Assembly (NCBI GenBank): GCA_000146465.1
Contig: CP001947.1
Reading direction: 5' to 3' (one strand)
DNA length: 64,000 bases
Position 1 is the first letter of the stretch. Each line of letters begins with the position of its first letter. This document shows, in pieces, positions 1 through 64,000 of this stretch. The notes beneath the pieces are model-generated. The model searched no databases and had not been told where the DNA came from. It was given only the letters and a program-made list of their open reading frames with translations. Position numbers and translations under genes: made by a program.

Positions 1-404
1 AAGACTTGATTGGGAATTTCTTGAGGGCACTTCAAGTACTGTGTAGCAAGTGCCAAGATTCGGAGACACATGCCCTATGTGTAAGATATTCGGCACAAGC
101 TTACGACGAATGGAAAAAGATCAAAAGTAAAAAGTTCCTGTTTTTCAAGAAACAGAGCCACAGGGACATTCAGATATATGCAAGTGTACTTGGAATCTAT
201 GGAACAGTAGGAGATTGTGGAAGATTCTACAATGTATACCAAGACCTTTTAAAGTCCGACATTGAGCTAGGTAGGGAATTATGTGCAAGACTAGAAAGCC
301 TGCATATCCAAGACTGCGAAGAATGTATCCTAAGAAGAAACAGAATCGTTCTGAACAAGAGTGGAAAGGCACCGCCGGTCTTTAATTTTTTGAATAAACC
401 TTGA
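1..404 (+). CDS. 3' end of a gene that starts upstream of the window; product not recognised
   Basis: The frame of track ORF 6..404 is open back to base 1, and its first codon is TTG rather than ATG. Stop at 402-404. No family motif recognised. Confidence 0.4.
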   Translation, partial: DLIGNFLRALQVLCSKCQDSETHALCVRYSAQAYDEWKKIKSKKFLFFKKQSHRDIQIYASVLGIYGTVGDCGRFYNVYQDLLKSDIELGRELCARLESLHIQDCEECILRRNRIVLNKSGKAPPVFNFLNKP

Positions 405-526
405 TGCACTTTCAAACGGTCATGGAGATAAGATATTTGAGCACAATAATCCAGAGGCTTTCAACCACCGAATTTTATAGGATTGCAGTTGAGCGAATAG
501 TAAAAACTCCATTGAAATCACCCTAA

Positions 527-1693
527 ATGCTCGGTGATTTCAAGATTGTAAAAAAGTGCAGTACAACAGATGCAAGAGTTTCGATATTCGAATTGAACGA
601 CACATGCCTTGAGTTGCCTATATTTATGCCTGTAGGGACATATGGAGCGATGAAGGGCATTCGCGTTCCTGACCTCCAGGAGAATATGATTTTGACAAAC
701 ACGTATCACCTTAGGAAGCTGGGGAAGAACATCAAAAGATTTATGAAGTATAATAGAGGGATGCTAACTGATTCTGGAGGGTTTCAGATTGGGAGCTTAC
801 CCGATGTTGTTGTGACAGAGGAGGGAGTGAAGTTTGAGAACACCTTGTTCACACCAGAAGATAGCATGAGCATACAAATGGAATTAGGTGCAGACATCAT
901 CATGCAGCTCGATGATGTTGTAAATCCATGTGATTCCAAGGAAAAAATAGAAGTTGCAATGAGGAGGTCCATAAGATGGATGGATAGGTGTATTACAGCG
1001 GTCAACCGCCATGAAGTTGATGAACACACTAAAAAATTAAAAAAGGAAGATCTTCCTCAAATAAGACTCGAGGAAGGGAGTACACAGATATTATTTCCCA
1101 TAATCCAAGGAGGACTTGACGAAGAGCTAAGGGCAGAAAGCATTGCCGAAGTCCTCAAGAGATCTCCAAAGGGCCTTGCAATAGGGGGATTAAGCGGAGG
1201 AGAAGAGAAATCCGAATTTGCACGGATTGTTCACTTTTGTATAAAGAACCTTCCAGAAGGAATTCCGAGATATCTCATGGGAGTGGGGTATCCCGAAGAT
1301 ATAGTGGTGTGTGTAGCACTGGGAAGTGATATGTCCGACTGCGTATATCCAACAAGGACAGCCAGGTTTGGAAGAGGGTTTTCTGATTCCGGAGATGTCT
1401 GTTTCACATCCAAACTTAAGTATGACAAAAGGAAGATAGATGAAACCTGCAGTTGCTTTGTGTGTTCTAGATACTCAAGGGCATTTATGTTTTCGATCAA
1501 AGGAACCACCAACTTCTGCATGCTTCTCACAATTCACAACTTGCATTACATGAGAAATCTCACAAAAAGAATTAGAGAGTCCATAATGGAAGATAAATAT
1601 CCTGAGTTTATTAAGACTTTTATGGGAAATAGATTTAAAGAGATACCCGAATGGATAAAAATAGCTCTTAGGAAAGTTGGAGTTGAGGTTTAA
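527..1693 (+). CDS. TGT: queuine tRNA-ribosyltransferase (tRNA-guanine transglycosylase)
   Basis: 388-aa ATG ORF with TGT hallmarks LTDSGGFQ, GLAIGGLSGGE and MGVGYPEDIV, plus a C-terminal zinc-site pattern CSCFVCSRY...HN. Confidence 0.9.
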   Translation: MLGDFKIVKKCSTTDARVSIFELNDTCLELPIFMPVGTYGAMKGIRVPDLQENMILTNTYHLRKLGKNIKRFMKYNRGMLTDSGGFQIGSLPDVVVTEEGVKFENTLFTPEDSMSIQMELGADIIMQLDDVVNPCDSKEKIEVAMRRSIRWMDRCITAVNRHEVDEHTKKLKKEDLPQIRLEEGSTQILFPIIQGGLDEELRAESIAEVLKRSPKGLAIGGLSGGEEKSEFARIVHFCIKNLPEGIPRYLMGVGYPEDIVVCVALGSDMSDCVYPTRTARFGRGFSDSGDVCFTSKLKYDKRKIDETCSCFVCSRYSRAFMFSIKGTTNFCMLLTIHNLHYMRNLTKRIRESIMEDKYPEFIKTFMGNRFKEIPEWIKIALRKVGVEV

Positions 1694-1706
1694 GGATTCA
1701 ACCATG

Positions 1707-1712
1707 AATAAA
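1707..1712 (+). terminator. candidate polyadenylation signal AATAAA for the TGT gene
   Basis: AATAAA lies 14 nt after the TAA stop at 1691-1693, inside a 50-bp convergent spacer. Confidence 0.4.
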
Positions 1713-1743
1713 TCCATTTTGAAGCTAGAAAGTACAGAGCCAG

Positions 1744-1962
1744 CTAACTTTTCTGGGTGAAATCCTTGACAATATCAAACTTCAAGAGTTTGTCCACAAT
1801 GTCCACATGCCCCAGAAACATCCTTCTGCAGCATATTCTTTTCATCCCTAGTTCGTCAAGTGCCTCGGCTTCTCTCCCGCTGGTCCTTAGAAGTTCTAGA
1901 TACGGCTCCCATTTGCTGGAGATTTCCTTCCCGCAAGTAAAGCATCTTATTGGAATAATCAT
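1744..1962 (-). CDS. RPB10: RNA polymerase I/II/III common subunit RPB10 (ABC10-beta)
   Basis: 72-aa ORF beginning [12 protein letters not shown], with a later CCRRM zinc-bundle pattern typical of RPB10/RpoN. Confidence 0.9.
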
Positions 1963-2027
1963 TTTACAGAGGGCGTTGTTTTTAGCCCTATATACTCTGC
2001 AGATATCTTACCCAACTACACCCCAGG

Positions 2028-2444
2028 ATGTGGATAAAACTCAAAGACAAGGAGACAGGAAATCCATACTTCTACAATACAGAGACAGCAGAGAAAACAC
2101 AGAGAAAGCCTTCCGAGGGCTTTAGGCTGTACCATATATTGATAAAACACGAAAAATCAAGAAAGCCCGTAGATGTAAGCGTTGAAGAGGCTTTCTTAAA
2201 AATAAAGGAGATCTATGAGGAGTTAAAGGCAAAAGTTAATGATAGTGATTTCAAAGAGATCTTTAAGGAATATGCATATAAACACTCCCAGTGCTCGTCT
2301 TCAAAAAGAGGAGGAGACTTGGGGTTTGTATGTGGAAATGAAATGATGAAGGAGTTTGAAAGGCCAGCATTTTCTCTTCGAAGAGGAGAGATATCCGCCC
2401 CTGTTTCCACACCCTCTGGGTTCCATATAATTTATCGGAGATGA
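2028..2444 (+). CDS. ESS1: Pin1/Ess1-type peptidyl-prolyl isomerase (WW domain plus parvulin domain)
   Basis: N-terminal WW domain (WIKLKDKETGNPYFYNTETAEKTQRKP) followed by a parvulin core (HILIKHEKSRKP...GGDLGF...STPSGFHII). Confidence 0.85.
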   Translation: MWIKLKDKETGNPYFYNTETAEKTQRKPSEGFRLYHILIKHEKSRKPVDVSVEEAFLKIKEIYEELKAKVNDSDFKEIFKEYAYKHSQCSSSKRGGDLGFVCGNEMMKEFERPAFSLRRGEISAPVSTPSGFHIIYRR

Positions 2445-2465
2445 ACCATAAACAGGATCCTCATG

Positions 2466-2471
2466 TTTATT
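2466..2471 (-). terminator. candidate polyadenylation signal AATAAA for MCM5
   Basis: The minus strand reads TAG AAATAAAC. The AATAAA starts 2 nt after the MCM5 stop, within a 28-bp convergent spacer. Confidence 0.4.
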
Positions 2472-2472
2472 T

Positions 2473-4563
2473 CTAAGGCTGCCTTATCAATACTCTTCCC
2501 ATATCTCTAGCTATCAGCTTTTCTTGTTTGCACATGTAATCGATGGCTTTTTTGCACATCCATTCATCTTTTCCTTCAAGCCTTTTGATTAGATCGTTGT
2601 ATTTTATTGATCCTCCAACTGGTACAAGCTGCTTTATCCTGTTGCATATCTCTTCGATATCGTTGATCACATCGGGACGGACCATTCCTTCTAGCATATG
2701 TCCTTGGGAAACTGCGTTCATCGTGCTTACATTAAACAGCCTTATTGCTTCCTCTACGTGCTTTTCGGAGACTACTTGGCTCAATTCCATCTTCGCAAGT
2801 GACTCTCCTATCCGTATTATTGCTTCTAGCTGCCGAACCGTTATTGGAATTGAGTTCCGCTTCAGAGTGCTTTGTTCAAACTGCCTAACCTCTTTTCTTG
2901 TGTTGACATAGTATCTTGACAGCTGCTTGGATGCCGCATCCGAAAGTGTTGGAAACACCTTGCCTTTGGCATACTGTACATATCTTTTTAACACGCTAAC
3001 CGGGAGGGTCCCCGAATGCTCTTCCTCCCCAAGGACCCATTCTTCATTTCCATCCTGTGTCTCTTCAGGACACTTAGCATCCCCTCTGACCTTGTCTTGA
3101 TGGACAGAGAGCACATGCTTTGCAAGAGTGATGTCATTGGGACCAAACTTGTCTTTAAGTATAAATATGCAGTCAAACCTAGATAAAATGGTGGCTCCAA
3201 ATTCAATGTTTTCATCAGGAGTCTTATAATCGTCATATCTTCCAAAAACCGGGTTTGCAGCAGCAAGTATGCTTGTTCTGGTGTTTAGCATCGTTGTTAT
3301 CCCAGCCTTTGCAATTGATATTGTTTGTTGCTCCATGGCCTCATGGATGGCAACTCTGTCATGCTCATTCATTTTGTCAAACTCATCGATACAGCATATT
3401 CCATTGTCTGCAAGAACCAGTGCTCCCCCTTCAAGATAAAATTCTCCACTGCTGTCTCTTATTACACTGGCTGTTAGTCCTGCTGCCGAGCTTCCCTTTC
3501 CACTTGTGTAAACACCCACGGGAGATGCAAGTTCCATAAACTTCAGAAGTTGCGATTTGGCCATCCCCGGATCTCCTAGAAGAAGAACATTGATATCTCC
3601 TCTTAGAGTGACTTTATCCTCAAATACTCTTCTGGTTCCTCCAAACAGCATGCAGGCTAGAGCCTTCTTTACATCCTCATGTCCATACACCGAAGGCGCG
3701 ATGGATTTTGAAATCTTTTCATAAATGTTTGTTTTGCTAAGCCTTTTGAAGCTCTCTTCCTCCTCCTCTGTAAACATTCTTGAAATCTTGAGATTCTGAT
3801 GCTCAAGCCCTACCACTTTTACAATTGGAAGAGAACTGTCACGGATCATTCTCATACAGTAGATCCCTGTAATAATAACTTTTGATCCTGGAATCAAGCT
3901 GTTAACCATTCCCTTTTCCAAAACCAGGCTGAAGTGCCTGGGTGTTTCTCCAACAGGAATGTCTTCAAAAAACTCTTGGATCTTCACATACTGCACATCT
4001 ATCACCCTGCTTTTCTCAGGTATCACAATATAAGGATCGGCTGGGCATTCTGCCTTGTCGCACATCCTGGGAATCATATCCACAACTTCTTTGCTGCTAA
4101 GGCAGTTTCTGCAAACAAGAAACAGTACCTTCGGCTTTGTGATAACAGAAGATGCAGAAACAACTATTCCCTGTATCTTCACTATCTTATTTGTCCGGGA
4201 TGCATTTATTTCTCTGATGGGTATGCACCTACCTCCTGAAACCAAACGGAGCTGAAATCCCTCTGTCCCTCCTGTATTGTACTTACTTACTATAGCCTCT
4301 TCAAACCACTCAATAACCTTTTCAGGCCTCTTGGATAGCTCCTGAGAAAGAAGGCTCGAATACTGGTAAATATGCTCCAGCCTTACTGTTAGAGAAAAGT
4401 TATTCCGGTTGATGTTTGACGAAAGTACATGAGAGTACTCCTTTTGTGTCGTCTTGAACAGTTCAATAAACCGAATGAATTCGCCCTTGATTGTCTCCTC
4501 GTTTACAACTGGTTCATTGGTCACCAGGTCGATACTTGCAACTCTATGCTCATCCCAAGTCAT
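2473..4563 (-). CDS. MCM5: DNA replication licensing factor MCM5
   Basis: 696-aa ORF with a Walker A (GDPGMAKSQLL) and the MCM box CCIDEFDKM. The diagnostic stretch YTSGKGSSAAGLTASVIRD matches the MCM5 subtype. Confidence 0.9.
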   Translation of the reverse strand: MTWDEHRVASIDLVTNEPVVNEETIKGEFIRFIELFKTTQKEYSHVLSSNINRNNFSLTVRLEHIYQYSSLLSQELSKRPEKVIEWFEEAIVSKYNTGGTEGFQLRLVSGGRCIPIREINASRTNKIVKIQGIVVSASSVITKPKVLFLVCRNCLSSKEVVDMIPRMCDKAECPADPYIVIPEKSRVIDVQYVKIQEFFEDIPVGETPRHFSLVLEKGMVNSLIPGSKVIITGIYCMRMIRDSSLPIVKVVGLEHQNLKISRMFTEEEEESFKRLSKTNIYEKISKSIAPSVYGHEDVKKALACMLFGGTRRVFEDKVTLRGDINVLLLGDPGMAKSQLLKFMELASPVGVYTSGKGSSAAGLTASVIRDSSGEFYLEGGALVLADNGICCIDEFDKMNEHDRVAIHEAMEQQTISIAKAGITTMLNTRTSILAAANPVFGRYDDYKTPDENIEFGATILSRFDCIFILKDKFGPNDITLAKHVLSVHQDKVRGDAKCPEETQDGNEEWVLGEEEHSGTLPVSVLKRYVQYAKGKVFPTLSDAASKQLSRYYVNTRKEVRQFEQSTLKRNSIPITVRQLEAIIRIGESLAKMELSQVVSEKHVEEAIRLFNVSTMNAVSQGHMLEGMVRPDVINDIEEICNRIKQLVPVGGSIKYNDLIKRLEGKDEWMCKKAIDYMCKQEKLIARDMGRVLIRQP

Positions 4564-4631
4564 TTTAAGATGGGCTTTTCTCTGTAGAATTCAACATCAA
4601 GAATTAAAACCATCCCATCCCAAGCCCAGAG

Positions 4632-5282
4632 ATGGATCGCATCGACTCGATGGACAGAGGAATCCAGAGGCACACAAACACCTACATACATGCGGTGATC
4701 AGCCTCTTGAAGCAGTATGATCGGCCACTGTCCTTTGAGGAGATAAGAGATAAGACAAGAATCGACTTACACAACAATTACATGCTCCTTCAGTCTATTA
4801 AGAAAAATCCAAGGATAGTTTCAACTCATAACACTTTGATGTTCAAGCCTTTGTACTCGATAAGGAGTGTAGAGGACATGAGAGAAGTTATGAAGAAGTT
4901 GAATGGAGAAGAGGGTTTGGAGATGAGCAAGTTGATGGATTCCCCAGTGAATATTGCGCCGTTTGTAGATGAGCTGAAGAAAAATAATGAAATAATTGTG
5001 CTTAGTGACCTAGATGGGTCCGAGGTGGTGTTCTGGAACGATATGCAGGAAAATCCTGTTGCTCCAGAGATAAAAGATTTGTGGAGCCAAGTTAGGATAT
5101 CGACATACCATGATCTAATAAGGGAACTTAACACCGCCGGACTAAAGACAGAAAAAGTCGAAAATGTTAAGAAGAGATCTACAATCAAGATCAAAAAGGA
5201 TAGAAGAAGCAGAAGACGGATCCGAATAACGAATACGCATGTAAAGGGATTAGATCTCAGTGGCGTACAGGACGAAGGGTAG
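4632..5282 (+). CDS. TFA2: transcription initiation factor TFIIE beta subunit
   Basis: 216-aa ORF with a winged-helix-like N-terminal half and a basic C-terminus (KKDRRSRRRIRITNTHVKG) typical of TFIIE-beta. Confidence 0.65.
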   Translation: MDRIDSMDRGIQRHTNTYIHAVISLLKQYDRPLSFEEIRDKTRIDLHNNYMLLQSIKKNPRIVSTHNTLMFKPLYSIRSVEDMREVMKKLNGEEGLEMSKLMDSPVNIAPFVDELKKNNEIIVLSDLDGSEVVFWNDMQENPVAPEIKDLWSQVRISTYHDLIRELNTAGLKTEKVENVKKRSTIKIKKDRRSRRRIRITNTHVKGLDLSGVQDEG

Positions 5283-5338
5283 CCAACACAGTTCCAAACT
5301 CTCTGTATCGAAATACATTTTATTAAATAGCAGGCTCC

Positions 5339-6019
5339 TTAAACTGTTGTCTTGTATTCCAAACCATCCACACTGTAAAGATGGCAATCCCTCAATAGAA
5401 CATCGATGTTTTCTTTAATCTCGCTTTCTGGATATTTAGACGAGAGCATCTTGATAACCACATTTATGTGAAGCCCATTCTCATCCTGGTTCTTCCTATA
5501 GCACTCCAGTATGTCCTCCTGGATCCTGCCGAGCTTTGCACCATCGCTTTTTACCTCTTCTCTCTGAAGCTGCCTGGTATAGAATAGATGTTGATAGATA
5601 CAGTTCAGAAAGTGGTAGGTGATAAGATTTGGGTCTTCTACCTGGGCTAGATGGGACACAGATACACTTCTCTTTCCATTGAATGTTCGGAGAGACCCAT
5701 TGACCTGGAGAAGTCCATGTTCTTCAAGAGCCTTGCACTGCTCTTCCTCATAGGAATTACTTGGCCAGAATGTACAATCCACACTCTCTGTCCCATCCTC
5801 CAAAACAAACATCGAACCTGTTGCCGATGTTCTCGAAGATACAACCCATCCAACAATTTGAACGTTGGTGACTTCCGCAGAGTCGATCATGTGTGTTGAA
5901 GATGCCTCATCAAAGTCACAGTTGTTGATCTGTTTGATTGTGAGTGTTCTTAGTGTCTTTATTCCTAGGAATTCTCTTTTTGGAGAGCTTTGGATGTATC
6001 CTCCGTCACTTCTGTCCAT
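5339..6019 (-). CDS. RFA2: replication protein A middle (32-kDa type) subunit
   Basis: 226 aa. Central OB fold (VQIVGWVVSSRTSATGSMFVLEDGTESVDCTFW) and a C-terminal winged-helix-like segment, which is the RPA2 architecture. Confidence 0.6.
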   Translation of the reverse strand: MDRSDGGYIQSSPKREFLGIKTLRTLTIKQINNCDFDEASSTHMIDSAEVTNVQIVGWVVSSRTSATGSMFVLEDGTESVDCTFWPSNSYEEEQCKALEEHGLLQVNGSLRTFNGKRSVSVSHLAQVEDPNLITYHFLNCIYQHLFYTRQLQREEVKSDGAKLGRIQEDILECYRKNQDENGLHINVVIKMLSSKYPESEIKENIDVLLRDCHLYSVDGLEYKTTV

Positions 6020-6061
6020 ATGGGTCTAGGATTTCCGCTACCAAAAATTTGCCCTCTTGAG

Positions 6062-8269
6062 ATGAGGATTAATGAATCGGATCTCTTCAAGAGATATAGA
6101 ATTGCCAACCAAATGGCTTCGAACTTCCCATTGATGCTCAGAGAGGTCAATGAGACTGTCTACATAACATCCACAACCCAAAGGAGCTATACGATATACG
6201 ATGTGAAGAAGATGAATCTCCTCTTCTGCGGGCCTATGTTCAATCAAATTCATTGCACTTATCAGAAAGGAGATTTTGTCTATGTTGGGTCATACAGAGA
6301 TGTGTATGTGACCACTCGGGGGAGTATTGTCCGATGCTTTACTCTTCCAGCAGGCTTGGTTCAATCCAACAAGAGGATCCGAGTGTCTGAGGAGAGCTTG
6401 GAAGGAATTATTAGACAGATCCTTGGGTTTGGAGAGGTGATTCTGATTCTAACACAAAGCGAGCTGTTTGTTACTGAGGATCTGAACGAGATATATAAGA
6501 TTGATCATGATGAGATTGAAAGTTTGTTCCATCCTCATACATATGTTAACAAAGTTGTTAAGATTCTTCGGGGAGGAAGGATGGTACTGTTCAATGTGTC
6601 TACCAGGAGGGAAGTGTATGTGTACAAGCCGTTTGAGGCAACGATAACAGCGATTGAACAGAGTCCTGTGATTGATGTTGTTGGAATAGGCTTAGAGAAT
6701 GGTATTGTGCATGTATTTAACCTGAGGACTGATAAGATTCTGTTTTCATTTAAGGCAGGATGTAAAGTTCATGGGCTCAGCTTTGGAGGAAACCATCTCA
6801 TGGTGATAACAGGAAAAGAGATGCTAATGTTTGATCTAGACGAGAAGAAAAAGATGGGATCAATTGAAGGTTCTACTAGCAAACAAGATGGGACTGAGGA
6901 ATGTTTGGACAGAAGAATTCTAAGTGGAAAGTTCCTCGATGACAAATCCTTTGTTATATCCACAAAAGATTCATTGTCTCTTTATGAGGTAGAGAACTAT
7001 AACCTTGAGCTAATTAAGAGAAGAAGAACATACAACGACAAGATAATAGGGATGGAGTTTGTAGATGAAAAAAGCGTTCTTTTGTTTGGTCCCAAATGTG
7101 TCTTCAGTATGAATGTGTATAGGGACGAGCAGAACTTCATGTTCAAATTCAAAGGAGATATTGAGATGATGGATGTTAACAAAAACATTGTATGTTCTGG
7201 AAAAGGGCAATTGCATTCCTTTAATTTCTCAGAGAAGAACTCAAAGCCCCTTTTGAGAAAGGATGTCAATTGTCTATCTGTATACAAGGACTTTTGCTGT
7301 TTTGGAAAAGACAAAATTACTTTAATCAACCTCAAATCAAAACTTGTGCACAGCAAATTTTCCATTGGTGAGGAGCTGATTGATTTGGCAATGGACTTCA
7401 CACGGATAATTGCGGCAACAGCATCAGGTGTATGGATATACACAACGAAGGGAGAATTTATCTCCAAATATGAGCAGAAGGGAGTAGTATCCATAAGACT
7501 GATGGAAAGCTTTGTTGTTATCTGTACTTCCTTCCAGATCTTATTCTATGACGAGGGGGTTTCGAGAGTATTCAAGATGGCAGATGAGATAACGGATTAT
7601 TGTGTATCCAGCGACTCGAAATGGATAGCCATCTTGTGCGGAGAGAAGATCTTTCTCTACGACATCCTGACCACCACGCTTCTTGACATGCTTGGGATGG
7701 ATGAGGAAGCAAAATTCATCAGGTTTTCTCCAAATCTTGACTTTCTTTTGGCTGTTTCTAAGAGCAATGATCTGATTTTATTTTCAAACAAGAGCAACTT
7801 CCAGTCACACTCAAAACCTGAGAAGTTTGCTTTGAATTTCTCAGACTTCAAGGAAAGAAGCAATGCACAGGAAACTGTGTGGAGACAGAAGAGAGGAAGT
7901 CTGTATTCAGAGCTTCTACTTTTGAAAGGCTTGGAAAGAAAACCAGAGGATATGGAAGGGGAAGGTTCCAACTTGTCCGAATCTTCTCTAGAAACATTAG
8001 AAAAGCTTCTAGATGAAGATTGGATAAAAGGGATGACTAAAGAGGAAGTCTTGAAGGTTATGGATATCCTTGCTCTCCATACCACTACATCCATGAATGT
8101 TGTTCAAAGGATCTTGTTTAATATCTTAAGGTACAAATCCCATCTACTGGAGCCTGAGGATGTGAGCACATTTCATGAAAGATTCATCAGAGACTGGGAT
8201 GATTTTGAAGAAAATGCATTAAAGGCGATAGGATACCTCAGTGCCGAAGCTGATGGGTTACTCCAATAG
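6062..8269 (+). CDS. UTP21: U3 snoRNP / SSU processome WD-repeat protein UTP21 (WDR36 family)
   Basis: The N-terminus SDLFKRYRIANQ matches the Utp21 SKIFSPFRIIGN motif. The block HTYVNKVV...LFNVSTRREVY...ITAIEQSPVIDVVGIGLENGIVHVFNLRTDKIL is collinear with yeast Utp21 as I recall it. Start moved to the ATG at 6062, because the track start at 5990 would overlap RFA2. Confidence 0.8.
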   Translation: MRINESDLFKRYRIANQMASNFPLMLREVNETVYITSTTQRSYTIYDVKKMNLLFCGPMFNQIHCTYQKGDFVYVGSYRDVYVTTRGSIVRCFTLPAGLVQSNKRIRVSEESLEGIIRQILGFGEVILILTQSELFVTEDLNEIYKIDHDEIESLFHPHTYVNKVVKILRGGRMVLFNVSTRREVYVYKPFEATITAIEQSPVIDVVGIGLENGIVHVFNLRTDKILFSFKAGCKVHGLSFGGNHLMVITGKEMLMFDLDEKKKMGSIEGSTSKQDGTEECLDRRILSGKFLDDKSFVISTKDSLSLYEVENYNLELIKRRRTYNDKIIGMEFVDEKSVLLFGPKCVFSMNVYRDEQNFMFKFKGDIEMMDVNKNIVCSGKGQLHSFNFSEKNSKPLLRKDVNCLSVYKDFCCFGKDKITLINLKSKLVHSKFSIGEELIDLAMDFTRIIAATASGVWIYTTKGEFISKYEQKGVVSIRLMESFVVICTSFQILFYDEGVSRVFKMADEITDYCVSSDSKWIAILCGEKIFLYDILTTTLLDMLGMDEEAKFIRFSPNLDFLLAVSKSNDLILFSNKSNFQSHSKPEKFALNFSDFKERSNAQETVWRQKRGSLYSELLLLKGLERKPEDMEGEGSNLSESSLETLEKLLDEDWIKGMTKEEVLKVMDILALHTTTSMNVVQRILFNILRYKSHLLEPEDVSTFHERFIRDWDDFEENALKAIGYLSAEADGLLQ

Positions 8270-8286
8270 ATCTTTGCTCTACATGT

Positions 8287-9948
8287 CTATCTTCTTAGAA
8301 CAATGAGTCTAGAGGTTATCAATAAACTTATCAACACAATCATCAGTAAGATTACGGATCTACTTCTAATGACAGCTAGAGTATTAGCCTTCTGACTCCA
8401 GATGTCCGGAAGTTTTATTGGGGAAAAAAGTGAAGTGAAGACTGGAGAACATACATCGTACTGGTCCAGACACCAGAGACTGCCATCCTTAGATGAGCAC
8501 TTTGTGCTGGGAAATTTCCCTACTCTTTCGCACATCAAGGCTTCTGTTTGCAATACTCCTTTCTTGCAGAAGCCTTCTGGGACCGGCCTAGACCCATCCT
8601 GAGCATACTTGATTCTGCATATAGGGGATTCTCCGTCGCAGTAACTCCCCTCCTCACAGTTCATCTTGTGAATATTTGAAGATCTTTCTTTGCACATTGT
8701 GTTTTTTGGAAGTAAGCTGCAGTCTTTACAACATCTTCCATTTCGGTCATCGCACTGTGCCCCAGACCTTAACTTGCATTGTCTAGTACAGCAAAGAGAA
8801 CCATTTGGAAGACCTGAGTCACACTCTTTTTCTCCCTCAACCACGCCATTTCCACAAGTGTCTATCTCATCGAACTGGATCTTGTTCTTCAGAATAAACC
8901 TTTCTATTTGCTTTATGTTTCGGTTACTGAGGACAGCACTCTCTTCCTTCTCTAACGGACCCTCTTCCTCCCTCATTAGACACCCTTTATCCAAATCGTG
9001 TTCTGCACCCAGCCCATGTGCTATCTCATGTGCAAGCACCTTCCCCTTATAGAAGTACGAGTCCGACTCCAATATCTTAACAACTCCAAATCTCCTTGTG
9101 ATAGAGCCCATTCCTCCAACAAACGTCAACCCATTCACTTTTATGCTGGATGTCTGAAGAAGAAGGACAAGATTAGACTTCTCTAGGAGCATCCCTATCC
9201 TTGTATTCTCTTTTACAGGCCTGAGGATCCTACTAAATTTCCTGAGTGTTCCAACACTATCGGTTTTTTCAATCCATTCTGGATCAATGTCTCTCGTTTT
9301 TATCATTTCTAACTCTCGTAGTCTAACGTAAGATTTCGGAATCAAAGGCTTGTCTATAACATTAAGTATTCCATTCAGGGACAGCCTGATGCCATCGATG
9401 CTCCATCTGTTCCTTTCAAATATGTCTTTTGCGTTTCTGAATATTTCTATTGTGTCAAGATTGATGTCCGGACCTATCTCCTGAACTCTATCGAAGTCGT
9501 TGATCAAAAACACTTTGATAACTTTTTTAGTGTTCTTCACTTCTTTGCGCTCCTTGGAATCCTCTTGTCTATTCATGGAAATATTTCCCAGTTTCTTGAT
9601 TATGACTCTCCCATCTTCTCCCGATTGGATCCGATACATAACTCCAGAGGATACGAACGATCCATAAATGAAATTACAGAAGGATATTGAGCCGTAGCAC
9701 TCTTCTTCATCAAGACATTCAATGGAAAAGTCACACAGGTTCTGCCTCATGACTGTCCCATTGATTTCAAGGGATGAATCTGCCAGCTTAAGCCTGAAGT
9801 CTCTTCCAAAGGCTCTAAAGACCATAATGAGGCTGGAAGACAAGGGAACACTTTCCATTGGGATCATTTGGCCGCTAAGGTCTGCAAATTCCAGGCTTAT
9901 TTCCTCTGTTTTACAGAATACAAAAGAAAGCATAGAAAACAAAAGCAT
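8287..9948 (-). CDS. ADAM-family membrane zinc metalloprotease (reprolysin plus disintegrin domains)
   Basis: N-terminal signal peptide and a reprolysin zinc site HEIAHGLGAEHD. Disintegrin cysteine pattern CGNGVVEGEKECDSG...CCTRQCKLRSGAQCDDRNGRCCKDC. C-terminal TM helix (VILLMIVLISLLITSRLIVL). Confidence 0.85.
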   Translation of the reverse strand: MLLFSMLSFVFCKTEEISLEFADLSGQMIPMESVPLSSSLIMVFRAFGRDFRLKLADSSLEINGTVMRQNLCDFSIECLDEEECYGSISFCNFIYGSFVSSGVMYRIQSGEDGRVIIKKLGNISMNRQEDSKERKEVKNTKKVIKVFLINDFDRVQEIGPDINLDTIEIFRNAKDIFERNRWSIDGIRLSLNGILNVIDKPLIPKSYVRLRELEMIKTRDIDPEWIEKTDSVGTLRKFSRILRPVKENTRIGMLLEKSNLVLLLQTSSIKVNGLTFVGGMGSITRRFGVVKILESDSYFYKGKVLAHEIAHGLGAEHDLDKGCLMREEEGPLEKEESAVLSNRNIKQIERFILKNKIQFDEIDTCGNGVVEGEKECDSGLPNGSLCCTRQCKLRSGAQCDDRNGRCCKDCSLLPKNTMCKERSSNIHKMNCEEGSYCDGESPICRIKYAQDGSRPVPEGFCKKGVLQTEALMCERVGKFPSTKCSSKDGSLWCLDQYDVCSPVFTSLFSPIKLPDIWSQKANTLAVIRSRSVILLMIVLISLLITSRLIVLRR

Positions 9949-10038
9949 ATTGTTTACTAATTCCCCAGCAGCTTTGAGACATAAAACAATCGGCTTTGAA
10001 GGGAGCTCCAGATCTTAACAACGAGGACGGTCCCCTTG

Positions 10039-10710
10039 ATGTTAGTGAAAAATTTGATAAAAGCAGAAGAAAGATTTGATGGTAGAAAGATTAAGGAAAC
10101 AAGGAAGCTCGAAGTAGAGAAGATATCTAATTCCTGTCTGATCTCTATGGGGAAGTCTCGGCTGCTGGCTGTGTCCCAGAAAGGCATATCCAGGCCATAT
10201 GTGGACAAATCACATGAAGGAATAGTGAACTTCAGCATATCCATGGGAGGAAAAAGACATGAAAGATTGGTGAACTTCCTCCACAAGGTGTATATCAAGC
10301 AGAAAAGTATCGATCTTGAGAGCCTCTGTATCAAGTTAAATGAAGAGGTTGTACTGATTCATATAGACCTAAGGATTCTGTCCTGTGACGGAAGTATCTA
10401 TAGTCTTATAGTCCAAGGCGTGAATTCTGTGCTGGAGACCCTTGGAGTGAAAATGAACTACATGCCCCAGTGCTTTTCTTACTGCTCAATTGACAATGTG
10501 GTCATCACAGACCCTTCGGAAAATGAACAAATCGAGGAAGATTGGAATTGTGTTGTGGTGATGAAGTCGCCTAAGGAAATAGTTTTTCTTGAGAAGATAG
10601 GAAGGGAATGCAGCATAGAACAAGTGTTCGAAACCATCGATAGATCTGTCAAAGACTTCGTGGTGCCTCTCCCAGGAACAGAAGGGGAGAAATGGCTTAG
10701 AAGCACTTGA
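10039..10710 (+). CDS. exosome RNase PH-like subunit (RRP42/RRP45 type)
   Basis: 223 aa from the first ATG (track start 10036 is TTG). RFDGRKIKETRKLEVE...G.SRLLAVS...P...EGIV matches the inactive RNase PH ring-subunit pattern. Confidence 0.6.
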   Translation: MLVKNLIKAEERFDGRKIKETRKLEVEKISNSCLISMGKSRLLAVSQKGISRPYVDKSHEGIVNFSISMGGKRHERLVNFLHKVYIKQKSIDLESLCIKLNEEVVLIHIDLRILSCDGSIYSLIVQGVNSVLETLGVKMNYMPQCFSYCSIDNVVITDPSENEQIEEDWNCVVVMKSPKEIVFLEKIGRECSIEQVFETIDRSVKDFVVPLPGTEGEKWLRST

Positions 10711-10742
10711 CGAATAACTTTTTGTCTCTAGAATCCCTTTGA

Positions 10743-11336
10743 ATGGGATTTCTTTTCCAGGGAGCAGAGTCGATCATTTCAGATGACGGAGAGACTATTT
10801 CAAAGAAGCGTGTAAGCAAGTCTTATAGAATAAAGACTCTGGATCAGAAGATAACAAGGAGTAGGACAAGACGGGAGGCTAAAATTCTGAAGAAACTTGA
10901 GGAACTCGGGATGCCAGCACCAAGATTAATAAATGTGTGTGATGACACTATTGTGATGGAAAAGATAGATGGAGTGGTTCTTAAGAAAAGAATCGAGGAT
11001 TCCGATGACCCAAGAGCCCTCTTCTTCGAGCTAGGGACCCTTGTCTCCAAGATCCATCTTGCAAACATAGTTCATGGGGATCTAACAACATCGAACTTTA
11101 TATCGGGAGACAAAATATATGCAATTGACTTTGGACTATCCTATGTTTCCCTTAAGGACGAAGACAAGGCTGTTGATTTGTATGTTTTTGAAAGGGCAGT
11201 CGGATGTTCACACGATTCCAAATTCTTGGAGAACTTTTATGAAGGTTATATGAGGGGGGGAAATGAGGATGTGGTGAGGAGGCTGGAGTCTGTTCGTCTT
11301 CGGGGTAGAAAAAGAGAGTCCATGGCCTTTGGATGA
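10743..11336 (+). CDS. BUD32: KEOPS/EKC complex atypical protein kinase Bud32 (PRPK)
   Basis: 197-aa mini-kinase with GAES glycine loop, RTRREAKILKK, the catalytic loop HGDLTTSNF and DFGLS. Confidence 0.8.
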   Translation: MGFLFQGAESIISDDGETISKKRVSKSYRIKTLDQKITRSRTRREAKILKKLEELGMPAPRLINVCDDTIVMEKIDGVVLKKRIEDSDDPRALFFELGTLVSKIHLANIVHGDLTTSNFISGDKIYAIDFGLSYVSLKDEDKAVDLYVFERAVGCSHDSKFLENFYEGYMRGGNEDVVRRLESVRLRGRKRESMAFG

Positions 11337-11384
11337 GGAAACTATTAAAGATCTTATAGGAATTTGGACCTGGGAATGGCAAAA

Positions 11385-11455
11385 TGCATCATCCGAGAAT
11401 CGAACTCGGGCCAGCCAGATGGCAACCGGCTATTATACCACTAAACTAATGATGC
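11385..11455 (-). tRNA. tRNA-Gly (anticodon GCC)
   Basis: The 71-nt minus-strand sequence GCATCAT..ATGATGCA folds as a cloverleaf. The 7-bp acceptor stem is perfect. The anticodon stem GCCGG/CTGGC carries the loop TTGCCAT. The T arm is CCGAG-TTCGATT-CTCGG. A T4 run follows the 3' end directly, consistent with a Pol III terminator. Confidence 0.95.
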
Positions 11456-11571
11456 TTGATGCCGTGCTCTGCAACAGTCTTTTTCCCAGCCTTCCAAAAA
11501 GATGGTTCAAACAAAAACACCAAAATAACATCATACAACAATAGAACACTCTGTTTAATTCACATACCCAA

Positions 11572-12276
11572 CTATCCAACACTTATTCCATGCTTCTTCA
11601 TTATATCTCCAAACTCCTTCTTAAAGTGTTCAACAGCTTCCATGTCACCGTCTAGAACCCCGTCGATGATCCTGCTGACTAGAAACACAACTCTGTGTCT
11701 TTCGCATTCTTTGACAGAACTCCCTCTCATCGTCTTACCTCTATTCAGAATCTCGCACACATCGGAAACAAGATCTACCATGTCCGACACATGCTTTTTG
11801 CTTTCTTCTGCAAGTTCTTTCAATTCAGAGTAAACTTTCTCATTTCTCTCCGGCTCCACCAGGCCCATTCTCCTTTGAAGGAAAAGAATGGTCTTTTTTA
11901 TTTCCTCGTTCTCCCTTCGAAGCCCAACTATCTCCTCTCTCTCTGTATTTTTAAGTCCCTCTATCGTTTCCTCCAGCCTTCTTATCTTTGATTCGTAGAC
12001 GTGAGCCTGGTGTTCCAAAGTCCTTGGCTCGCCTATGTCTCTGGGCTCGCACACAAGACCCTCTCTGATCTTCTCATATCTTATGAATATTCCATGCCTG
12101 TCCTTGCAGTGAAAATATCTTACTCCATTGACACTTCCATTGTTGGCCCCTACAGGGTCATCCAGCTCCAATCCTATCCACTTCCCGTCCTTCGACTTTA
12201 TTCTCCCAATATACCTCACTGTCCCTTTGAACTTATCTCCAAGCGTCAGTCTGTCGTTGACCGTCAGCAAAGACAT
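11572..12276 (-). CDS. CAP-Gly domain protein with coiled coil (dynactin p150/NIP100- or CLIP/BIK1-like)
   Basis: N-terminal CAP-Gly signature GTVRYIGRIKSKDGKWIGLELDDPVGANNGSVNGVRYFHC followed by heptad-rich sequence. Start set to the ATG at 12276 (track start 12306 is TTG). Confidence 0.75.
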   Translation of the reverse strand: MSLLTVNDRLTLGDKFKGTVRYIGRIKSKDGKWIGLELDDPVGANNGSVNGVRYFHCKDRHGIFIRYEKIREGLVCEPRDIGEPRTLEHQAHVYESKIRRLEETIEGLKNTEREEIVGLRRENEEIKKTILFLQRRMGLVEPERNEKVYSELKELAEESKKHVSDMVDLVSDVCEILNRGKTMRGSSVKECERHRVVFLVSRIIDGVLDGDMEAVEHFKKEFGDIMKKHGISVG

Positions 12277-12323
12277 ACGACTTCTGCACCCCTTAACTTG
12301 GCCCAAAAAAATAGTCCCTACGA

Positions 12324-12587
12324 ATGGATCAGGACCTTATCACTCTTGATATTCCAGAACTAAATGAAATTCCAAGCATAGGTCTTGACGATCTGGATTC
12401 CCAGTACTCTGTAGAAAACGAGTCCATTGATTCCGGAAGCGGGGAGGTTGACAGCACAAACATCGCCAAAATACATGAGTATCTAGACAAAGACTTGAAA
12501 GATCAGGATCTTCTAATAGAAAAGCTAAAGACATTTGAAGAAAAGCTAGACAGCTACATAAATGCACATGGAATTTATAGAACTTGA
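12324..12587 (+). CDS. small acidic hypothetical protein (87 aa)
   Basis: ATG ORF that fills the space between two well-supported genes. D/E/S-rich. No family recognised. Confidence 0.35.
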   Translation: MDQDLITLDIPELNEIPSIGLDDLDSQYSVENESIDSGSGEVDSTNIAKIHEYLDKDLKDQDLLIEKLKTFEEKLDSYINAHGIYRT

Positions 12588-12632
12588 AGTACTGAATTAT
12601 TCTTTGGGTTTTAATAGATAGGACAATAAAAG

Positions 12633-14960
12633 TCATCTTTTTTTCTTGTATCTCTTCTTCATCATGTCTTTATGGTTGTCATGTATGGTTTTTTTGATTC
12701 TCTGTTCTCTTTCTTTTTCTTTCTTCCTCAAGCTCTCTTCTTTCATCCGTCGAGCATTCTCTTCTTTCTCTGCTTCCTCTTTATCCTTTTTCATCCTCTC
12801 CCTCATAATGCTGTTTCTAATTTCATGTTTCTCTTTGTAGTCAGGAGGAATCGGCAGTTCAATCTTTTGGCTTACAACAGGAATGCTCCTTCTATCAAAT
12901 GGAAGCTGGCTTTCGATCTTTTGAGGAAGGCTGTAGTCCTCCTCGGGAACAACACACTCTTCGTCTCCCGAAGAAGACTCTTCAGGGCCGTAGTTGTGTA
13001 TGAGCCCTAAGGACTCTCTTATCTCGTGTAATCTACGAAGTCCTCTCCAGCTGGTCTCCAAGTTGTTGACCGGAATGAAAATTTTGTGCACCTCGGCAGG
13101 AACAAAGCATCTCAATGTTATTATGTCACTCATCAGCATCCTTCCTTCAAATGTAGCTCGGTACTCCCCGTTCTTACCCCGGGGCTCCTTTATTTGCCCT
13201 CTAAGCCCACTCACAGCCTTAAGTGATGCTCCCTGAAACTTCAGCACTTCAAGATCAGAAGTAAACATGTCCTGAACAAACACTGTATTCTGCACAATCT
13301 GTTTAGGATACCCAACTAGCTTCAACTTCTTGACCAGCTTTGCGTCTCCGTTGACATCCGTCACTGTCCCAAGTGCCAGCACCCTGAAGTCTCCCTTCTC
13401 ACTGTATACAGAAAATCCAGTTCCTGCTGGAACAACAGGCCCATAGAAGGAAACATTGCAATGCATCGACTCGGGAGTATACTTTATCACCCTGTTCCTA
13501 GTTGCATCCTTCATACTAAAAACAGGAACACACTGGAATCTTTTCCATCCAACAGAGAAAATTGCCGGTTCGTTTGTCTTCAGAATCTTCTTGTACCACT
13601 TGTATCTTTTTATTTTTCCTTGGATTATGTTCGTTTCCTTTTCTGCAACAAGAAAACTTCCAAGGACAATAACATTGCTAAAATCAATCAATTGCGAAAT
13701 ATGGGTCGACAATCTAATTTTGACATACTTTCCAGGAACAACCACCCCAGGAACCATCATCTCCGAGTTTCTCTTCATTTCTTCTTCAAGCCTTCTTTTT
13801 TCTCGGAGGAGAATGTTTCCTTTTTCTTTCTCCTTCTCTTCGTATCCCTTATTAAATTTTTCGACAAGCTCCTCTTCGGTGACTGCTTCTTTTTCAAATC
13901 TATTTGAAGTCATTTCCTTCAGCTCCGACAAGCTGAAGTTCGACTCATCTTCTTCAATGCACTTTTTTTCCAAGTCCTCTTCTTCGTCCTTACTTGAAAT
14001 GGAGTCCTCCTCATCCACATCCACTTCCTTTCCAACGCTTTTGCCTCCCTTGAAAATCTTAATCTCCATATCCGAATCAATTTCAATCTTTACTTTGTTT
14101 TCCTTCTCGTCGTCTTCTCTCTTGCTTTCCACTACCTCGGACATTGGAGAATACAGAATCTTGGACCTTAAAGAAAGTTTGTTTTCTCCCTGGCTCGGAA
14201 CAGGATCTGCTAGAACTTCCATCTCGGCTACTCGATTGTCCCCAAGGCCGGGAATATGAATATCCATGTCCTTCTTCATAAGGCCTCCTCTTACATATCC
14301 ATAGACAAACATCCCGTCCACCCTGTCGGCAATAACATGGGGATGCATGCACTTCCACTCTATGGGCCTGTACTTCATCACTCCAACAGTTCTACAAAGC
14401 TTTAGCAGATCAGCATCTGTATATCTTCCTCCTTCGACATTCCCCACATAGAAGAACTTGATTCCAGGACATATCTCCTCCCATATTCTTTTTTTGATAG
14501 ACTTCAAGTACTTCGGGTTTCTGCAGTTATCGGTATTCGTCACAACACATAAAATCTTCGAAAGCCCATGAGACATCAGAAGAGTGAGAAACTCAAAAGT
14601 CTCCATTTCCAATCCTGCCATACTGTTGATGGTAAAAATTACCAAGTCCGATATCTTGGATACATCAACAAACTGGTGGATATCCACTCTCGACTCAAAC
14701 AATGTGATTCTCTTTGTTTTGGATGAAGACAGTGTCACAGGACCCCTCGGCCTGTCCAAAAGTTGATGGGTAAAGTATTTCACCATCGACCTCATTAGAG
14801 TGCTCTTCCCACTTCCTGAGGGCCCTACTATTGATACAAATGCAGGAGGCAAGTCTTTGTAGAACATGTTCTCAATTGGGACCTTTGCTATTTTCTCTTC
14901 GTGTCTTAGTTGCCCGTTGGCCACTCTTCTTGTTTTTTTGCCGTCCGTCTTTTCATTCAT
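12633..14960 (-). CDS. BMS1: ribosome biogenesis GTPase BMS1
   Basis: 775 aa. N-terminal P-loop VGPSGSGKSTL, an acidic middle region, an AARP2CN/DUF663-like C-terminal half and a lysine-rich tail. Confidence 0.85.
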   Translation of the reverse strand: MNEKTDGKKTRRVANGQLRHEEKIAKVPIENMFYKDLPPAFVSIVGPSGSGKSTLMRSMVKYFTHQLLDRPRGPVTLSSSKTKRITLFESRVDIHQFVDVSKISDLVIFTINSMAGLEMETFEFLTLLMSHGLSKILCVVTNTDNCRNPKYLKSIKKRIWEEICPGIKFFYVGNVEGGRYTDADLLKLCRTVGVMKYRPIEWKCMHPHVIADRVDGMFVYGYVRGGLMKKDMDIHIPGLGDNRVAEMEVLADPVPSQGENKLSLRSKILYSPMSEVVESKREDDEKENKVKIEIDSDMEIKIFKGGKSVGKEVDVDEEDSISSKDEEEDLEKKCIEEDESNFSLSELKEMTSNRFEKEAVTEEELVEKFNKGYEEKEKEKGNILLREKRRLEEEMKRNSEMMVPGVVVPGKYVKIRLSTHISQLIDFSNVIVLGSFLVAEKETNIIQGKIKRYKWYKKILKTNEPAIFSVGWKRFQCVPVFSMKDATRNRVIKYTPESMHCNVSFYGPVVPAGTGFSVYSEKGDFRVLALGTVTDVNGDAKLVKKLKLVGYPKQIVQNTVFVQDMFTSDLEVLKFQGASLKAVSGLRGQIKEPRGKNGEYRATFEGRMLMSDIITLRCFVPAEVHKIFIPVNNLETSWRGLRRLHEIRESLGLIHNYGPEESSSGDEECVVPEEDYSLPQKIESQLPFDRRSIPVVSQKIELPIPPDYKEKHEIRNSIMRERMKKDKEEAEKEENARRMKEESLRKKEKEREQRIKKTIHDNHKDMMKKRYKKKR

Positions 14961-15002
14961 AAGCTAGGGTAAGATTAATAAGAAATAACATATTTACCCT
15001 TC

Positions 15003-15437
15003 ATGACCATTGGAGAGATAAAAGTCCATAAGATACATCCCAAGGCCAAGATTCCGAAGAGGCACTCGGACGGAGCTGCCGGTTATGACATATACTCTGT
15101 GGAATCAGGAAGTGTTCTACCAAACGAAAGGAAATCTATACGTACTGGGCTAATATGGGATATCCCCCAGTCGATTGTAGGATTGGTCTTTGGAAGATCT
15201 GGATTTGCTCTAAAAAATTGGATCGAGGTGGCAGAATCATGTATATATCCAGGAGAGAGCAAAGAGCTGGTAATAACTCTTATTAACAATGGAAAAGATG
15301 TATTCCAGTATGAGGAGTCCTGCCGTATAGCCCAACTTGTATTTGTTCCTGTGCTGAGTTGCGAAATAGATCTTGTAGACTCCTTGGATTCAACGGAAAG
15401 AGGCAGTCTAGGATTTGGATCAACCGGAATGAAATAA
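15003..15437 (+). CDS. DUT1: dUTP pyrophosphatase (dUTPase)
   Basis: 144 aa with the dUTPase motifs AAGYDIYS, GRSGFALKN, IAQLV and the C-terminal ERGSLGFGSTG. Confidence 0.9.
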   Translation: MTIGEIKVHKIHPKAKIPKRHSDGAAGYDIYSVESGSVLPNERKSIRTGLIWDIPQSIVGLVFGRSGFALKNWIEVAESCIYPGESKELVITLINNGKDVFQYEESCRIAQLVFVPVLSCEIDLVDSLDSTERGSLGFGSTGMK

Positions 15438-15438
15438 A
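15433..15438 (+). terminator. candidate polyadenylation signal overlapping the dUTPase stop codon
   Basis: In gaAATAAAat the TAA stop (15435-15437) sits inside the AATAAA. The convergent neighbour ends 10 nt away. Confidence 0.4.
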
Positions 15439-15447
15439 ATTTTGGGT

Positions 15448-15855
15448 TTAATGATCAATTTTGTTGTAGATCAGACTTTGTTTCCAGTGCTTCATGTCTC
15501 TTTTTTTCTCTTTTCTCTTAACCTTTTCTGCAAGTTTTTTCCATTGCAGTTCTGTCTTTACAGGAATCCCAAACATTCTCCGGGTGTAGACCTCAATGGT
15601 GTTTTCCTCCCCTTCCGGCTTATGTTCTCTCATCTTTAAGAGTCTCCATATCAGTCTGTCGAGCTTCATCACAATCCTTTCCAGGTCCATAAACGCCACT
15701 TCAACCGGTAGGTCAAGTTCGCCCCTGGCTGCAAACTCTTGGCTTGCAATTTCGTTAGAACCAATAGATATACACCAAACCCAAAGAGCCGAGAAACTCT
15801 TCAGATTCATTATACACAGATGGAATGTTCCTATTTGTTTAGCAAATAACACCAT
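15448..15855 (-). CDS. hypothetical protein (135 aa, basic C-terminus)
   Basis: ATG ORF that exactly fills the slot between dUTPase and tRNase Z. No family recognised. Confidence 0.4.
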   Translation of the reverse strand: MVLFAKQIGTFHLCIMNLKSFSALWVWCISIGSNEIASQEFAARGELDLPVEVAFMDLERIVMKLDRLIWRLLKMREHKPEGEENTIEVYTRRMFGIPVKTELQWKKLAEKVKRKEKKRDMKHWKQSLIYNKIDH

Positions 15856-15929
15856 TTCGAAACATTACAGCACCTTCATCTAGAATAAGACTGGAGCTAA
15901 ATAAAAAGACATCTCCCAGGGCTAGAGGG

Positions 15930-17720
15930 ATGATAGAGTTCAAGTATCTGGGAACAAGGAGCGGTAAGTCGTTGATGCTATCAATAGACAATAAAAGATA
16001 TCTGTTTAATCTTTTTGAAGGGTTTCAGAGGTACTGCATCGAATCAAATGTCAGCATCAGCAAGATCTCTGTAATCTTTGTATCTGAGGAGACATCGGTT
16101 CCTCCGCTTGTGGGAACATATCTTACTCTAAGAGACATAAAAAAAGAAAGCCTTGACATTGTGTGTAGTTTGAGGCTAGAGAAGATGCTGGCCTTGGCAA
16201 GTGCCTTTGCAGATCCTATGGATCTAAGAATTAATTACATGAGGAATTATTCAGACGGGTTTATCAGCGTGGAAACAATCGAAAACACTCTTTCTGGAGA
16301 TTCTCGAGAAAGGAAGGAATCTTCCTTTATTCTGAACATTAGGCCTATTCGGGGAAGATTTCTTGTTGAAAAGGTTCCAAAAGACGTTCCAAAGCATTTA
16401 TACTCTAGACTCACGAGGAGAGAGAAGGTGGAACATAACGGAAGAGTGTATAATGGGGAGGAATACATGGAAGACGATATAGATGTCGGAGTTATTGCTG
16501 TTGTTTTTTCCTCGGGAAATTATGGGGAACTTTTGGAAAGGATGAGAAGAAGGGCCCCGAGGTACTTCTTTTGTTTTCAAAGAGATGTTGCTCAATTTCT
16601 CTCTTCTACCCTTGAAGGCCGTTTCTTCCTCTTGGAAGATAATCACTTTGTTGAGTATGGATCACTTTATGACATCCAGATTGGCTTAGGCTCAATACAT
16701 GGGGACTTTCTGTCGCCGCTTCCCTTTGAAAAGACAGCCTCCCCCTCTCCTTGGGATATGGAGAGTGTTCAGAGCGGAGACTTTCTCACATACGATAAGA
16801 ATTTAAGGTCTTTTTCCCATTTCCCTTCAAAGCAGAAAGAATACATCCCATGCACACGGAAACACGAAGAAAGGTCTATATTGTTTCTTGGAACCGGGTG
16901 TGCTATTCCATCTAAGTACAGAAATGTATCTGGAATACTCTACGAGTCCACCGACAGGGCTATTATGCTCGACTGTGGAGAAGATACTTTATTTCAAATA
17001 CATAGGGCCTATGGAGGATTTGACGTCCTAAAGAAGCTCAAGGCAATCTTCATATCACATTCTCATGCAGACCATATGCTGGGGATTATATCTGTGTTGA
17101 AGAAAGTAGGCCACAGGGTGAAGGTCTTTGCTCCAGTAGTCATAAGGCCGTTTGTTGAATGCTTTGGTGCTGGAGACTATGAATACATAGAAACAAACCA
17201 TGCAAAGATAGCAGAAAGAGAGTTTCGGGGAGACTTGGGATCAATGGGGGAATTTTCTCTAGGAAACATCAATGCAGAAGATTATTTTTTGAAGTTTGAC
17301 GTGGGATTTAGAATATCTATTTGTGGGGTTGACCACTGTTCAGACTCGTGTGGAATTAGAATTCAGGATGACACCACAGTTATAACATACTCTGGAGACT
17401 CAAGGCCCTCTATACTGTTTGGAATAATGTCCTCTGATTCTGATGTTATGATCCATGAAGCCACATTTGTCTTTGACCAGCAAGAAAGAGCCATGCATAC
17501 AGGCCATTCAACAGTAGACGGAGCTGTTGAAGTCTTTAGATCATCCAGATCAAAAGTCCTACTTCTCACACACTTTAGCCAAAGGTATTCAAAGGGCGTT
17601 ATAACTGACGGCCAGTGGATTCCTTGTGTGGATCTATTTAGATATGCGGTTGGATCAAGTGTCTATCCTAAGGACAAAATCAATGGTTATTATAGTAAGC
17701 TTGAATCTTCTAATAAGTAA
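15930..17720 (+). CDS. TRZ1: tRNA 3' endonuclease, long-form tRNase Z (ELAC2/TRZ1)
   Basis: 596 aa. The C-terminal metallo-beta-lactamase half has the histidine motif FISHSHADHMLG plus downstream HEATF and LTHFSQRY. The N-terminal half is a degenerate duplicate. Confidence 0.85.
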   Translation: MIEFKYLGTRSGKSLMLSIDNKRYLFNLFEGFQRYCIESNVSISKISVIFVSEETSVPPLVGTYLTLRDIKKESLDIVCSLRLEKMLALASAFADPMDLRINYMRNYSDGFISVETIENTLSGDSRERKESSFILNIRPIRGRFLVEKVPKDVPKHLYSRLTRREKVEHNGRVYNGEEYMEDDIDVGVIAVVFSSGNYGELLERMRRRAPRYFFCFQRDVAQFLSSTLEGRFFLLEDNHFVEYGSLYDIQIGLGSIHGDFLSPLPFEKTASPSPWDMESVQSGDFLTYDKNLRSFSHFPSKQKEYIPCTRKHEERSILFLGTGCAIPSKYRNVSGILYESTDRAIMLDCGEDTLFQIHRAYGGFDVLKKLKAIFISHSHADHMLGIISVLKKVGHRVKVFAPVVIRPFVECFGAGDYEYIETNHAKIAEREFRGDLGSMGEFSLGNINAEDYFLKFDVGFRISICGVDHCSDSCGIRIQDDTTVITYSGDSRPSILFGIMSSDSDVMIHEATFVFDQQERAMHTGHSTVDGAVEVFRSSRSKVLLLTHFSQRYSKGVITDGQWIPCVDLFRYAVGSSVYPKDKINGYYSKLESSNK

Positions 17721-17730
17721 ATGATATAAT

Positions 17731-19236
17731 TTATTTCAGTGACAGAACCCTTTGCTTCTTGGAGATGAGATAGCTTTTCCATCTCGAGAGGAGCTCGCTT
17801 GTATCTTCAGTGCACTCCTCCTCACTTGTATCGTTTTCAATTGATTCAGAAAACTCCTCCACAGCCTTTGCTTTATCTTCGGATGAAAGATGAGAAAAGG
17901 GCCTCCACATGAATAGAGTAAGTCTGTTGAACACCTTTTTCCAAAGGAGTTTTCCGTTTCTGTTGAACATTTGGACCAGTCCACTGGAGCAGTCTCCAGC
18001 TGAAACTGAGGCTGCATAAAGCCCACTATACGACCACGAGATACCTGTGCATGATGGATGAGAATAGGCACTTCTCAGCTCTCCATTGTCGTAGAACTCT
18101 ATGTTTCCTGTGTCAGCATCGTGGACACAGCATATATCATCGTAAAGTGCAATAAGTAAATCATCTTCTTTTCTAATCTGTTTGGCCATACCGAACCCAA
18201 ATCTGTTTCTGATGTAGAACGAAAGAGTTTGTTTTGTGTCAACAACAACAAACATCTTATCCGACACCTCTATTTGTTCTACACATCCCTCAAGCTGTGT
18301 AAGAGTTATCCCGTCGGTTCCGTAAGACTCGACGAATTGTACCTTTTTCTTCTGTATATTCTTTGTCATCAGCACAAAGCACCTCTTTCCAGAAAAGTAA
18401 AATTTGATGTCTTCGATGTTTGCATGTGTTTTTGAAAGCTTGTATTCTCCCACTTCATATCGGATTTTCTGTACCCTATCATCGCTAAACTCTACTTTCT
18501 GGCCATTGTGATGCCTAATACATTTCAGGAAGGAAAGCTTTGGATCCGGCTCTACTTCTTTGCCTTGGAGAAGTGAAAAGACTTTTCCTAGTCCTAGGAA
18601 GTACACATGATCTTCATCAAGTACTGTGTCTCCTGTAACACCTTGCTGTTTGGTGAGACATTCATTCTTGAATATATCCCATACACTTGTTTCTTTCTTT
18701 GTGGAAACCACAGCAAACCTATTATCAGGGCTAAACGACATGTTTACCACCTCATCCCCAAGCTCGATTCTACTGAACATCTCGAGATATCTTCCTGTTC
18801 GGAACTCAATCATTCTGCCTCCAACAAAACATACAAACACCCCATCATCACTGGACAGACACCTAATGGCCTTTTCAAACGTACCTATCTCCTCAAACTC
18901 CTTATTCTTTTGCTCTAGCAAGGAGAGGACTCCGTTGTTGATGACCACAAATTGTTCACGTTCAGAAAACTGGAAGTCAACAAACTCCCTTGGCTCCAGT
19001 CTTTTCAATGGAGTATATTCTCTCTCCTTCGCGCTCATTATACTGTAAAACTCCTTCAAGGAATAAGCTTGAATATCTGGAAAGCCCTCTAGCTTTCTGA
19101 GAAGAAGGCTGGTTTGCTGAGCAGTTTTCAGTTGCACAATGCATATATTTCCCTTGGAAAAGGAATTATCCGAAGAAACTTCGGGAAGACTGATTTTGGC
19201 TGGGTCAAGCCCAATGATCAAGACTTGGTTGTTCAT
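17731..19236 (-). CDS. translation initiation factor with eIF2A-type beta-propeller (eIF3b/PRT1-like or eIF2A)
   Basis: About 500 aa. The N-terminal segment is RRM-like, followed by WD-like repeats and the C-terminal motif LLWKKVFNRLTLFMWRP typical of the eIF2A/eIF3b domain. First ATG at 19236. Confidence 0.5.
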   Translation of the reverse strand: MNNQVLIIGLDPAKISLPEVSSDNSFSKGNICIVQLKTAQQTSLLLRKLEGFPDIQAYSLKEFYSIMSAKEREYTPLKRLEPREFVDFQFSEREQFVVINNGVLSLLEQKNKEFEEIGTFEKAIRCLSSDDGVFVCFVGGRMIEFRTGRYLEMFSRIELGDEVVNMSFSPDNRFAVVSTKKETSVWDIFKNECLTKQQGVTGDTVLDEDHVYFLGLGKVFSLLQGKEVEPDPKLSFLKCIRHHNGQKVEFSDDRVQKIRYEVGEYKLSKTHANIEDIKFYFSGKRCFVLMTKNIQKKKVQFVESYGTDGITLTQLEGCVEQIEVSDKMFVVVDTKQTLSFYIRNRFGFGMAKQIRKEDDLLIALYDDICCVHDADTGNIEFYDNGELRSAYSHPSCTGISWSYSGLYAASVSAGDCSSGLVQMFNRNGKLLWKKVFNRLTLFMWRPFSHLSSEDKAKAVEEFSESIENDTSEEECTEDTSELLSRWKSYLISKKQRVLSLK

Positions 19237-19307
19237 CAAAGAAGGGCTCGTGGAGAAATTTTACCTCATGCTATAGTCTGTTGCGTGTGTCGCCTTGCAG
19301 AAGGGGT

Positions 19308-19811
19308 ATGGACAACGAAAGGAAAACAGCCACTGTTACATTCAGGGGCATGAGATTTAAGGACTTGCTTCAAGTCCAGCAGTTGAACATGAGAAACTCT
19401 ACAGAGAACTTTCTGCTTGGCACGTTTCTGAGTACTTTATCGGCATCTTATGCAACTTCCTTCGTTGCAGAGCTGGACGGGAAGATTATAGGGTACTCGG
19501 AGGCTGCTGTCTTTCGAGAGAGGAAAAAAGGACATATCTACTCTATTTGCGTGGATGGGCCTTTCAGAGGATGTGGAATTGGGAGAAGGCTTATTGGGCT
19601 TTCGATAGATGCTATAAGAACAGAGATGAAGGAAAAGGAGATATGCGAAATAGATCTTTATGTTAGGACATCCAACACAGAGGCTATTGGTCTGTACAAG
19701 TCTGTTGGATTTGTGATAAGAGAGAAAGACCTTTCCTATTACGAGGGAGGGGCTCCTGCACATAGAATGAGCCTGTACTTAGGAACAGGCACAGAATCGA
19801 GGAAACCCTAA
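19308..19811 (+). CDS. GNAT-family N-alpha-acetyltransferase catalytic subunit (ARD1/NAA10-like)
   Basis: Acetyl-CoA binding core ICVDGPFRGCGIGRRLI. Overall collinear with Ard1 (ENF...YF..., HVR.SN..A..LY). Start at the ATG at 19308 (track start is TTG). Confidence 0.7.
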   Translation: MDNERKTATVTFRGMRFKDLLQVQQLNMRNSTENFLLGTFLSTLSASYATSFVAELDGKIIGYSEAAVFRERKKGHIYSICVDGPFRGCGIGRRLIGLSIDAIRTEMKEKEICEIDLYVRTSNTEAIGLYKSVGFVIREKDLSYYEGGAPAHRMSLYLGTGTESRKP

Positions 19812-19867
19812 GAAGGTATAAGGTGGCCTATTCGCCTTGAAACCTCTAAATTTTACCTTGGACTGGA

Positions 19868-22669
19868 ATGCCCTTAAAAATGGAAACGAAGCATGCAAGC
19901 CTCATTGAGGCAAGAAGATACGAAGAACGCAAACTTCCCTCCGTAAAGGATATTTACACCGGGTCCGACCAGACATATGCAGTGCAGAAGATGATGGTGA
20001 AGAGAAGGGAAATAGGAATTCCAAATATCGAATACAGGAGATGCGGGATATTGTCTGTTATGGGAGCGTTGTGGTTCTCCAATGGCAAGAATTTGGTGAT
20101 CTGGAGATATGAAAGCAATGAGGAGGAAGAGATAGGGATGTTTTCGTCGGAGGTTTTGGAGGTGATCATTTTTGTTCCTAGGAGGGGGATCTTCAACGAG
20201 AGAATATCGCACTGCCTATTTGTTGCCACCGAGAAGCAAGTGATGATCTATGGGGTCGAGAAGGATACATTTTGTCTTGTCAACACCGACTTTGTAGCAT
20301 CCTCTCCAAGTTGTGTGAGATGTGCGTCGGTGGAGAATGGAGATGTGTTTATAGGATGTGAGAATGGAAGGGTATACCAGGTTGTTTACAAGAGTGTTGA
20401 CTCCTGGTCATTCAAGATAATGCATGTTTACGACCCAAGCTCGTCGATTCTTTCAAGCCTTGTTCCGTCTGTTCTGAAGCGGAAGAAGTCGGCAGTTAAG
20501 GCTTTAAGCATAGGAAAGAGCTTCATGGTTTGTCTCGGCAGAAATGCCTCGATCTACAACATTGAGGGGGGGATGTACAAAGTAAGAGATGTTGTGTTGT
20601 GCAGAGAATATATCGATGTGCAGATTGTCGATGAGAAAGAGGACTCTGTGTTTTTCTACTTGGTCCAGAGGGATGGATCAAGAGACTTCTACGAAAACGG
20701 GAGACTTGCAATGACTCGGAAGTCTCCGAACATTGGAGATATGACGGAGATCAAGGAAATGAAGGTTTGCACATCGAAAGACAGGCTTTGCATGGTACGG
20801 AACGGACACTACGACGGAAGCATTGTAACGATAATTTCTTTGAACGAAGACCAGATCTGCAATTTTGACAAGTTAAAGAGCTCTGAGAGTTATGAGGTGG
20901 TTGTTATGAAAAACGAAATAGAGTTGATTGGGATTGACGGTAGAACAATTTTCCTTCTGGGAAACAAAAGAATCTTTGTGTATGAAATCCAAACTATTGA
21001 AAAGTTTCTTTTGAGCTGCAGATCGGAAGAGATTTTTAGCATGTACAAGAGCTATGGGGAGAAGGAGATGCTAGTGCTATACTATGAGCTCCTAGCAGCC
21101 AACGAAGATGTGGGAAGACTGGAGTATCTTTGTTTGAAGAACGAGGATGCACAGCTCTCTGCGTTATTTCTGTATCTTTACAGGCTGATAAAGCCTATTC
21201 TGGGAATTCCATTTGAAGACATTCTGAACGGAGAGAAGAACATATATCTCGAGAGGATCCAGAGCAAGATCAAAAACATTCGGGGGAAAGTTCGATCCAA
21301 ACACTTGAGGATGGGATATGATTTTATAGATGAATTTCTGCAGACGTGCTTCTACATGAATGTATTGTACGAGTACTCGGTTAATTTAGAGGGGAAATCA
21401 TTAGAGTATGTTCTTCTTGAAGACAGTGAAGAATTTAAGAAAAGAACACTTAAGTCTATTCTCGAGATGTTCAAGGTCAACCAAAGTGTCGAGCCCCTAA
21501 TAAAGACCCTCAGTGCTCGATGTCCGTTGTTTCTTCCTATGGAAGAGGTTTACTACCAGAGGGGCCTTGAGATGTTGAACAAGAAGCCATCAAAAGAGGT
21601 ATTGTTTGAGTCCCTTAACAACCTTAAGAATGTCCAATACAACGAAAGTCTTATTAGGAAATACAATGAGTTTGGCTTCTACTACGGAAGCACAGCACTT
21701 ATCAGGGAGAACTTTAACTTTGACTTTGAGTATGGGGTTGAGATCTTGAAGAAGAGTGTTAGATGTGTTGGGGCGTTAAACCTTGCATTGGAGGATCCAA
21801 GAGAAGACTTTCTGTATGCATTGTTTGAAGCATTAATCGACATTCTGAAGGAGAATGGGTTTGGAAAGGAGTGCAGCTGCTGTGACAAATGTGGTACCAT
21901 GTCTTTGAATGATTTGATCAAGATATCTGTTCCTTTTCTTGAGAAGTTCCTAAAGGAAAAGGCCATGTCATCGAGCGACCCAAGGATATTTGAGCTCCAT
22001 TGGAAGTACTGTGTCTACAGAAACGACAAGGTGAAGGGGACACAGTCTTTATTGGAGTTGGCAGACAACAAGGCAGTAACGCTGGAGACAAAGATCGATC
22101 TTCTGAAGACAGCCTTGAGTGTATCTGTTAATACGGATCTGTTCAACGAAGTCAAGCTTCGGTTGGAGCTTGCAGACATACAGGTCGAGGTTTTGAAGAG
22201 GGGCAGGGTCGATCCAATGATAAGCAATAATCTCTTGTCTGCGGACGAGTTGTTCAATGACTATGCATATAAATACCCCGAACTTGCTCTTAAGATTATT
22301 GGAATATCGAGCTATACAGATAAGGCTGTCATCAAAGAGTTATGGGAGGAAGGGATGAACGGAGACTTCGACTCGGCAATGAGGTTCCTAGGAACAGTCA
22401 AAACCTCTGGGCCGGCAAAGGACTGTAACATAGTTGGAGACATTCTATGCTCTAAGATGAGTAAGGGAAAAAAACTAGGAAAGGCGTTGGCAAGTGCTGG
22501 GTTCAGCTACCTTGAGATTGTGAGCTTTCTGGAAGAAAAGATCAAGGGAGAAGAATACAACCATCCTGAGATGAAGAAGATGCTCTTAAACGACCTCAAG
22601 GAGTTTTCCAACAACAACGAGTTCTATCTCAGGATTGAAGAATATTGCAGGAAGAAATATGGAATTTAG
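19868..22669 (+). CDS. large scaffold nucleoporin, Nup155/Nup170-like
   Basis: 933 aa. The N-terminal segment GILSVMGALWFSNGKNLVIWRY resembles the Nup170/155 motif GIFPEI.RAW..VDN.LfLW.Y. A beta-propeller-like N-terminal half is followed by a helical C-terminal half. Confidence 0.5.
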   Translation: MPLKMETKHASLIEARRYEERKLPSVKDIYTGSDQTYAVQKMMVKRREIGIPNIEYRRCGILSVMGALWFSNGKNLVIWRYESNEEEEIGMFSSEVLEVIIFVPRRGIFNERISHCLFVATEKQVMIYGVEKDTFCLVNTDFVASSPSCVRCASVENGDVFIGCENGRVYQVVYKSVDSWSFKIMHVYDPSSSILSSLVPSVLKRKKSAVKALSIGKSFMVCLGRNASIYNIEGGMYKVRDVVLCREYIDVQIVDEKEDSVFFYLVQRDGSRDFYENGRLAMTRKSPNIGDMTEIKEMKVCTSKDRLCMVRNGHYDGSIVTIISLNEDQICNFDKLKSSESYEVVVMKNEIELIGIDGRTIFLLGNKRIFVYEIQTIEKFLLSCRSEEIFSMYKSYGEKEMLVLYYELLAANEDVGRLEYLCLKNEDAQLSALFLYLYRLIKPILGIPFEDILNGEKNIYLERIQSKIKNIRGKVRSKHLRMGYDFIDEFLQTCFYMNVLYEYSVNLEGKSLEYVLLEDSEEFKKRTLKSILEMFKVNQSVEPLIKTLSARCPLFLPMEEVYYQRGLEMLNKKPSKEVLFESLNNLKNVQYNESLIRKYNEFGFYYGSTALIRENFNFDFEYGVEILKKSVRCVGALNLALEDPREDFLYALFEALIDILKENGFGKECSCCDKCGTMSLNDLIKISVPFLEKFLKEKAMSSSDPRIFELHWKYCVYRNDKVKGTQSLLELADNKAVTLETKIDLLKTALSVSVNTDLFNEVKLRLELADIQVEVLKRGRVDPMISNNLLSADELFNDYAYKYPELALKIIGISSYTDKAVIKELWEEGMNGDFDSAMRFLGTVKTSGPAKDCNIVGDILCSKMSKGKKLGKALASAGFSYLEIVSFLEEKIKGEEYNHPEMKKMLLNDLKEFSNNNEFYLRIEEYCRKKYGI

Positions 22670-22764
22670 AAATAAACCTTGAGATTTTTATTCTAACGTC
22701 TAGCCCGTAACCGTGAACCAGATAAACCGAAGATTGGATTTAATCTTGAAAATTTTACCATGGG

Positions 22765-23619
22765 ATGCGGTGGATCTCAAACATCCTTCGAGAAGCCAGG
22801 AAATCCTGCTTTGGGAGAGAAATAACATCGACGTTTGACACGTATAATGCAGAGGCAAATGAAATAGTCACACCGCAAACATGCAGTGGTGTGAAAACCG
22901 AGGTATCAAAGACACTTGCGCCGTTTCTCCAGGTGTCGAGGGTAGATATTCTCGATAGAAATGCACACACTAGCCAGATGTTTGGGACTCTGAGCCTGAA
23001 GAACACCCTGGTACAGGTTAGCATGGACCATGAAAACAGCGTTGGGTTCAGGGCTATGAACATGTCTGGAAACCTTATCACTAAAATACACACAATAATT
23101 ACAGGAAGGAAAGAAGTGTTTAGCCAGGTTGAGCTTGAAATGAAGAATCGAATCAATAACTTTGGGCTAAAGCTGATAAGCCCGGCGGTAAAGAGTACTG
23201 GGATGGTGTATGTTGCGAATACTCTTCATCAATTTGGGTCTTTGAGCCTTGGAGGAGAAGTTATAGGTGCAGACTCGGAGCTTGGAGTCTCTGTGTGTGG
23301 AAGATACGAGCACAGAAATGGGGTTTTTTCTGTAGGTTTACAACAGTTTACTGCTTTAAGTCTCAACTACTATCATAAACTAGGGAAGTATCTTGACGTG
23401 GGTACTGAGGTGCAGATTCCAAAGTCTTGCCCTCCCAGTGCTGCTGTGGGATGTAGACTAACAACTTCAAAAACTCAGATGAAAGCAAATGTGAACAGCG
23501 ACATGTCCCTTAGTTTTTGCCTTGGCGAAAAGTTAACAGAAGGACTAAGCTTCAATGTGAATGCCGAAGTCAACAAGTCTGGATGCACGCATGGATTTGG
23601 GTTTTCCTTGGAATTCTAA
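22765..23619 (+). CDS. TOM40: mitosomal outer-membrane translocase channel TOM40 (eukaryotic porin family)
   Basis: 284 aa of alternating beta-strand pattern. SKTLAPFLQVSRV resembles Tom40 nKgLs..FqvsH. C-terminal HGFGFSLEF is the porin-3 terminal strand. The N-terminus is uncertain (see findings). Confidence 0.6.
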   Translation: MRWISNILREARKSCFGREITSTFDTYNAEANEIVTPQTCSGVKTEVSKTLAPFLQVSRVDILDRNAHTSQMFGTLSLKNTLVQVSMDHENSVGFRAMNMSGNLITKIHTIITGRKEVFSQVELEMKNRINNFGLKLISPAVKSTGMVYVANTLHQFGSLSLGGEVIGADSELGVSVCGRYEHRNGVFSVGLQQFTALSLNYYHKLGKYLDVGTEVQIPKSCPPSAAVGCRLTTSKTQMKANVNSDMSLSFCLGEKLTEGLSFNVNAEVNKSGCTHGFGFSLEF

Positions 23620-23643
23620 CGCCGCTCCTGGAAGGAAAAGAAG

Positions 23644-24552
23644 TTAGTAGTTGCATGGAACCAGCTCATAAGCCCTAAAGAAGTCTTTTACTTCCTTAAG
23701 ATATTGCTCTAAAGTTATTATGAATGGGTTTGGGCCTGCATCAAATGTGTAAGCAACTCTTACTTTGTCTCTGTTGAACCTGTGGCACATTTCAATAACT
23801 TGGAAGCCATCGTCTTTTATATATCTGATTGGGGGATATGTCTCCATGAGCATACCATGGAACTCGTTGGATTCCCTCATAGTGAGGTAGGCAAACCCAT
23901 CAAAGTCCTTCTGGGAAATGCACTTGGCCATAGCTTCAACCTTCTCTTTCATCCTAGCAAGTCTTTCTTGATAAAACTCACTTGTTTCTCTTGTCCGGAT
24001 CATTCCTTCTGTACTCCCTATCTTCTTCGGATCTTTCGACAACACAATAGAAAGGATTTTTATTTCCCTCCAGCTAGGAAGTTTCTCCACAAACACCCCG
24101 TCAAACAAATGAATTCCCGGAGATATACTTCTTCCTGCGCTCCCTGATCCGATCCTTGCAATTCTACACAACTCCTCCTCCGATGTTTTAAGGCCGTAAA
24201 AATCATCCAAAGCCAGTGCTAATGCTGCAAATCCAGATGCAGATGATGCAAGTCCACAGGAATGAGGAAAGTTATTGAATGACCTGACACAGATAGATCT
24301 CCTATCTCCCGACCTTGTTCTGAATATCTCCACAACTTGGCTCATTTTCTTTCCAAAGGAGAGCATCTCGCCGTTCAAGTAGAACCTGTCTGAGTTGGAA
24401 TATTCAACAGTCGTTTCAGTCTGAAAGTTTGTCAAGGGAAAGGAGACAGATGAATTTGAAGGGGTGTTGTTTATTGTATCTACCTTCCCCCAGTACTTTA
24501 TAACTGCAATGTTAGGATGGGATCTTCCATAACCCAACGATGAGTCTTTCAT
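23644..24552 (-). CDS. MVD1: diphosphomevalonate decarboxylase
   Basis: 302 aa with the GHMP-kinase fold motifs NIAVIKYWGK, GLASSASGFAALA and SGSAGRS. Confidence 0.9.
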   Translation of the reverse strand: MKDSSLGYGRSHPNIAVIKYWGKVDTINNTPSNSSVSFPLTNFQTETTVEYSNSDRFYLNGEMLSFGKKMSQVVEIFRTRSGDRRSICVRSFNNFPHSCGLASSASGFAALALALDDFYGLKTSEEELCRIARIGSGSAGRSISPGIHLFDGVFVEKLPSWREIKILSIVLSKDPKKIGSTEGMIRTRETSEFYQERLARMKEKVEAMAKCISQKDFDGFAYLTMRESNEFHGMLMETYPPIRYIKDDGFQVIEMCHRFNRDKVRVAYTFDAGPNPFIITLEQYLKEVKDFFRAYELVPCNY

Positions 24553-24616
24553 TCAAGGGTCATTTATTTTCGATTGATCCGTTTTGTTGAGGCAAGCCAG
24601 AACTCGGTACTCAGAT

Positions 24617-24955
24617 CTAGAATTCATATTTGTCTTCCATTCTGCAAGTTGCTGCATATGCCAAGATACACAACTTTCTGAGGTGTTCGTAATGTACATA
24701 TTCTTTGAATACATCCCTTTTCTCTGGAGCTCTTGTTTGGTTCCTTACTTTCTGCCTTTGGTTCTGGAACCATATTTGAACTGTCCTTGGGCTTGTACCC
24801 AGGGTCTTTGACAGCTCTTCCCGAGTAGATGTAGAAGGGAATGGGTTTTCCTTAAAGGAGTCCACCAGAATTTCTACTTGCCCTGGCGACATCCTTGTTC
24901 TAGAATTCTTACTATTTTTCTTGGTGTATATCCTCATATCACCAAATAAGCTCAT
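24617..24955 (-). CDS. homeobox protein (typical 60-aa homeodomain)
   Basis: 112 aa with a complete homeodomain RTRMSPGQVEILVDSF...RTVQIWFQNQRQKVRNQ. Confidence 0.85.
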   Translation of the reverse strand: MSLFGDMRIYTKKNSKNSRTRMSPGQVEILVDSFKENPFPSTSTREELSKTLGTSPRTVQIWFQNQRQKVRNQTRAPEKRDVFKEYVHYEHLRKLCILAYAATCRMEDKYEF

Positions 24956-25085
24956 TATTTTATTTTTCGGATGAAACAGGCAAGCATCCTATTAAAGAAG
25001 AGAAAGCTATGCTTTTTCAGCGAGGCGAGTATAATTAGAGAGGTTGGCCATTCATCGAAGACAAAGACATAAATCTTCTGTGGCT

Positions 25086-25125
25086 TTCTGGAAAGAAGAC
25101 ATCCACATATCTTGTACTTCTCGAA
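25086..25125. promoter_or_regulatory. two heat-shock-element-like TTCnnGAA dyads in the divergent homeobox/CCT6 promoter
   Basis: TTCTGGAA at 25086-25093 and TTCTCGAA at 25118-25125, located 45-85 nt upstream of the CCT-zeta ATG. Confidence 0.3.
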
Positions 25126-25169
25126 GAAAACGTTTCTCAGTGTTAATCCATCTGCAAAAATTTACCCCA

Positions 25170-26702
25170 ATGAATTCCACGCATTCAGAGGCTCAGGTCA
25201 CACAGTTTGGACAAGCAATTCGAATCAACAACAATACGGCTGCCACGCTTTCTGCATTGTTTTCGTCAAGTATTGGTCCATTTGGAAGTTACAAGGCACT
25301 AATCTCCCCTGGACAGACTCTTCGTATCACAAAAGATGGAAATACTCTGTGCAGGGAAATTCAATTCACGCATCCTACATCGATCATCATCACAAGAGCA
25401 GCAACATCTATGTACACCACATTTGGAGATGGGTCAACAACGCTGATTGTTCTATGCTGTGGAATATTCAATGATGCATTCCGACACTTCGAAAATGGGG
25501 TTCCGATCCCCAGAATATGTGCTTCGCTCCAGACATGTCTCAACGACATCATGGGATACCTAAAGACGTTGGAGAAGCCGTTTGAGGAAGACACACTCTG
25601 CAAGATGGCTTACAGCATCATTAGAACCAAGGTTGATGAGGACATGGCTAAAAAGCTGTCGAAGATACTGGTTCAAGCAGTTGAGAATGCCATCCAATCC
25701 AAGTTTTTCGACATAAATATGGTGGAAGTGATCAAGATGCAGGAGGGGGATGTGTCTGAAACCACATATGTAGATGGGCTTGTGCTTGACCATGGAGGAA
25801 GACACTATGCAATGCCTGATAAACTCGAGGATGTTTGCATCTTGATAACCAACATGTCTCTTGAGTATGAGAAGCCAGAGATAAATGCAGAATTCTGCTA
25901 TAGCTCTGCAGAGCAGAGGGATGAGCTTGCAGGGCGGGAGCGAGAGTTCATTTTACAAAGATGCAGGGCGATTGCCGAGTTTGGAAAGAAAATCAAAGAA
26001 AGCCATGGAAAAAGACTGATGGTGGTGTCGGAAAAGGGAATTGATCCCTACTCTTTGGAGGTGTTTGCATCCTCGGGGATCCTTGCTCTAAGAAGGGCAA
26101 AAAGAAGAAATCTAGAAAGGCTTGTGAGAATGTGTGGAGGAAGTCTTATTACACAGGTTAGCCAGCTCAGCGAAAAGGTGCTGGGATACTGCCAGAAGGT
26201 AAGTGTCAGGAAGATGGGGGACGAGATGTTTACCTTTATTGAAGGAACACCATTCAAAGGGTCTTGTACAATTCTGATAAGAGGAAACAGCCAGCATGAA
26301 ATGTCCAGGATGGAGTCTGGAATCAGAGGAGCCCTGAAAAGCCTGTATATATCTTTGAAGGGTAAGACGTATATTGAGGGAGGCTATTCTCTTTACAGAT
26401 CCTTGATTTCCTATATAAGAAAACAAATGGACAGTGTTTCCGAAAAGGATGTGATCGGATATAAGGTCATGGAAAACTCTTTTCTTAATGTGACCAAGGC
26501 CTTGTTAAGAAACTCTGGAAAGGACATACAGGAAGAGCTTACAAGGATCCTTAGAGGAGGGGAATGTGGGAATGTTGTTGACAATGCCTCGGTGGTCTCG
26601 GCAGTGATTTCCAATTCTACAGTTGTTGCCACAAACCTGCTGCTGGTTGATGAGATAATCAAGGCAGGAAAGCCAATAAAGGAAAACAAACCTGAAAATT
26701 AA
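25170..26702 (+). CDS. CCT6: T-complex chaperonin subunit zeta (CCT6)
   Basis: ITKDGNTLCREIQFTHPT and TFGDGSTT match the zeta signature LTKDGnvLL.EMQIQhPTA..GDGTT. Start set to the ATG at 25170 (MNSTHSEAQ); the 42 upstream codons are unlike any CCT. Confidence 0.8.
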   Translation: MNSTHSEAQVTQFGQAIRINNNTAATLSALFSSSIGPFGSYKALISPGQTLRITKDGNTLCREIQFTHPTSIIITRAATSMYTTFGDGSTTLIVLCCGIFNDAFRHFENGVPIPRICASLQTCLNDIMGYLKTLEKPFEEDTLCKMAYSIIRTKVDEDMAKKLSKILVQAVENAIQSKFFDINMVEVIKMQEGDVSETTYVDGLVLDHGGRHYAMPDKLEDVCILITNMSLEYEKPEINAEFCYSSAEQRDELAGREREFILQRCRAIAEFGKKIKESHGKRLMVVSEKGIDPYSLEVFASSGILALRRAKRRNLERLVRMCGGSLITQVSQLSEKVLGYCQKVSVRKMGDEMFTFIEGTPFKGSCTILIRGNSQHEMSRMESGIRGALKSLYISLKGKTYIEGGYSLYRSLISYIRKQMDSVSEKDVIGYKVMENSFLNVTKALLRNSGKDIQEELTRILRGGECGNVVDNASVVSAVISNSTVVATNLLLVDEIIKAGKPIKENKPEN

Positions 26703-26772
26703 AGTCATTTCAATCGACTTGTGGATGGTGTGTTTGGAAAGTGTCCAAGGGCATTGTCTTGTCCTAAATATT

Positions 26773-28737
26773 TTATTTGAACAAACTTCTACTATTTGCA
26801 AATCTCGAAAATGCATTTGGAACCGACTGATCAGATTCTTCTTCCTTTTTCTGCAGTGTTGGGGGAATAGGAGGAGGATTGCTGGTTATGGATTGGAAGA
26901 TATTGGACGGAGAGAAGTTTCCGAATAGACCTCCGAACTGTGGAGAGCCTGTTTGGGAAATAGGCTGTCCAAAGATGCTGGAGTTTTGTATTGTCTGTGT
27001 GGAGGGGGGAAGATGGGTTTCTTTTGGTACCACCTCATTTGTAGCAAGGTCCTTAGGAGGTCTATCTTCTACCTTTTTGGGGAATGTGTCCCTTTGCTGC
27101 TGAGCCGGCTTTTCCTTCTTTTCTTCAATGTTATCCACAGGTCCTTGGTTAAGGCTAAAGTGATCCACAAAACTCCCTCCTAAGTCGTCATTCTCCAACT
27201 TCTTCTCTATGTAGTCAACATTTTCCAATGTCTTCTGAACTCTTGGAGATGTCATATCCAGTCTGTGCCCAACCCCTTCTACCTTCTCGATGCCGTAGAA
27301 CAAAGGCTTGGTGTAATGCACAACCCTCTTTCTTCGCCCCTTCGAAATTCCCTCTATGGAGCTATCAATAAATCTTATTGCATTTTTCACACTTTCCTCA
27401 TCAATCCCTTTGTATACTTCAAGGCTACTAAGCATCAAGGAAAGCTGTTCAGCCATTTCGTTTTCTATCGATTTGTACCTTTCAAGCCTCATGATATTTC
27501 CATATACTTGCTCGACAGACAATGACAGATCGTTTGCATTGTATTTGTACATCCGGAAGGTCTTCTTTTCAACCCGTATGCTTTGGAAGTCTCTGGAGAT
27601 CTCATCTATCTGAGAAGCAATGCTTTCAAGTAGTGCATCCACCCGGGAATCCCCCGTTGATTTTATGCAGGAGGTGGAGGCATCTTCTTGAGGCTTATTT
27701 TCTTCCTTTTCTATCGAAGTATTGTTTTCCTTGGCAGAGTCCAATAGACTATTTAGAGATGAAAACGTTGTCTTCTCCTTTTCTTCCTTCTTATCGAGTA
27801 GGACTGTGTCCTCTTCACCTATAATCTTCAGTCCTCCTTCTTTTGAAATAGTATATCTTTTTTCCGTGAAGTTGATGTCTCCTCCAACTTCTTTTTCGCT
27901 TTCTATTCCACACGTCTCGAACCTGCTCAAAACCCCATCCTCATCAATGAGATACACATACTCTCCAGAGTAGTCCATTCCCGTCAAATATCTGACATTG
28001 AACTCCTCGTCTGTCCTCAGTCCCAAAAGTTTGATTTCCTCTTCTAATTCCAATTCCTGAAGATCACTCCCAAGAAGTAAGAACTTCGAAGAGTTGCTGG
28101 ATCCCAATAGATTTACCCCATGAAGGTCACAGTGATAGTAGCACGGCTCTGAATTTCTATCGTAGTCTACATCTCCTCTATGAAGTATATTCTCAGTCTC
28201 ACTATTTCCAAGAATTAGACTCTTCTCTGTTACAACTATGATTCCATCTCCGCTGCAGCTTCTTAAAAGCTTCTTCACACCTTTGTAATCCTTGAACTTC
28301 TCGTCAACTCCAACTATAAAGTCCGGAAGGAGAAAGTCTTTCACATCCTCCCATCTCTTCACATACCTCCCATCTTTGAAAACATCCACACATCCATCTT
28401 CTGATAAAATCCCCAAGTACTCTCCCCATACTTCTCCCCTTTTTATCTTAGCTTCCATGCTTATCCTTTCAATGGCGGAATTGGAGAAGTTCAGAATGAT
28501 AATTTCGTTTTGCTTTGTCACAACAATCTTCTCCCCATCCTTGCTCAAGTAGATGACATCGTCCTCAAATCTTTTTTCGTTGAGAAACAATGTGCTACCA
28601 GACACAACTACTCTATAGCCTTTAACTACAAGAACTCTTGAATACTCCTTCGGCCCAGACTTCCCCCATCCTTTATCTCTTTCCTTCAATACAAAACTGA
28701 GTTTCCTCTCCATCTCTCTGGTTTCAATCCTTTTCAT
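26773..28737 (-). CDS. FG-repeat nucleoporin (beta-propeller, coiled coil, then C-terminal FG; Nup214/Nup159-like layout)
   Basis: 654 aa. The C-terminal 60 residues carry IFG/QFG/LFG repeats in an S/P/Q/N-rich context, the middle is heptad-rich, and the N-terminal half looks like a beta-propeller. Confidence 0.45.
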   Translation of the reverse strand: MKRIETREMERKLSFVLKERDKGWGKSGPKEYSRVLVVKGYRVVVSGSTLFLNEKRFEDDVIYLSKDGEKIVVTKQNEIIILNFSNSAIERISMEAKIKRGEVWGEYLGILSEDGCVDVFKDGRYVKRWEDVKDFLLPDFIVGVDEKFKDYKGVKKLLRSCSGDGIIVVTEKSLILGNSETENILHRGDVDYDRNSEPCYYHCDLHGVNLLGSSNSSKFLLLGSDLQELELEEEIKLLGLRTDEEFNVRYLTGMDYSGEYVYLIDEDGVLSRFETCGIESEKEVGGDINFTEKRYTISKEGGLKIIGEEDTVLLDKKEEKEKTTFSSLNSLLDSAKENNTSIEKEENKPQEDASTSCIKSTGDSRVDALLESIASQIDEISRDFQSIRVEKKTFRMYKYNANDLSLSVEQVYGNIMRLERYKSIENEMAEQLSLMLSSLEVYKGIDEESVKNAIRFIDSSIEGISKGRRKRVVHYTKPLFYGIEKVEGVGHRLDMTSPRVQKTLENVDYIEKKLENDDLGGSFVDHFSLNQGPVDNIEEKKEKPAQQQRDTFPKKVEDRPPKDLATNEVVPKETHLPPSTQTIQNSSIFGQPISQTGSPQFGGLFGNFSPSNIFQSITSNPPPIPPTLQKKEEESDQSVPNAFSRFANSRSLFK

Positions 28738-28843
28738 TTCAACACAATTCAGGCATTTCCACAGAAATATATTTTATCAGCGAAAACAGTATGGTAGGAA
28801 TTATTTATTCTTAGTTACATTGTCTACTTGATGAAGGCCTGCA

Positions 28844-29659
28844 CTAGTCACACCCAACCTTGTAGTCCAGGGCTGCAAGTGCTATTGCAAACGCCTGCAG
28901 TCCAGACCAGGGATATGTGTAGTCAAGTATGTACTTGAATCGTGAGATTTTTCCAAATGTCAGGGTTACATATGTGGGCTCGAGAGGATGTATAAGCTGG
29001 AAATTCTTCACAGAGGGTGTGGTGACCCGTCCATTGAAGTTTAGAGAGTAGCTGTTGGTTTCTGCATTGTAGTAGGGTTCCTTGTTCTTCATCACAACAG
29101 GCTCCTCTAGGGACGATCCCGACACCCCCATAAACATTACAGAAAATGATCTCGGGCCCCGTCTTTTGAATATAGATGTTGCATATTTGATCTCCAGGAC
29201 CGCTTTCTCTCCTTGGTGGAGAATATACTTTGTTCCAAACAGGTTAGACCTCAAGTATCCCACCTTCTCTTCATTCCCCAGGCCGAGAAGGTATATCTCA
29301 AATCCACACATGACTCTATAGGCCTTAAATAGCTTGTTAGGCCCATACTCGTGGCTTTCATAGAGATATTCATTGAAAAACCCATGGCAGACATCCACTC
29401 TTCCCCTAGATGTTCTACCAACAGGATATGGCTCGAGGACACTGGCAATCCTTTCCTCCAGAGCATGTCCATCATCCGCTACAATGTTTAGTTCCTCTGC
29501 TCCGCTGTCAGACATGTTATCCAAGTACTCGATAACTCTGTTTTCGCTTGGGGAGTACGAAAATTCATAGACCACCGGAGACAAGGAACACTGCTCTCCA
29601 TCTCCAGTGTCATGTGCATGGTCGATAGATACAGTCACATGTCTGCTTTCCCTCTCCAT
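28844..29659 (-). CDS. Tubby-family protein
   Basis: C-terminal Tub signature FNGRVTTPSVKNFQL...TLTFGKISRFKYILDYTYPWSGLQAFAIALAALDYKVGCD. Confidence 0.8.
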   Translation of the reverse strand: MERESRHVTVSIDHAHDTGDGEQCSLSPVVYEFSYSPSENRVIEYLDNMSDSGAEELNIVADDGHALEERIASVLEPYPVGRTSRGRVDVCHGFFNEYLYESHEYGPNKLFKAYRVMCGFEIYLLGLGNEEKVGYLRSNLFGTKYILHQGEKAVLEIKYATSIFKRRGPRSFSVMFMGVSGSSLEEPVVMKNKEPYYNAETNSYSLNFNGRVTTPSVKNFQLIHPLEPTYVTLTFGKISRFKYILDYTYPWSGLQAFAIALAALDYKVGCD

Positions 29660-30103
29660 TCAGAGATTTGCTGCCATCTTTGCTTATATCTCTGGCTTCT
29701 CCTGTAGTTTCAAGTCTATAAACCAATTACCTCCTGGGGAAACAAACCATTACAGAGGCAAGCTTTCCCACGCTGTCCCAAGCCAGAACTGAAACAAACA
29801 ATGTTCTATGCTTCCATTCATTACACAATCGAGAAATGCTTCAGAGTACACTTTCCGTTGTTATTACAGAGACCAGGGATAGAAAAGCATGCATGGCCTG
29901 CTCGCCTGCATTCTTGTGACAAATATCGAGGTGTTGTATGTATAAACCCCGACCACAACTTGACAGAAATAAGCTTAATTTCCGAAAGCAACTTTGGGAT
30001 CTCATTGGGTACTTGGAAGACAAATTAGTAAAAATGGAGGGAGAGATGTTCGATTAGTGCATTCCATATATCTTAAGACACTCTCGATGTGTGTTCCCAC
30101 GGC

Positions 30104-31273
30104 ATGAACTCATTGTTTGGAAGACTGAACAAAGTATTGAAGATGGATCTTAAGAAGGCATTTCAGTCCGGTTCCAGTAGTGAGGTGTTTGGCTTTCTTA
30201 ATAAGTATATGAGATTTGTCGAGGATGACAACGATTCCTACAGACACTTGTTTCTGGTTGGAGAAAATCCTTTGGTGGCACAAGAAGAAAATCAAGAGGA
30301 CATGAAGGAGTTTAACAAGAAATGCCTTGAGTTTCTTTCCAGAACAATAAGTAACAGTAAGAGGTCGCATCCCTATGACTCGACGCTGTCCGAGGCAGAG
30401 ACATACATGGGTCTTGGATACGAGTTCGGTCTGTTTGGGCTGCGAAAGAACGAAAGACTGGCCATAAGCTATTACTCGTCTGCAGCAAGGCAAAACCATC
30501 CTGTAGGGACATTCAGGATGGGGCATTGCCTTGAAAAGGGCATTGGAAAGCCTAGAAATCACAAGCATGCCTTGAACTTTTACAGATGCTCTGCAAAGTT
30601 AGGGTTTATTGTCGGGATGCATGCATACGGGTCTGTTCTAATCAACGGAGATATAGGAAGTAAGAAAGACCTGCAGAGCGGGCTGTTCTATTTAAAGCTT
30701 GCAGCAAGGAAGGCCTGCAAGGAATACCCATATCCATATTACGACTTGGCACAGATATACGAGTCAAGTACCGCTCCTAGTGAGATCCAAGCAGACGACG
30801 AGTATGCATTCAGACTGTATCTGAGAGGAGCAGAACTGGACTGCCCAAACTGCCAATACAGAGTGGCCAGATGCTGTGAGCTTGGGGAGCTAAAACAAGA
30901 AAAAAGCCTCCCCTTAGCGGTGGATTGGTACAGGAGGGCATCTCTCCTTGGCCAAGTCGATGCCCAAATGATATACTCAAGAATCCTATTCACCGGGATC
31001 GAAGGAGTGGTCCAAGCAAACCTAAAAGAATCGTTTTTCTGGGCACTGAAGGCTGCAGTGAGAGGCCACTCCCAAGCTGCATTTTCGGTGGCGGAGTTTG
31101 CAGAGACTGGATGCGGCATGCCCAAGAACACATTCCTGGCATTGTGGTGGTACACAATCTCCTATGAATCTGGAAATACCCAAGCAAAGTCAAGGCTTAT
31201 GATGCTCCAGCATCAAATAGAGATGAAGAACGAGGGGACTACTGAGCCAAGGTGCTGTGGATGCCTCTTCTAA
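30104..31273 (+). CDS. Sel1-repeat (SLR/TPR-like) protein, SKT5/CHS4-type chitin synthase regulator candidate
   Basis: At least five Sel1 repeats of the type A..YY..AA.QGH..A...LG.CYE.G.GV..N...A..WY. Cysteine-rich C-terminus CCGCLF. First ATG at 30104 (track start is GTG). Confidence 0.6.
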   Translation: MNSLFGRLNKVLKMDLKKAFQSGSSSEVFGFLNKYMRFVEDDNDSYRHLFLVGENPLVAQEENQEDMKEFNKKCLEFLSRTISNSKRSHPYDSTLSEAETYMGLGYEFGLFGLRKNERLAISYYSSAARQNHPVGTFRMGHCLEKGIGKPRNHKHALNFYRCSAKLGFIVGMHAYGSVLINGDIGSKKDLQSGLFYLKLAARKACKEYPYPYYDLAQIYESSTAPSEIQADDEYAFRLYLRGAELDCPNCQYRVARCCELGELKQEKSLPLAVDWYRRASLLGQVDAQMIYSRILFTGIEGVVQANLKESFFWALKAAVRGHSQAAFSVAEFAETGCGMPKNTFLALWWYTISYESGNTQAKSRLMMLQHQIEMKNEGTTEPRCCGCLF

Positions 31274-31383
31274 CTCTTTGTATGTTTTTCTCTGTTCCAG
31301 GAGTCCTAGAAATAGACTCTTGACAACAACAAATTTTATTAATTGAAATATTTTAAACATTGCACTTCTTCTGTGTCCTTCTT

Positions 31384-31851
31384 CTATCCGTAATGCTCTC
31401 CTCGTTTTATTCCCTCTATTTCGTAGAGGAGTACGTATTCGTCATCCCTATAGTTGTTTGGAATAAAACTAAACTTGAAGCTATAGTTACAGGTAAACAT
31501 GTCGTTATGGATTTTTTCCATTTCCTTGTGAAGCTTCAAGAATTCACTGTACTTCACATATATCCTGAGCCTCCTGAACCGATGGTAATCCAGAATTTTT
31601 CGGATGTAGTGCACCAGGTTCTCCAGGTCGTGTGAAATCTCAATCCTTAGAATCTCGTTGTTCTCGGGACACTGGTTTCCAGGCTTTGTGTAGCACAGGC
31701 GGTATTTCATCTTCTCGCCAGGTATCAATGGATGGGACATATACACTATCTTCTTATATTCCTCACGGCTTCCAGAAGGAAGTGTGCTTGTCTGGTTTTG
31801 TGAAAACCTTTTCATCCCCTTTGCACGGGAGTTTTCCAGTTCCTTGCACAT
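31384..31851 (-). CDS. hypothetical protein (about 155 aa)
   Basis: ORF with an ATG at 31851 (track start 31878 is GTG). No family recognised. Confidence 0.35.
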   Translation of the reverse strand: MCKELENSRAKGMKRFSQNQTSTLPSGSREEYKKIVYMSHPLIPGEKMKYRLCYTKPGNQCPENNEILRIEISHDLENLVHYIRKILDYHRFRRLRIYVKYSEFLKLHKEMEKIHNDMFTCNYSFKFSFIPNNYRDDEYVLLYEIEGIKRGEHYG

Positions 31852-32163
31852 CGGGGTGGTGTGTCCAACACAAATCACTTAAACAATTCTAAACAATTTA
31901 TTTCCTGCCCACATCCAAAGAGATTTCCAGAGGTTTTGTTATTTACCAGACTTGCCGCTAATTGCCCAGAGGAAGACAAACTGCTGCATCGTAGTTAGAA
32001 TCATTATAACTTAGAAGAAAATGTCCAAGACGTCTGACACATCATTCCAATAAGGAGCAATGCTCTTACCGTCTCTTCTGCTGTCGGGAAAACGACTCGC
32101 ATAAGCCCAGCAAGGCCTTTACTTAAGATTTTCCGGGGCCATACATATGAGCAAATTTTGAGC

Positions 32164-32907
32164 CTATTTTCTCTGCTCTCTTGAAAGCCTGAGAATTGCA
32201 GAGTAATCGAAGCCTATGGTATCTCCCCTCTTCATAGATTGTTTGGGAGATGGGTAGTACTTCTCATCGCCATCAACCCTCTCCGTAGGATTTTCCATGG
32301 AATTCTTTACATCCTTGTCCTTCACTTCTTCTTTGTCTTCAGCATCCTTGCCCGCCTCCTGGCTACTCTTAACAACAACTGCTACGGCACTAGATTTCTT
32401 CTTGGCCACTGAACCTTCTCCTGTGGCAGAACTCTTAGCTTTTTTCTCTTTCTTCTCTTTGTTTCTATAAACAGGATCTTCCCCAGCCCTTCTCCCAAGA
32501 TCCTCGCTTAACATCCCATTCTTGTATAAGTCTCTATAGAGCCTGTCCAAAATACTAAGCTTGGACAGCAGCTTGAACTCATAGTCCTTTAGAAGCATAA
32601 CCAACTCCTTTCCAACCTCCAGATCTCTTCCATTTTTGATAACATGCGATCCTCCAAGCTCTCCCATCAGGACATCGAAGTAGAATCTCCCGTTCATGTA
32701 ATAGATCTCTTTGATTTGAAGCCAATTGATTTCTTCCTGATTTTGCGGGGAGTTCTTCAGGAAATAGGAGTCAAGTATTTCGGGATATTTAGAATACAGC
32801 ATTTCACTGGTCATTCCATCTAATTCATTTGTATCTGCTATTGCATCAAAATCCGACCCATAGAAGCTTAAAAGCTCGATAAATCTCTTTTTCATGCCCG
32901 AGTCCAT
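32164..32907 (-). CDS. hypothetical protein with K/E/S-rich C-terminal half (247 aa)
   Basis: ATG ORF. The N-terminal helix pattern KRFIELLSFYGSDFDAIA is faintly SANT/Myb-like. No firm assignment. Confidence 0.4.
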   Translation of the reverse strand: MDSGMKKRFIELLSFYGSDFDAIADTNELDGMTSEMLYSKYPEILDSYFLKNSPQNQEEINWLQIKEIYYMNGRFYFDVLMGELGGSHVIKNGRDLEVGKELVMLLKDYEFKLLSKLSILDRLYRDLYKNGMLSEDLGRRAGEDPVYRNKEKKEKKAKSSATGEGSVAKKKSSAVAVVVKSSQEAGKDAEDKEEVKDKDVKNSMENPTERVDGDEKYYPSPKQSMKRGDTIGFDYSAILRLSREQRK

Positions 32908-33064
32908 ACCCCCAATCCCAAATAATTTTATTATCCCAAAGAGCAGCCTCCTATCTCTTTAGACTTCAAGCGTCAGGTTTTGTAATGGATTTATTTGAAA
33001 CATTTATCATTATAGGAAGAGGGTGTTCAAGTATCAGCATTTGTTTTCCCATCCTACAGGCACA

Positions 33065-33871
33065 ATGGTACACATTGCCCTTATGTCTTTTATTCCAGGG
33101 GCTTTGTCTTGGTACGAACCTGCAATTGATCCGAGTAAGATCCCAAGAGACGATGCAATCCTGAGGTTTGGGGAAAGCGAGAGTTCAAACACCGGGGAAT
33201 ATTCTCCAGGGCATACTGATGAGAGAGTAACAGAAAACCAGCAAGACAACGATCCAGACATAAGCTTGAGTGACATTGATGAAAGGATTAACGAATATCC
33301 TTCGAAGGAAATACTTCCTCCACAGGTCCGGTCGATCCCAATTGCAGATGATGTCGAAGCAAAAATTGAAAAGGTCCGAGAACTAACAAAAGCATTCAAT
33401 AAGAAGATAGGAACAGAAAATGTGTCTGGGATCCATGACCGGGAGGCATGGAACAAGTTCTATGAATATTTGAAACTAAACTTCAAGGACTTCCTAATAG
33501 ACGGCCATCTCTCCATCGAACTCCACATTAGATATGTTCTGTGTTGCTATGTCGTTGCATTTATCCCAGCTGAGTTTGCATTTCTTTTTCCTGCCTCCTA
33601 CAAAATATTCATCCCAAAAAGAGCAATGAAGGTTCCTATCCTTGGCGATGCCATAAAGGGGATAGACAGGTTCTTGACATTTGTCAGTGACCGCAGCTCG
33701 AAGACATTCATCATAACATTTTATGTGGGACGTCAAAATTCCCTTGTGGAGGACATAGAGTTCATAAAGAGAGTTCCGGATCTTATATTCACAAATCCCA
33801 TAGAAATACTTAGAGAGATCCTGAAGTTCGAGATAAGGTCTGAAGGATATGACAACAAGAAAGAGCTATAG
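33065..33871 (+). CDS. hypothetical protein (268 aa)
   Basis: ORF from the first ATG (track start 33023 is GTG). Acidic N-terminal third. No family recognised. Confidence 0.4.
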   Translation: MVHIALMSFIPGALSWYEPAIDPSKIPRDDAILRFGESESSNTGEYSPGHTDERVTENQQDNDPDISLSDIDERINEYPSKEILPPQVRSIPIADDVEAKIEKVRELTKAFNKKIGTENVSGIHDREAWNKFYEYLKLNFKDFLIDGHLSIELHIRYVLCCYVVAFIPAEFAFLFPASYKIFIPKRAMKVPILGDAIKGIDRFLTFVSDRSSKTFIITFYVGRQNSLVEDIEFIKRVPDLIFTNPIEILREILKFEIRSEGYDNKKEL

Positions 33872-34069
33872 GGACCCACTCAAAGGGCTCTCCATCTTCT
33901 TGAGGCTTGTATTAACTAACCACAGAGCCAAGCAGGTTGGCATCCTTGAGGCACAAGGACTCAATTATCTTCGCCAATAAGAAACTGTAGGATCCGAGAG
34001 CTTTCAATTGGAAAGCATTGAAACAGGTGTTTTGCATAAAATATTTAATGGAAAAAGTATCAGGTCACA

Positions 34070-34318
34070 ATGAAGTTTATAGTTGGAATAATCTCAATCT
34101 TTGCAGTGTCAGTTTTCTCAACATCATCGCTGGGTACTTCTTCATCCAGAACTTTCACCAGTAGCAGGTACTACTCGGGCTCTTCAAGTAGTGGAAGCGG
34201 AGTAACCCCCTATTCTTCATACTATCATGGATATGGGGTTGGGACAGGGACAACAGTAGATCCTTTTGCAGATATTAGATCTGGAGCACTGGGAAGATCA
34301 TCTTCCATTCACTACTAA
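34070..34318 (+). CDS. small secreted S/G/Y-rich protein (82 aa), spore-wall or polar-tube-type candidate
   Basis: Clear signal peptide MKFIVGIISIFAVSVFS. The mature part is low-complexity (SSSRTFTSSRYYSGSSSSGSG..YYHGYGVGTGT). Confidence 0.5.
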   Translation: MKFIVGIISIFAVSVFSTSSLGTSSSRTFTSSRYYSGSSSSGSGVTPYSSYYHGYGVGTGTTVDPFADIRSGALGRSSSIHY

Positions 34319-34513
34319 GGTAACTCAACCTGAGGTACGTTAAATAAAGCAATAATGCACAAACTATCTTCTTTCTTCTTTCCAATAGGAATCCTCCATT
34401 GCAATTTGTTTCATATGCGGTGTGCAATTTGTTAGAGAAGTTGTCTTGGAGCCAATCATTTTGCTCAACAAGAAACAGAAAAATATAAAATAAAAAATCC
34501 GAAGGTTTGAAAA

Positions 34514-35266
34514 ATGAATCTAGGTACTCTCATTCCTTTTCTTGCATTAGCCCTTTGCGCAACTCCTGAGGCTTCAGGGGATTCAGGCACATCAGCTGAT
34601 TCATCGGGGCAGTTGGCATTTGCAGTTCCTGTATATGCAACTTCGGGAGGAAATAGAATTGTCAATGCCGTTTATGCAATCGTCCTTCTGGTGGCCATAG
34701 CTGTGATCAACCTCCCACGTAAGTCTCTCGAGCAGACACAGTATGCTGCTACATCGGCCTTGGGTGCATACTTCTTGATCTCCCACATCTTGCAGTCCAC
34801 AGGAATAGCACTAGAAATGGACATGATTGCTGCAGGTATTGTTGCTGTCCTTGCTGCCGTTATTTCTTACAACAAGATGCTCAGGAGTCTTCTCTTTGCC
34901 TTAATATCTGCTTATGGAACAACATATTTTGCTGTCCTGATAGTAAGACTCGAGTCGATTCTCTTTGCAGGAATCCTGGGTGTGGTTCTCTTCTTTGTAT
35001 ATATATTCCTCGGAAAGATGAAAGAAGATGGCAGACTCTTGGTTGCAATGGCCAAAGCAGATGTTTCCAGTCTTGGGTTTGCATCCTTCATAAACGTCTG
35101 GGGCGCCTTTGACATGTTTGGAGGAATGCATGGCATAAATGCAAGCGAAGGCCTGTTCCAAGGATTCCTTTTCGGGGGTATCATCATTGCTTTGGTTTTC
35201 GCTGTTGTGTTTACGATGAATTACTTCAGCGAGTGGACTCAAGAAAAGATGAACAGTGCCAGCTAA
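34514..35266 (+). CDS. multi-pass membrane protein with N-terminal signal peptide (250 aa)
   Basis: Signal-like MNLGTLIPFLALALCATPEA, then about 6 hydrophobic helices (e.g. IVLLVAIAVINL, GIVAVLAAVISY, ILGVVLFFVYIFL, GGIIIALVFAVVF). Confidence 0.55.
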   Translation: MNLGTLIPFLALALCATPEASGDSGTSADSSGQLAFAVPVYATSGGNRIVNAVYAIVLLVAIAVINLPRKSLEQTQYAATSALGAYFLISHILQSTGIALEMDMIAAGIVAVLAAVISYNKMLRSLLFALISAYGTTYFAVLIVRLESILFAGILGVVLFFVYIFLGKMKEDGRLLVAMAKADVSSLGFASFINVWGAFDMFGGMHGINASEGLFQGFLFGGIIIALVFAVVFTMNYFSEWTQEKMNSAS

Positions 35267-35347
35267 ACCTTGATAGGTTCCTGTATGGATGAAAATAAAC
35301 ACTTTTCTGTCCAATTACATATTAGAATTGTATTCTTCCAAGCCCTA

Positions 35348-35614
35348 ATGACCGAGCCGAGGGTTGAAGATGTGTATCGCCCGTCTTTCCGCAAATGCAT
35401 TCTGAGGACCATGGGAGCATGCTTTATATCCGGCTATCTTGTGGGCTCTTCTTTTCGATTGGCTGCCGGAAGTAGATGCGACTACGGCCAATACCTTGCA
35501 AACAAGCTTTGTGCTGCTGGGGTGTGTTTCCAACTTGGAAGAAGACTGACTGCCGAGGTGGTAGGAGGGGTAAAAAAGAATTTTATTTCGTGGCGGCTTT
35601 CTCCCTGGAAATGA
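35348..35614 (+). CDS. small glycine-zipper membrane protein (88 aa); speculative Romo1/Mgr2- or Tim17-family-like
   Basis: ATG at 35348. The pattern PSFRKCILRTMGACFISGYLVGSSF has G-x3-G spacing like the PS..D..KMGf.mG...G...G..FG core of Romo1/Mgr2. The stop TGA (35612-35614) overlaps the next gene's ATG. Confidence 0.35.
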   Translation: MTEPRVEDVYRPSFRKCILRTMGACFISGYLVGSSFRLAAGSRCDYGQYLANKLCAAGVCFQLGRRLTAEVVGGVKKNFISWRLSPWK

Positions 35615-37368
35615 AGCTATTTGGGCAGGAGTTGTCGACATATATGTATGGAAGGATACTGGACCGAAAGTTTATAACTCCTTCGGGATCATATGAGATA
35701 GAGCCGTTGGAGATTGCTTCTGGGATGCATCCAGTGAGATACAACGGGAAGATAGAAATCTTTTATGTGTCCCCGATATTCAACAGCTATCTTGTGTCCC
35801 GCGAAGAGAATGTTAATGTACTGTTTTCAGCAGACGGAAAGGTTACAATCACCAACGAGGATATAGACAAAGATACTCTGTACACTTTTCGGATTGTCCG
35901 GGAGACGAGCGATCTTAGAGTTGCCGAGATCTACAAGTTTGATACATTTTATCCTGGATTCAAGACGACTGGAGAAGTCAAGTGGAAGATAGGGAAGGAT
36001 GGGCGGAGGATTTACACAGTACAGACCAAATATGGGGATGGAACTCTGATTATGCAGAACAACAAAGAAAAGAATATTGTAAGTGTTCTTCTGTATAAAA
36101 AGGACAAGGAACTTCATTTCGTACAGGTCGACGACCCAATAAGCGGTATTGTAAAGATGACTGTGACGGCAGAGATGGGCAACAAATATGGGGTGAGGGA
36201 TCGTAATGTACGAGGATTTCTTATCACAAACAACACTTATAAGACTGGGGATTCTGTGGCATGCACAATTAAGGAAGTCTGGCTGGGAAACTACTTGTTT
36301 ACAGAGTATTTTGAGCTAGGGATAGGATCTATTATTGAAGCTCGTGTTAAGAGCTATGGAAAGAACAAGATATATCTTGAATATAAAGGCCACGAAGGAT
36401 ACATTTTGATTTCTGAATCCGAAGGAAGAAGATACGGAAACAATGTGAGGGGAACTGTGTATGACATAAAAGATGGTTTGTTCCTGCTGAGCACCAAGAG
36501 GATACCTGAATTGGAAAGAAAAGAGAAGGGGATTGATCTATCTGTTCCCTTCGATATCTCTGATCAGACAGAGGAATCAAGTGACTCTTTAGAAGAGGAT
36601 GTGGATGGAGTGAGCAGGTCTTTAGGGGCCGAAAGAAAAAGAAGCAAGACAGTAACAGAGGACGATATCTTAATGGACATCCACGCACATCCTGGAGAAG
36701 CGATTCCTGTGATCAAATACATACAATACAAAATCGAAATTGGAGAGGAAGGAGGACCCGAAGAGATTTTCCATAAGTTCCTTCCTATGATTGAGGGGGA
36801 AGAAAAGGATAAGCTTTGTATTTCGTTTGTGAACTACCTAATGTTTGTCAAGGATCCAGATTGCCTGAAGGTGATAAAGAAGTTGTCGAAGATATGCTCG
36901 GAACGATTCCTGGATGCTGTTGCATCCAACACCGACGACATCCAGGTCCTTAGGCTCTATTTTGAAAGGACGGAGACAAGGAAGTCCTTTGGAATGTACT
37001 TGGATGGGCTATTCAAAGCAGACCGAGAGGAAGCCATGAGACTTGTTGAAAAGCATAGAGAGCTCCTTGGCGTATCGATTGGTATAATATACAAGCATTG
37101 CGAGAACCCAAGAGCATGGGTGGAGAAGCTATTGGTTGACAAGAAGGATGTTTGGATGTCTTACATCCGAAACGAAAAAGGAACGTATCTTCGGAGCCTT
37201 TACAGAAGAGTTGTTGACAAGAAGTGGAAGGTGAGTGACATGAAGGAGTTCTACAAGATGTGGATGGATTATGAGAAGGAGAACAACGGAAATATAGAAG
37301 AAGTAAAGCTAAGAGCCAGAGAATATGTTGGGAGCATCAAGAACAATTCCGTGCATAGACAAGCATAA
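35611..37368 (+). CDS. RRP5: rRNA biogenesis protein RRP5-like (S1 domains plus C-terminal HAT/TPR repeats)
   Basis: S1-like segments (GDSVACTIKEVWLGNYLF.., GSIIEARVKSYGKNKIYLEY) and a helical-repeat C-terminus ending FYKMWMDYEKENNGNIEEVKLRAREYV. Start at the ATG at 35611. Confidence 0.55.
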   Translation: MKLFGQELSTYMYGRILDRKFITPSGSYEIEPLEIASGMHPVRYNGKIEIFYVSPIFNSYLVSREENVNVLFSADGKVTITNEDIDKDTLYTFRIVRETSDLRVAEIYKFDTFYPGFKTTGEVKWKIGKDGRRIYTVQTKYGDGTLIMQNNKEKNIVSVLLYKKDKELHFVQVDDPISGIVKMTVTAEMGNKYGVRDRNVRGFLITNNTYKTGDSVACTIKEVWLGNYLFTEYFELGIGSIIEARVKSYGKNKIYLEYKGHEGYILISESEGRRYGNNVRGTVYDIKDGLFLLSTKRIPELERKEKGIDLSVPFDISDQTEESSDSLEEDVDGVSRSLGAERKRSKTVTEDDILMDIHAHPGEAIPVIKYIQYKIEIGEEGGPEEIFHKFLPMIEGEEKDKLCISFVNYLMFVKDPDCLKVIKKLSKICSERFLDAVASNTDDIQVLRLYFERTETRKSFGMYLDGLFKADREEAMRLVEKHRELLGVSIGIIYKHCENPRAWVEKLLVDKKDVWMSYIRNEKGTYLRSLYRRVVDKKWKVSDMKEFYKMWMDYEKENNGNIEEVKLRAREYVGSIKNNSVHRQA

Positions 37369-37388
37369 TAAAGATATCTACCGGTATT

Positions 37389-38111
37389 TTAATCCATTGT
37401 TTCCATTGCAGACGACAATCCTGCTATTTTTTCCTTGAGTATCTTCAATCCCTCCAGAACAATGGCAAGAGGCCCAGCTCCGCCTTCGACAACCTCCACG
37501 CACATATAAATTTTGTCGACCCTCTGCATTGGATTGGCCTCTGCTTGTTTGACTCCAGGCCATTCTTCTTCTATGGACTCCTCGAACCAATAGTTTGTCT
37601 CTCTTCTGGCATTATCTTTGTCATATTCAAAGCTTATGGCCGATACCGGAGACCATTTTGCATGGGTCCTCCCAATCCCCTTTCGCCCAATGCATCGGGC
37701 TTTCAAGCCTTGGTCTCTTGCTAGCTTTGTAATGATGGGTCCGCTCTTGACTACCACATCTTCCTCATCACAAATAATGTCTCTTGTGCTCACAACCCTC
37801 AAGGCGTCTTCAGTGTGGACCACATCTATCTCAAACACGACCGAGCATTCCGAGCAGAATCCTGAGCAGCTGCATTCGTCCTTGTACTTGAGCTCCCTTT
37901 TCGAGTACACGGGAATCAGTCCAAGCCTGTGTGCAAGAACCTCATCTGGAAGTACTGTGTTGTTTCTTTCTATCTCCACCATGTCGATTGCAATGGTCGG
38001 TACTTCCGAAATCAGTATTCTCCTCAGTGCATTTGCATATCCTACCGTTGTATTGGAGAGTGTGAATCTTATGCGTTCCGGTGTCAACTCCTCTATAGAT
38101 AAGGCGATCAT
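37389..38111 (-). CDS. RPB3: RNA polymerase II subunit RPB3
   Basis: 240 aa. The alpha-like dimerisation motif ANALRRILISEVPTIAIDMVEIERNNTVLPDEVLAHRLGLIP and the RPB3-specific cysteine cluster CSCSGFCSEC. Confidence 0.8.
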   Translation of the reverse strand: MIALSIEELTPERIRFTLSNTTVGYANALRRILISEVPTIAIDMVEIERNNTVLPDEVLAHRLGLIPVYSKRELKYKDECSCSGFCSECSVVFEIDVVHTEDALRVVSTRDIICDEEDVVVKSGPIITKLARDQGLKARCIGRKGIGRTHAKWSPVSAISFEYDKDNARRETNYWFEESIEEEWPGVKQAEANPMQRVDKIYMCVEVVEGGAGPLAIVLEGLKILKEKIAGLSSAMETMD

Positions 38112-38170
38112 CCTCCAGGGCTTCCAGAATTTTTAAGAAGTGATATTGCAACTAAGTGGCCTGCCCCTAA

Positions 38171-38455
38171 ATGCACAGTTCCTTTCTGAATCACTATTCA
38201 AAGGTTGTAAGCATGCTGTCTTTTGCCTTTGTGACTGTGCTTACTTTGATCTCGATCTTCAGAACTCATGCCGAGATGCCGAAGGCATTCAAAGTTGCTG
38301 CAATTTTGCTGCTGCTTCTGTCACTATGCCTCATAAGGTACATAGCAACAGTGCTCCATTTCAAGGGCTATGCATGGATGGGATATATACTTGCCCTCCA
38401 CGGGTCGCTGCTCTTCGTGCTTGTCCTTGGAGCAAGAGAAGGTTCTTACAAGTAA
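38171..38455 (+). CDS. possible small 3-TM membrane protein (80-94 aa)
   Basis: This is the only ORF with protein-like features in an otherwise empty 384-bp spacer. It has three hydrophobic helices (MLSFAFVTVLTLISIF, VAAILLLLLSLCLI, GYILALHGSLLFVLVL). It competes with an overlapping 110-aa ORF in another frame. Confidence 0.3.
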   Translation: MHSSFLNHYSKVVSMLSFAFVTVLTLISIFRTHAEMPKAFKVAAILLLLLSLCLIRYIATVLHFKGYAWMGYILALHGSLLFVLVLGAREGSYK

Positions 38456-38495
38456 GGGTTTTGGATTCTTGAGGATTTGCCTCGCCAAGCCCTCG

Positions 38496-38999
38496 ATGGA
38501 CTGGTACGAGCCGGGAGAGGACACATACACACTAATGGATGTTTTGGAAGAAGAGGACCTGGAAATGAAGGTTATTCTGGACCTGGGAACATCGACTGGA
38601 ATAATAGCAGAGCATCTGGAAAAGAAAAACACTGTCCTATCGTCAGACATCAACATCAAAGCACTTCAAAACCATAGGGGAGGAAATTTAGTGAGGGCAG
38701 ACTTACTTCATGCAATAAATCAGCAACATGTGGATATTGTTGTGTTCAATCCTCCATATGTACTTGACTCCGACGACCCTGTCATAGGAGGGGGCCATCT
38801 TGGAAGAGAAGTGATCGATAGATTCATCAGTCTTCTCGAGATCGGGATTGTATATCTTCTTGTTATACAGGCCAACAAGCCAAGTGAGGTAATGAAGCTG
38901 CTTGAAGAAAAGGGATATAAAACCAAAATTCTTAGGGTGAGAAAGATCCTGGGAGAAACAATCTATATCATCAAGGGGGAAAGACACATAAAGAAATAG
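38496..38999 (+). CDS. MTQ2: eRF1 glutamine methyltransferase MTQ2 / N6AMT1 (HemK family)
   Basis: WYEPGEDTYTLMDVL matches vYEPaEDtFLLlDaL. SAM motif ILDLGTSTGI and catalytic VFNPPYV. Start at the ATG at 38496. Confidence 0.8.
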   Translation: MDWYEPGEDTYTLMDVLEEEDLEMKVILDLGTSTGIIAEHLEKKNTVLSSDINIKALQNHRGGNLVRADLLHAINQQHVDIVVFNPPYVLDSDDPVIGGGHLGREVIDRFISLLEIGIVYLLVIQANKPSEVMKLLEEKGYKTKILRVRKILGETIYIIKGERHIKK

Positions 39000-39085
39000 C
39001 CATTGTTTATTCTTTCGATCTCTAGCTTTCCTGGAGAGCATCTACATAAATGGCCTAGATATAGAAGAAGCATAGGAAAGTTGTT

Positions 39086-40423
39086 TCATCTTTCTTGAGA
39101 GGCATCTGGGCTTCTTGCATCTTTAAGAAGCCTAAATAGATAACTTATCATCTCTTCTCTCTTGACAATCTCTTTCTTCTTTGTTGCTGTTTCAAACACT
39201 TGCACAGAGTTGGCCAGCATTTCGGATTCTCCTATCACAACAATAAACGGGATCTTCTTTCCCATAGCATACTTCTGCTGGCTTTCAAATGACGATCTTC
39301 TAGTGTAGAAAGTTTCGGAGGGGATTCCTGCATCCAGAAGAACCTTAAGAGTTGCAAGTCTTTCATCAAGAAACAAGCCCCCAGAAGCCCCGACATAAAC
39401 CATTGTAGACGATTCCTTGGTGTATTCTTCATTCAGTAAAGAGAATATTCTGGAAACTCCTACAGAAAATCCAACACATGGAATAGTTGCACATCTCTCT
39501 CCTAGATTTTCTGTGAGGTTGTCGTATCTTCCTCCCCCAATCACAGATCCCACTGCTTTCCCCAGATACTCTGCTTCGAGGATCATCCCGGTATAGTAGT
39601 CCAGTCCTCTTGCTAAGGAGACATCCATTACCAGGCTCCTGCTGCATCCAAGAATCCTACAGAGTCTAAACAGCTCCTCCATGTCATGAATGGCTGCTTT
39701 ACATCTTTCTATCTTGTACACTGCATCCTCCTTCAGAAGCCCCAATATATCTTCTTTCCCTACCAATTCTATGTATTTCTTGATAGTTTTTACTTGGTCT
39801 TCATTCAATCCTTTTTGAATAAACTCTCTTTCGATGTCTTCCCATTTCATCTTCTCAATCTTGTCAATGGTCGAGCAGATCGTCCCGTAGCTCTCGTAAC
39901 CAACTCCAGCCACCTCTAGAATAGAGGTGAGGATCCTCCTGTCGTTTATCTTTATTCGGAACTCCCCAATTCCAAATTCCCTTAATATCCTATCCACACA
40001 ACTAACCACCTCTGCATCAGCCATCATTTGGACACATTCCCCAGCAATGTCGAAGTCCGCCTGCACAAACTCCCGGAGCCTTCCTCGGACTATCGAGGGC
40101 TGATCTCTTCTGTACACCCTTCCTATCTGATACCTCTTCATCCTCCTTATCCTGTTGGACGCCAAGTATCTTGCAAAAGGAACAGTAAGATCATATCTTA
40201 ATGCACAGATCTCTCCCCCTTGATCCTTCAAGTCATATATAAGCTTGGTGTCCTCTCCATACTTGTTGGTCAGAATGCTCTTCATCTCAAACGTTGGCGT
40301 TGAGATCGGAACAGCCCCATAGAGCACAAAAACCGTCCTGATCTTCTCTATAATTTCCTCGTACAAAAAACATTGTCTTGGAGGTTCATCAGCTGTACCC
40401 TTCGGAGTCTTCAGACTTATCAT
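39086..40423 (-). CDS. HTS1: histidyl-tRNA synthetase
   Basis: 445 aa with class II motifs and HisRS signatures: KGTADEPP, ALRYDLTVPFARY, YQIGRVYRRDQPSIVRGRLREFVQADFDIAG and GGGRYDNL. Confidence 0.95.
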   Translation of the reverse strand: MISLKTPKGTADEPPRQCFLYEEIIEKIRTVFVLYGAVPISTPTFEMKSILTNKYGEDTKLIYDLKDQGGEICALRYDLTVPFARYLASNRIRRMKRYQIGRVYRRDQPSIVRGRLREFVQADFDIAGECVQMMADAEVVSCVDRILREFGIGEFRIKINDRRILTSILEVAGVGYESYGTICSTIDKIEKMKWEDIEREFIQKGLNEDQVKTIKKYIELVGKEDILGLLKEDAVYKIERCKAAIHDMEELFRLCRILGCSRSLVMDVSLARGLDYYTGMILEAEYLGKAVGSVIGGGRYDNLTENLGERCATIPCVGFSVGVSRIFSLLNEEYTKESSTMVYVGASGGLFLDERLATLKVLLDAGIPSETFYTRRSSFESQQKYAMGKKIPFIVVIGESEMLANSVQVFETATKKKEIVKREEMISYLFRLLKDARSPDASQER

Positions 40424-40510
40424 TCCAGGGGCTTTTGATTTGTTTTACAGGTCTTCCCTGTTTCCCTTGTTTCATGATCTGGTTAAATCTGCTGCGCAAA
40501 CAACATTCAA

Positions 40511-43072
40511 ATGCTTGATAGAGAGCACATTGTTCCTACTCCGATTGTAGAAAATCATCAACCTCTGGATGCTTTGATAGAGGAGTTGGCTCTGCTGAGG
40601 GGAGACAGGCTGTGTAAAAGCCTAGAAAGCATTCTGTGTGTAACTAGGCCTTTTACCCCAGAGCAGATGTGCAGGGTAGACAGGATTGTTTCAAGTCTCC
40701 ACAATGACCATAAAGAAGCCTGGTTTTACCAGAGGATATTTGAACTGGCTTTAAAGATGTATGGCTTTGGAAACGACTGGAGAAACCGGCTTCGAATTTG
40801 CAAACTCCATGAAAAACACAAGTTTAGAATTCACAGCAACGTCCACGAGTTTTCGTATACGGGGAGTATAACCGAGATACCTAGGATATGTAAAGGGTTC
40901 ATGGAAAACAGGAAGACCATCTACGACAGAGTAAATGTTCTTGGGTACTGTGTACTCGAGATCTCTGGGATGAATGATGGGGAGGAGTATGAGGGGGAGG
41001 ATGACATCTTCTATCTTATAGAGTATGTCTATAGAAGGGACTTGAAGACACTTCTGAGGTGGGCAAAGAATGTCCGAGTGATGAATGACTGGTCACTGCT
41101 GTACCTGGCAAACTATCCAGATTTCTTATACACAGAACTGAAGTATCTGAGCAACCCGATGATAATTAAGGAAATCATATTACAGCAGAAATCACACAGG
41201 CTTTTTGACTTTCTTTTCATTAAGATTTCGATGTTGTTTCCAAGGGAAGAGATGGCCAACCTGTTGGCCAATAGCTACGACAAGTCCGGAGTGGAATACA
41301 CAACCCGTATATTCTGGAAACTGTTTGAAGATAATGAAGAGAATGGGGAAAAGATTCTCAAGAAGTTCATCAGAAACAGAAAAGCAAAGGAGTTTGGAGG
41401 CATGTTTTATGAAATGTGTACAAGGATCGATGGAGATTATGCCGAGGCTATTGGTGTGTGCATTGAAAAGGTGCACCTGATCAAGGATAAGTGTCTTGAA
41501 GACCTTATGAATTCTCACTACTGGGCGCACGTCACCCACAGGTACGAGGACTTTTCTGTGCTCACAAGGCTTTTGATAGAGAGAGGCCTTCTGCCCAAGA
41601 AGGAATTCGACTTTCTTCAGGGCCACATGGATGCTACCCTTGAGAATCTTCGGAAAATCTTGTTTTTAGTCCAAGAGGCGCCTTCCAGACGAGAGGACGT
41701 GAGAAATGCCGTGATTGAGATTATTAAGAGAATGTTCAGGAAAAGGATGAAATGCGAGAAATGCAGGGAAAAGAAAATAGAAAAGACCTTAAAGCTGTGT
41801 CCTGTTGGGTCTCTTATTCAAAAGGGATCTGAAAGAGGGGAAGAGGACGGGTTACTGGTTATGTACGAGATACTGGAGGCTCTTCGAGATCTAGACATCC
41901 CAAAAAGGACACTCCAGATGCTTTCTCTAATGAATCCCGATCTTTTCTGCAAGATTGTTACCAACGATACTAAATACGACTGCTTTTTCATCAAGTGCCT
42001 GAATATCATCCTGAAAGATCTTGAAGGGAGGTTCCGATGGGTTGTAAGCGACATTGTAAAAATGAAAATATTTGATTCCGATGGTTACTGGGAGCAGAGT
42101 GTCAGAAAATCCTTGAAGCTTGGGAGCTTGTGGAAGGCAATGGCTTCGCATGGAGTGTTGTGGGAGAAAGACCAACCCGGGATTTTGGCCCTGAAGAAGA
42201 ACGGACTCTATTCTCTCAAGAACATTGTAATCCACTCGGACTCGAGCTTCTTTGCCGAAAATGAATGTTCTTCGGAGGTGATTGAAAAGAAGGGATGGTC
42301 CTTTTTGGAGGACAAGAGGAATCTTGGATATATGAAAATGCTTGACGATAAGACAAAGCTGAGATATCTTATTAAAGAACTAGAAGGGAGAAGAGATCCC
42401 GAAAGCTTAAAAGTGGTGAAGGAGTTACTTGTATCCTCCTCCCGAGTTACGGATGGAATGGTGTTCAAGAATTCGTCTATTGTGTTCAAGGTGGCTAAAG
42501 TCTTTACATTGTATCTCTCTTTTGGGCAATATGAAGAGATAGGTGAGCAGGCGTTTGTTGAACTGGAGGGAGAGAGAGACAACCTGAAGATTGGACGAAC
42601 AAATGGAAAGCTGTTTATGAAGAAACTGAGGGAGGGAAAGGAAGAACATGTTCTTTTGGGGGAAGATGACAAGCCAAAAATGAAGGAGACTTTCAGCTTC
42701 TGGTACAAATCCTCGAAGCTCTCGTTTTGCCTGAATGGGAAGATGTACACCTCCGAAATTAGGAATGTGGATGTAATAAGAATAGGAGGAGGGCTTCGAG
42801 GAATAATAGAAAAGATATTTCTGTGCGAGTCGCATCTTCCTAAAAAGTACACTCTTGGAAGTTCTCGCCAGTCGTCTTTGTATATTAGGGAGCTGTCCAA
42901 GATAGAGAAGTTTCTGGCATATAAGAACATAAGTGGAGTATACATGGACAGCACTACGCCGTACTTCATGAACAGGAGACTCGACGTCAAGGTAAACAAT
43001 GTGATAGACAACAAAAATGTTTATTGGATGTGCCATAGAAAAGTCTTGAGTCTATTGAAAGAAAGGCTGTAA
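40511..43072 (+). CDS. large hypothetical protein (853 aa)
   Basis: Uninterrupted ATG ORF with normal composition. No domain recognised by eye. Confidence 0.6.
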   Translation: MLDREHIVPTPIVENHQPLDALIEELALLRGDRLCKSLESILCVTRPFTPEQMCRVDRIVSSLHNDHKEAWFYQRIFELALKMYGFGNDWRNRLRICKLHEKHKFRIHSNVHEFSYTGSITEIPRICKGFMENRKTIYDRVNVLGYCVLEISGMNDGEEYEGEDDIFYLIEYVYRRDLKTLLRWAKNVRVMNDWSLLYLANYPDFLYTELKYLSNPMIIKEIILQQKSHRLFDFLFIKISMLFPREEMANLLANSYDKSGVEYTTRIFWKLFEDNEENGEKILKKFIRNRKAKEFGGMFYEMCTRIDGDYAEAIGVCIEKVHLIKDKCLEDLMNSHYWAHVTHRYEDFSVLTRLLIERGLLPKKEFDFLQGHMDATLENLRKILFLVQEAPSRREDVRNAVIEIIKRMFRKRMKCEKCREKKIEKTLKLCPVGSLIQKGSERGEEDGLLVMYEILEALRDLDIPKRTLQMLSLMNPDLFCKIVTNDTKYDCFFIKCLNIILKDLEGRFRWVVSDIVKMKIFDSDGYWEQSVRKSLKLGSLWKAMASHGVLWEKDQPGILALKKNGLYSLKNIVIHSDSSFFAENECSSEVIEKKGWSFLEDKRNLGYMKMLDDKTKLRYLIKELEGRRDPESLKVVKELLVSSSRVTDGMVFKNSSIVFKVAKVFTLYLSFGQYEEIGEQAFVELEGERDNLKIGRTNGKLFMKKLREGKEEHVLLGEDDKPKMKETFSFWYKSSKLSFCLNGKMYTSEIRNVDVIRIGGGLRGIIEKIFLCESHLPKKYTLGSSRQSSLYIRELSKIEKFLAYKNISGVYMDSTTPYFMNRRLDVKVNNVIDNKNVYWMCHRKVLSLLKERL

Positions 43073-43301
43073 ATGGATGGGGCCAGAGGATAGGCTTGAA
43101 TACCCCTTTTCTGAAGGGACCTGAGATTTGAAGAGAGCTGACCAGTGAGGTTTTAGAGGGATTCTAGGATAGGCAGAAAAAAAACAGCCAATTACTCCAA
43201 GAAAAGATTAAGGAGATCTGCAATATACTTGGGCATAGAAAAGAAGATGGAGTCAATAACGAGGTGTGTTTCTATTGGCATAGAAAATTATAAATAATCA
43301 G

Positions 43302-43601
43302 ATGAATTCAAGATCAATGAAGCTTTCTAGTGTGATGTTTCTAGCTCTGTCTTCTCTTGTCTCTGCTGGCTGGTGGGGATCGTCTTCTACAACCGAAGGA
43401 GGTGACAGCAATAGCTCACAGTTATTTGGAATGGGAAGTCAAGGGGAGGGGGGAAATCCCAGTACAGATGGAAAGAGTAACCTGGTTGAGGAGTCGGAAG
43501 GACATAACGACGAAGGTAACGAAGGAGGAGAAGGATCCAAGAACAACCCTGGAAAGAACGAAAACTCATCAGGCTTCTGGGAGAGCAAAACACAAGACTA
43601 A
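43302..43601 (+). CDS. small secreted G/S/N/E-rich protein (99 aa)
   Basis: Signal peptide MKLSSVMFLALSSLVSAG followed by acidic low-complexity sequence (GGDSNSS..GEGGNPSTDG..NDEGNEGGEGSKNNPGKNENSSG). Confidence 0.45.
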   Translation: MNSRSMKLSSVMFLALSSLVSAGWWGSSSTTEGGDSNSSQLFGMGSQGEGGNPSTDGKSNLVEESEGHNDEGNEGGEGSKNNPGKNENSSGFWESKTQD

Positions 43602-43721
43602 GTCCCTGTGGCAGACATTTCTTGCTCTTGAACATCCTCAAGTGAAGAAACAATAAAGCTGTTGTATTTTTGTCATATTATTTATCTGGGATATTTTTAG
43701 GTAAAACATATAAGGTACCCC

Positions 43722-44278
43722 ATGAAGTTTTCTCGGATAGTTATGATGGGGCCGCCAGGATGTGGAAAGGGAACCCAGTCTAAGCTTATATCTGAAAGAT
43801 ATGGAATTCCCCACGTGAGCTCTGGAGACATTATACGGGAAGAGATGATGAAGAGTAAGTTAGGGTAGTAATTTTAGACACCAAGGAAGCAGAAATAGTT
43901 AGAGAGATTGTTAACTCAGGAGGATTGGCTCCTAACGAAGTTGTGAATAAACTGGTGCTGAAGAAGATTCGAAGCATGGATAGGTATATTCTCGATGGAT
44001 ACCCCAGAAGAACCGACCAGGCAGAAATGCTGGGAGACAGTGTTGACCTAGTGATATTTATTGATGTGGACAAGGATACATGCATTCATAGGATCTGCAA
44101 GCGAAATCATGGAAGGGATGATGATGAGGAGGAGGTTGGAAGAAAGAGATATGACGTCTACACGAAGGAAACAATGCCTATACTTGAGCTGTATAAGAGC
44201 TATGGAAAGATAGTAAGGGTGGATGGGAATGGTTCTCCCGAGACCATATTTTCTAAGATCTGCGGAATTATTGAATGA
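43722..44278 (+). CDS. adenylate kinase / UMP-CMP kinase family protein, two exons (43722..43854 and 43878..44278)
   Basis: Exon 1 carries the P-loop [10 protein letters not shown] and SSGDIIRE. Exon 2 carries [17 protein letters not shown] and the short [23 protein letters not shown]. The two frames join only after removing a 23-nt GT..AG intron. Confidence 0.85.
43855..43877 (+). other. 23-nt spliceosomal intron
   Basis: The intron sequence is GTAAGTTAGGGTAGTAATTTTAG. It has a canonical GTAAGT 5' site, a UAAU branch-like element 4 nt before the 3' AG, and a length of 2 mod 3, which restores the kinase frame. Confidence 0.8.
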
Positions 44279-44400
44279 TATATGCGATTAAATGGCATTT
44301 GGTGTGTCTTTGAATAGTTGTTGTGTCTTGAAGGTTGAGTGAAGAACTCCTTAAAAAAAGGAGCAAATAAAAGCAAAAACAAGCCCTGAAGAGAGAGGGG

Positions 44401-46638
44401 ATGAAGAAGAGGGGATGTTCGGAAGTCTCTTCCTTTGAAAGACACATGGACACAGTTCTTTCTGTCCCGGATATCCTAGGAAGAAAGGAAGTCTTGAGGC
44501 CTGTAGTGTTCTCGCACAGGGACGACTCTGAAGATGGGTTGGAAGCAATGAATGACAGAGAAGTGTTTATGGCAGCTCTGAGACGAAGGATGAACCTTCT
44601 ACTTGGTCCCAGAGTGGTTGAAAAAGCAGATTTGGATATTTACAGAGATGATAATGTCTGGATGAATGAGATTAGAATGAGCTCGGAAGAAAGGAAGGAA
44701 GAACTCTGTGGGGAAAAGAGAGTAGCTTTTGTTTCTGTGGACCCGGACCTTTATGGGATTGTTGCAAACGAAATTCCTGGGTCAGGAACGAAGGACGATA
44801 GCTTTTTGTATGTTAGAAGAAGAATAGTGGGTCTTGAGAGCCGGGTGGAGTTTTTGTTTAGAAGAAGCTGGGGGATAATGGAGAGTAAAAAGGTATTATC
44901 GCTTGCTTCGCTCGATAGCTTAGTGAGGAAGGATGGATTTCAAGGTATTGTGATGGTGGATGGAAAGTCAGTGGTTTTGAGCAAGGCTGTAGAAGAGGTG
45001 AACATTGGACTTCGAAACAGGAATGCAGGGATTATGGAAAACAATATCCGGGGCACTTTTACTATCCGAGTAGACGGACTGGATGGGTCGGGAGAGAAGC
45101 TCCAGAGTGTGAAGCTGGTATGTGGATATAGAGAAAGTGACTTCCAAGTTCGATTTGGATACCATAAGATGTATAAGGTAATGCCTATGGAGAGACTGAT
45201 GAACTACTATCTGGACAACAAATGCATTCCTCTTGGAAAACTTCTCGAAGAGCTTGTCTGCATCTCGCAACCTGGGAGTCTAAGAGACAATTGTTTAAGA
45301 TTCATAGAGTTGAAGGCCAGCTTGTTTTTTGGAGAAGCCGAGATATCTCCTTATGATGTTGGGAGCTCACTCTTGTTTTTTCTTTGGATGTTTGGAGGAA
45401 GTCGATTGTCGTTGATAACAAACAAGATCATAGAGTACATCGAGTATGTACTTAGTGAGCTAGACATCTGCCGAAGCTCTACCAAGGACTTTTTGTTCCT
45501 TCATGAGACATGTATCTTCATAAATAAGATCATTCTACTGGAAAGACAGGCAGGAGAGATTGGAAGCCATAGAAAGCCAAGTATTGGGGATATGAAGAAA
45601 GATATGCAGGTTGGAGTTGGGCCATCGGATTGGTACGAATGGGACGATTTTTGCCCAAAAGAGTCATGCACTGCCCTTGCCTATTACAAGGCAGCAGATT
45701 TCTCAGAAAACCTTGTACTCAGGCTAAGAAGAATAGGCCACCAAGAGAAGATGCATGAAGAAGATGCCAAGCCCATTGTCAAAAGCACAATTGAGGATCT
45801 TCTTCTTGAAAGCCTTAGGATCTCAAAAGCCGAGTGTATTAGAAGCCGATCTCCGGGACTAAGAAAGCTTTTTGGGGTGTATCGAAGAATGAATAAGATT
45901 TCTCAGAAAGGCCTTGCTAGATTTGTGGATAGGGACAAGACAAGTAATCTCATTATCTCTATTCTTGAAGAGAATACTGTGTTTGACTGTGAGACTCTCC
46001 TCCTGTGTACCATTTTGAAGGATATTTCACAGATTGTTCCAGTAAGAGTGTCTGTTCTCGATAAGGCACTAGTTAAATGCATAAGTGAGGTTGTGGAAAT
46101 GTTTGGAAAAAGGTTGAGGCGGCTTCTTCGAAAGGGCGAAGAAGATGTTGAAAATGCATTTGAACCAATAAGACTGTTCTTTAAAAGACTTCGGTATCTG
46201 AACTCGACTATACACGAGGAGATATTCAAGAGCGACCTGCATCATGCCATAGAAGAGGAGTGCTTCTACCGACTCCGAAAGATATCTCGAGATGTCAGGG
46301 GAGGGCTTAGACAGCTGGAACTCTGCAGGAAATTGCATGAGGAGCATCTTCGGATGTTTAACTCAATGAATCGAGAGATCGAGCTTGGATACTGTCTGGA
46401 AGAAAAGAAAGCCTTCATGAGGCTTTATGATGTTAGAAAGATAAAAAGGATGCTGAGAAATCCAGAGATTCTAGAGAAAGAGATATTAAAGATGATTGGG
46501 GAAGGGACATTTGCAGACGATAATGTACGCAACAGATACAAGCTGTATCTGTACGAGTGCATTAAGGAGAACGCCCGGGTGCTTTCCAAGGATAGATATG
46601 ATGAGACAATGATGTCTGTAAATAAATGCTTCATATGA
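44401..46638 (+). CDS. large hypothetical protein (745 aa)
   Basis: Uninterrupted ATG ORF with a helical-repeat-like C-terminal half. No domain recognised. Confidence 0.6.
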   Translation: MKKRGCSEVSSFERHMDTVLSVPDILGRKEVLRPVVFSHRDDSEDGLEAMNDREVFMAALRRRMNLLLGPRVVEKADLDIYRDDNVWMNEIRMSSEERKEELCGEKRVAFVSVDPDLYGIVANEIPGSGTKDDSFLYVRRRIVGLESRVEFLFRRSWGIMESKKVLSLASLDSLVRKDGFQGIVMVDGKSVVLSKAVEEVNIGLRNRNAGIMENNIRGTFTIRVDGLDGSGEKLQSVKLVCGYRESDFQVRFGYHKMYKVMPMERLMNYYLDNKCIPLGKLLEELVCISQPGSLRDNCLRFIELKASLFFGEAEISPYDVGSSLLFFLWMFGGSRLSLITNKIIEYIEYVLSELDICRSSTKDFLFLHETCIFINKIILLERQAGEIGSHRKPSIGDMKKDMQVGVGPSDWYEWDDFCPKESCTALAYYKAADFSENLVLRLRRIGHQEKMHEEDAKPIVKSTIEDLLLESLRISKAECIRSRSPGLRKLFGVYRRMNKISQKGLARFVDRDKTSNLIISILEENTVFDCETLLLCTILKDISQIVPVRVSVLDKALVKCISEVVEMFGKRLRRLLRKGEEDVENAFEPIRLFFKRLRYLNSTIHEEIFKSDLHHAIEEECFYRLRKISRDVRGGLRQLELCRKLHEEHLRMFNSMNREIELGYCLEEKKAFMRLYDVRKIKRMLRNPEILEKEILKMIGEGTFADDNVRNRYKLYLYECIKENARVLSKDRYDETMMSVNKCFI

Positions 46639-46763
46639 TTTGATTTCCATATTGTGTATATCTAGAATTGGTGCAAAGACTTGGTTGGCTCGGAAGAGGA
46701 AACCAATAAAGGGCTAAGGAAAAGAAAAAAGGGAAGATTTCGGGATTTTATTTGTTACATGGA

Positions 46764-47624
46764 ATGAAAAGGAGAAGCAGATGTTTATATAGAGATAGGA
46801 TAGGATGGAAACCGATGGAGGATAAGGATACAAAGAGAAAAAAGAAGAACATCATAATAATCAATGATAAGGGAGAAATGTTGAGTGTGGCAAAGAAAGA
46901 TGATGGAAACATAACAGATGTGGAGAGGCCTGAGGAGATGAATACGAAGGCAGAGAGTGTTCGAGAAGAAGAGAAATCCCAAGAAAAGGAACAAAAAGAA
47001 CTCTCGGAAGTAAAGGACACTAAAGACACTTCCGATATGTCCAAGGACCGTCTGGAGCACTCTGAAGAGAAGACACCGGAAGAAGAAAGTAAGAAGGAAA
47101 CGAAGGAGGAAGAATCCAAAGAGAAGGAAGAAAGCCAGAAGGAAGAGGTATCAACACCCTCGAATTCCAAGGAGCCCAAAGACAACGAGAAGGCGGAAGA
47201 TGCACCCACACCCTCTGAGAAGGGCGATACTTTTGTTCCTCCTATACTCAAGACACTTTCCGAGAACTCCAACAAGGAGATATTTGAGGAGAGAGACAAA
47301 GGTAGCATAGTGGCCGAGGGATGGATTTGGAAGAAGAGGAGGATCTTCAGCTGTTTCTGGCATCAGAAGTATTTTGTTCTCACAAAGGACGGGGTTCTGA
47401 AGTACTACAAGGCCGATGGAAGAAGGAAGGCAAAGGGGAACTGGAACATTAAGGAAGCAGACGATCTCAGAGAATACAATCTTCCCAGCGAAGAGAACAA
47501 GCATCCTTGCAGAGTAATGGTGGTCTTCCCCGACAGCTCCCTTCTTCTGGCATTCGACGAAAGAAACACTAAGGACTACTGGGTGGAAAGGCTTAATGAG
47601 ATCATTAAGAAGTCGAAGAAGTAA
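46764..47624 (+). CDS. PH-domain protein with K/E/S-rich N-terminal region
   Basis: C-terminal PH domain GWIWKKRRIFSCFWHQKYFVLTKDGVLKYYK...DYWVERLNEIIKK. First ATG at 46764 (track start is TTG). A downstream ATG at 46815 is also possible. Confidence 0.7.
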   Translation: MKRRSRCLYRDRIGWKPMEDKDTKRKKKNIIIINDKGEMLSVAKKDDGNITDVERPEEMNTKAESVREEEKSQEKEQKELSEVKDTKDTSDMSKDRLEHSEEKTPEEESKKETKEEESKEKEESQKEEVSTPSNSKEPKDNEKAEDAPTPSEKGDTFVPPILKTLSENSNKEIFEERDKGSIVAEGWIWKKRRIFSCFWHQKYFVLTKDGVLKYYKADGRRKAKGNWNIKEADDLREYNLPSEENKHPCRVMVVFPDSSLLLAFDERNTKDYWVERLNEIIKKSKK

Positions 47625-47678
47625 AAAACCAATCTTCTGGGAATAAACATTGATTTTTATTAACAAAATCTATGAGGC

Positions 47679-48194
47679 TCAGTTCTTCTTTGTGATGACT
47701 GCCTCCATTACTTTGAAAAAAAAGGTCTTTACCTGGCACTCGTCGAATGTTATCTCTTCGCTGAGGAAGTCTGGAAGATCCACGTTTCTAGACTCAATAA
47801 GCTTGTAGACATAAGAATTCTCCTCGGGTGTCAACACAAATCTAATGAATTTTGTAACATTGTTCGACACAATCTCGTGGGTTACCTCATAGCTTCCATC
47901 ATTCTCGACTATGTCAAACCCAACAAACTTCTTGTACAACAGTGCATCCGTCTTCAAAGACCTTAGATACTCATTCTCCTTCTTATAGCTCTCTATCAAA
48001 TCCTCTTCCTTCATCTTCATTTCAATGAGGATCTGTTTGTATCTAGATGCAGAATCAAGATCTCTCCTCTCCTCTGCACATACTGCCTTCTGGGGCCTGT
48101 TCTCTTTGGAATCAGAGGCTTCGACATCCTTTGTGGGTGTCTTTGTCCCCTTTCTTGGCGTCTTAAACGTTATTCTCTTCCTAGGTGTCTTCAT
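47679..48194 (-). CDS. Csm1/Pcs1 (monopolin)-like protein
   Basis: 171 aa with a basic N-terminus and a coiled coil. The C-terminal globular part FIRFVLTPEENSYVYKLIESRNVDLPDFLSEEITFDECQVKTFFFKVMEAVI is collinear with the yeast Csm1 segment YKLGFV...VIYAPVL...LPEYLFETLSFPLSSLNQFYNKIAKSL as I recall it. Confidence 0.45.
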   Translation of the reverse strand: MKTPRKRITFKTPRKGTKTPTKDVEASDSKENRPQKAVCAEERRDLDSASRYKQILIEMKMKEEDLIESYKKENEYLRSLKTDALLYKKFVGFDIVENDGSYEVTHEIVSNNVTKFIRFVLTPEENSYVYKLIESRNVDLPDFLSEEITFDECQVKTFFFKVMEAVITKKN

Positions 48195-48274
48195 TTGTAT
48201 TTCCTATTCGGGGATCCCCTTGATAATTTTTTACAGATCCTGAAGACATCCCAATAGACATATTCTAAGGTATT

Positions 48275-49579
48275 TTATTTACTACTCTTCTTTCTCCTGC
48301 TTATTCTTCTCCCCTTCGAATGCTTTCCTCCGCAGTATTTCTCTTTCTTGTCTCTCCCTCCCTTCATCGATTCCACTCTCTCCTCCTTGCTTGCCTTCCG
48401 CCGGATAAACTCAAGATTCCTCCCGCAATACTTCCTGTGTCTCATCACATTGACAACAGACATGTATCCATAAGATATGCTCTTGCTCTTCGATCCCTTG
48501 AAACATTCTATATACTTTGAAATCCTTTCTTTCATCCTATCAACCACTCCGTCTTCTTTTTTTTCGTTCCGCTCTCCGTCCTCGCTGATGGAAAGGGACT
48601 GTGTCTCCGAGTCTTCTTTTCCGCCCCCTTCGTCTCTCAGTCTTGCTGCTTCTGGATCAAACTTGCAATATATCTCCCTCAGCATGTTCAATCCATACAC
48701 TACAAAGTCGTCGTCCTTGAACTCAGAGCACAGCGAGTTTCCTACAACATCGATCACTCGAAGAACATCTTGCACAGTCACCTCCTCCACAATGATCTCC
48801 ATCAAGTCCTTGATATCGCTTTTTTCGGGGTTTAGCATTCCCATTGCTACACGTGCAACTGAGGCTTTCAGCCCATATCTGCTCCGGAACAAAACATAGA
48901 TCTTCATTTTCATGATCTTCTCTTCTCTCTCCATCATATTTTCCTGAAGATTTGCAAATAGCATCTTTCCAAATCTTGACGCCTCCGCACTAAGTAACTC
49001 CATGGCCTTCTTTCCCTCCTCTTCAAAGTCTATCTGGTCCAGAAAGTACATTCTGCAGATCTTTCCCACTTTTCCATCTGCAAAGAGCCCTTCACACACT
49101 TCCTTCTCGAGAACACCACACCCCTTTCTAAACAGATATACAACCAGATAGTAGCAGAAGCTCCTTTGCTTGTCTGTTCCCTTTTTGTAGTACTCTAAAA
49201 TACATGGAACCTCCTCTTCCGAGACAAGACTCCTTATCCTCTTCAGAACCGACTTGGGGTCTGGATGGTGCTCCATGAGGTTCTTGAGGAGCTGCTCCCC
49301 GCTTACTAGTCCTCTTCTCCGAAGCCTAAAGAGACTCTCAACAACAGTTCGCTTTATTTTGTGGCACTTGATGGTCTCCACACTTGAAACAAGAGTCTCC
49401 GAAAGCCTTTTGTCGATTGTAGGGAAAGCAAGAAGAAATGAAAGAGTCTGCCGGATAGTCTTCCCCGGTTGCTTTGGGAGCCTCACAAGAGAGCTAAACA
49501 GCTCGAGCTGTCTTCCATACTCCTCCACATAGTTCTCTGGGCATTTTTCCAGCCCAACCATCACTTGGTAGATATCCAT
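48275..49579 (-). CDS. SDA1: 60S pre-ribosome export/maturation factor SDA1
   Basis: The N-terminus LEKCPENYVEEYGRQLELFSSLVRL parallels Sda1 L.krDPe.Y.eEF..Qy.hy.sl. A helical-repeat body is followed by a very basic C-terminal tail. Confidence 0.55.
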   Translation of the reverse strand: MDIYQVMVGLEKCPENYVEEYGRQLELFSSLVRLPKQPGKTIRQTLSFLLAFPTIDKRLSETLVSSVETIKCHKIKRTVVESLFRLRRRGLVSGEQLLKNLMEHHPDPKSVLKRIRSLVSEEEVPCILEYYKKGTDKQRSFCYYLVVYLFRKGCGVLEKEVCEGLFADGKVGKICRMYFLDQIDFEEEGKKAMELLSAEASRFGKMLFANLQENMMEREEKIMKMKIYVLFRSRYGLKASVARVAMGMLNPEKSDIKDLMEIIVEEVTVQDVLRVIDVVGNSLCSEFKDDDFVVYGLNMLREIYCKFDPEAARLRDEGGGKEDSETQSLSISEDGERNEKKEDGVVDRMKERISKYIECFKGSKSKSISYGYMSVVNVMRHRKYCGRNLEFIRRKASKEERVESMKGGRDKKEKYCGGKHSKGRRISRRKKSSK

Positions 49580-49720
49580 ATTATCGGGTCAAAAATTTTA
49601 GTCTTAAGTTGGCATACCTCGGACTTCGATCTTTGGCCTAACGTCGCCTCCTCGGCCTCTTACTTCCTTCCTTCCTGAAACATCAATAAAACCTTGTCTA
49701 AACATTGGAGGCAACAGCAG

Positions 49721-50995
49721 ATGCCTCTGGTCGATTTCATTGCAACCTTCTATAAAAAGAACAACATCCTTTACGATACCTTTGTAGGTGCATGGCTTGA
49801 GCTCAAGGAATGCAAAAACATAGAGAGAAACCTTGCACGTCTTCTCAAATGCCTCAGACATGAACAGACGAGCCAGGCAAGCTACAGATGTCTTGAATAT
49901 TTTGTGGAAAATGAAATGGCCGATTTCATATACAGATTGAGAGACATCGAAGAAAACCAGGCTGCCATGGATTTTCTTACTGACCTTATTTCCATTCTTC
50001 CTGCCAAATATTTCCCAAGATTCAACAACTTCCTTGATATGGTGTTCGCATCTGAACACACCGACGGTCTGGCACTGGCTCTAGCATATTCAGAAAGAAC
50101 CATTGTTCTTGGCTGCAGGATAAGAACATCTCTCGTAAACTACTCCTTGAGGTTCTTTTTTGATCCAGGTCTACATGGGGACTATTCCAGAGCATGCATT
50201 GTATATCTCATATGCTCTAAAAGAGCTCTTGACCATCTCAGGTCCATGGAATTCATCCAAGCCGTCATAAGAAGGACAAATAGAATATACCTCGACTTGG
50301 AAAAAACCATGCCACTTTATCTGTCTCTTCTGAACTTCATTTCATATTATGCAAGAAAGGAAATCGATCTGTATAAAGAAGAAATTGACGCCGCTCTCGG
50401 TAGCCAAGAAGGAACTTTAGATCCAAAGAAGATAAGGACTCATCCAACAACAAGTCCTCTACTCCCCCCAAGAAGCAACCAATCCTCCGCAGAGCTATGT
50501 TCTGCCCTTCATCTCCTCGAGTTCCCCCACATGCATCCCGTCTCCATATACATAGAAATCCTGGAGAGTACTGGGTCGTCCAATATAAGGGCATCGCTCA
50601 TCGAATCTATCCTAGCAGACATAGATTCTGTAGATGACCCAGGGAAATTCATAAGATTCTGTGCGGAGAACCACCCAGGTCTCTTGGCCCCTTATCTCAT
50701 TAGAAACGGCGGAGAAGACTGGTCTCCCATTGTTGTGCTCAGGAGAGTTATGGAAATGAAAAGAGAGAGGTCCTGCATCACAATCCCCTACGTATGCCAT
50801 GTCAATCGCCACAAATCCTCCATAATCGATTTCCTTGTTGAAAAAAACATTTGCGACGACCTGGTGTTCTTGTTCATCTGGGTTGTATCTAAGGAAACAT
50901 TCCTTTCTCATTTCGGAAGGATCCAAGAGATGTTCAAAGCCCACAAGACATTCTGGGCCAATCTATGGAACCTGATCCTCTCCCTCCCTGCCTAA
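49721..50995 (+). CDS. hypothetical helical-repeat protein (424 aa)
   Basis: ORF from the first ATG (track start 49694 is TTG). No domain recognised. Confidence 0.5.
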   Translation: MPLVDFIATFYKKNNILYDTFVGAWLELKECKNIERNLARLLKCLRHEQTSQASYRCLEYFVENEMADFIYRLRDIEENQAAMDFLTDLISILPAKYFPRFNNFLDMVFASEHTDGLALALAYSERTIVLGCRIRTSLVNYSLRFFFDPGLHGDYSRACIVYLICSKRALDHLRSMEFIQAVIRRTNRIYLDLEKTMPLYLSLLNFISYYARKEIDLYKEEIDAALGSQEGTLDPKKIRTHPTTSPLLPPRSNQSSAELCSALHLLEFPHMHPVSIYIEILESTGSSNIRASLIESILADIDSVDDPGKFIRFCAENHPGLLAPYLIRNGGEDWSPIVVLRRVMEMKRERSCITIPYVCHVNRHKSSIIDFLVEKNICDDLVFLFIWVVSKETFLSHFGRIQEMFKAHKTFWANLWNLILSLPA

Positions 50996-51024
50996 CTTAT
51001 TCTTATGTAAGCCGATGACCCCAT

Positions 51025-51768
51025 ATGAAGGACAGCACTGATTTTACTGAGACGGAAGCATATTCAAAGATATACAACTTCATTCTGATGGTCGACGACT
51101 CAATCAAAAACTCGGAACAGAGACGAAGCGAGCATCATATGTCCATTCTTGCAAACATCTTCGAGATTGTAGACAGCACAGAGAAGGATCCGTCTCCACA
51201 GAGGTATGCAAACATGGCTGCCAAAACCGTATTCCAAAGAATATGCGGTGCATATGACGACGAACATCTCAAAAACTCATTTGGAAACCAGATAAGATTG
51301 GACTATGGCACCGGCCATGAGCTGAACTTCCTGTGCTACCTCTACACTCACCATTGTAGAGGAGACATCAGCCTCGACTGTGTATTTACCACCCTTGTAA
51401 GATACTTCGAGGTTGTCAGGCTCTTTGTATCAAAATTCAATCTGGAGCCGGCCGGAAGTCATGGAATATGGGGTCTGGACGACTATCAATTTCTGCCCTT
51501 CCTCTTTGGGTCTTCTGAGCTCTGCAACACAAGGCTCAGATTCGACGAGCTCAACGACTCCATGTGCTACTTTGTTGCAGTCAAGAAGAAGTTGGGAGGC
51601 ACCTCTCAAATCCTCAACAGCATCATGGATAAGGACTGGCCAAAAGTCAACAGGGGAATGATTAGGATGTACGATGACCATGTGCTCAGAAGAAGCGTTG
51701 TGACACAGCACTTCATCTATGGAGAATACCTCAAGAAGGACAGAAGTCTAGCCACTAAAGAACTCTGA
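51025..51768 (+). CDS. RRD2: PP2A phosphatase activator PTPA (RRD1/RRD2 family)
   Basis: DYGTGHELNFLCYLY and PAGSHGIWGLDDYQFLPFLFGSSEL are the PTPA signature blocks. Confidence 0.9.
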   Translation: MKDSTDFTETEAYSKIYNFILMVDDSIKNSEQRRSEHHMSILANIFEIVDSTEKDPSPQRYANMAAKTVFQRICGAYDDEHLKNSFGNQIRLDYGTGHELNFLCYLYTHHCRGDISLDCVFTTLVRYFEVVRLFVSKFNLEPAGSHGIWGLDDYQFLPFLFGSSELCNTRLRFDELNDSMCYFVAVKKKLGGTSQILNSIMDKDWPKVNRGMIRMYDDHVLRRSVVTQHFIYGEYLKKDRSLATKEL

Positions 51769-51805
51769 AACTCACATAGTAACCAAACCACTTTAATTAA
51801 AGTCA

Positions 51806-52786
51806 TCAGAAGTCGACATCTATCCTGAACGAATCATTTCCATTATCTATCCCCACAAATGCCTTCTGGTACTGTGACTCTCTCTTGTCGAAGAAGTTTG
51901 TCTTTCCAACCAAAGAGATGTTCTCCATAAAATCAAACGGGTTGGGAGTATGGTATATCTTCTCCTCCTCAAGATTCTCTAGGAGAGTATCGGCTACAAA
52001 CTCTATATATTTGCACATCAACTGGCAGTTCATCCCTATAAGATCCACTGGAAGACTTTCACTCAGAAACCTCTTTTCAACTTCGACTGCATCCATCACC
52101 ACCTCCTTTACTCGCTTGCACTTCTGTTTCAGGTAACGTCTATGCAAAAGGCATGCAAACTCACAGTGCAGACCCTCGTCCCTGCTTATCAGCTCGTTCG
52201 AAAACGTTAGTCCAGGCATCAGCCCTCTCTTCTTCAGCCAGAATATAGATGCAAATGACCCAGAAAAGAATATACCCTCCACACAGGCAAACGCCACAAG
52301 CCTTGTTGCAAAGTCAGAATTCTTATCCTCAATCCATTTTATTGCCCAATCGGCCTTGTCTTTCACAGAGGGGATAGTTTTGACTGCATTAAAAAGGAAC
52401 TTCTTCTGTTCTCCGTCCCTTACATACGTGTCAATCAGCAGGCTGTACATCTCACTGTGGATGTTCTCAATTGCAATCTGGAACCCATAGAATAGCTTTG
52501 CTTCAAGCATCTTGACCTCGCTGGAGAACCGCTCCACCAGATTCAGATTGACAATTCCATCAGACGCCGCAAAGAATGCAAGAACATTGGAGATAAAGTG
52601 CTTCTCCTTTGGATTTAACTTCTTCCAATCTTCAATGTCTTTGTCGAGGAGAACCTCTTCCACAGTCCAGAACGAGCTTTCAGCCTTCTTGTACATCCTC
52701 CATACATCTTCGTGTTGTATGGGAAAGAGTACAAACCTCTCTTCTTTAGGATCCAATAGTGGCTCAATTTTTTCTTCGCAACTCAT
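51806..52786 (-). CDS. RNR2: ribonucleotide reductase small (R2) subunit
   Basis: 326 aa with R2 iron/tyrosyl-radical motifs: [48 protein letters not shown] and [10 protein letters not shown]. Confidence 0.95.
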
Positions 52787-53064
52787 AAGCTATTTGACAG
52801 AATCTGCTTATATACTTTTTTTTGGAGGGAATATCTCCCTCAAAATAATAATCATCTAAATTCAATTTTACAATCCTTGCTCGATCTAATTTCGTCGATC
52901 CCCTCTTGGCATTTGGCTTCACCCACCTAAGCCATGGCGGGAGAGCGGCCCCAGAACCTAAGCTAGGAATGACTATTTATTGTAAATAATGTTCCCTATA
53001 AAAGGAACACTGGTATTATTTATATTTACTGCACCCTATATATTATAACTATTATTGAATGTTT

Positions 53065-53717
53065 TTACTCAAGATCAATAAATTCCTTTCTCATGAATGG
53101 TAATATACGTTTTCTCGCATTTGCAAACCAATTATCTATTTGAGACAATTTTAGTCCTGTTTCTTTAGAAAGTATTTTTTTTCTATTTTAGTTGGATAAG
53201 GATTAGAAAGATGCTCCTTTAGCCATCTTCTTAGCATTTTGGACACTTCTCTTGGAAAATTAGCTCTCCTAGAATGAGGACTACTTCCGAGCCAACCATT
53301 AGTTGATGAATTATTTCTTATATAACTCTCATACCTGTATAAATCCCTCTCGTTCATTACATTCATCATATCTATGATGTTGTCCATTTTTCTTTGGAGT
53401 TTGGTGCATTCTGAATCAAATATAGAAACAAGATTTTTTTCAAATAGTAATGCATACTTAAATTTCTCAGCAATTAGAAACAAAGCTAGCTTGTGTGATA
53501 AGTTATTCGGAAAAAAATGTGTATTGGAGCATGTTTCGTAATTTTTCCGAATTTTTAATAGGACTTCCTTCAAATGATGTTCATTTATCATTCCTTGAAA
53601 ATATTGTTCTTTTGCGATTAATATTTGGCCAATATGCTCCACCATATCTAGAAAACTATCGGCATTTAAAACAAAAATTGATAAACTCGTAATTAACGTT
53701 ATAAAAATAATATCCAT
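53065..53717 (-). CDS. TALE-class homeobox protein with its frame broken by a 1-nt shift in an A8 run (frame A 53717..53175, then -1 frame 53175..53065)
   Basis: Track ORF 53151..53717 ends ...[39 protein letters not shown], which covers helices 1-2 with the TALE 3-aa loop. The -1 frame continues [36 protein letters not shown], which covers helix 3. The join is at the minus-strand A8 run, 53182..53175. Confidence 0.8.
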
Positions 53718-53797
53718 ATCACTTCAGAAGACTATTATAACTTGTCAAACTCATCAAGACAAGATAAAGTATAAAATAAAAAGATATTTTACAAAAT

Positions 53798-55276
53798 ATG
53801 AATTTAGGATGGCTACTGAAGATTCCAATGCGAAAACATTCAAACAGGAAAATAATTGTATATGAAAATAGCATGGCTTCGTTTTACTCTAGGACGTTTG
53901 AAATAATTGAAGAGCATATTTCTACCATATCCAATAATGAACATCATAGAGATGGATTAGTAGAGTATATAGAAATGTTATCATATTTTCAAATCTCTAA
54001 TGAAGATCATGAGAAAAAAGAAGAAATTAATAGACAAAGGCAAAGCTTACTTAAGAAATTTAGATCCCTAACCTTAATTAGTATTTCAAAAGTAGAAAAA
54101 GACAATAGGAAAATATTGAAATCTTATCATGGAGTATTACATCTTTTAGATTTGATTGGTTTTGGTGTAAATCCTTATGAAATGGTTTTAAAAAAATGGT
54201 TAAACACCAATTGTATGATAATTAGTGATGTAGAAAGACATGCCATAAGAGGAAATTTCGAAAAAGTGATCGAAGCATATCCCTATTTAAACGAGGCTAT
54301 TAATAATTATTTAAACTTAAGGAAGACGTCAGGAAATGAATACAGGAAATTATTTGCGTCTTGGAAGATCAAATATTTTAAAATTATTCCCAATAATTTA
54401 AAGGAAATTCTTTTTCATAATATTAACGGGGATGGTATTGACTGGATTGATCATATTTGCTATAAATCGTTTTGTATGAACACACAAAGGAATGGGATCG
54501 ATCTTATAAATAGGGAAGATGAAATCGGAATGATATTAACACATAATTATGATGCACTAATAGAACGTTCTAAAGGATGGATTAGACTAGTATTATTGTT
54601 CGTTTGCCCTCATACAAAATTTGATTTATTTCCAAGAGCATTTGAATCTATCGGGAAATTCCTATATTTATCAGATTATCGCTTATCTTTGAGATTTTTT
54701 TCGTACACAGAGAAACTAATCTTATACTTTAATCACTTTTCCTGTAAGTTTTCTAAAAGTCTTTCGGATTTAGAATTCTTGGTTGAGTATTCCAAAAAAA
54801 ATAATATTAATGGAAATTCTTTGTTAAAAGAGTACTGCCAAAATCTTCTTTCTAATCAAGAGTATTATAATCTTTTTTATGTTATATCTAAATATGAGCT
54901 CTGCGATATAAACATAAATTCCGAGTTTATAGAATTCTGTATTAGAAATACAACAATACTAACTGAAAACTTCACTAAAACATCGTATGGAATTTTTATT
55001 GGAAACTTTAGGAGATTTCTTAGTGGAATAAAAGTTGGTGAAGGTGAAATTATAGCATTGATAAATTCAGATTATTTTTCAGCTCTAGATAGTAGAACAT
55101 TTGAAATAATACTAGAGAACAGATGCATTACTGTGAACATGCTTTATAAGCTTTTAGAAGGAATGTTAAATGTGGAAAGAAAAGGGAAGTCTAATCCCAT
55201 ATTGAAAAGCAAAAAAGCTTTAGTTCTCAATAAGTTAGCGGAATCTACAGGTCTCGGGAAGGACATATCAATTTAA
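53798..55276 (+). CDS. hypothetical protein (492 aa) encoded in the AT-rich island
   Basis: An uninterrupted 1.5-kb ATG ORF in about 30% GC DNA is very unlikely by chance, because stop codons are AT-rich. N/I/K/L-rich. No domain recognised and no homeodomain. Confidence 0.6.
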   Translation: MNLGWLLKIPMRKHSNRKIIVYENSMASFYSRTFEIIEEHISTISNNEHHRDGLVEYIEMLSYFQISNEDHEKKEEINRQRQSLLKKFRSLTLISISKVEKDNRKILKSYHGVLHLLDLIGFGVNPYEMVLKKWLNTNCMIISDVERHAIRGNFEKVIEAYPYLNEAINNYLNLRKTSGNEYRKLFASWKIKYFKIIPNNLKEILFHNINGDGIDWIDHICYKSFCMNTQRNGIDLINREDEIGMILTHNYDALIERSKGWIRLVLLFVCPHTKFDLFPRAFESIGKFLYLSDYRLSLRFFSYTEKLILYFNHFSCKFSKSLSDLEFLVEYSKKNNINGNSLLKEYCQNLLSNQEYYNLFYVISKYELCDININSEFIEFCIRNTTILTENFTKTSYGIFIGNFRRFLSGIKVGEGEIIALINSDYFSALDSRTFEIILENRCITVNMLYKLLEGMLNVERKGKSNPILKSKKALVLNKLAESTGLGKDISI

Positions 55277-55614
55277 ACTATTAAACTGGTAGTATCAATT
55301 TAAATTACAAATACTTTGGAAATATCTCCTTCTGTTTATTAACTTTTCAAGGGATTGCCGTTTTTTAAAACAAACATATAAGAGTGATGATACATAACTT
55401 CTTTTTGTATTCTTAAGTAAATTCATGTAAAATTTTAGAATAAAATGTCCGAAGATATTTGAGTTCCTATAGCAATAGCAGAAACACACCCTATCTCAAT
55501 TCATTATACTTCCTGGGAATCCATACTTTAAAGATTTAAAGTAAAACTAAAAAGGAAGGGGGTGTTTATTTCAATAGATTAAAATCGAAATATTGTATTT
55601 TTAAACTAAGAGAT

Positions 55615-58440
55615 TTAATGAGCAAACACTCTGGAGACATATACCGGCCCGAGTATCTCATCAATAGAGAGGTCTTCTTTTGCTATCTCGTTGACAGCCT
55701 CAACAACTTTCTCTTCATAGCTCAGGTCGATTATACCCCTTAGATACTTGTTCCATATGTCGGTGCTGTAGATTTCAAAGTTTTTCTTCCTTTCCCTGAA
55801 GAACGAGATGACTCCGTTTCGGAACTCTTCAAACTGATCTTCGCTCATCTCTCTGAAGTATTCGTCCAGGTCTTTTACAAACTTCCTTATCCTCTTTTCA
55901 AGGAAGTCTACATCCTTCTCGCTTTGCACTATGAATTTGATGTACTGCTCGTCATCTAGATTCAGAACCCCAGACCCAACTACATACCCAAGCTCTTCCT
56001 TTGTCCGCAGATCATCGAAGAACATCGCTTTGCATGACTGTTGTACAAAGTGGGCTATGGCTGCATCCTTGTGGTTCCTGCATTTTCCGCAATAGTAGTT
56101 CAAGGAACATGCATTGTTCACCTTGTCGCTTGTTTTCACATCACATCTGTATTTTCCATCAAGAAGATCTTTCTTTACATAATCGTATACTTCCTCCTGT
56201 TTCGAAAGAATATTTTCAAATATCTTCTCGGCATCTTGATACTCGATGTTCCCAATCACAAACATTTCCAAGAAGAACTTTCGGCTCATCTTGAATTCCG
56301 TGTCTACAGAGCTCAGCTTCTCCATCAGCTCCTCTGCCATCAAATGTCCGGGAATCCTCATGCACTTCAGCCCTTCATTGCATCGCTTGTGAGGGCTTTC
56401 GTTTCTCTTTGTCTCAAACTCATTCCAAATCCGCTCCTTCACAAGGTTCCGCCGTGACTGGTTGGGCTCTTCAAACAGAATGTCGAAAAACTGCCGGGAG
56501 ATCTCAACACTCATGTGGTTAAAGCATTCTATCCGAATCTCCACCCCATAGTGCTCGACACGAACATCGATGTTCATTCCTGTTCCGTGAAGATATCCAT
56601 CGTGCCTTCTAAAGAATTGGCTCTTGGCATTTCTGAGCAGAAATATCAAGTTAATCATGTTCTCATTGATTTGGTCCATTCGAAGAAGACATCCTATAAA
56701 GACCTTTGGAACCTTGTAGGTATCGTTAAACAGGTAGTTGATTTTTCCTCCAGAAACCTCCTTTGAAATAATTTCTGAAGGGGCCTCGATTTTTATCATC
56801 TCTCCTTCCTTCCACTCAACTGCCTTCTCCAGTGAGTCTTCAGAGACCACTTTGTCTTTTTCATTGTACTTCGGAGAATACACCTCTTCTGTTTTAAACT
56901 CCCCCTTTAAATCCTTTTGCCCTTGAAGTTCGAGCCATTTGGAGAAATCCGTCATCTTCTGGACAATCTTCTTGACTTCTTCTTTCTTTCCTTTAGAGGA
57001 CTTCTGGGGAAGGACATTTGGGAACACCTTTTCTTCTTTCTTTGGTAAGTCCAACTCAAATATCTGGTCTCCCACATTGTATCTCACCCCATATATCTCC
57101 TCGCGCATGTCAAACATCCCTGTTCCCTTTGCAACATGGAACACAAGCCACTTTGGGAAGTTCATCATCTTTTCCACAATCCCCTTGATCTCGTTCTTGT
57201 CAAATTTCTCAAAACAGTGTTCGTTATCAAGAACATTCTCAACCGGGAAAAACTGCATGTTTCTAGAGATCTTCTGTGCCTGGTACATAGGCTCGTCACT
57301 CTCCTCGTACTTGAACACATATCTCGATCTCTTTTGGATCTCTTCATACTCATCAGAAGAGATGGGGATGTCTTTGAGATACCTTACAAGTTCTAAAAGA
57401 ACTCTTTCAGGTCTTTTGTTTCCCTCGGAAGACAGATGCATTGTTATTATTATCAGAGAATAGTCTGTGTAGTGGCACATCTCATACTCAACCTGCAGAA
57501 CGAGCCCTTTGTCCTTAACCCTACATGCAAACCCCTTTGTATCGTCCCGAAGAAACATATTCATTACATACTCGTAAGGATTGTTCTTGAAAATCTTGTA
57601 CCCCGACTCAACAGTCATTGTAACAACAATCGATCTTGTATCTGCAATAGGCTCCACCCTGATCCATCGGTTGGTGTATTCAGAGTCAAACACAGTCCAT
57701 TCCTTGTCTGCTTCAAGTTCTATGTTTCCACTGCTCTTCTTCTCCTCGGTCCCCTTTGGAACCCCCTCAAACATCTTCAACATCTCCTTTAGCTCCTCCA
57801 GACCTTTGTTTCCACAAATCACTGTACACATTTTATCGCAGGAATACTTCTGTTTCCAGAACTCTGCCATCTCTTCCCATATCCCTTCTTTTCGAAGTGT
57901 GTCGTAGTTTCCTGTGCTGAACATAGATATCGGCAGTTCCTTCTTGCAGCATCTTGAAATCATCCTCCAGATCCTCCAGTCATCAACATTCAGTCCGTTA
58001 CAGAACTCGGAGTTCACAGCCGACACCTCTCTCTCCACCGAGTTTTTCTTCAGCAGTGGTGTCTTGAAGAAGTCTGCAAGTCGGTCCACCCCTTCTTCAA
58101 AAGCCTCAGGAGCAATATCGAAGTAATACACAGTAACCTCTCCATAGGTGGAGGCATTGTATTCCCCGTTGTTCTTTGAAAGGAATTTGCCAAAATCCTC
58201 TTCATCAGGGTATTTCTCAGTCCCCATAAACAGCATATGCTCAAGGAAATGTGCAAGACCTTGAGTAGATACCGGGTTATCAAACGATCCAACCTTGACA
58301 GAGACTGCACAGCTGCACTTGTCCAGTGAAGGATCCGACATAATCAGCCCTCGCATCCCGTTGGGCATCTCGACATACTCATATTCCATCGAGTCGGTGA
58401 GACTCTTGTGAATCTTTTTGGCAACTTTAAGACAATTCAT
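55615..58440 (-). CDS. insulinase-family (M16A) zinc metalloprotease, insulin-degrading-enzyme/STE23-like
   Basis: Inverted zinc motif GLAHFLEHMLFMGTEKYP (HxxEH). Four-domain length of about 940 aa. The N-terminus IHKSLTDSMEYEYVEMPNGMRGLIMSDP parallels the IDE start. Start chosen at the ATG at 58440 (MNCLKVAKK); the track start at 58599 adds 53 residues unlike the family. Confidence 0.85.
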   Translation of the reverse strand: MNCLKVAKKIHKSLTDSMEYEYVEMPNGMRGLIMSDPSLDKCSCAVSVKVGSFDNPVSTQGLAHFLEHMLFMGTEKYPDEEDFGKFLSKNNGEYNASTYGEVTVYYFDIAPEAFEEGVDRLADFFKTPLLKKNSVEREVSAVNSEFCNGLNVDDWRIWRMISRCCKKELPISMFSTGNYDTLRKEGIWEEMAEFWKQKYSCDKMCTVICGNKGLEELKEMLKMFEGVPKGTEEKKSSGNIELEADKEWTVFDSEYTNRWIRVEPIADTRSIVVTMTVESGYKIFKNNPYEYVMNMFLRDDTKGFACRVKDKGLVLQVEYEMCHYTDYSLIIITMHLSSEGNKRPERVLLELVRYLKDIPISSDEYEEIQKRSRYVFKYEESDEPMYQAQKISRNMQFFPVENVLDNEHCFEKFDKNEIKGIVEKMMNFPKWLVFHVAKGTGMFDMREEIYGVRYNVGDQIFELDLPKKEEKVFPNVLPQKSSKGKKEEVKKIVQKMTDFSKWLELQGQKDLKGEFKTEEVYSPKYNEKDKVVSEDSLEKAVEWKEGEMIKIEAPSEIISKEVSGGKINYLFNDTYKVPKVFIGCLLRMDQINENMINLIFLLRNAKSQFFRRHDGYLHGTGMNIDVRVEHYGVEIRIECFNHMSVEISRQFFDILFEEPNQSRRNLVKERIWNEFETKRNESPHKRCNEGLKCMRIPGHLMAEELMEKLSSVDTEFKMSRKFFLEMFVIGNIEYQDAEKIFENILSKQEEVYDYVKKDLLDGKYRCDVKTSDKVNNACSLNYYCGKCRNHKDAAIAHFVQQSCKAMFFDDLRTKEELGYVVGSGVLNLDDEQYIKFIVQSEKDVDFLEKRIRKFVKDLDEYFREMSEDQFEEFRNGVISFFRERKKNFEIYSTDIWNKYLRGIIDLSYEEKVVEAVNEIAKEDLSIDEILGPVYVSRVFAH

Positions 58441-58550
58441 TAAAGCGGAAAGCCTAACCATAAGGGCTTCCAAGGTTCTGTTTATAGGAAAATTTTGTCT
58501 GGCACTACTGGAAAATACGAGAAACCGCCCCGGAATGACCCTGAAATAAC

Positions 58551-59873
58551 ATGGAGACTGCAAGGAAGATAAGGAGACACAAAATACTTGCATATGCACT
58601 GACTGCGGTGGAGGCCATGGGGCTGTCTGTGGTGGTTAAACAGGCCGTCAGGAATCCGCTTAGAGTTCTTTTGAATCCACCGAAGGGCCTTGTGCGAGGT
58701 CTGTGTTCCATCCCTACTATTATGCTATGGATTGCCATATACATATACCTTTCGGGGAAAGTTGCACAAGAAGCAGGAAGGCCTCGGACGGTCATCTTCT
58801 TCTATCATCTTACCTCACAGATAATGTTTTTGGGGTACCTTTCCAAGCCGGGTTCAGATGTTGGAATGAATAGTAGATGGGTCACGCTTATACCAACAAA
58901 CGGATGTTCTGTATACAGCGTGGCTCTTTCCATATCCTCGGCAACACTCCAAACATATATTGAGGAGATTCTATGGATGAAGCCAAGATACACACGAGTT
59001 AGAGGATTGTTCAACTACATGGGAAGAAGTATAGGAGTGATGGTGCGAGACATGTTTTATCTTTGTATTGGCAGCGAGTTCATGGCAATAGGTGCTCTTA
59101 CGATGTGCTTGGTAGTCTCGAAGACTCTGTTTCCATGGTCACGCCTTGGACCTTTCTGGTTATTCCAGGGAACAGCTTGGAGGATGTCTGGGGGGTTTTT
59201 GGCTGCCAACATCTCTACTGCTGCTTATTTTCTTCTGATGAGTGCCATTGATAGGCTTCTAACTTACAACATGTCACTGATGAATCTTGGCTTGGGCGAC
59301 TACTGCTGTAACGAGGAGGAGAGCATCAACACCTCAAGACTGAGGTTTTTCCAGATATCCGAGCTTTCAATGAAATATCCCGAGGTTTTCAAAAAGGTGG
59401 CAAGATCAAACAAAGCTGTTTCGTCCCTTGGGCTGTATGTCCGTAGAGAAGAAAGAGAGATTTTAAAGATCATGGAAACGATGAGGAGAGAGAGGGAAAC
59501 ACTTGAGTCCCGAATGTGGTTTTCTGTTCCCCAGATCACCCAACCTCTAGACAAACCAAAGGCGTTGGTTGTTCAAAGAAAAGTTCAGTTTGTAAAGAGA
59601 ATAAGATCGTATAATTTCATTGAGATTCTTGCATCCAGGATCGTATACTTCTTTAAGATACGTATTTTGATTAATAGATACAAGGGCACCAGAAGACCGT
59701 TCCTTCTGGTAAAGAGCTTTATGAAGTTTCTAGAGAAATATAGAAGGGACTACCTACTTCTCAAGGATCTTGACGAGACGTTTGAGGCCTCGATGAAGAA
59801 TCTGCACAACGAAATCTCCAACACCGAGGAGGTGATTGGGATTGGTCTGGAGTCGGAGCTGTTCTGTAAGTAA
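58551..59873 (+). CDS. hypothetical multi-pass membrane protein (440 aa)
   Basis: About 6 hydrophobic helices in the first 240 aa, followed by a basic and helical C-terminal domain. No family recognised. Confidence 0.5.
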   Translation: METARKIRRHKILAYALTAVEAMGLSVVVKQAVRNPLRVLLNPPKGLVRGLCSIPTIMLWIAIYIYLSGKVAQEAGRPRTVIFFYHLTSQIMFLGYLSKPGSDVGMNSRWVTLIPTNGCSVYSVALSISSATLQTYIEEILWMKPRYTRVRGLFNYMGRSIGVMVRDMFYLCIGSEFMAIGALTMCLVVSKTLFPWSRLGPFWLFQGTAWRMSGGFLAANISTAAYFLLMSAIDRLLTYNMSLMNLGLGDYCCNEEESINTSRLRFFQISELSMKYPEVFKKVARSNKAVSSLGLYVRREEREILKIMETMRRERETLESRMWFSVPQITQPLDKPKALVVQRKVQFVKRIRSYNFIEILASRIVYFFKIRILINRYKGTRRPFLLVKSFMKFLEKYRRDYLLLKDLDETFEASMKNLHNEISNTEEVIGIGLESELFCK

Positions 59874-59962
59874 CCTCGGGGCTGTTAATAAAGTTTTGGA
59901 TCTTCTAGACTACTGTAAAGGTTTCATAGGAATGATAATTGAGACACAAGGATAAACAAACA

Positions 59963-62299
59963 ATGGGGATCAAGGATACGTTTGGAATGGAAGGGATAAG
60001 AAGACTCTTTGAAAGAGGTTCGTTTGTGGAAAATCCCCTGGGCAAGTCATTGATTGTGAAGCATCTTTCGTCTCTGAATTCCAAGAGGCAGATCAAAGGG
60101 GCAAGGAGTCTGGTGAGCAGGATGCAGCGTGGAGAAGATCTCTTTGAGCTCTGTAATGATGTCATCAAGGCGATGGACACAAGAGATCCCGAGCTCAAGA
60201 GAATGCTCAACCTGTATCTGGTGAAGTATGTGCAAGGATGGCCTGCAAAGCAACTGATATGTATCAACACCGTACTGAAGGATCTTGGAGACGTAAATAG
60301 CGAAATGCGACATTGTGCAATTCAAGATAGTGGGCTGCTAGGAGACGGAGCAGTGATCAAAAACTATGTTAATCCTCTCAAGGAGCATGGGGTTAGTGCG
60401 CTGCCTGAGACAAGAAGGAAGGTAGCAGACTCATTGAGGAACTATTTCAGGAAAGATCCCCGTTTGTTCCATGACGAAGACCTTTGCGATCTACTGAGAG
60501 ACTTGGTGTTTGACGAGGATGCAGGTGTGTGTGCATCTGCACTAAATAGCGTTCAAGCCATAGAGAAGGAGACAAGAGTCCTTTCTACCAAAGACATCTA
60601 TATCCTCTTTGGAAAGGCCATTAAGACAGGAAACAGGGAAATCCTTGGAAGTCTTCTGGAAGTGATGAATAACAGAGCAGAGGACTTCCTTGATGCTGCT
60701 CCATTGGTTCCATTGTTGAGATCGTGTAGCCTTCGGATATTCCGTCAGGCATCTGATCTGGCCATTTCTATCGATCCCTCTTACAGGCAAATTGTGTTTG
60801 ATCACCTCAAAGGGTTTCTTAATTCAAAGGACGAGGAGTTGTATCTTGTACTTGACTATGCCGAGTCTCTTCTTGATCATGTGAAGTACGACAATTCATG
60901 CTTTGCCATCTACCACAGCGACAGGAAATACAATAAGATAAAGAAGCTTAAGATTCTATTCAAAAGGCTGGATAGCATCTCTGTGTCGGAAATAAAGAAC
61001 CAATGCAGAGATGAAGAACTTCTTGGAGTGATTTTGAAGGAGTCTCTTATTGCAGACTATCTTATAGAGGAGCCGTTCAAATACATACGCAAGGCAGATG
61101 AAATAATAAGAGTTCTGTACAGTGAAGATGCTATTTCAGAAAAATGGTCGGGACTGATTGAAAAATTCTTGATGAGTGCGAGGGAAGTGCAGGAAAGGCA
61201 GAAGTATATCTATCTCTGTGGGAGATATGTCCACGAGATTCCTTCAGAAGTTATAAGAATCCAAAGTCTGTACATTCCTTCTCTAGTCAACGAGACGGCC
61301 AGGTTTTATCTTAGCCTCCATAGAAGAGGAGTGGTAAATCTGGAAGAGACCCTAGGGCACCTCCGTCTGGTACAGAAGAGCCCAAAGGACAGAATCCGAG
61401 CAGTGATCAATGAACTGAAGACCCGGGGAATAGGAGTGTTTTCAGCATTTTGTGACATCAAAAAGCGGGATCTGAACAGCACTAAAGCCTGTAGATCTGT
61501 TGGGATAAAGTATGAGGAAAAGACCACTTCGATACTCGATGGCAAGCCATACTATGGACTAAGTGAAGATGGATTTCTAAGGGAAAATTCTGGAGAAGCA
61601 TTGGAGAAGTTCCGCGAAGAGGAGAAATCTCTACGTGAAGAATGCTCTTCTCTTGAAAGAGGAGAGACACAAACAACCGAGCTCTCTTCTGCAGGAGAGA
61701 GTAGTCCATTTCCAGGAAATGGCTCACAATGTCCAGCTCTGTTCTTGGGCAAGGAAGACGAGGAAAATGTTTGGCTGAGGTTTGCTGAATCTCATCGTCC
61801 TGTTGAAGGTAAGAGGGCCAAAGAGAAGGAATCCACCAGGCTGATAGACACCCTTGGGCTAAAAGGGATTCTTGCCATTGCTGGTGAAGAGGTTATACTT
61901 CAAGTGGATGTGCTAGAAAGTCCATTGGTTATTTATTACAGGTGTAAGGGGCGACTCAACAGTATCAAAATAGACGGCGAAGGGACTTTTTCTCTTTTCA
62001 CAATAGGTCTTCCAGTAATCAACTCGGAGTTCAGCCTAACAATAGGAAAGTCCAACTACGAAATCTACCTGGGAATCAGAAGCTTGATGAATCCATTTGA
62101 GTGCTCGAAGGATGAGTTTGAAAGGAAATTCCATGAGCTCAGAGACCACATACTCCTAGGGGAAATCGACACTGGGAAGGCATATGCCGTCGACAACCAT
62201 CGGTTCTCATTTTCTGTCCTTGGCTCAAAATTCTACGGAAAGCATCTCAATGGACAGGCAATCCTCAAAGGCCCGAGGAAGCTGTTGGGACTCTTTTAA
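59963..62299 (+). CDS. adaptor-protein complex large subunit, beta-adaptin-like
   Basis: The N-terminal block QIKGARSLVSRMQRGEDLFELCNDVIKAMDTRDPELKRMLNLYLVKYVQGWPAKQLICINTVLKDLGDVNSEMRHCAI is collinear with the beta-adaptin consensus KKvIa.Mt.GkDvs.LF.dV..cm.T.dlElKKLvYLYl.nYa...P..ail.vNt..KD..d.NplIRalAi. First ATG at 59963. Confidence 0.65.
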   Translation: MGIKDTFGMEGIRRLFERGSFVENPLGKSLIVKHLSSLNSKRQIKGARSLVSRMQRGEDLFELCNDVIKAMDTRDPELKRMLNLYLVKYVQGWPAKQLICINTVLKDLGDVNSEMRHCAIQDSGLLGDGAVIKNYVNPLKEHGVSALPETRRKVADSLRNYFRKDPRLFHDEDLCDLLRDLVFDEDAGVCASALNSVQAIEKETRVLSTKDIYILFGKAIKTGNREILGSLLEVMNNRAEDFLDAAPLVPLLRSCSLRIFRQASDLAISIDPSYRQIVFDHLKGFLNSKDEELYLVLDYAESLLDHVKYDNSCFAIYHSDRKYNKIKKLKILFKRLDSISVSEIKNQCRDEELLGVILKESLIADYLIEEPFKYIRKADEIIRVLYSEDAISEKWSGLIEKFLMSAREVQERQKYIYLCGRYVHEIPSEVIRIQSLYIPSLVNETARFYLSLHRRGVVNLEETLGHLRLVQKSPKDRIRAVINELKTRGIGVFSAFCDIKKRDLNSTKACRSVGIKYEEKTTSILDGKPYYGLSEDGFLRENSGEALEKFREEEKSLREECSSLERGETQTTELSSAGESSPFPGNGSQCPALFLGKEDEENVWLRFAESHRPVEGKRAKEKESTRLIDTLGLKGILAIAGEEVILQVDVLESPLVIYYRCKGRLNSIKIDGEGTFSLFTIGLPVINSEFSLTIGKSNYEIYLGIRSLMNPFECSKDEFERKFHELRDHILLGEIDTGKAYAVDNHRFSFSVLGSKFYGKHLNGQAILKGPRKLLGLF

Positions 62300-62406
62300 A
62301 TATATCGAATAAACAGGTAAGAGATAAAGAATTTATTCCCAGTAAATCCAGGTTCTGTCTTAGTGGCATTGGAAATGCCCTTCCACCCGATACCACGTGG
62401 AGGTGC

Positions 62407-62485
62407 AGAGATACATCAGGCACGAAGTCAGATTTTGCTACATCGTCAGTTTTCAGTCTGGGGCGGCAAATATCATCACTCTCCG
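62407..62485 (-). ncRNA. candidate box C/D snoRNA (63-78 nt)
   Basis: The minus strand reads CGGAG-A-GUGAUGA (C box, 62479..62473), then UAUUUGCCGCCCCAGA, then CUGA (D', 62456..62453), AAA, CUGACGA (C'-like), UGUAGCAAAAU, CUGA (62431..62428) and CUUCG. The flanks CGGAG and CUUCG can pair. The first guide is complementary to the conserved LSU rRNA motif CUGGGGCGGCA. Confidence 0.4.
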
Positions 62486-62518
62486 GGGGTAACAAATACA
62501 AATGTTTTATATAGACAA

Positions 62519-64000
62519 CTATTTATTACCAAGCTTACCCATCACTGATCTTAACGTTTTGCCATGGCGTTTATTTGTTCCTCCCTTTCTCAAGTACTCG
62601 TGGCAGAGGTCTCGAAGCTCCTTGCTTCTTCCCAGAACCTTGGCCATCGAGTCGGAATCAAGATATGCAATCATCTCGGTTGCCGGTGCCCCAATCATCT
62701 CAAAGCACTTTATCACACCCTCCACCATCTCCTCCTGCTTCCATATGTTTCTTCTAACTACCCTGGATAGAAACGAAACAACAAAGTTCTTCAGATTGGG
62801 AAATTTCACCAAGGTTTGGAGTAGAGTCCTCACTATCAGCACAGGCAGCTCCTTCTCCAGGGTTGTTAGTGTAAACAGAAAGTCGCTCTCTCCAAACTTC
62901 GAGGATTTGAAGCAGAGATCGAGAATCCGGATGGCTTTTGAGACTTCTGGAATTCTGTGTACAAAGATCAGAAGTTCCGAACACTCCATAATTCTCAGAA
63001 ATACATTTAGAGACTCACTGTCAACAACATAGTCGGGAATATACTTGTACACGTCAGACTTCTCCAAATACGGTAGGAGGGCATACATAAAACGGCTGTC
63101 CTCGAGGTAATTATCTAACAGATATATTCGGAGCTGGCCCTTGACCGCTCTCCTTCGAAGGATCGTTTGTATCAGACTTTCCTTCTTCGGCCCATCCTCC
63201 AAAGACTTGACAAGATCAACCACTACCGTATCTTCCTTCTCTTTCAGAAGGTCAACAAAGCTATTCATCCCCTCCTGGGACTCGACCGACTCCAGAGTAA
63301 GAGCCAAGGCCTGGTCGTTGGACTTGGAGATCTCAATCAGCTCCTGATCGCTTAGCCGGAAGTAGGAGGCATAGTCCTTAAGAGCCCCATAATTCTCCTT
63401 GAAAACCTCCAAGAGGCCTTCTCTTCCTATCGCTACCTTTTCCTCGGAAATCATTTCCACAATCTCCTTAACATGTGTCTCCCTTTCTCTAATCACATAG
63501 CTCAGCACATCCACTGACTCGTCCGTTATCTTCGGTATAATCCTCTTCACATCGAGCTCGACAAGGCATTTTATAACATCCAGCTTAAAGTACTGCTTGT
63601 TCTCGAGAATTATATCAACCATCGACTTGTAGACCTCTTTGTTCAGGAGATATGCATACAGGAAAAACGAAAGGCTGTATCTCTCGTTTTTTCTTATAAA
63701 CATCAAGGTCTCTAGTGAGTCTTCAACACTCAGCGTCCTTACAATTCTTGAAATCCCCTTGTCTACCGCTCCCGGGTCTCTTATCTTCCCAATAAGGCTA
63801 AAGGCCTCAGAAACAGGGCTTGGGAACTCCTCTTCCTTCTTCTCGTGGAAATATGTCTGGACCGTATTCTCAATCTCAATGTTGCTGCTCTTCACAAGCG
63901 TCTCAAAAACCAAATCAATAAGAAATCTAAAGGGATCAAACTCCTTCCTTGCCTCCTCTCCTCCCCTTCTTTCCCGTGTCTCTGTAAAGTCAAACAGCTT
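62519..64000 (-). CDS. PTA1: symplekin/PTA1-like mRNA 3'-end processing scaffold; N-terminus lies beyond the window
   Basis: The minus-strand frame is open from base 64000 (KLFDFTETRERRGGEEARKEF...); the track start at 63913 is only a TTG. The C-terminal block VVRRNIWKQEEMVEGVIKCFEMIGAPATEMIAYLDSDSMAKVL resembles the symplekin C-terminal domain (kqvW....lW.GFikC......S...ll.LP...l). Confidence 0.5.
   Translation of the reverse strand, partial: KLFDFTETRERRGGEEARKEFDPFRFLIDLVFETLVKSSNIEIENTVQTYFHEKKEEEFPSPVSEAFSLIGKIRDPGAVDKGISRIVRTLSVEDSLETLMFIRKNERYSLSFFLYAYLLNKEVYKSMVDIILENKQYFKLDVIKCLVELDVKRIIPKITDESVDVLSYVIRERETHVKEIVEMISEEKVAIGREGLLEVFKENYGALKDYASYFRLSDQELIEISKSNDQALALTLESVESQEGMNSFVDLLKEKEDTVVVDLVKSLEDGPKKESLIQTILRRRAVKGQLRIYLLDNYLEDSRFMYALLPYLEKSDVYKYIPDYVVDSESLNVFLRIMECSELLIFVHRIPEVSKAIRILDLCFKSSKFGESDFLFTLTTLEKELPVLIVRTLLQTLVKFPNLKNFVVSFLSRVVRRNIWKQEEMVEGVIKCFEMIGAPATEMIAYLDSDSMAKVLGRSKELRDLCHEYLRKGGTNKRHGKTLRSVMGKLGNK

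Follow-up and report, generated by a model that had tools for sequence, protein, structure and literature searches.

The 23 nt at positions 43855-43877 on the plus strand of the window, by which we mean the whole 64,000-nucleotide stretch of DNA analysed here, are very likely (with a probability of about 0.93) a spliceosomal intron of the U2 type with GT-AG ends, from the class of very short Encephalitozoon introns, and it interrupts Eint_060570, the single adenylate-kinase-family gene of the microsporidian Encephalitozoon intestinalis. The element, GTAAGTTAGGGTAGTAATTTTAG, is in phase 1, and its assignment as spliceosomal draws on the public gene model, on the MicroAnnot prediction and on conservation. 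It is preceded by exon 1 of 133 nt (43722-43854, plus strand), which consists of 44 codons and base 1 of codon 45 and encodes the P-loop GPPGCGKGT, and it is followed by exon 2 of 401 nt (43878-44278, plus strand), which encodes the rest of the kinase and includes the stop codon TGA at 44276-44278. The earlier note had described a 23-nt GT..AG insert at this place, and direct reading of the sequence, with the GT boundary at 43855-43856 and the AG boundary at 43876-43877, agrees with it to the base. Its term "mid-gene" is less apt, because the intron sits at nt 133 of 534, that is, a quarter into the coding sequence. Within the intron, the 5' splice site GTAAGT (43855-43860) is unchanged across five species, TAAT at 43869-43872 is a putative branch-point core by analogy with UACUAAC, and the 3' splice site AG (43876-43877) is the first AG past the TAAT motif; if AGs further downstream served as acceptors, conserved residues would be lost. 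The length of 23 nt is within the reported range of 22/23-76 nt.

What happens to the reading frame if the insert stays in the mRNA? From the ATG at 43722 the frame runs through ...EEMMK and then SKLG to a stop, TAG at 43866-43868, four codons into the insert, as had been noticed before, and translation would end at 48 aa. The remainder of the kinase is open in the +2 frame, where, again as pointed out previously, the sole listed ORF begins with TTG at 43925. Deletion of the 23 nt joins the two frames via a split AAC codon (A|AC) at the predicted spliced exon junction GATGAAGA|ACACCAAGG, and yields a coding sequence of 534 nt for 177 aa. Retention therefore means both a stop and a frameshift, since 23 is not a multiple of three. 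As for the beginning of the gene, the start codon is abutted by CCCC at 43718-43721 on the plus strand (ggtaCCCCATG), which resembles the CCC-like signal for transcription or initiation known from the starts of microsporidian genes (PMC2803860) and which is kept as CCCC(A)ATG in E. hellem, E. cuniculi and E. romaleae. This conserved CCCC, taken together with the published CCC-like signal, points to the ATG at 43722 as the true start, and hence to a long exon 1.

The claim that removal of the insert restores a complete adenylate-kinase-family protein is borne out by the 177-aa product, which is identical to ADM11665.2. Against Pfam ADK (PF00406) it scores 132.5 bits (cut-off 26.8) and covers profile positions 1-150 of 151, and it can be aligned over its full length with short-type kinases of solved structure, namely Thermus 3cm0, human AK1 1z83, AK5 and UMP-CMP kinase 1tev. 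The residues around the junction, ...EEMMKNTKEAE..., are free of gaps against the solved kinases, and likewise in a multiple alignment with bacterial homologues, while the unspliced pieces each match just their own part of the kinase family. The P-loop GPPGCGKGT at residues 10-18 fits GxPGxGKGT and is invariant in the alignment. A Pfam scan of the spliced protein gave no match to the LID insertion (ADK_lid, PF05191), and the protein aligns in full with the short kinases 3cm0 and AK1, whereas its alignment with long-type kinases is broken around residue 120. Which nucleoside monophosphate does the enzyme accept? The highest score for an NCBIfam adk subfamily is 166.2, slightly below the cut-off of 168, the UMP-CMP kinase family gives 139.4 vs 207.6, and the E. 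hellem orthologue is named uridylate kinase in one record. Because these NCBIfam scores leave AMP and UMP/CMP unseparated, the term "adenylate-kinase-family" in the earlier note is the right level of claim.

The locus can be followed in relatives, where the kinase is likewise preceded by genes for a large and then a small protein, and followed by those for a protein of about 740 aa and a PH-domain protein, in a conserved order. E. hellem, E. cuniculi EcunIII-L and E. romaleae carry 23-nt inserts, GTAAGTTTGATTTATAATTTTAG, GTAAGTCTGGTTTGTAATTTTAG and GTAAGTTTGACTTATAATTTTAG, respectively, each after a 133-nt exon 1, so that the orthologue comparison proposed in the earlier note finds a 23-nt intron at the same site and in the same phase in these three species as in E. 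intestinalis. These inserts and that of E. intestinalis agree in all six bases of the donor and in the last nine bases (TAATTTTAG), and six of the eight inner bases vary. Retention truncates the product at 48-49 aa in all four Encephalitozoon species. Outside this genus, Ordospora pajunii has a 24-nt version, GTAAGTGGCAGCAAATAATTTTAG, at the orthologous site and in the same phase (L009 1634-1657, JACCJH010000010.1; identical in L007 and L008), so that exon 1 measures 133 nt in five species and TAATTTTAG is unchanged in all five. These 24 nt are a multiple of three and free of stops; they can be read as GKWQQIIL, eight extra residues, and the public protein KAH9411266.1 / XP_060276723.1 has 187 aa where splicing would give 179 aa. 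Since the insert is shared at this site by Ordospora and Encephalitozoon, the intron should predate the split between the two genera. The kinase of Anncaliia algerae (L005 35-586, Logan SRR489792) is an uninterrupted ORF with no GT-AG element at the site. It has an unrelated 8-residue insertion, INKKEEAD, at the matching alignment position, which suggests that this loop tolerates insertions. Variable columns, counted by codon position, number 7/6/28 in exon 1 and 50/29/101 in exon 2; the pattern in exon 1 indicates coding constraint. On these alignments, the exons evolve like coding sequence and the insert like splice signals with a spacer. The E. cuniculi orthologue was identified as ECU06_0650 via the upstream strings of the neighbouring genes; ECU06_0570 was considered as well, and was discarded because its upstream strings mismatch the locus.

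The small gene in the conserved order deserves a remark of its own. Just 5' of the kinase lies an ORF of 94 aa (43317-43601, plus strand) with a hydrophobic N-terminus followed by a part rich in G, S, N and E, and without a Pfam match. It is syntenic with small genes 5' of the kinase in all the relatives (126-141 aa; 82-102 aa in Ordospora), and in MicroAnnot Table S2 it counts among the genuine genes that MicroAnnot misses (PMC10815200).

How exceptional is the element within its surroundings? The pattern GTAAGT-N(5-35)-TAATTTTAG has a single match in the 64 kb on both strands, with 0.01 expected from shuffles, and when up to two mismatches to the 23-nt pattern are allowed, 43855-43877 is still the sole match in the window. 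The GTAAGT hexamer as such is not over-represented (14 observed vs 19.5 expected); 13 of the 14 occurrences were placed against the ORFs, and only the one at 43855 is outside any ORF of at least 100 aa on either strand. The motif at 43855-43877 exceeds chance. The G+C content of the window is 42.1%, in line with the 41.4% reported for E. intestinalis (PMC4313915).

That the window holds no other intron, as the earlier note claimed, agrees with the motif scans, with a Pfam scan of 28 ORFs and with the MicroAnnot list. Motif scans of the 64 kb, both strict and relaxed, turned up no other candidate that would have to be, or could be, spliced out. Not one ribosomal-protein gene is present among the 28 small ORFs of the Pfam scan, which included every mapped ATG-initiated ORF of 80-300 aa, and the gaps of the ORF map hold no ATG-less frame resembling an orphan exon, with the exception of the homeobox case described below. 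MicroAnnot Table S2 has no other newly predicted intron within NC_014420 32001-96000, and its one other new intron on chromosome VI, at 148664-149014, falls beyond the window (PMC10815200); it is to be noted that this list comprises newly predicted introns, so that introns of the first annotation are excluded by the motif scans alone. A number of matches were examined and set aside. About 100 matches from a permissive scan (GTAAG-like donor, any AG, a gain of at least 60 aa) are frame hops into existing long ORFs, and relaxed matches inside intact ORFs of the same strand would break the frame if removed. GTAAGT...AG at 15964-16020 is coding and in frame within an intact 596-aa ORF, as is a 30-nt GTAAGT...AG from 54744 within an intact 492-aa ORF, and the minus-strand GTAAGT at 38706 runs antisense to a gene for a methyltransferase. 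A 22-nt intron-like string, GTAAATTCATGTAAAATTTTAG (55417-55438, plus strand), lies in a 338-nt AT-rich spacer between two genes, and is taken as a chance match because there is no reading frame on either side.

Some features of the ORF map came to light in the same survey. In Eint_060650, a homeobox gene of the TALE/KN type (53151-53717, minus strand), a stop cuts the homeodomain short midway, and the remainder, ILSKETGLKLSQIDNWFANARKRIL..., continues in the next frame; the locus as a whole is at 53093-53717 on the minus strand. The break coincides with a run of eight A (A8) at 53175-53182, and nine A (A9) would restore ...IEKKILSKETGLKLSQIDNWFANARKRIL.... Both forms are on record: the A8 form of 164 aa in four E. 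intestinalis entries, ADM11673.2, KAL7345567.1, KAL7349475.1 and UTX45410.1, and the A9 form, with a complete homeodomain and 193 aa, as KAL7347515.1; a Logan contig contains a 217-aa A9 ORF from an upstream ATG of this gene. A strain polymorphism, a homopolymer sequencing error or slippage could be the cause of the A8/A9 difference. A gene for RNA polymerase subunit N/Rpb10 (72 aa, 1744-1962, minus strand; 101 bits to Pfam RNA_pol_N) is located in an apparent gap of the ORF map, and the sole tRNA gene in the window encodes tRNA-Gly(GCC) (11385-11455, minus strand).

The intron is correct but not new: GenBank and a curated list in the literature already have it, and its class is well characterised. 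An exact look-up identified the flanking ORFs as Eint_060550 and Eint_060580 of E. intestinalis ATCC 50506, and the window corresponds to NC_014420 (chromosome VI) 32001-96000. The exact 177-aa spliced sequence is GenBank ADM11665.2, "putative adenylate kinase", and the identical protein is found in three further E. intestinalis assemblies (KAL7345559.1, KAL7347507.1 and KAL7349467.1). The sheet "intron prediction" of MicroAnnot (2024) Table S2 lists NC_014420 75722-76278 (PMC10815200). This span is 557 nt, that is, 534 + 23, and becomes 43722-44278 after subtraction of 32000, an offset that also holds for six further CDS boundaries of the window (51308-51811, for example, equals the ORF at 19308-19811, and 87615-90461 is inside the ORF at 55615-58593). 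With this offset, the MicroAnnot span makes the intron a published and curated feature. The same span is also among the corrected start sites, MicroAnnot itself having mis-set the 5' boundary by 158 nt (PMC10815200). Among Logan contigs, none encodes the spliced protein; run ERR13302946 has the unspliced genomic form of the locus.

That such a gene is easy to mis-annotate had been foreseen, and public data do contain five different wrong models of it. The original ECU06_0650 model starts at the Met of ...REMVNSG..., inside exon 2, and its listed upstream string gaaagaagcaacggttattcgggaa is the beginning of exon 2. E. hellem XP_003887414.1 has 136 aa and its version.2 has 177 aa; E. intestinalis ADM11665 is now at version 2. 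E. cuniculi EcunIII-L (L002 2878-3434) and E. romaleae SJ-2008 (L003 2878-3434) are still annotated with 136 aa, a 10-nt first exon and no P-loop, and their true product should be 177 aa because the 123 nt before their start codon form a conserved stretch in the same frame, with CCCCAATG ahead of it. A gene call on a Logan contig splits the kinase into 48 aa and 117 aa, and in the public O. pajunii model the intron is translated as protein. As an observation on the E. cuniculi data, supplementary file 4 of PMC2803860 gives ECU06_0650 and ECU06_0690 one and the same upstream sequence, and the ECU06_0690 upstream string contains the last eight intron bases (aattttag); this is either due to a duplicated copy of the kinase in E. 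cuniculi GB-M1 or an error in the table.

Can the interruption of the frame be explained without a spliced intron? The kinase might be a pseudogene, or the 23 nt might be an assembly or sequencing error that breaks an intact ORF. A gene caller of the prokaryotic style does split the locus into pieces of 48 aa and 117 aa, the second of them without an ATG. However, four E. intestinalis assemblies share an interruption at this very site, as do the three further Encephalitozoon species, and Ordospora has it in a 24-nt form; substitutions are strongly biased to third positions in both exons; and the invariant bases coincide exactly with the splice motifs. Such a defect is therefore extremely improbable. 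We give just as little credit to the idea that ribosomes pass from one frame to the other by programmed -1 frameshifting or by some other kind of recoding. Removal of 23 nt does amount to a -1 frame change, and the low splicing reported for short E. cuniculi introns makes another route to the full-length protein conceivable. Yet with stops in the +2 frame (TAA, 43856-43858) and in frame 0 (TAG, 43866-43868), the ribosome could slip only within a stretch of about 8 nt (GTTAGGGT), and no slippery heptamer of the form X XXY YYZ occurs there. Moreover, recoding would add about seven residues where homologues align without gaps, and the inner bases that would have to be translated are the least conserved in the region.

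A different doubt accepts the intron and concerns the start: translation might begin at an ATG 10 nt upstream of the intron (43845/43848) and give 135-136 aa without the P-loop. This is what the 136-aa public models of E. cuniculi EcunIII-L and E. romaleae, beginning with MKK..., propose, and a very short first exon is common among Encephalitozoon introns (PMC6349667). However, a protein without GPPGCGKGT could not bind the phosphate donor, the 123 nt upstream are in frame and conserved with the 7/6/28 variation by codon position, the CCC-like signal sits at the upstream ATG in all the species, and the E. hellem and E. intestinalis records have been revised from the short form to 177 aa. The short start is thus very unlikely, if somewhat less so than the two accounts above, and the reading we keep is a spliceosomal intron at 43855-43877 after a long exon 1 that starts at 43722.

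How would this intron be processed? Transcription of Eint_060570 would start just 5' of the ATG at 43722, at the CCCC signal. U1 snRNA would pair with GUAAGU at 43855-43860; the 5' end of Encephalitozoon U1 snRNA is ACUUACC, which is complementary to the GTAAGT donor (PMC5499648). U2 would recognise the UAAU at 43869-43872, the one conserved part of a putative branch region whose pairing with the canonical U2 GUAGUA is poor, and by analogy the branch A would be that at 43871, 6 nt before the 3' junction. The first AG downstream (43876-43877) would serve as the acceptor. From the sequence we infer that the intron is spliced in E. intestinalis RNA, and splicing would leave the 534-nt coding sequence for a 177-aa nucleoside-monophosphate kinase of the short type without a LID insertion. 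The unspliced mRNA would end at the TAG at 43866, with only a 48-aa fragment that bears the P-loop. Splicing efficiency is probably low, as is reported for short E. cuniculi introns. Is it possible that the intron stays at exactly 23 nt as a throttle instead of a relic, so that an inefficient Encephalitozoon spliceosome, through retention, would govern how much the cell makes of its only adenylate-kinase-family enzyme? If so, most transcripts would stay unspliced and yield the 48-aa P-loop fragment only, and the in-frame 24-nt form of Ordospora would be a contrasting state, with an 8-residue loop insertion instead of a null product. We regard such a role as unlikely.

For the biology of E. intestinalis, the intron brings nothing new, and its practical worth lies in annotation hygiene. 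The recovery of the exact published gene model with both splice junctions from the sequence alone can be taken as a positive control.

Among known introns, the closest are those of the E. hellem gene (AFM98433.2 / XP_003887414.2, KAG5860058.1), of ECU06_0650 and of E. romaleae, which are like the E. intestinalis intron in gene, synteny, site after nt 133, phase 1, length of 23 nt and GTAAGT...TAATTTTAG, and which differ from it just among the eight inner bases. The O. pajunii intron in KAH9411266.1 is alike in orthologous site and phase and in GTAAGT...ATAATTTTAG, but measures 24 nt and is annotated as coding, and its retention spares the frame, unlike that of the E. cuniculi introns as reported. 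Those annotated in E. cuniculi have all been confirmed as spliced by RNA-seq, and all give a stop or a frameshift if retained (PMC3629993). Their splicing is mostly low, with 30 of 37 introns below 50% and an average for short introns of less than 20% (PMC3629993, PMC6349667). The introns of about 76 nt in the genes for poly-A-binding protein and S23 (Whelan et al. 2018, PMC6349667) are also spliceosomal and have been kept across microsporidian lineages; their branch point is hyper-extended, they contain a conserved stem-loop and their splicing reaches about 80% (PMC6349667), whereas the kinase intron has the UAAU core only and no space for an internal structure.

The 5'-terminal introns of ribosomal-protein genes (Katinka 2001 set) are alike in size class and motifs. 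They usually begin right after the ATG codon, whereas the kinase intron comes after 44 codons in the gene of a metabolic enzyme. The earlier note had for this reason called it atypical, on the view that introns in these genomes are found chiefly at the 5' ends of genes for ribosomal proteins. This view is outdated: according to PMC6349667, the 16 introns of the 2001 set were joined in Lee et al. 2010 by 20 more, mostly in other genes and without a 5' bias, and the kinase intron fits the pattern of these 20. Many Encephalitozoon introns come after a very short first exon (PMC6349667), and as a class they are of the GT-AG type with strict donor and branch motifs and lengths of 22-76 nt (PMC3629993, PMC6349667). 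Each Encephalitozoon genome has 36 introns of 23-76 bp (Pombert et al. 2015, PMC4313915). The E. intestinalis kinase intron shares with these 36 the GT-AG ends, the strict GTAAGT, a putative branch motif near the acceptor, a length at the lower limit, and the stop and frameshift upon retention; no difference from them was found, and it is evidently a member of this set.

Follow-up and report, generated by a model that had tools for sequence, protein, structure and literature searches.

A frameshifted allele of the homeobox gene HD-12 in Encephalitozoon intestinalis, probably a recent slippage deletion in an A tract that differs in length between isolates

A single base gained or lost in a coding homopolymer does not always silence the gene. 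In Buchnera, Blochmannia, the herpesvirus thymidine kinase gene and other cases, homopolymer indels are offset by slippage of the polymerase or of the ribosome (PMC5009743). E. coli RNA polymerase requires at least 7 T for slippage, and more where the run is of A (PMC6260861). Ribosome sliding has been demonstrated on iterated AAA lysine codons (PMC4363877). Our literature search returned nothing useful on slippage or frameshifting in Encephalitozoon or the microsporidia, nor on Encephalitozoon homeobox genes or run ERR13302946. No nuclear genomes known are smaller than those of Encephalitozoon species, which have very few transcription factors. For E. cuniculi the number of homeobox genes described is about a dozen. 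Here we analyse a homeobox gene of E. intestinalis that is split between two reading frames at a run of eight A's.

The DNA under study, referred to here as the window, is a stretch of 64,000 nucleotides from E. intestinalis chromosome 6 (GenBank assembly GCA_000146465.1, contig CP001947.1). It has a GC content of about 42%, is dense in genes and leaves almost no intergenic space. The homeobox gene analysed here is Eint_060650, which is orthologous to HD-12 of E. cuniculi. Its features are collected in Table 1.

Table 1. Features of Eint_060650 and its interrupted homeodomain, in window coordinates.
Feature	Position	Strand	Evidence
Eint_060650, full extent from the conserved start to the stop of the restored frame, with the 1-nt deletion inside	53065..53645	-	orthologues, Pfam, intact 193-aa gene
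24 in-frame codons MDIIFITLITSLSIFVLNADSFLD 5' of the conserved start, probably untranslated	53646..53717	-	orthologue starts
Homeodomain helix 1, residues 132-144, kept in the truncated product	53214..53252	-	AlphaFold2, Pfam, alignment
TAA in the -1 frame, two codons 5' of the A run	53190..53188	-	translation
A8 run, T8 on the + strand, one nt shorter than in the A9 allele (site of the deletion)	53182..53175	-	DNA comparison, orthologues
-1 frame segment: rest of helix 2, helix 3, C-terminal tail and stop	53065..53174	-	translation, AlphaFold2, alignment
Premature TAA of frame A, after seven out-of-frame codons (YFLKKQD)	53153..53151	-	translation
Part coding for helix 3, contains WFANARKR	53148..53083	-	AlphaFold2 boundaries
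Stop of the -1 frame	53067..53065	-	translation

The minus strand reads ...CCA ACT AAA ATA GAA AAA AAA TAC TTT CTA AAG AAA CAG GAC TAA, and the A run is bounded by G at 53183 and T at 53174. In the upstream frame (frame A) the run is read as gaA AAA AAA tac and supplies codons for a Glu-Lys-Lys that belongs to the first half of helix 2. Translated from the ATG at 53717, frame A gives 188 aa ending in YFLKKQD and a stop. The -1 frame carries on with ILSKET, which completes helix 2 and whose first codon (ATA) includes the A at 53175 as well. The segment lacks an ATG before its last few codons, in the tail, so helix 3 could be expressed only through a change of frame. Since the -1 frame has a TAA just upstream of the run and frame A stops shortly after it, a productive -1 shift is limited to a window of 13 codons, in which the A run is the sole slippery sequence. 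An intron was ruled out: the offset is a single nucleotide, homology to the orthologues is continuous across the run and there is no room for one.

With nine A's the two frames become one open reading frame (ORF) of 217 codons. This had been predicted from the window, and exactly this ORF is encoded by the independent A9 assembly of run ERR13302946. The upstream ATG at 53717 is used solely by an automatic gene call on the Logan contig of that run. In the orthologues (191-193 aa), as in the curated E. intestinalis models, the first residue is the methionine at 53645, and this second ATG is most likely the real start. Because orthologues and curated models begin there, the products are most likely 164 aa for the truncated form and 193 aa for the intact form, rather than the 188 and 217 aa given in the initial annotation.

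A protein search with the joined sequence returned four matching clusters. One holds a 193-aa E. intestinalis protein, P7C65_06s1g09050, that is 100% identical to the joined protein. The second is 'Homeobox protein HD-12' of E. cuniculi, 56% identical over the whole 193 aa and also named 'MEI2-RELATED PROTEIN' in the sources. The third is a homeodomain protein of E. hellem (52% identity), and the fourth comes from the assembly of the species in run SRR21633403 (47%). The gene order M16 peptidase, homeobox gene, ribonucleotide reductase (RNR) small subunit and PTPA is common to E. intestinalis, E. cuniculi and E. hellem. The SRR21633403 species, seen on a 79.6-kb contig, shares only the M16 peptidase among the neighbours of the homeobox gene; RNR and PTPA are absent downstream, and a gene of the fructose-bisphosphate aldolase type lies close to its HD-12 orthologue.

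The joined protein contains a complete TALE homeodomain. Pfam Homeobox_KN (PF05920) matches it over the whole model (1-40 of 40) at 69.6 bits and E 2e-19, against a gathering cut-off of 24 bits, which bears out the earlier observation that the joined sequence fits the TALE consensus. The truncated product matches the model over 1-22 of 40 only (26.1 bits). The TALE/KN homeodomain is split by a 1-nt frameshift in the A8 run. Frame A encodes HLSNPYPTK, in which the P-Y-P of the three-residue TALE loop extension follows helix 1 and is likewise kept in the truncated product. The WFxNxR core of helix 3, present as WFANARKR, is encoded in the -1 frame only, so that the helix missing from frame A does lie, as proposed, between the break and the stop of that frame. 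Alignment of the homeodomain with TALE domains of known structure (TGIF2LX, TGIF1, PKNOX1 and MEIS1/2) gives E values of 1e-16 to 1e-14, and a residue-by-residue alignment to TGIF2LX agrees with the loop extension and the WFxNxR.

AlphaFold2 predicts a three-helix homeodomain fold for the intact allele. Helix 1 is placed at residues 132-144, helix 2 at 153-163 and helix 3 at 167-188 of the 193-aa protein, with a pLDDT of 78-87 (about 80) over the homeodomain. The N-terminal region is modelled with low confidence (pLDDT 35-68), and no Pfam family matches the N-terminal 125 residues. These boundaries correct one point of the initial annotation, in which frame A was said to encode helices 1 and 2. 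The break follows K157 and interrupts helix 2 halfway along.

The state of the run in other species indicates which allele is derived. E. cuniculi reads GAA AAA AAA ATG, with nine A's. E. hellem reads GAA AAA AAA GTA, eight A's followed by G. In the SRR21633403 species the run is broken by AAG codons: GAAAAGAAGATG (GAA AAG AAG ATG). All three are in frame and all three outgroup proteins are full length. Because the orthologues of three other species are in frame, we take the in-frame A9 as ancestral and A8 as a derived 1-nt deletion. Homopolymers in the window reach 8 nt at most, which makes the ancestral A9 the longest run of the region and the one most prone to slippage. The tract exists because Glu-Lys-Lys-Ile is encoded in a gene of 30% GC that prefers AAA: 12 of its 17 lysine codons are AAA (71%), compared with 38% in the window's genes overall.

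The truncated 164-aa product ending in YFLKKQD has been deposited under four accessions: ADM11673.2 (Eint_060650, ATCC 50506), UTX45410.1, KAL7345567.1 and KAL7349475.1. The A9 form is found in two sources. One is assembly GCA_051312795.1, with the intact 193-aa protein KAL7347515.1; the other is run ERR13302946, with the 217-aa automatic gene call. The protein cluster that holds the intact form has three member sequences, of 193, 217 and 164 aa. Outside the window, A8 was read from the deposited protein sequences, and DNA was compared for GCA_051312795.1 and ERR13302946. The window aligns to GCA_051312795.1 over 13,621 nt (45025..58645) with one gap, at the A run, and zero mismatches. Three contigs of ERR13302946 are identical to it over 15,357 nt save for the same single A gap. 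Four other A8/T8 runs lie inside the compared stretch and match between the sources, since the alignments show the single gap only. A comparison of run length across orthologues and strains, as the initial annotation had proposed, therefore finds the outgroups in frame and both A8 and A9 within E. intestinalis. A run that differs in length between assemblies of one species, with the in-frame state ancestral, is the pattern of a homopolymer indel polymorphism or incipient pseudogene.

Published assemblies of E. intestinalis were built in different ways. The 2010 E. intestinalis assembly used Illumina 31-bp reads at 40x and Velvet. The 2023 telomere-to-telomere assembly used Nanopore reads with iterative Pilon polishing by Illumina reads. 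The 2025 assemblies cover isolates ATCC 50507, 50603 and 50651 and were made de novo with SPAdes from Illumina 151-bp reads at >300x. Judging from the accession series and the papers, UTX45410.1 would belong to the 2023 assembly and the three KAL accessions to the three 2025 isolates, two of them truncated and one intact. On the same grounds A8 appears to be the allele of the reference strain, ATCC 50506, and two of the four A8 accessions may represent that one strain. Cultures may also hold mixed or heterozygous populations of A8 and A9. ERR13302946 may be DNA or RNA; if it is RNA from an A8 strain, its A9 would indicate slippage.

We think it likely that the window carries a recent loss-of-function allele of HD-12, polymorphic between isolates and made by replication slippage in the A9 tract. 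A recent inactivating mutation was among the explanations first put forward, and it is the one that the data support, with the addition that the lesion is polymorphic between isolates (A8 under four protein accessions, A9 in two sources). The ancestral gene would have read GAA AAA AAA ATA, encoding Glu-Lys-Lys-Ile in helix 2 with nine A's. Replication slippage, the simplest mechanism and an ordinary kind of event at a coding homopolymer, would then have dropped one A in one or more lineages, among them that of the window's source. The A8 allele encodes a protein, most likely of 164 aa, in which helix 1 and the TALE loop are retained together with the helical region at the N terminus and five residues of helix 2. 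Seven wrong residues and a stop follow, with the loss of half of helix 2 and the whole recognition helix. Because the recognition helix is absent, this product should not bind DNA, and the missing helix 3 suggests that the allele is a loss of function. Full-length protein would arise from it only by rare, unprogrammed slippage of RNA polymerase or ribosome.

The deletion appears to be very recent, because the downstream frame is the same in both alleles and no other base differs in 13.6 kb. Further decay 3' of the lesion, in the form of extra stops or indels, is absent; the downstream frame is identical to that of the intact allele. This is no evidence for or against continued function, since the isolates show no other differences either, and for the same reason nothing is inferred about relaxed or continued selection.

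Four other accounts of the A8 run have to be weighed against this loss-of-function polymorphism, the first being that the organism has nine A's and the window's eight are a homopolymer miscall by sequencing or assembly. Homopolymers are the classic site of indel errors, the two independent sources with A9 are otherwise identical in sequence, and another A8 run (43177) marks the end of a Logan contig of ERR13302946, a hint of homopolymer trouble in at least that data set. Against this, the truncated product occurs under four accessions that map, by inference, to separate data sets containing Illumina reads and processed with three assemblers or polishers. Illumina data distinguish eight from nine A's well. 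By the same mapping, two of the three isolates assembled with the 2025 pipeline have A8 and one has A9, and a pipeline that returns both states resolves them. No other homopolymer discrepancy appears in 13.6 kb, the four other 8-nt runs included, and a light check of the window turned up no other split gene. A base-call error, one of the explanations first offered, is highly improbable because Illumina reads resolve the two states and one 2025 pipeline produced both. Independent data do show nine A's, which the initial annotation had equated with a simple assembly error, for some isolates; for others they show eight. A dedicated -1 ribosomal frameshift or transcriptional slippage site, which would yield a homeodomain-less isoform beside the full-length factor, is highly improbable. 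The run in frame A does form an X XXY YYZ heptamer, as noted at the outset, if in a formal sense, and TALE proteins in animals and plants have homeodomain-less isoforms. A site of this kind would be expected to be conserved and to have a stimulatory structure, yet the two-frame arrangement is absent from the E. cuniculi, E. hellem and SRR21633403 orthologues and from the conspecific A9 isolate, which also disfavours programmed transcriptional slippage. The downstream RNA folds no better than shuffled sequences (100 nt 3' of the run, -14.8 kcal/mol, z -1.12; 56 nt, -7.4 kcal/mol, z -0.91). Folding of these 100 and 56 nt placed no stimulatory structure 5-9 nt after the heptamer; the sole hairpin is weak (-7.4 kcal/mol) and begins about 18 nt after the run. 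An Rfam search of the gene and its 3' spacer found no RNA family, the lone match (sroH, E 0.45) being meaningless.

The two remaining accounts accept the deletion as real and differ from a plain loss of function in what the tract still does. In one, unprogrammed slippage, either transcriptional (one A added on the T8 template) or ribosomal in the -1 direction, restores enough full-length HD-12 for the allele to be leaky. A -1 shift or one extra A in the mRNA would give exactly the ancestral protein, and the A run is the only slippery site in the 13-codon productive window. A8 would be present in three of four ATCC isolates under the inferred accession mapping, and precedents are reviewed in PMC5009743. 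The undecayed downstream frame fits as well, though it is equally expected of any very recent mutation, and no stimulatory structure is present. Eight A's are at or below the length for appreciable slippage by cellular RNA polymerases, and ribosome sliding needs A stretches longer than eight. Because the run is short on both counts, we expect at most a small percentage of full-length product from the A8 allele, and consider a functionally leaky allele unlikely. In the other, A8 and A9 toggle at a high rate and turn the transcription factor OFF and ON within populations, a contingency (phase-variable) locus in which selection would act on the mix, for example between culture and host or between developmental programmes. 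Both states among isolates otherwise identical over >13 kb would fit recurrent mutation at a hot spot, and three of four species retain a long A run at these codons. However, Glu-Lys-Lys in a gene of 30% GC with 71% AAA is enough to account for the run, and the SRR21633403 species interrupts it with AAG codons. There is no sign of reversal or of within-culture mixtures, and shared descent of A8 accounts for the data equally well. A contingency locus is very improbable. Taken broadly, the idea that the tract is a functional switch rather than damage, whether as a contingency locus that reversibly switches this regulator between lineages or through slippage that yields both products, is improbable too. 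In the dual-product version the homeodomain-less protein would possibly act as a dominant negative beside a little full-length factor. We know of no recoding or phase-variation mechanism reported earlier in a microsporidian, and a functional switch, if true, would to our knowledge be the first.

Frame fusion on its own says little. In an ORF-fusion scan of the window, 12 of the 106 runs tested gave a longer ORF after a homopolymer edit of plus or minus one base. Such lengthening is common after 1-nt edits and so is no evidence in itself; the split of Eint_060650 is judged real because the homeodomain is continuous across the run and because of the orthologues. One edit in the window, an A added to the A6 run at 35572..35577, fuses the ORF at 35270..35614 to the 630-aa ORF at 35476..37368 and gives 700 codons. 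Neither part has a Pfam match, and this fusion is probably due to chance. The overlapping same-strand ORF pairs 1757/2028, 35270/35476 and 38140/38370 were considered as further split genes and rejected, since Pfam found no split domain in them. The Logan contig of ERR13302946 mentioned above stops precisely where an intergenic A8 run begins (43177..43184). Reads of ERR13302946 may be heterogeneous at homopolymers, which bears on the weight of its A9 call.

The sequence around the gene has its own peculiarities. Eint_060650 lies in an AT-rich patch (52800..55600) with 27-32% GC, compared with 42-45% in the flanks. The patch also contains Eint_060660, a 492-aa ORF on the plus strand (53798..55276) that is transcribed divergently from the homeobox gene. 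Pfam found no domain in Eint_060660, and no homologue outside E. intestinalis was found among 5.8 billion proteins. E. cuniculi, E. hellem and the SRR21633403 species lack it at the syntenic position, with just 380-550 bp between their M16 peptidase and homeobox genes. From these comparisons Eint_060660 looks like a lineage-specific orphan gene beside the homeobox gene.

On the other side, the spacer between the homeobox gene and the RNR small-subunit gene (51806..52786, minus strand) is unusually long at 278 nt. A promoter-like element lies 5' of the RNR gene at about 52805..52850 on the minus strand and consists of an inverted repeat, GAGGGAGAT/ATTCCCTCC, then A8, then GTATATAAG. The E. cuniculi copy is identical and that of E. 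hellem nearly so, and the remaining spacer is poorly conserved. The A8 of this element has equal length in E. intestinalis, E. cuniculi and E. hellem. Also within the spacer, about 100 nt (52860..52960, minus strand) are rich in GC; this stretch is weakly conserved between species, and no Rfam family matched it.

ATCC 50506 is the E. intestinalis strain of the reference genome, of infection studies and of single-cell transcriptome work. If the accession mapping is right, the finding matters modestly because this reference strain carries the broken allele. The truncated model is already in GenBank and, as far as we searched, the literature does not flag it as a frameshifted allele. Should ATCC 50506 have the truncated HD-12 and at least one further isolate the intact gene, the current 164-aa model ought to be marked as such an allele, and isolates could differ in their regulatory or developmental phenotypes. 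The strain used as reference seems to be naturally mutant in one member of a very small set of homeobox regulators, and an intact isolate is available for comparison. A8 and A9 isolates would form a natural mutant and wild-type pair for studying the role of HD-12.

Several described systems resemble this locus in part. The gene shares with HD-12 of E. cuniculi its neighbours (M16 peptidase, RNR small subunit and PTPA) and 56% identity, and with the TALE homeodomains of TGIF, MEIS and PKNOX the PYP loop extension and the WFxNAR. Unlike E. cuniculi HD-12 and the animal TALE homeodomains, it is interrupted after K157 in helix 2. Like canonical -1 programmed frameshift sites, it has A AAA AAA as a zero-frame heptamer, and shifting by -1 would give a C-terminally extended, functional product. 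Unlike them, it lacks a stimulatory structure at the usual spacing of 5-9 nt, and the arrangement is absent from orthologues and from another isolate. The Buchnera and Blochmannia poly(A) alleles and the A10 tract of human TGFBR2 (PMC5009743) are, like the present allele, single-base indels in a coding mononucleotide run. If leaky slippage did rescue the A8 allele, the case would be similar to the frameshifts in poly(A) tracts of Buchnera and Blochmannia and to the 'savior indel' of herpesvirus thymidine kinase. As in the two bacteria, the gene sits in a reduced, gene-dense genome, its downstream frame is undamaged and slippage could in principle rescue it. In contrast to them, the tract has only 8-9 A's and the host is a eukaryote that transcribes with RNA polymerase II, so that rescue here is putative and probably weak.

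What the first reader, a model, noticed from the sequence alone, without database searches (positions are those of the whole stretch)
62407..62485. Minimal box C/D snoRNA candidate in a convergent spacer, with a guide to a conserved LSU rRNA motif
On the minus strand of the 219-bp spacer between the adaptin and symplekin genes, a perfect C box GUGAUGA is followed by 16 nt and then CUGA. Next come a C'-like CUGACGA, 11 nt, a second CUGA, and flanks (CGGAG...CUUCG) that can form the terminal stem. This gives a 63-nt, archaeal-sized unit. An alternative 78-nt model uses the CUGA at 62419..62416. The first guide, UUUGCCGCCCCAGA, is perfectly complementary to CUGGGGCGGCA. From memory this is a conserved domain V LSU rRNA sequence: yeast 25S ...GGCUGGGGCGGCACAUCUG..., E. 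coli 23S GACUGGGGCGGU. The +5 rule would place 2'-O-methylation on the second G of CUGGGG. Few snoRNAs are annotated in these genomes.
Basis: partly seen in the sequence, partly recalled or inferred. Interest (0 to 1): 0.55.

Follow-up and report, generated by a model that had tools for sequence, protein, structure and literature searches.

The report
Known U31 snoRNA plus unreported ribozyme
The candidate is a real rRNA-methylation guide snoRNA that was already published for this parasite genus. Directly behind it lies a conserved and apparently undescribed HDV-like self-cleaving ribozyme, placed so that its cut would make the snoRNA's 3' end.

Summary
The window is Encephalitozoon intestinalis chromosome VI. 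The 63-65-nt unit (minus strand, 62486..62422) is the microsporidian U31/SNORD31/snR67 box C/D snoRNA. Its guide is invariant in 8 Encephalitozoon/Ordospora-type genomes. By the +5 rule it targets the LSU P-loop G (E. coli G2251, yeast Gm2619). This snoRNA is already published (Belkorchia et al. 2017), so the finding itself is correct but not new. The 78-nt alternative is wrong.

The new result lies next to it. Starting 1 nt after the snoRNA (62421..62351, minus strand) is a complete HDV-like self-cleaving ribozyme fold with P1, P1.1, P2, P3, P4 and a catalytic C in J4/2. It is present in all 8 genomes. Covariation is strong: 95.7% of cells are paired, 11 of 23 pairs show compensatory changes, and 0 of 500 shuffles reach this. 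Its predicted cleavage site falls 6-8 nt after box D in every species.

Best reading: a TATA/CCC-promoted snoRNA gene whose 3' end is cut by its own ribozyme. Self-cleavage is inferred, not shown. I found no report of this in the searchable literature. The closest analogue is the phage theta ribozymes that trim tRNA 3' ends.

The parts
62505..62513 (-). TATA box (TATATAAAA) of the snoRNA gene, just downstream of the symplekin stop codon
   Evidence: An ATA.A core is invariant in 8 species, about 20 nt upstream of the CCC motif. Belkorchia 2017 reports a TATA-like box plus a CCC/GGG motif at all Encephalitozoon ncRNA genes.
62485..62489 (-). CCCCC motif at or near the probable transcription start
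   Evidence: CCC is invariant in the 8-species alignment. A CCC-like motif close to the TSS of all E. cuniculi ncRNAs is described in PMC5499648.
62422..62486 (-). Box C/D snoRNA, the U31/SNORD31/snR67 orthologue (63-nt core 62485..62423)
   Evidence: Rfam SNORD31 match at 62486..62422, 26 bits (gathering score 40). The same family is the best hit in 7 orthologous loci at 28-35.5 bits. The full architecture occurs once in the window against 0 of 200 randomisations.
62481..62485 (-). 5' half of the terminal stem (CGGAG)
   Evidence: It pairs with CUUCG at 62427..62423. 97.5% of cells are paired across 8 species, and the outer pair switches C-G to U-A in two species.
62473..62479 (-). Box C, GUGAUGA
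   Evidence: RUGAUGA is present in all 8 species.
62457..62472 (-). D' guide UAUUUGCCGCCCCAGA. C62461 is the 5th nt upstream of D' and pairs with the target G (P-loop, E. coli G2251 equivalent).
   Evidence: UUGCCGCCCCAG is invariant in 8 species. It is complementary to CUGGGGCGG, found at E. coli 23S 2248-2256. The guide is shared with the SNORD31 and snoU31b consensus.
62453..62456 (-). Box D', CUGA
   Evidence: Invariant in 8 species.
62443..62449 (-). Box C', CUGACGA (UGAUGA in most relatives)
   Evidence: UGACGA in E. intestinalis and E. cuniculi, UGAUGA in the other six.
62432..62442 (-). Second spacer upstream of box D (UGUAGCAAAAU). Only GCAA is conserved and no target is known.
   Evidence: Not testable without the rRNA sequence.
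62428..62431 (-). Box D, CUGA
   Evidence: Invariant in 8 species.
62423..62427 (-). 3' half of the terminal stem (CUUCG)
62351..62421 (-). HDV-like self-cleaving ribozyme. The predicted scissile bond lies between U62422 and G62421.
   Evidence: Sub-threshold Rfam hits to two HDV-like families (HDV-F-prausnitzii 25 bits, E 0.011; drz-agam-1 22 bits, E 0.033). Eight-species alignment A2. Covariation: 95.7% paired, 11 of 23 pairs compensatory, 0 of 500 shuffles, slid controls 30-46% paired. Own covariance model R1 scores 77-90 bits in all 8 loci, and the next best hit in the window is 10 bits.
62415..62421 (-). P1 5' strand GCCUGAU (G1.U wobble at the cleavage site), pairing with 62391..62385 AUCGGGU
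   Evidence: All 7 bp are paired in all 8 species. There are 7 different helices among the 8 sequences and 5 of 7 pairs carry compensatory changes.
62406..62409 (-). P2 5' strand UCUG, pairing with CAGA at 62357..62354 (pseudoknot). It is only 4 bp in this species and 6-7 bp in the others.
   Evidence: Four pairs show compensatory changes. RNAalifold finds this helix independently.
62392..62404 (-). P3 (ACC/GGU) closing L3 UCCACGU. C62400 and C62399 form P1.1 with G62384 and G62383.
   Evidence: Invariant in 8 species. The core is the same as the drz-agam-1 consensus ACC-UCCuCGu-GGU.
62365..62379 (-). P4 hairpin GGCAUU-UCC-AAUGCC
   Evidence: Length and sequence vary, with 2 compensatory pairs. 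RNAalifold also predicts it.
62358..62364 (-). J4/2 ACUAAGA, with the putative catalytic cytosine at C62363
   Evidence: AC.AAGA is invariant in 8 species. It aligns with the CUAA of J4/2 in the Rfam HDV-like consensus sequences.

Best explanation
The 219-bp spacer holds one compact, independently transcribed gene on the minus strand. It consists of a TATA box, a CCC motif, a 63-65-nt box C/D snoRNA and a 71-nt HDV-like self-cleaving ribozyme.

The snoRNA is the microsporidian U31/SNORD31/snR67 orthologue. With fibrillarin and the other core C/D proteins, its D' guide pairs with the LSU rRNA P-loop (UCUGGGGCGGCAAA). It directs 2'-O-methylation of the second G of CUGGGG, which is the universally conserved Gm equivalent to E. 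coli G2251 and yeast G2619.

Transcription runs on into the ribozyme. The ribozyme folds into the nested double pseudoknot and cuts immediately 5' of its own first nucleotide (G62421). This releases the snoRNA with only 1-3 nt beyond its terminal stem, carrying a 2',3'-cyclic phosphate that can be trimmed. The cut also detaches the downstream transcript, which would otherwise run antisense into the convergent adaptin gene.

Shown here: the sequence features, their conservation, the covariation, and the fixed junction geometry. Taken from the literature: expression and RACE ends of the snoRNA in E. cuniculi, and its rRNA target. Inferred: that self-cleavage happens and that it forms the snoRNA 3' end and/or terminates transcription.
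For: snoRNA:
- The boxes and coordinates are exact, and the architecture is unique in the window against 0 of 200 randomisations.
- SNORD31 is the best Rfam hit in all 8 loci and shares the guide.
- The guide UUGCCGCCCCAG is invariant while the neighbouring spacer diverges.
- The +5 nucleotide maps to E. coli G2251, and snR67 guides Gm2619 = Gm2251 (PMC11121408).
- A U31/snR67 homologue is published and RACE-validated for Encephalitozoon, with TATA and CCC promoter motifs (PMC5499648).

Ribozyme:
- Two HDV-like Rfam families hit 62421..62350 on the minus strand only, and again in E. hellem and L005.
- All five helices can be drawn in 8 genomes. 95.7% of 184 cells are paired and 11 of 23 pairs carry changes on both sides. 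None of 500 shuffles reaches this, and slid controls give 30-46% pairing.
- P1 is 100% paired, with 7 different helices among 8 sequences.
- P3, L3, the P1.1 CC/GG and J4/2 AC.AAGA are invariant. They match the core of the drz-agam-1 consensus.
- The 16 G.U cells favour the snoRNA strand: 95.7% paired against 88.0% on the opposite strand.
- The extra C between P2 and P3 also occurs in fungal HDV variants shown to self-cleave (PMC5640933).

Junction:
- The SNORD31 match ends 0-2 nt before ribozyme position +1 in all 8 loci.
- The cleavage site is 6-8 nt after box D, although J1/2, L4 and the downstream sequence vary.
- No T-run or other terminator follows box D.

Precedent: HDV-like theta ribozymes sit with their cleavage site at phage tRNA 3' ends (PMC10879173).
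Against: - No cleavage assay or RNA-end data could be consulted. The RACE coordinates of Belkorchia et al. are in a figure and a supplement that are not held.
- Their 3' RACE used poly(U) tailing, which needs a 3'-OH. At least part of the mature snoRNA therefore does not keep a cyclic phosphate.
- All Rfam hits are below gathering scores: SNORD31 26-35.5 against 40, and HDV-like 22-28.5 against 37-44.
- In E. intestinalis P2 is only 4 bp. E. hellem and L003 have A1-U instead of the canonical G1.U.
- The minimum-free-energy z-score of the ribozyme is not significant (-0.09). This is expected for a pseudoknot but gives no support.
- Nested-only RNAalifold prefers an alternative helix through L3/P1.1, but that helix has no compensatory changes.
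- Only one copy was found in about 190 kb searched.
- Two more distant relatives with broken synteny (L004, L024) lack both elements in the symplekin-downstream spacer.
- The organism's own LSU rRNA was not available to confirm the extended target.
Confidence: 0.72

Rival explanations
1. The snoRNA is real, but the conserved downstream structure is a non-catalytic RNA element. It could be a folding, assembly or protein-binding module, or a structural roadblock, that merely resembles the HDV fold.
For: Self-cleavage is untested. Rfam scores are sub-threshold. P2 is short in E. intestinalis, and +1 is A in two species.
Against: Every element needed for catalysis is present and invariant: the P1.1 CC/GG, the 3-bp P3, the 7-nt L3 and the J4/2 C followed by NAA. 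The helices covary freely. The core matches the consensus of the Rfam HDV-like family drz-agam-1. A fixed 6-8-nt distance from box D to +1 makes sense only if +1 matters.
Confidence: 0.12
2. The ribozyme is active, but its selected role is transcription termination or insulation. It would protect the convergent adaptin gene from antisense read-through. The snoRNA 3' end would be made by exonucleolytic trimming up to the snoRNP, whatever the cut site.
For: The genes are convergent, with only about 50 bp between the end of the ribozyme and the adaptin stop. The same convergent arrangement occurs in all 7 relatives that carry the ribozyme. In L004 adaptin is replaced by a co-oriented gene, and the module is absent.
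Against: This is not exclusive with 3'-end formation, because a cut 1-3 nt beyond the terminal stem does both jobs. A pure terminator would not need to abut the snoRNA within 0-2 nt in all 8 species.
Confidence: 0.13
3. The conserved block 62351-62421 belongs to the plus strand, as a 3'-UTR or terminator element of the adaptin mRNA.
For: It lies 52-122 nt downstream of the adaptin stop codon, and most helices would also form in the complementary strand (88% of cells).
Against: The 16 G.U cells become A.C mismatches on the plus strand. The Rfam HDV-like hits are on the minus strand only. An AATAAA for adaptin lies directly after its stop codon, upstream of the block. The asymmetric single-stranded motifs match the HDV-like core only in the minus orientation.
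Confidence: 0.02
4. One reading: a 78-nt snoRNA that uses the CUGA at 62419..62416 as box D.
For: The CUGA exists in E. intestinalis, and the snoU31b match extends to 62408.
Against: That CUGA is absent in E. cuniculi (GUCCGAU), L006 (GCUCAGC), L007 and Ordospora (GCUCAAC). It lies in the covarying P1 helix. The proximal CUGA plus CUUC stem is invariant.
Confidence: 0.01

Closest known systems
Microsporidian U31/snR67 box C/D snoRNA (Belkorchia et al. 2017, DNA Res 24:251, PMC5499648)
   Same: Same genus, including E. intestinalis. Same snoRNA class and same human/yeast orthologue assignment. Same promoter motifs (TATA-like box plus CCC). Its target is in the LSU rRNA only. This is almost certainly the same gene.
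   Different: Their locus table is in a supplement that is not held, so identity of coordinates could not be checked. The paper contains no mention of a ribozyme, HDV or self-cleavage.
SNORD31 (U31, Rfam RF00089), plant snoU31b (RF01285) and yeast snR67
   Same: Same D' guide core CCGCCCCAG followed by CUGA. It targets the P-loop G (yeast Gm2619 = E. coli Gm2251; PMC11121408). The overall length of about 65-70 nt is similar.
   Different: Scores of 26-35.5 bits stay below the gathering score of 40. Yeast snR67 also guides Um2724 through its second guide, whereas here the second spacer keeps only GCAA. From general knowledge, human U31 is intron-encoded, whereas this gene has its own promoter and a ribozyme at its 3' end.
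HDV-like self-cleaving ribozymes (Rfam consensus of drz-agam-1 RF01787 and of HDV-F-prausnitzii RF02682)
   Same: Nested double pseudoknot: 7-bp P1 starting with an R-Y pair, 3-bp P3 ACC/GGU, 7-nt L3 UCCNCGU, 2-bp P1.1, P4 hairpin and J4/2 C-N-A-A. Cleavage is predicted 5' of +1.
   Different: Below the gathering scores of these narrow models. There is one extra C between P2 and P3, and a GA between J4/2 and P2. The context is new: a syntenic single-copy element fused to a snoRNA gene in a transposon-poor, minimal eukaryotic genome.
Variant HDV ribozymes of fungi (Li and Breaker 2017, PMC5640933)
   Same: They carry an extra nucleotide, usually C, between P2 and P3, and they are experimentally active. 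Microsporidia are fungal relatives.
   Different: The fungal variants typically have C-G at the cleavage site and an E-loop in P4, and their gene associations vary widely. Here the pair at the cleavage site is G.U, A-U or G-C, P4 is a plain hairpin, and the snoRNA association is fixed.
Theta ribozymes, minimal HDV-like ribozymes next to phage tRNAs (Kienbeck et al. 2024, PMC10879173)
   Same: Same proposed logic. An HDV-like ribozyme placed in cis with its cleavage site at the 3' end of a small structured ncRNA replaces protein nucleases and saves genome space.
   Different: Theta ribozymes lack P4, occur in Caudoviricetes phages and flank tRNAs. This one has P4, is nuclear and eukaryotic, and flanks a box C/D snoRNA.

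Membership tests
Box C/D snoRNA (2'-O-methylation guide) | Box C (RUGAUGA) near the 5' end and box D (CUGA) near the 3' end | tested here: met
   GUGAUGA at 62479-62473 and CUGA at 62431-62428. Both are kept in 8 species.
Box C/D snoRNA (2'-O-methylation guide) | Short terminal stem that brings C and D together | tested here: met
   CGGAG/CUUCG, 5 bp. 97.5% of cells are paired in 8 species and one pair switches C-G to U-A. The stem is mostly invariant, so covariation alone is not significant.
Box C/D snoRNA (2'-O-methylation guide) | Internal D' and C' boxes | tested here: met
   D' CUGA is invariant. C' is UGACGA or UGAUGA.
Box C/D snoRNA (2'-O-methylation guide) | Antisense element of at least 10 nt ending at D or D', complementary to the organism's own rRNA, with the 5th position on a known modified site | tested here: inconclusive
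   The guide is complementary to the conserved P-loop motif CUGGGGCGG, and the 5th position corresponds to E. coli G2251. That site is Gm in E. coli and yeast (PMC11121408). The Encephalitozoon LSU rRNA could not be fetched. PMC5499648 states that the target exists in the E. cuniculi LSU.
Box C/D snoRNA (2'-O-methylation guide) | Expressed as a stable small RNA bound by the core C/D proteins | not testable with these tools
   5'/3' RACE validation in E. cuniculi is reported in PMC5499648. There are no data for E. intestinalis.
SNORD31 / U31 / snR67 (Rfam RF00089) | Score at or above the Rfam gathering threshold (40 bits) | tested here: not met
   26 bits here and 28-35.5 bits in 7 relatives. 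It is nevertheless the top family in every locus.
SNORD31 / U31 / snR67 (Rfam RF00089) | D' guide to the P-loop G (yeast G2619) | tested here: met
   In the cmscan alignment the consensus CCGCCCCAGUCUGA aligns with CCGCCCCAGACUGA here.
HDV-like self-cleaving ribozyme | Nested double pseudoknot (P1, P1.1, P2, P3, P4) | tested here: met
   23 pairs, 95.7% paired, 11 with compensatory changes, 0 of 500 shuffles as high, slid controls 30-46% paired.
HDV-like self-cleaving ribozyme | Catalytic cytosine in J4/2, followed by conserved purines | tested here: met
   AC.AAGA is invariant in 8 species, with the C at 62363. The catalytic role is inferred from its position.
HDV-like self-cleaving ribozyme | R-Y pair (typically G.U) at the base of P1, next to the cleavage site | tested here: met
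   G.U in 5 species, A-U in 2 and G-C in 1.
HDV-like self-cleaving ribozyme | Site-specific self-scission 5' of +1, giving a 2',3'-cyclic phosphate and a 5'-OH | not testable with these tools
   This needs an in-vitro cleavage assay or cP/5'-OH RNA-seq.
HDV-like self-cleaving ribozyme | Rfam gathering score of an HDV-like family (RF02682 44 bits, RF01787 37 bits) | tested here: not met
   25-28.5 bits and 22 bits. These are narrow lineage-specific models, and no general HDV-like model gave a hit.
Theta ribozymes (phage, tRNA-associated) | Minimal fold without P4, in a Caudoviricetes genome, next to a tRNA | tested here: not met
   P4 is present, the genome is a eukaryotic nuclear one and the neighbour is a snoRNA. 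It works like this family but is not a member.
Fungal variant HDV ribozymes (Li and Breaker 2017) | Extra nucleotide between P2 and P3, C-G at the cleavage site, and an E-loop in P4 | tested here: inconclusive
   The extra C is present and invariant (column 18 of A2). C-G at the cleavage site is not seen. The E-loop was not assessed.

The most novel reading that the evidence does not exclude
In these minimal eukaryotes an independently transcribed snoRNA gene has no protein-based 3'-end or termination signal. A cis-acting HDV-like ribozyme is the sole device that defines the snoRNA 3' end and stops read-through. The same RNA-only solution may serve other microsporidian ncRNA genes. That would be a new biological role for HDV-like ribozymes in a cellular eukaryotic genome.
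Probability: 0.35. Interest if true: 0.75.

Novelty: new variant of a known kind. Interest (0 to 1): 0.6.

Why it matters
The snoRNA itself is textbook and already published. It guides one of the few universally conserved rRNA methylations, which even a genome of about 2.3 Mb keeps.

The interest lies in the ribozyme. Biological roles of HDV-like ribozymes are few: viral replication, retrotransposon processing and, recently, phage tRNA 3' trimming. A single-copy, syntenic ribozyme with strong covariation, fused to a snoRNA in genomes famous for discarding RNA-processing factors, would be a clean natural case of an RNA enzyme replacing protein machinery in a eukaryotic nucleus.

It is easy to test. 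One in-vitro transcript and one point mutant would do, and the published RACE ends already exist. It also gives a covariance model for scanning all microsporidian genomes. For annotation, it explains why the whole 219-bp spacer is conserved.

Tried and rejected
1. The 78-nt snoRNA model is rejected. Its box D is not conserved and lies in ribozyme P1.
2. A plus-strand (adaptin 3'-UTR) origin of the conserved block is rejected on G.U asymmetry and strand-specific Rfam hits.
3. Thermodynamic folding gives no signal. The MFE z-score is -0.09 on the minus strand and +0.25 on the plus strand, which is uninformative for a pseudoknot.
4. I looked for more copies. Model R1 finds only this copy in the window and one per orthologous locus. 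It finds nothing in L004 or L024 even with filters off.
5. A metagenome scan with the ribozyme core pattern gave 14 loci and none with a snoRNA. Five JAAGOD01 contigs carry a convincing multi-copy HDV-like ribozyme with the same core. The rest are weak or chance hits. ORFs near one copy (L016) include a pogo/Tc5-type transposase on the other strand, which says nothing about the ribozyme's role.
6. I tried to extend the phylogenetic range with a symplekin profile search. It added one distant AT-rich relative (P0010/L024), where synteny is broken.
7. I tried to read the locus table and RACE ends of Belkorchia et al., but the supplements are not held. Two Luptak-lab papers on HDV-like ribozymes are also not held.
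8. Literature searches for microsporidia or Encephalitozoon with HDV-like or self-cleaving ribozymes, and for microsporidia with Nrd1/Nab3, found nothing relevant.
9. The Encephalitozoon LSU rRNA could not be obtained with any tool. No rDNA is present in the window or in the fetched loci.
Full report
**Identity of the window.** The ORF ending at 62519 on the minus strand is 100% identical to symplekin Eint_060700 of Encephalitozoon intestinalis ATCC 50506. The convergent plus-strand ORF ending at 62299 is an Adaptin_N protein.

**Check of the observation.** On the minus strand the sequence reads CCCCC-GGAG-a-GUGAUGA-UAUUUGCCGCCCCAGA-CUGA-aaa-CUGACGA-UGUAGCAAAAU-CUGA-CUUCG-u. Every box, spacing and coordinate in the finding is correct. 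A script that demands box C, D', C' (at most 1 mismatch), D and a terminal stem of at least 4 bp finds exactly one such unit on both strands of the 64-kb window. It finds none in 200 Markov-1 randomisations. The window-wide Rfam scan at gathering thresholds reports only a tRNA at 11385-11455. This explains why the element is not picked up by routine annotation.

**What the snoRNA is.**
- With relaxed thresholds the best Rfam families are SNORD31 (U31; 26 bits, E 9e-4, 62486..62422) and plant snoU31b. Both alignments share the guide CCGCCCCAG.CUGA.
- I fetched the orthologous symplekin loci of E. cuniculi (L001), E. hellem (L002), three unnamed relatives from Logan assemblies (L003, L005, L006), a JGI metagenome relative (L007) and Ordospora colligata (L008). 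Symplekin identity to E. intestinalis ranges from 73% down to 50%.
- All seven carry the same unit directly downstream of symplekin. SNORD31 is the top Rfam hit in each at 28-35.5 bits, never reaching the gathering score of 40.
- Boxes C, D' and D are invariant. C' is UGAUGA or UGACGA. The guide UUGCCGCCCCAG is invariant while the surrounding spacer diverges.
- The terminal stem is paired in 97.5% of cells, with one C-G to U-A switch. It is too invariant to be significant on its own.

**The target.**
- On the E. coli 23S gene (NC_000913 rrlH) the motif CUGGGGCGG occupies 2248-2256. The nucleotide opposite the 5th guide position upstream of D' (C62461) is therefore G2251.
- snR67 directs methylation of yeast G2619, which equals E. 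coli Gm2251, one of the few universally conserved modifications near the peptidyl-transferase centre (PMC11121408).
- I could not obtain the Encephalitozoon LSU rRNA. The extended match UCUGGGGCGGCAAA rests on Belkorchia et al. 2017.

**Prior art.** Belkorchia et al. 2017 (PMC5499648) identified three C/D snoRNAs in E. cuniculi, E. intestinalis, E. hellem and E. romaleae as homologues of U31/snR67, U38/snR61 and U40-U46/snR63.
- The targets are in the LSU rRNA.
- All E. cuniculi ncRNAs were validated by 5' and 3' RACE.
- They describe a TATA-like box and a CCC/GGG motif at the start of every ncRNA gene.
- Both motifs are present and conserved here: TATATAAAA at 62513-62505 and CCCCC at 62489-62485.

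The snoRNA is therefore already known, and it is an independent transcription unit rather than part of the symplekin 3' UTR.

**The unexpected part: a ribozyme.** The same relaxed Rfam scan hit two HDV-like ribozyme families immediately downstream, on the minus strand only. These were HDV-F-prausnitzii (25 bits, E 0.011, 62421..62350) and drz-agam-1 (22 bits, E 0.033). The sequence can be drawn as a complete HDV-like fold:

| Element | Sequence in E. intestinalis |
|---|---|
| P1 | GCCUGAU / AUCGGGU, with G1.U at its base |
| J1/2 | GUAUC |
| P2 | UCUG / CAGA |
| Extra nucleotide | one C between P2 and P3 |
| P3 | ACC / GGU |
| L3 | UCCACGU |
| P1.1 | CC of L3 with the GG that follows P1 |
| P4 | GGCAUU-UCC-AAUGCC |
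| J4/2 | ACUAAGA, with the putative catalytic C at 62363 |

All seven relatives carry the element at the same place.

**Covariation in the ribozyme.** In the 8-sequence alignment A2 the pseudoknotted structure gives the following:
- 95.7% of 184 cells are paired.
- 11 of 23 pairs have changes on both sides.
- None of 500 column shuffles reaches the observed pairing, covarying pairs or covariation score.
- Partners slid by 1-3 columns give only 30-46% pairing.
- P1 is perfectly paired in all species, with seven different helices among eight sequences, for example GCCUGAU/AUCGGGU, GUCCGAU/AUUGGGC, GCUCAGC/GCUGGGU and GCUCAAC/GUUGAGU.
- P2 and P4 also covary, for example GCUCCA/UGGAGC against GUUCUA/UAGAAC in P2.

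The catalytic core is invariant: P3, L3, P1.1, GGAAG and AC.AAGA. It matches the drz-agam-1 consensus ACC-UCCuCGu-GGU.

**Further structural checks.**
- RNAalifold cannot draw pseudoknots, yet it independently recovers P2 and P4. The competing helix it proposes through L3 has no compensatory change.
- The 16 G.U cells make the fold strand-specific: 95.7% paired on the snoRNA strand against 88.0% on the other.
- The MFE z-score is not significant. I take this as uninformative for a pseudoknot.
- The extra C between P2 and P3 violates the classical descriptor. It is, however, a feature of fungal HDV variants that were shown to cleave (PMC5640933).

**Geometry of the junction.**
- A covariance model built from A2 (R1) scores 77-90 bits in the eight loci. 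Nothing else exceeds 10.4 bits in the window or the orthologous loci.
- In every species the SNORD31 match ends 0-2 nt before ribozyme position +1.
- The predicted scissile bond is 6-8 nt after box D, which is 1-3 nt beyond the terminal stem. Nucleotide -1 is U in 7 of 8 species.
- No T-run or other recognisable terminator follows box D.
- The spacer is thus fully occupied. In order it holds the symplekin stop codon overlapping an AAUAAA, the TATA box, the CCC motif, the snoRNA, the ribozyme, and then about 50 nt containing the adaptin AAUAAA on the other strand.

**Mechanism proposed.** Transcription starts at the CCC motif and the snoRNA 5' end is the primary 5' end. The ribozyme folds co-transcriptionally and cuts between U62422 and G62421. 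The snoRNP-protected snoRNA is released with a 1-3-nt tail and a cyclic phosphate, which is later trimmed. This would be consistent with the poly(U)-tailing RACE having worked in Belkorchia et al. The 5'-OH downstream fragment is discarded, which also limits antisense transcription into adaptin.
- Shown here: sequence, conservation, covariation and junction geometry.
- From the literature: expression, RACE and target in E. cuniculi.
- Inferred: self-cleavage and its role.
- Speculation, not tested: that microsporidia lack the usual snoRNA 3'-end machinery. A literature search on this found nothing.

**Limits.**
- Two more distant relatives lack both elements downstream of symplekin, even with filters off. 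These are L004 (symplekin about 53% identical, but with a Ham1-like gene as neighbour) and L024 (30% identical, AT-rich). The module has moved or is absent there.
- I could not scan whole genomes, so I do not know whether other microsporidian ncRNA genes carry such ribozymes.
- E. intestinalis has the weakest P2 of the set, at 4 bp.

**Comparison with known systems.**
- The snoRNA works like U31/SNORD31/snR67 and by guide identity is its orthologue. It fails the Rfam score threshold.
- The ribozyme meets the structural definition of an HDV-like ribozyme. It fails the thresholds of the narrow Rfam families.
- The closest functional analogue is the theta ribozymes, HDV-like ribozymes whose cleavage site abuts phage tRNA 3' ends. 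They are proposed to replace host RNases and save genome space (PMC10879173). Theta ribozymes lack P4 and are viral.
- A metagenome scan with the core pattern found a multi-copy ribozyme of the same core subtype in unrelated JAAGOD01 contigs, without any snoRNA. The ribozyme subtype is therefore not unique to microsporidia, but the snoRNA fusion was seen only in them.
- Searches of the held literature for microsporidia or Encephalitozoon with HDV-like or self-cleaving ribozymes found nothing relevant. The Belkorchia paper never mentions a ribozyme.

**Verdict.** The added value is the conserved HDV-like ribozyme fused to its 3' end, which appears to be unreported and is readily testable. Overall it is a new variant of known kinds, with interest 0.6.

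Noticed in passing
L009:1841-1907(-), L014:7780-7846(-), L016:193-259(+), L011:1-67(+), L010:13519-13583(-): Metagenome contigs (JAAGOD01...) carry a multi-copy, convincing HDV-like ribozyme with the same core subtype. The sequence is GUCGGGC...ACAGUCA-C-ACC-UCCCCGU-GGU-GCCCGAU-GGAAG...ACCAAGA-UGGCUGU, scoring 32-38 bits with R1. No snoRNA lies upstream. It is often at contig ends, and upstream sequence is shared between copies. The host organism and element type are unknown. A pogo/Tc5-type transposase ORF lies nearby on the other strand in L016.
   Followed up: partly
window 62432-62442 (-): The second spacer upstream of box D keeps only GCAA across 8 species. Yeast snR67 uses its second guide for Um2724. 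Whether a short second guide survives here could not be tested without the rRNA.
   Followed up: no
window 62519-62530 (-), about 62333-62338 (-) and about 62305-62312 (+): An AAUAAA overlaps the symplekin stop codon (GGUAAUAAAUAG). Another AAUAAA lies on the snoRNA strand about 15-20 nt after the ribozyme, and it is present in the four Encephalitozoon but not in the Ordospora-type loci. The adaptin AAUAAA follows its stop on the plus strand.
   Followed up: partly
window 62354-62357 / 62406-62409 (-): E. intestinalis has only a 4-bp P2, followed by C.A and U.C mismatches. All relatives have 6-7 bp. This ribozyme may be slower than its orthologues.
   Followed up: partly
L002:4877 and L003:4879: E. 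hellem and the L003 relative have A1-U at the cleavage-site pair instead of G1.U, and E. cuniculi has G1-C. This natural variation at the position next to the scissile bond is worth testing kinetically.
   Followed up: no
L004:4791-5090 and L024:2242-2287: Two more distant symplekin loci have lost synteny with adaptin. They contain neither the snoRNA guide nor the ribozyme, so the U31 gene must lie elsewhere in those genomes.
   Followed up: partly
window 52001-56000: G+C drops to 0.334 here, against 0.41-0.445 in the rest of the window.
   Followed up: no
window 11385-11455 (-): A tRNA gene is the only Rfam match at gathering threshold in the whole window (61 bits).
   Followed up: no
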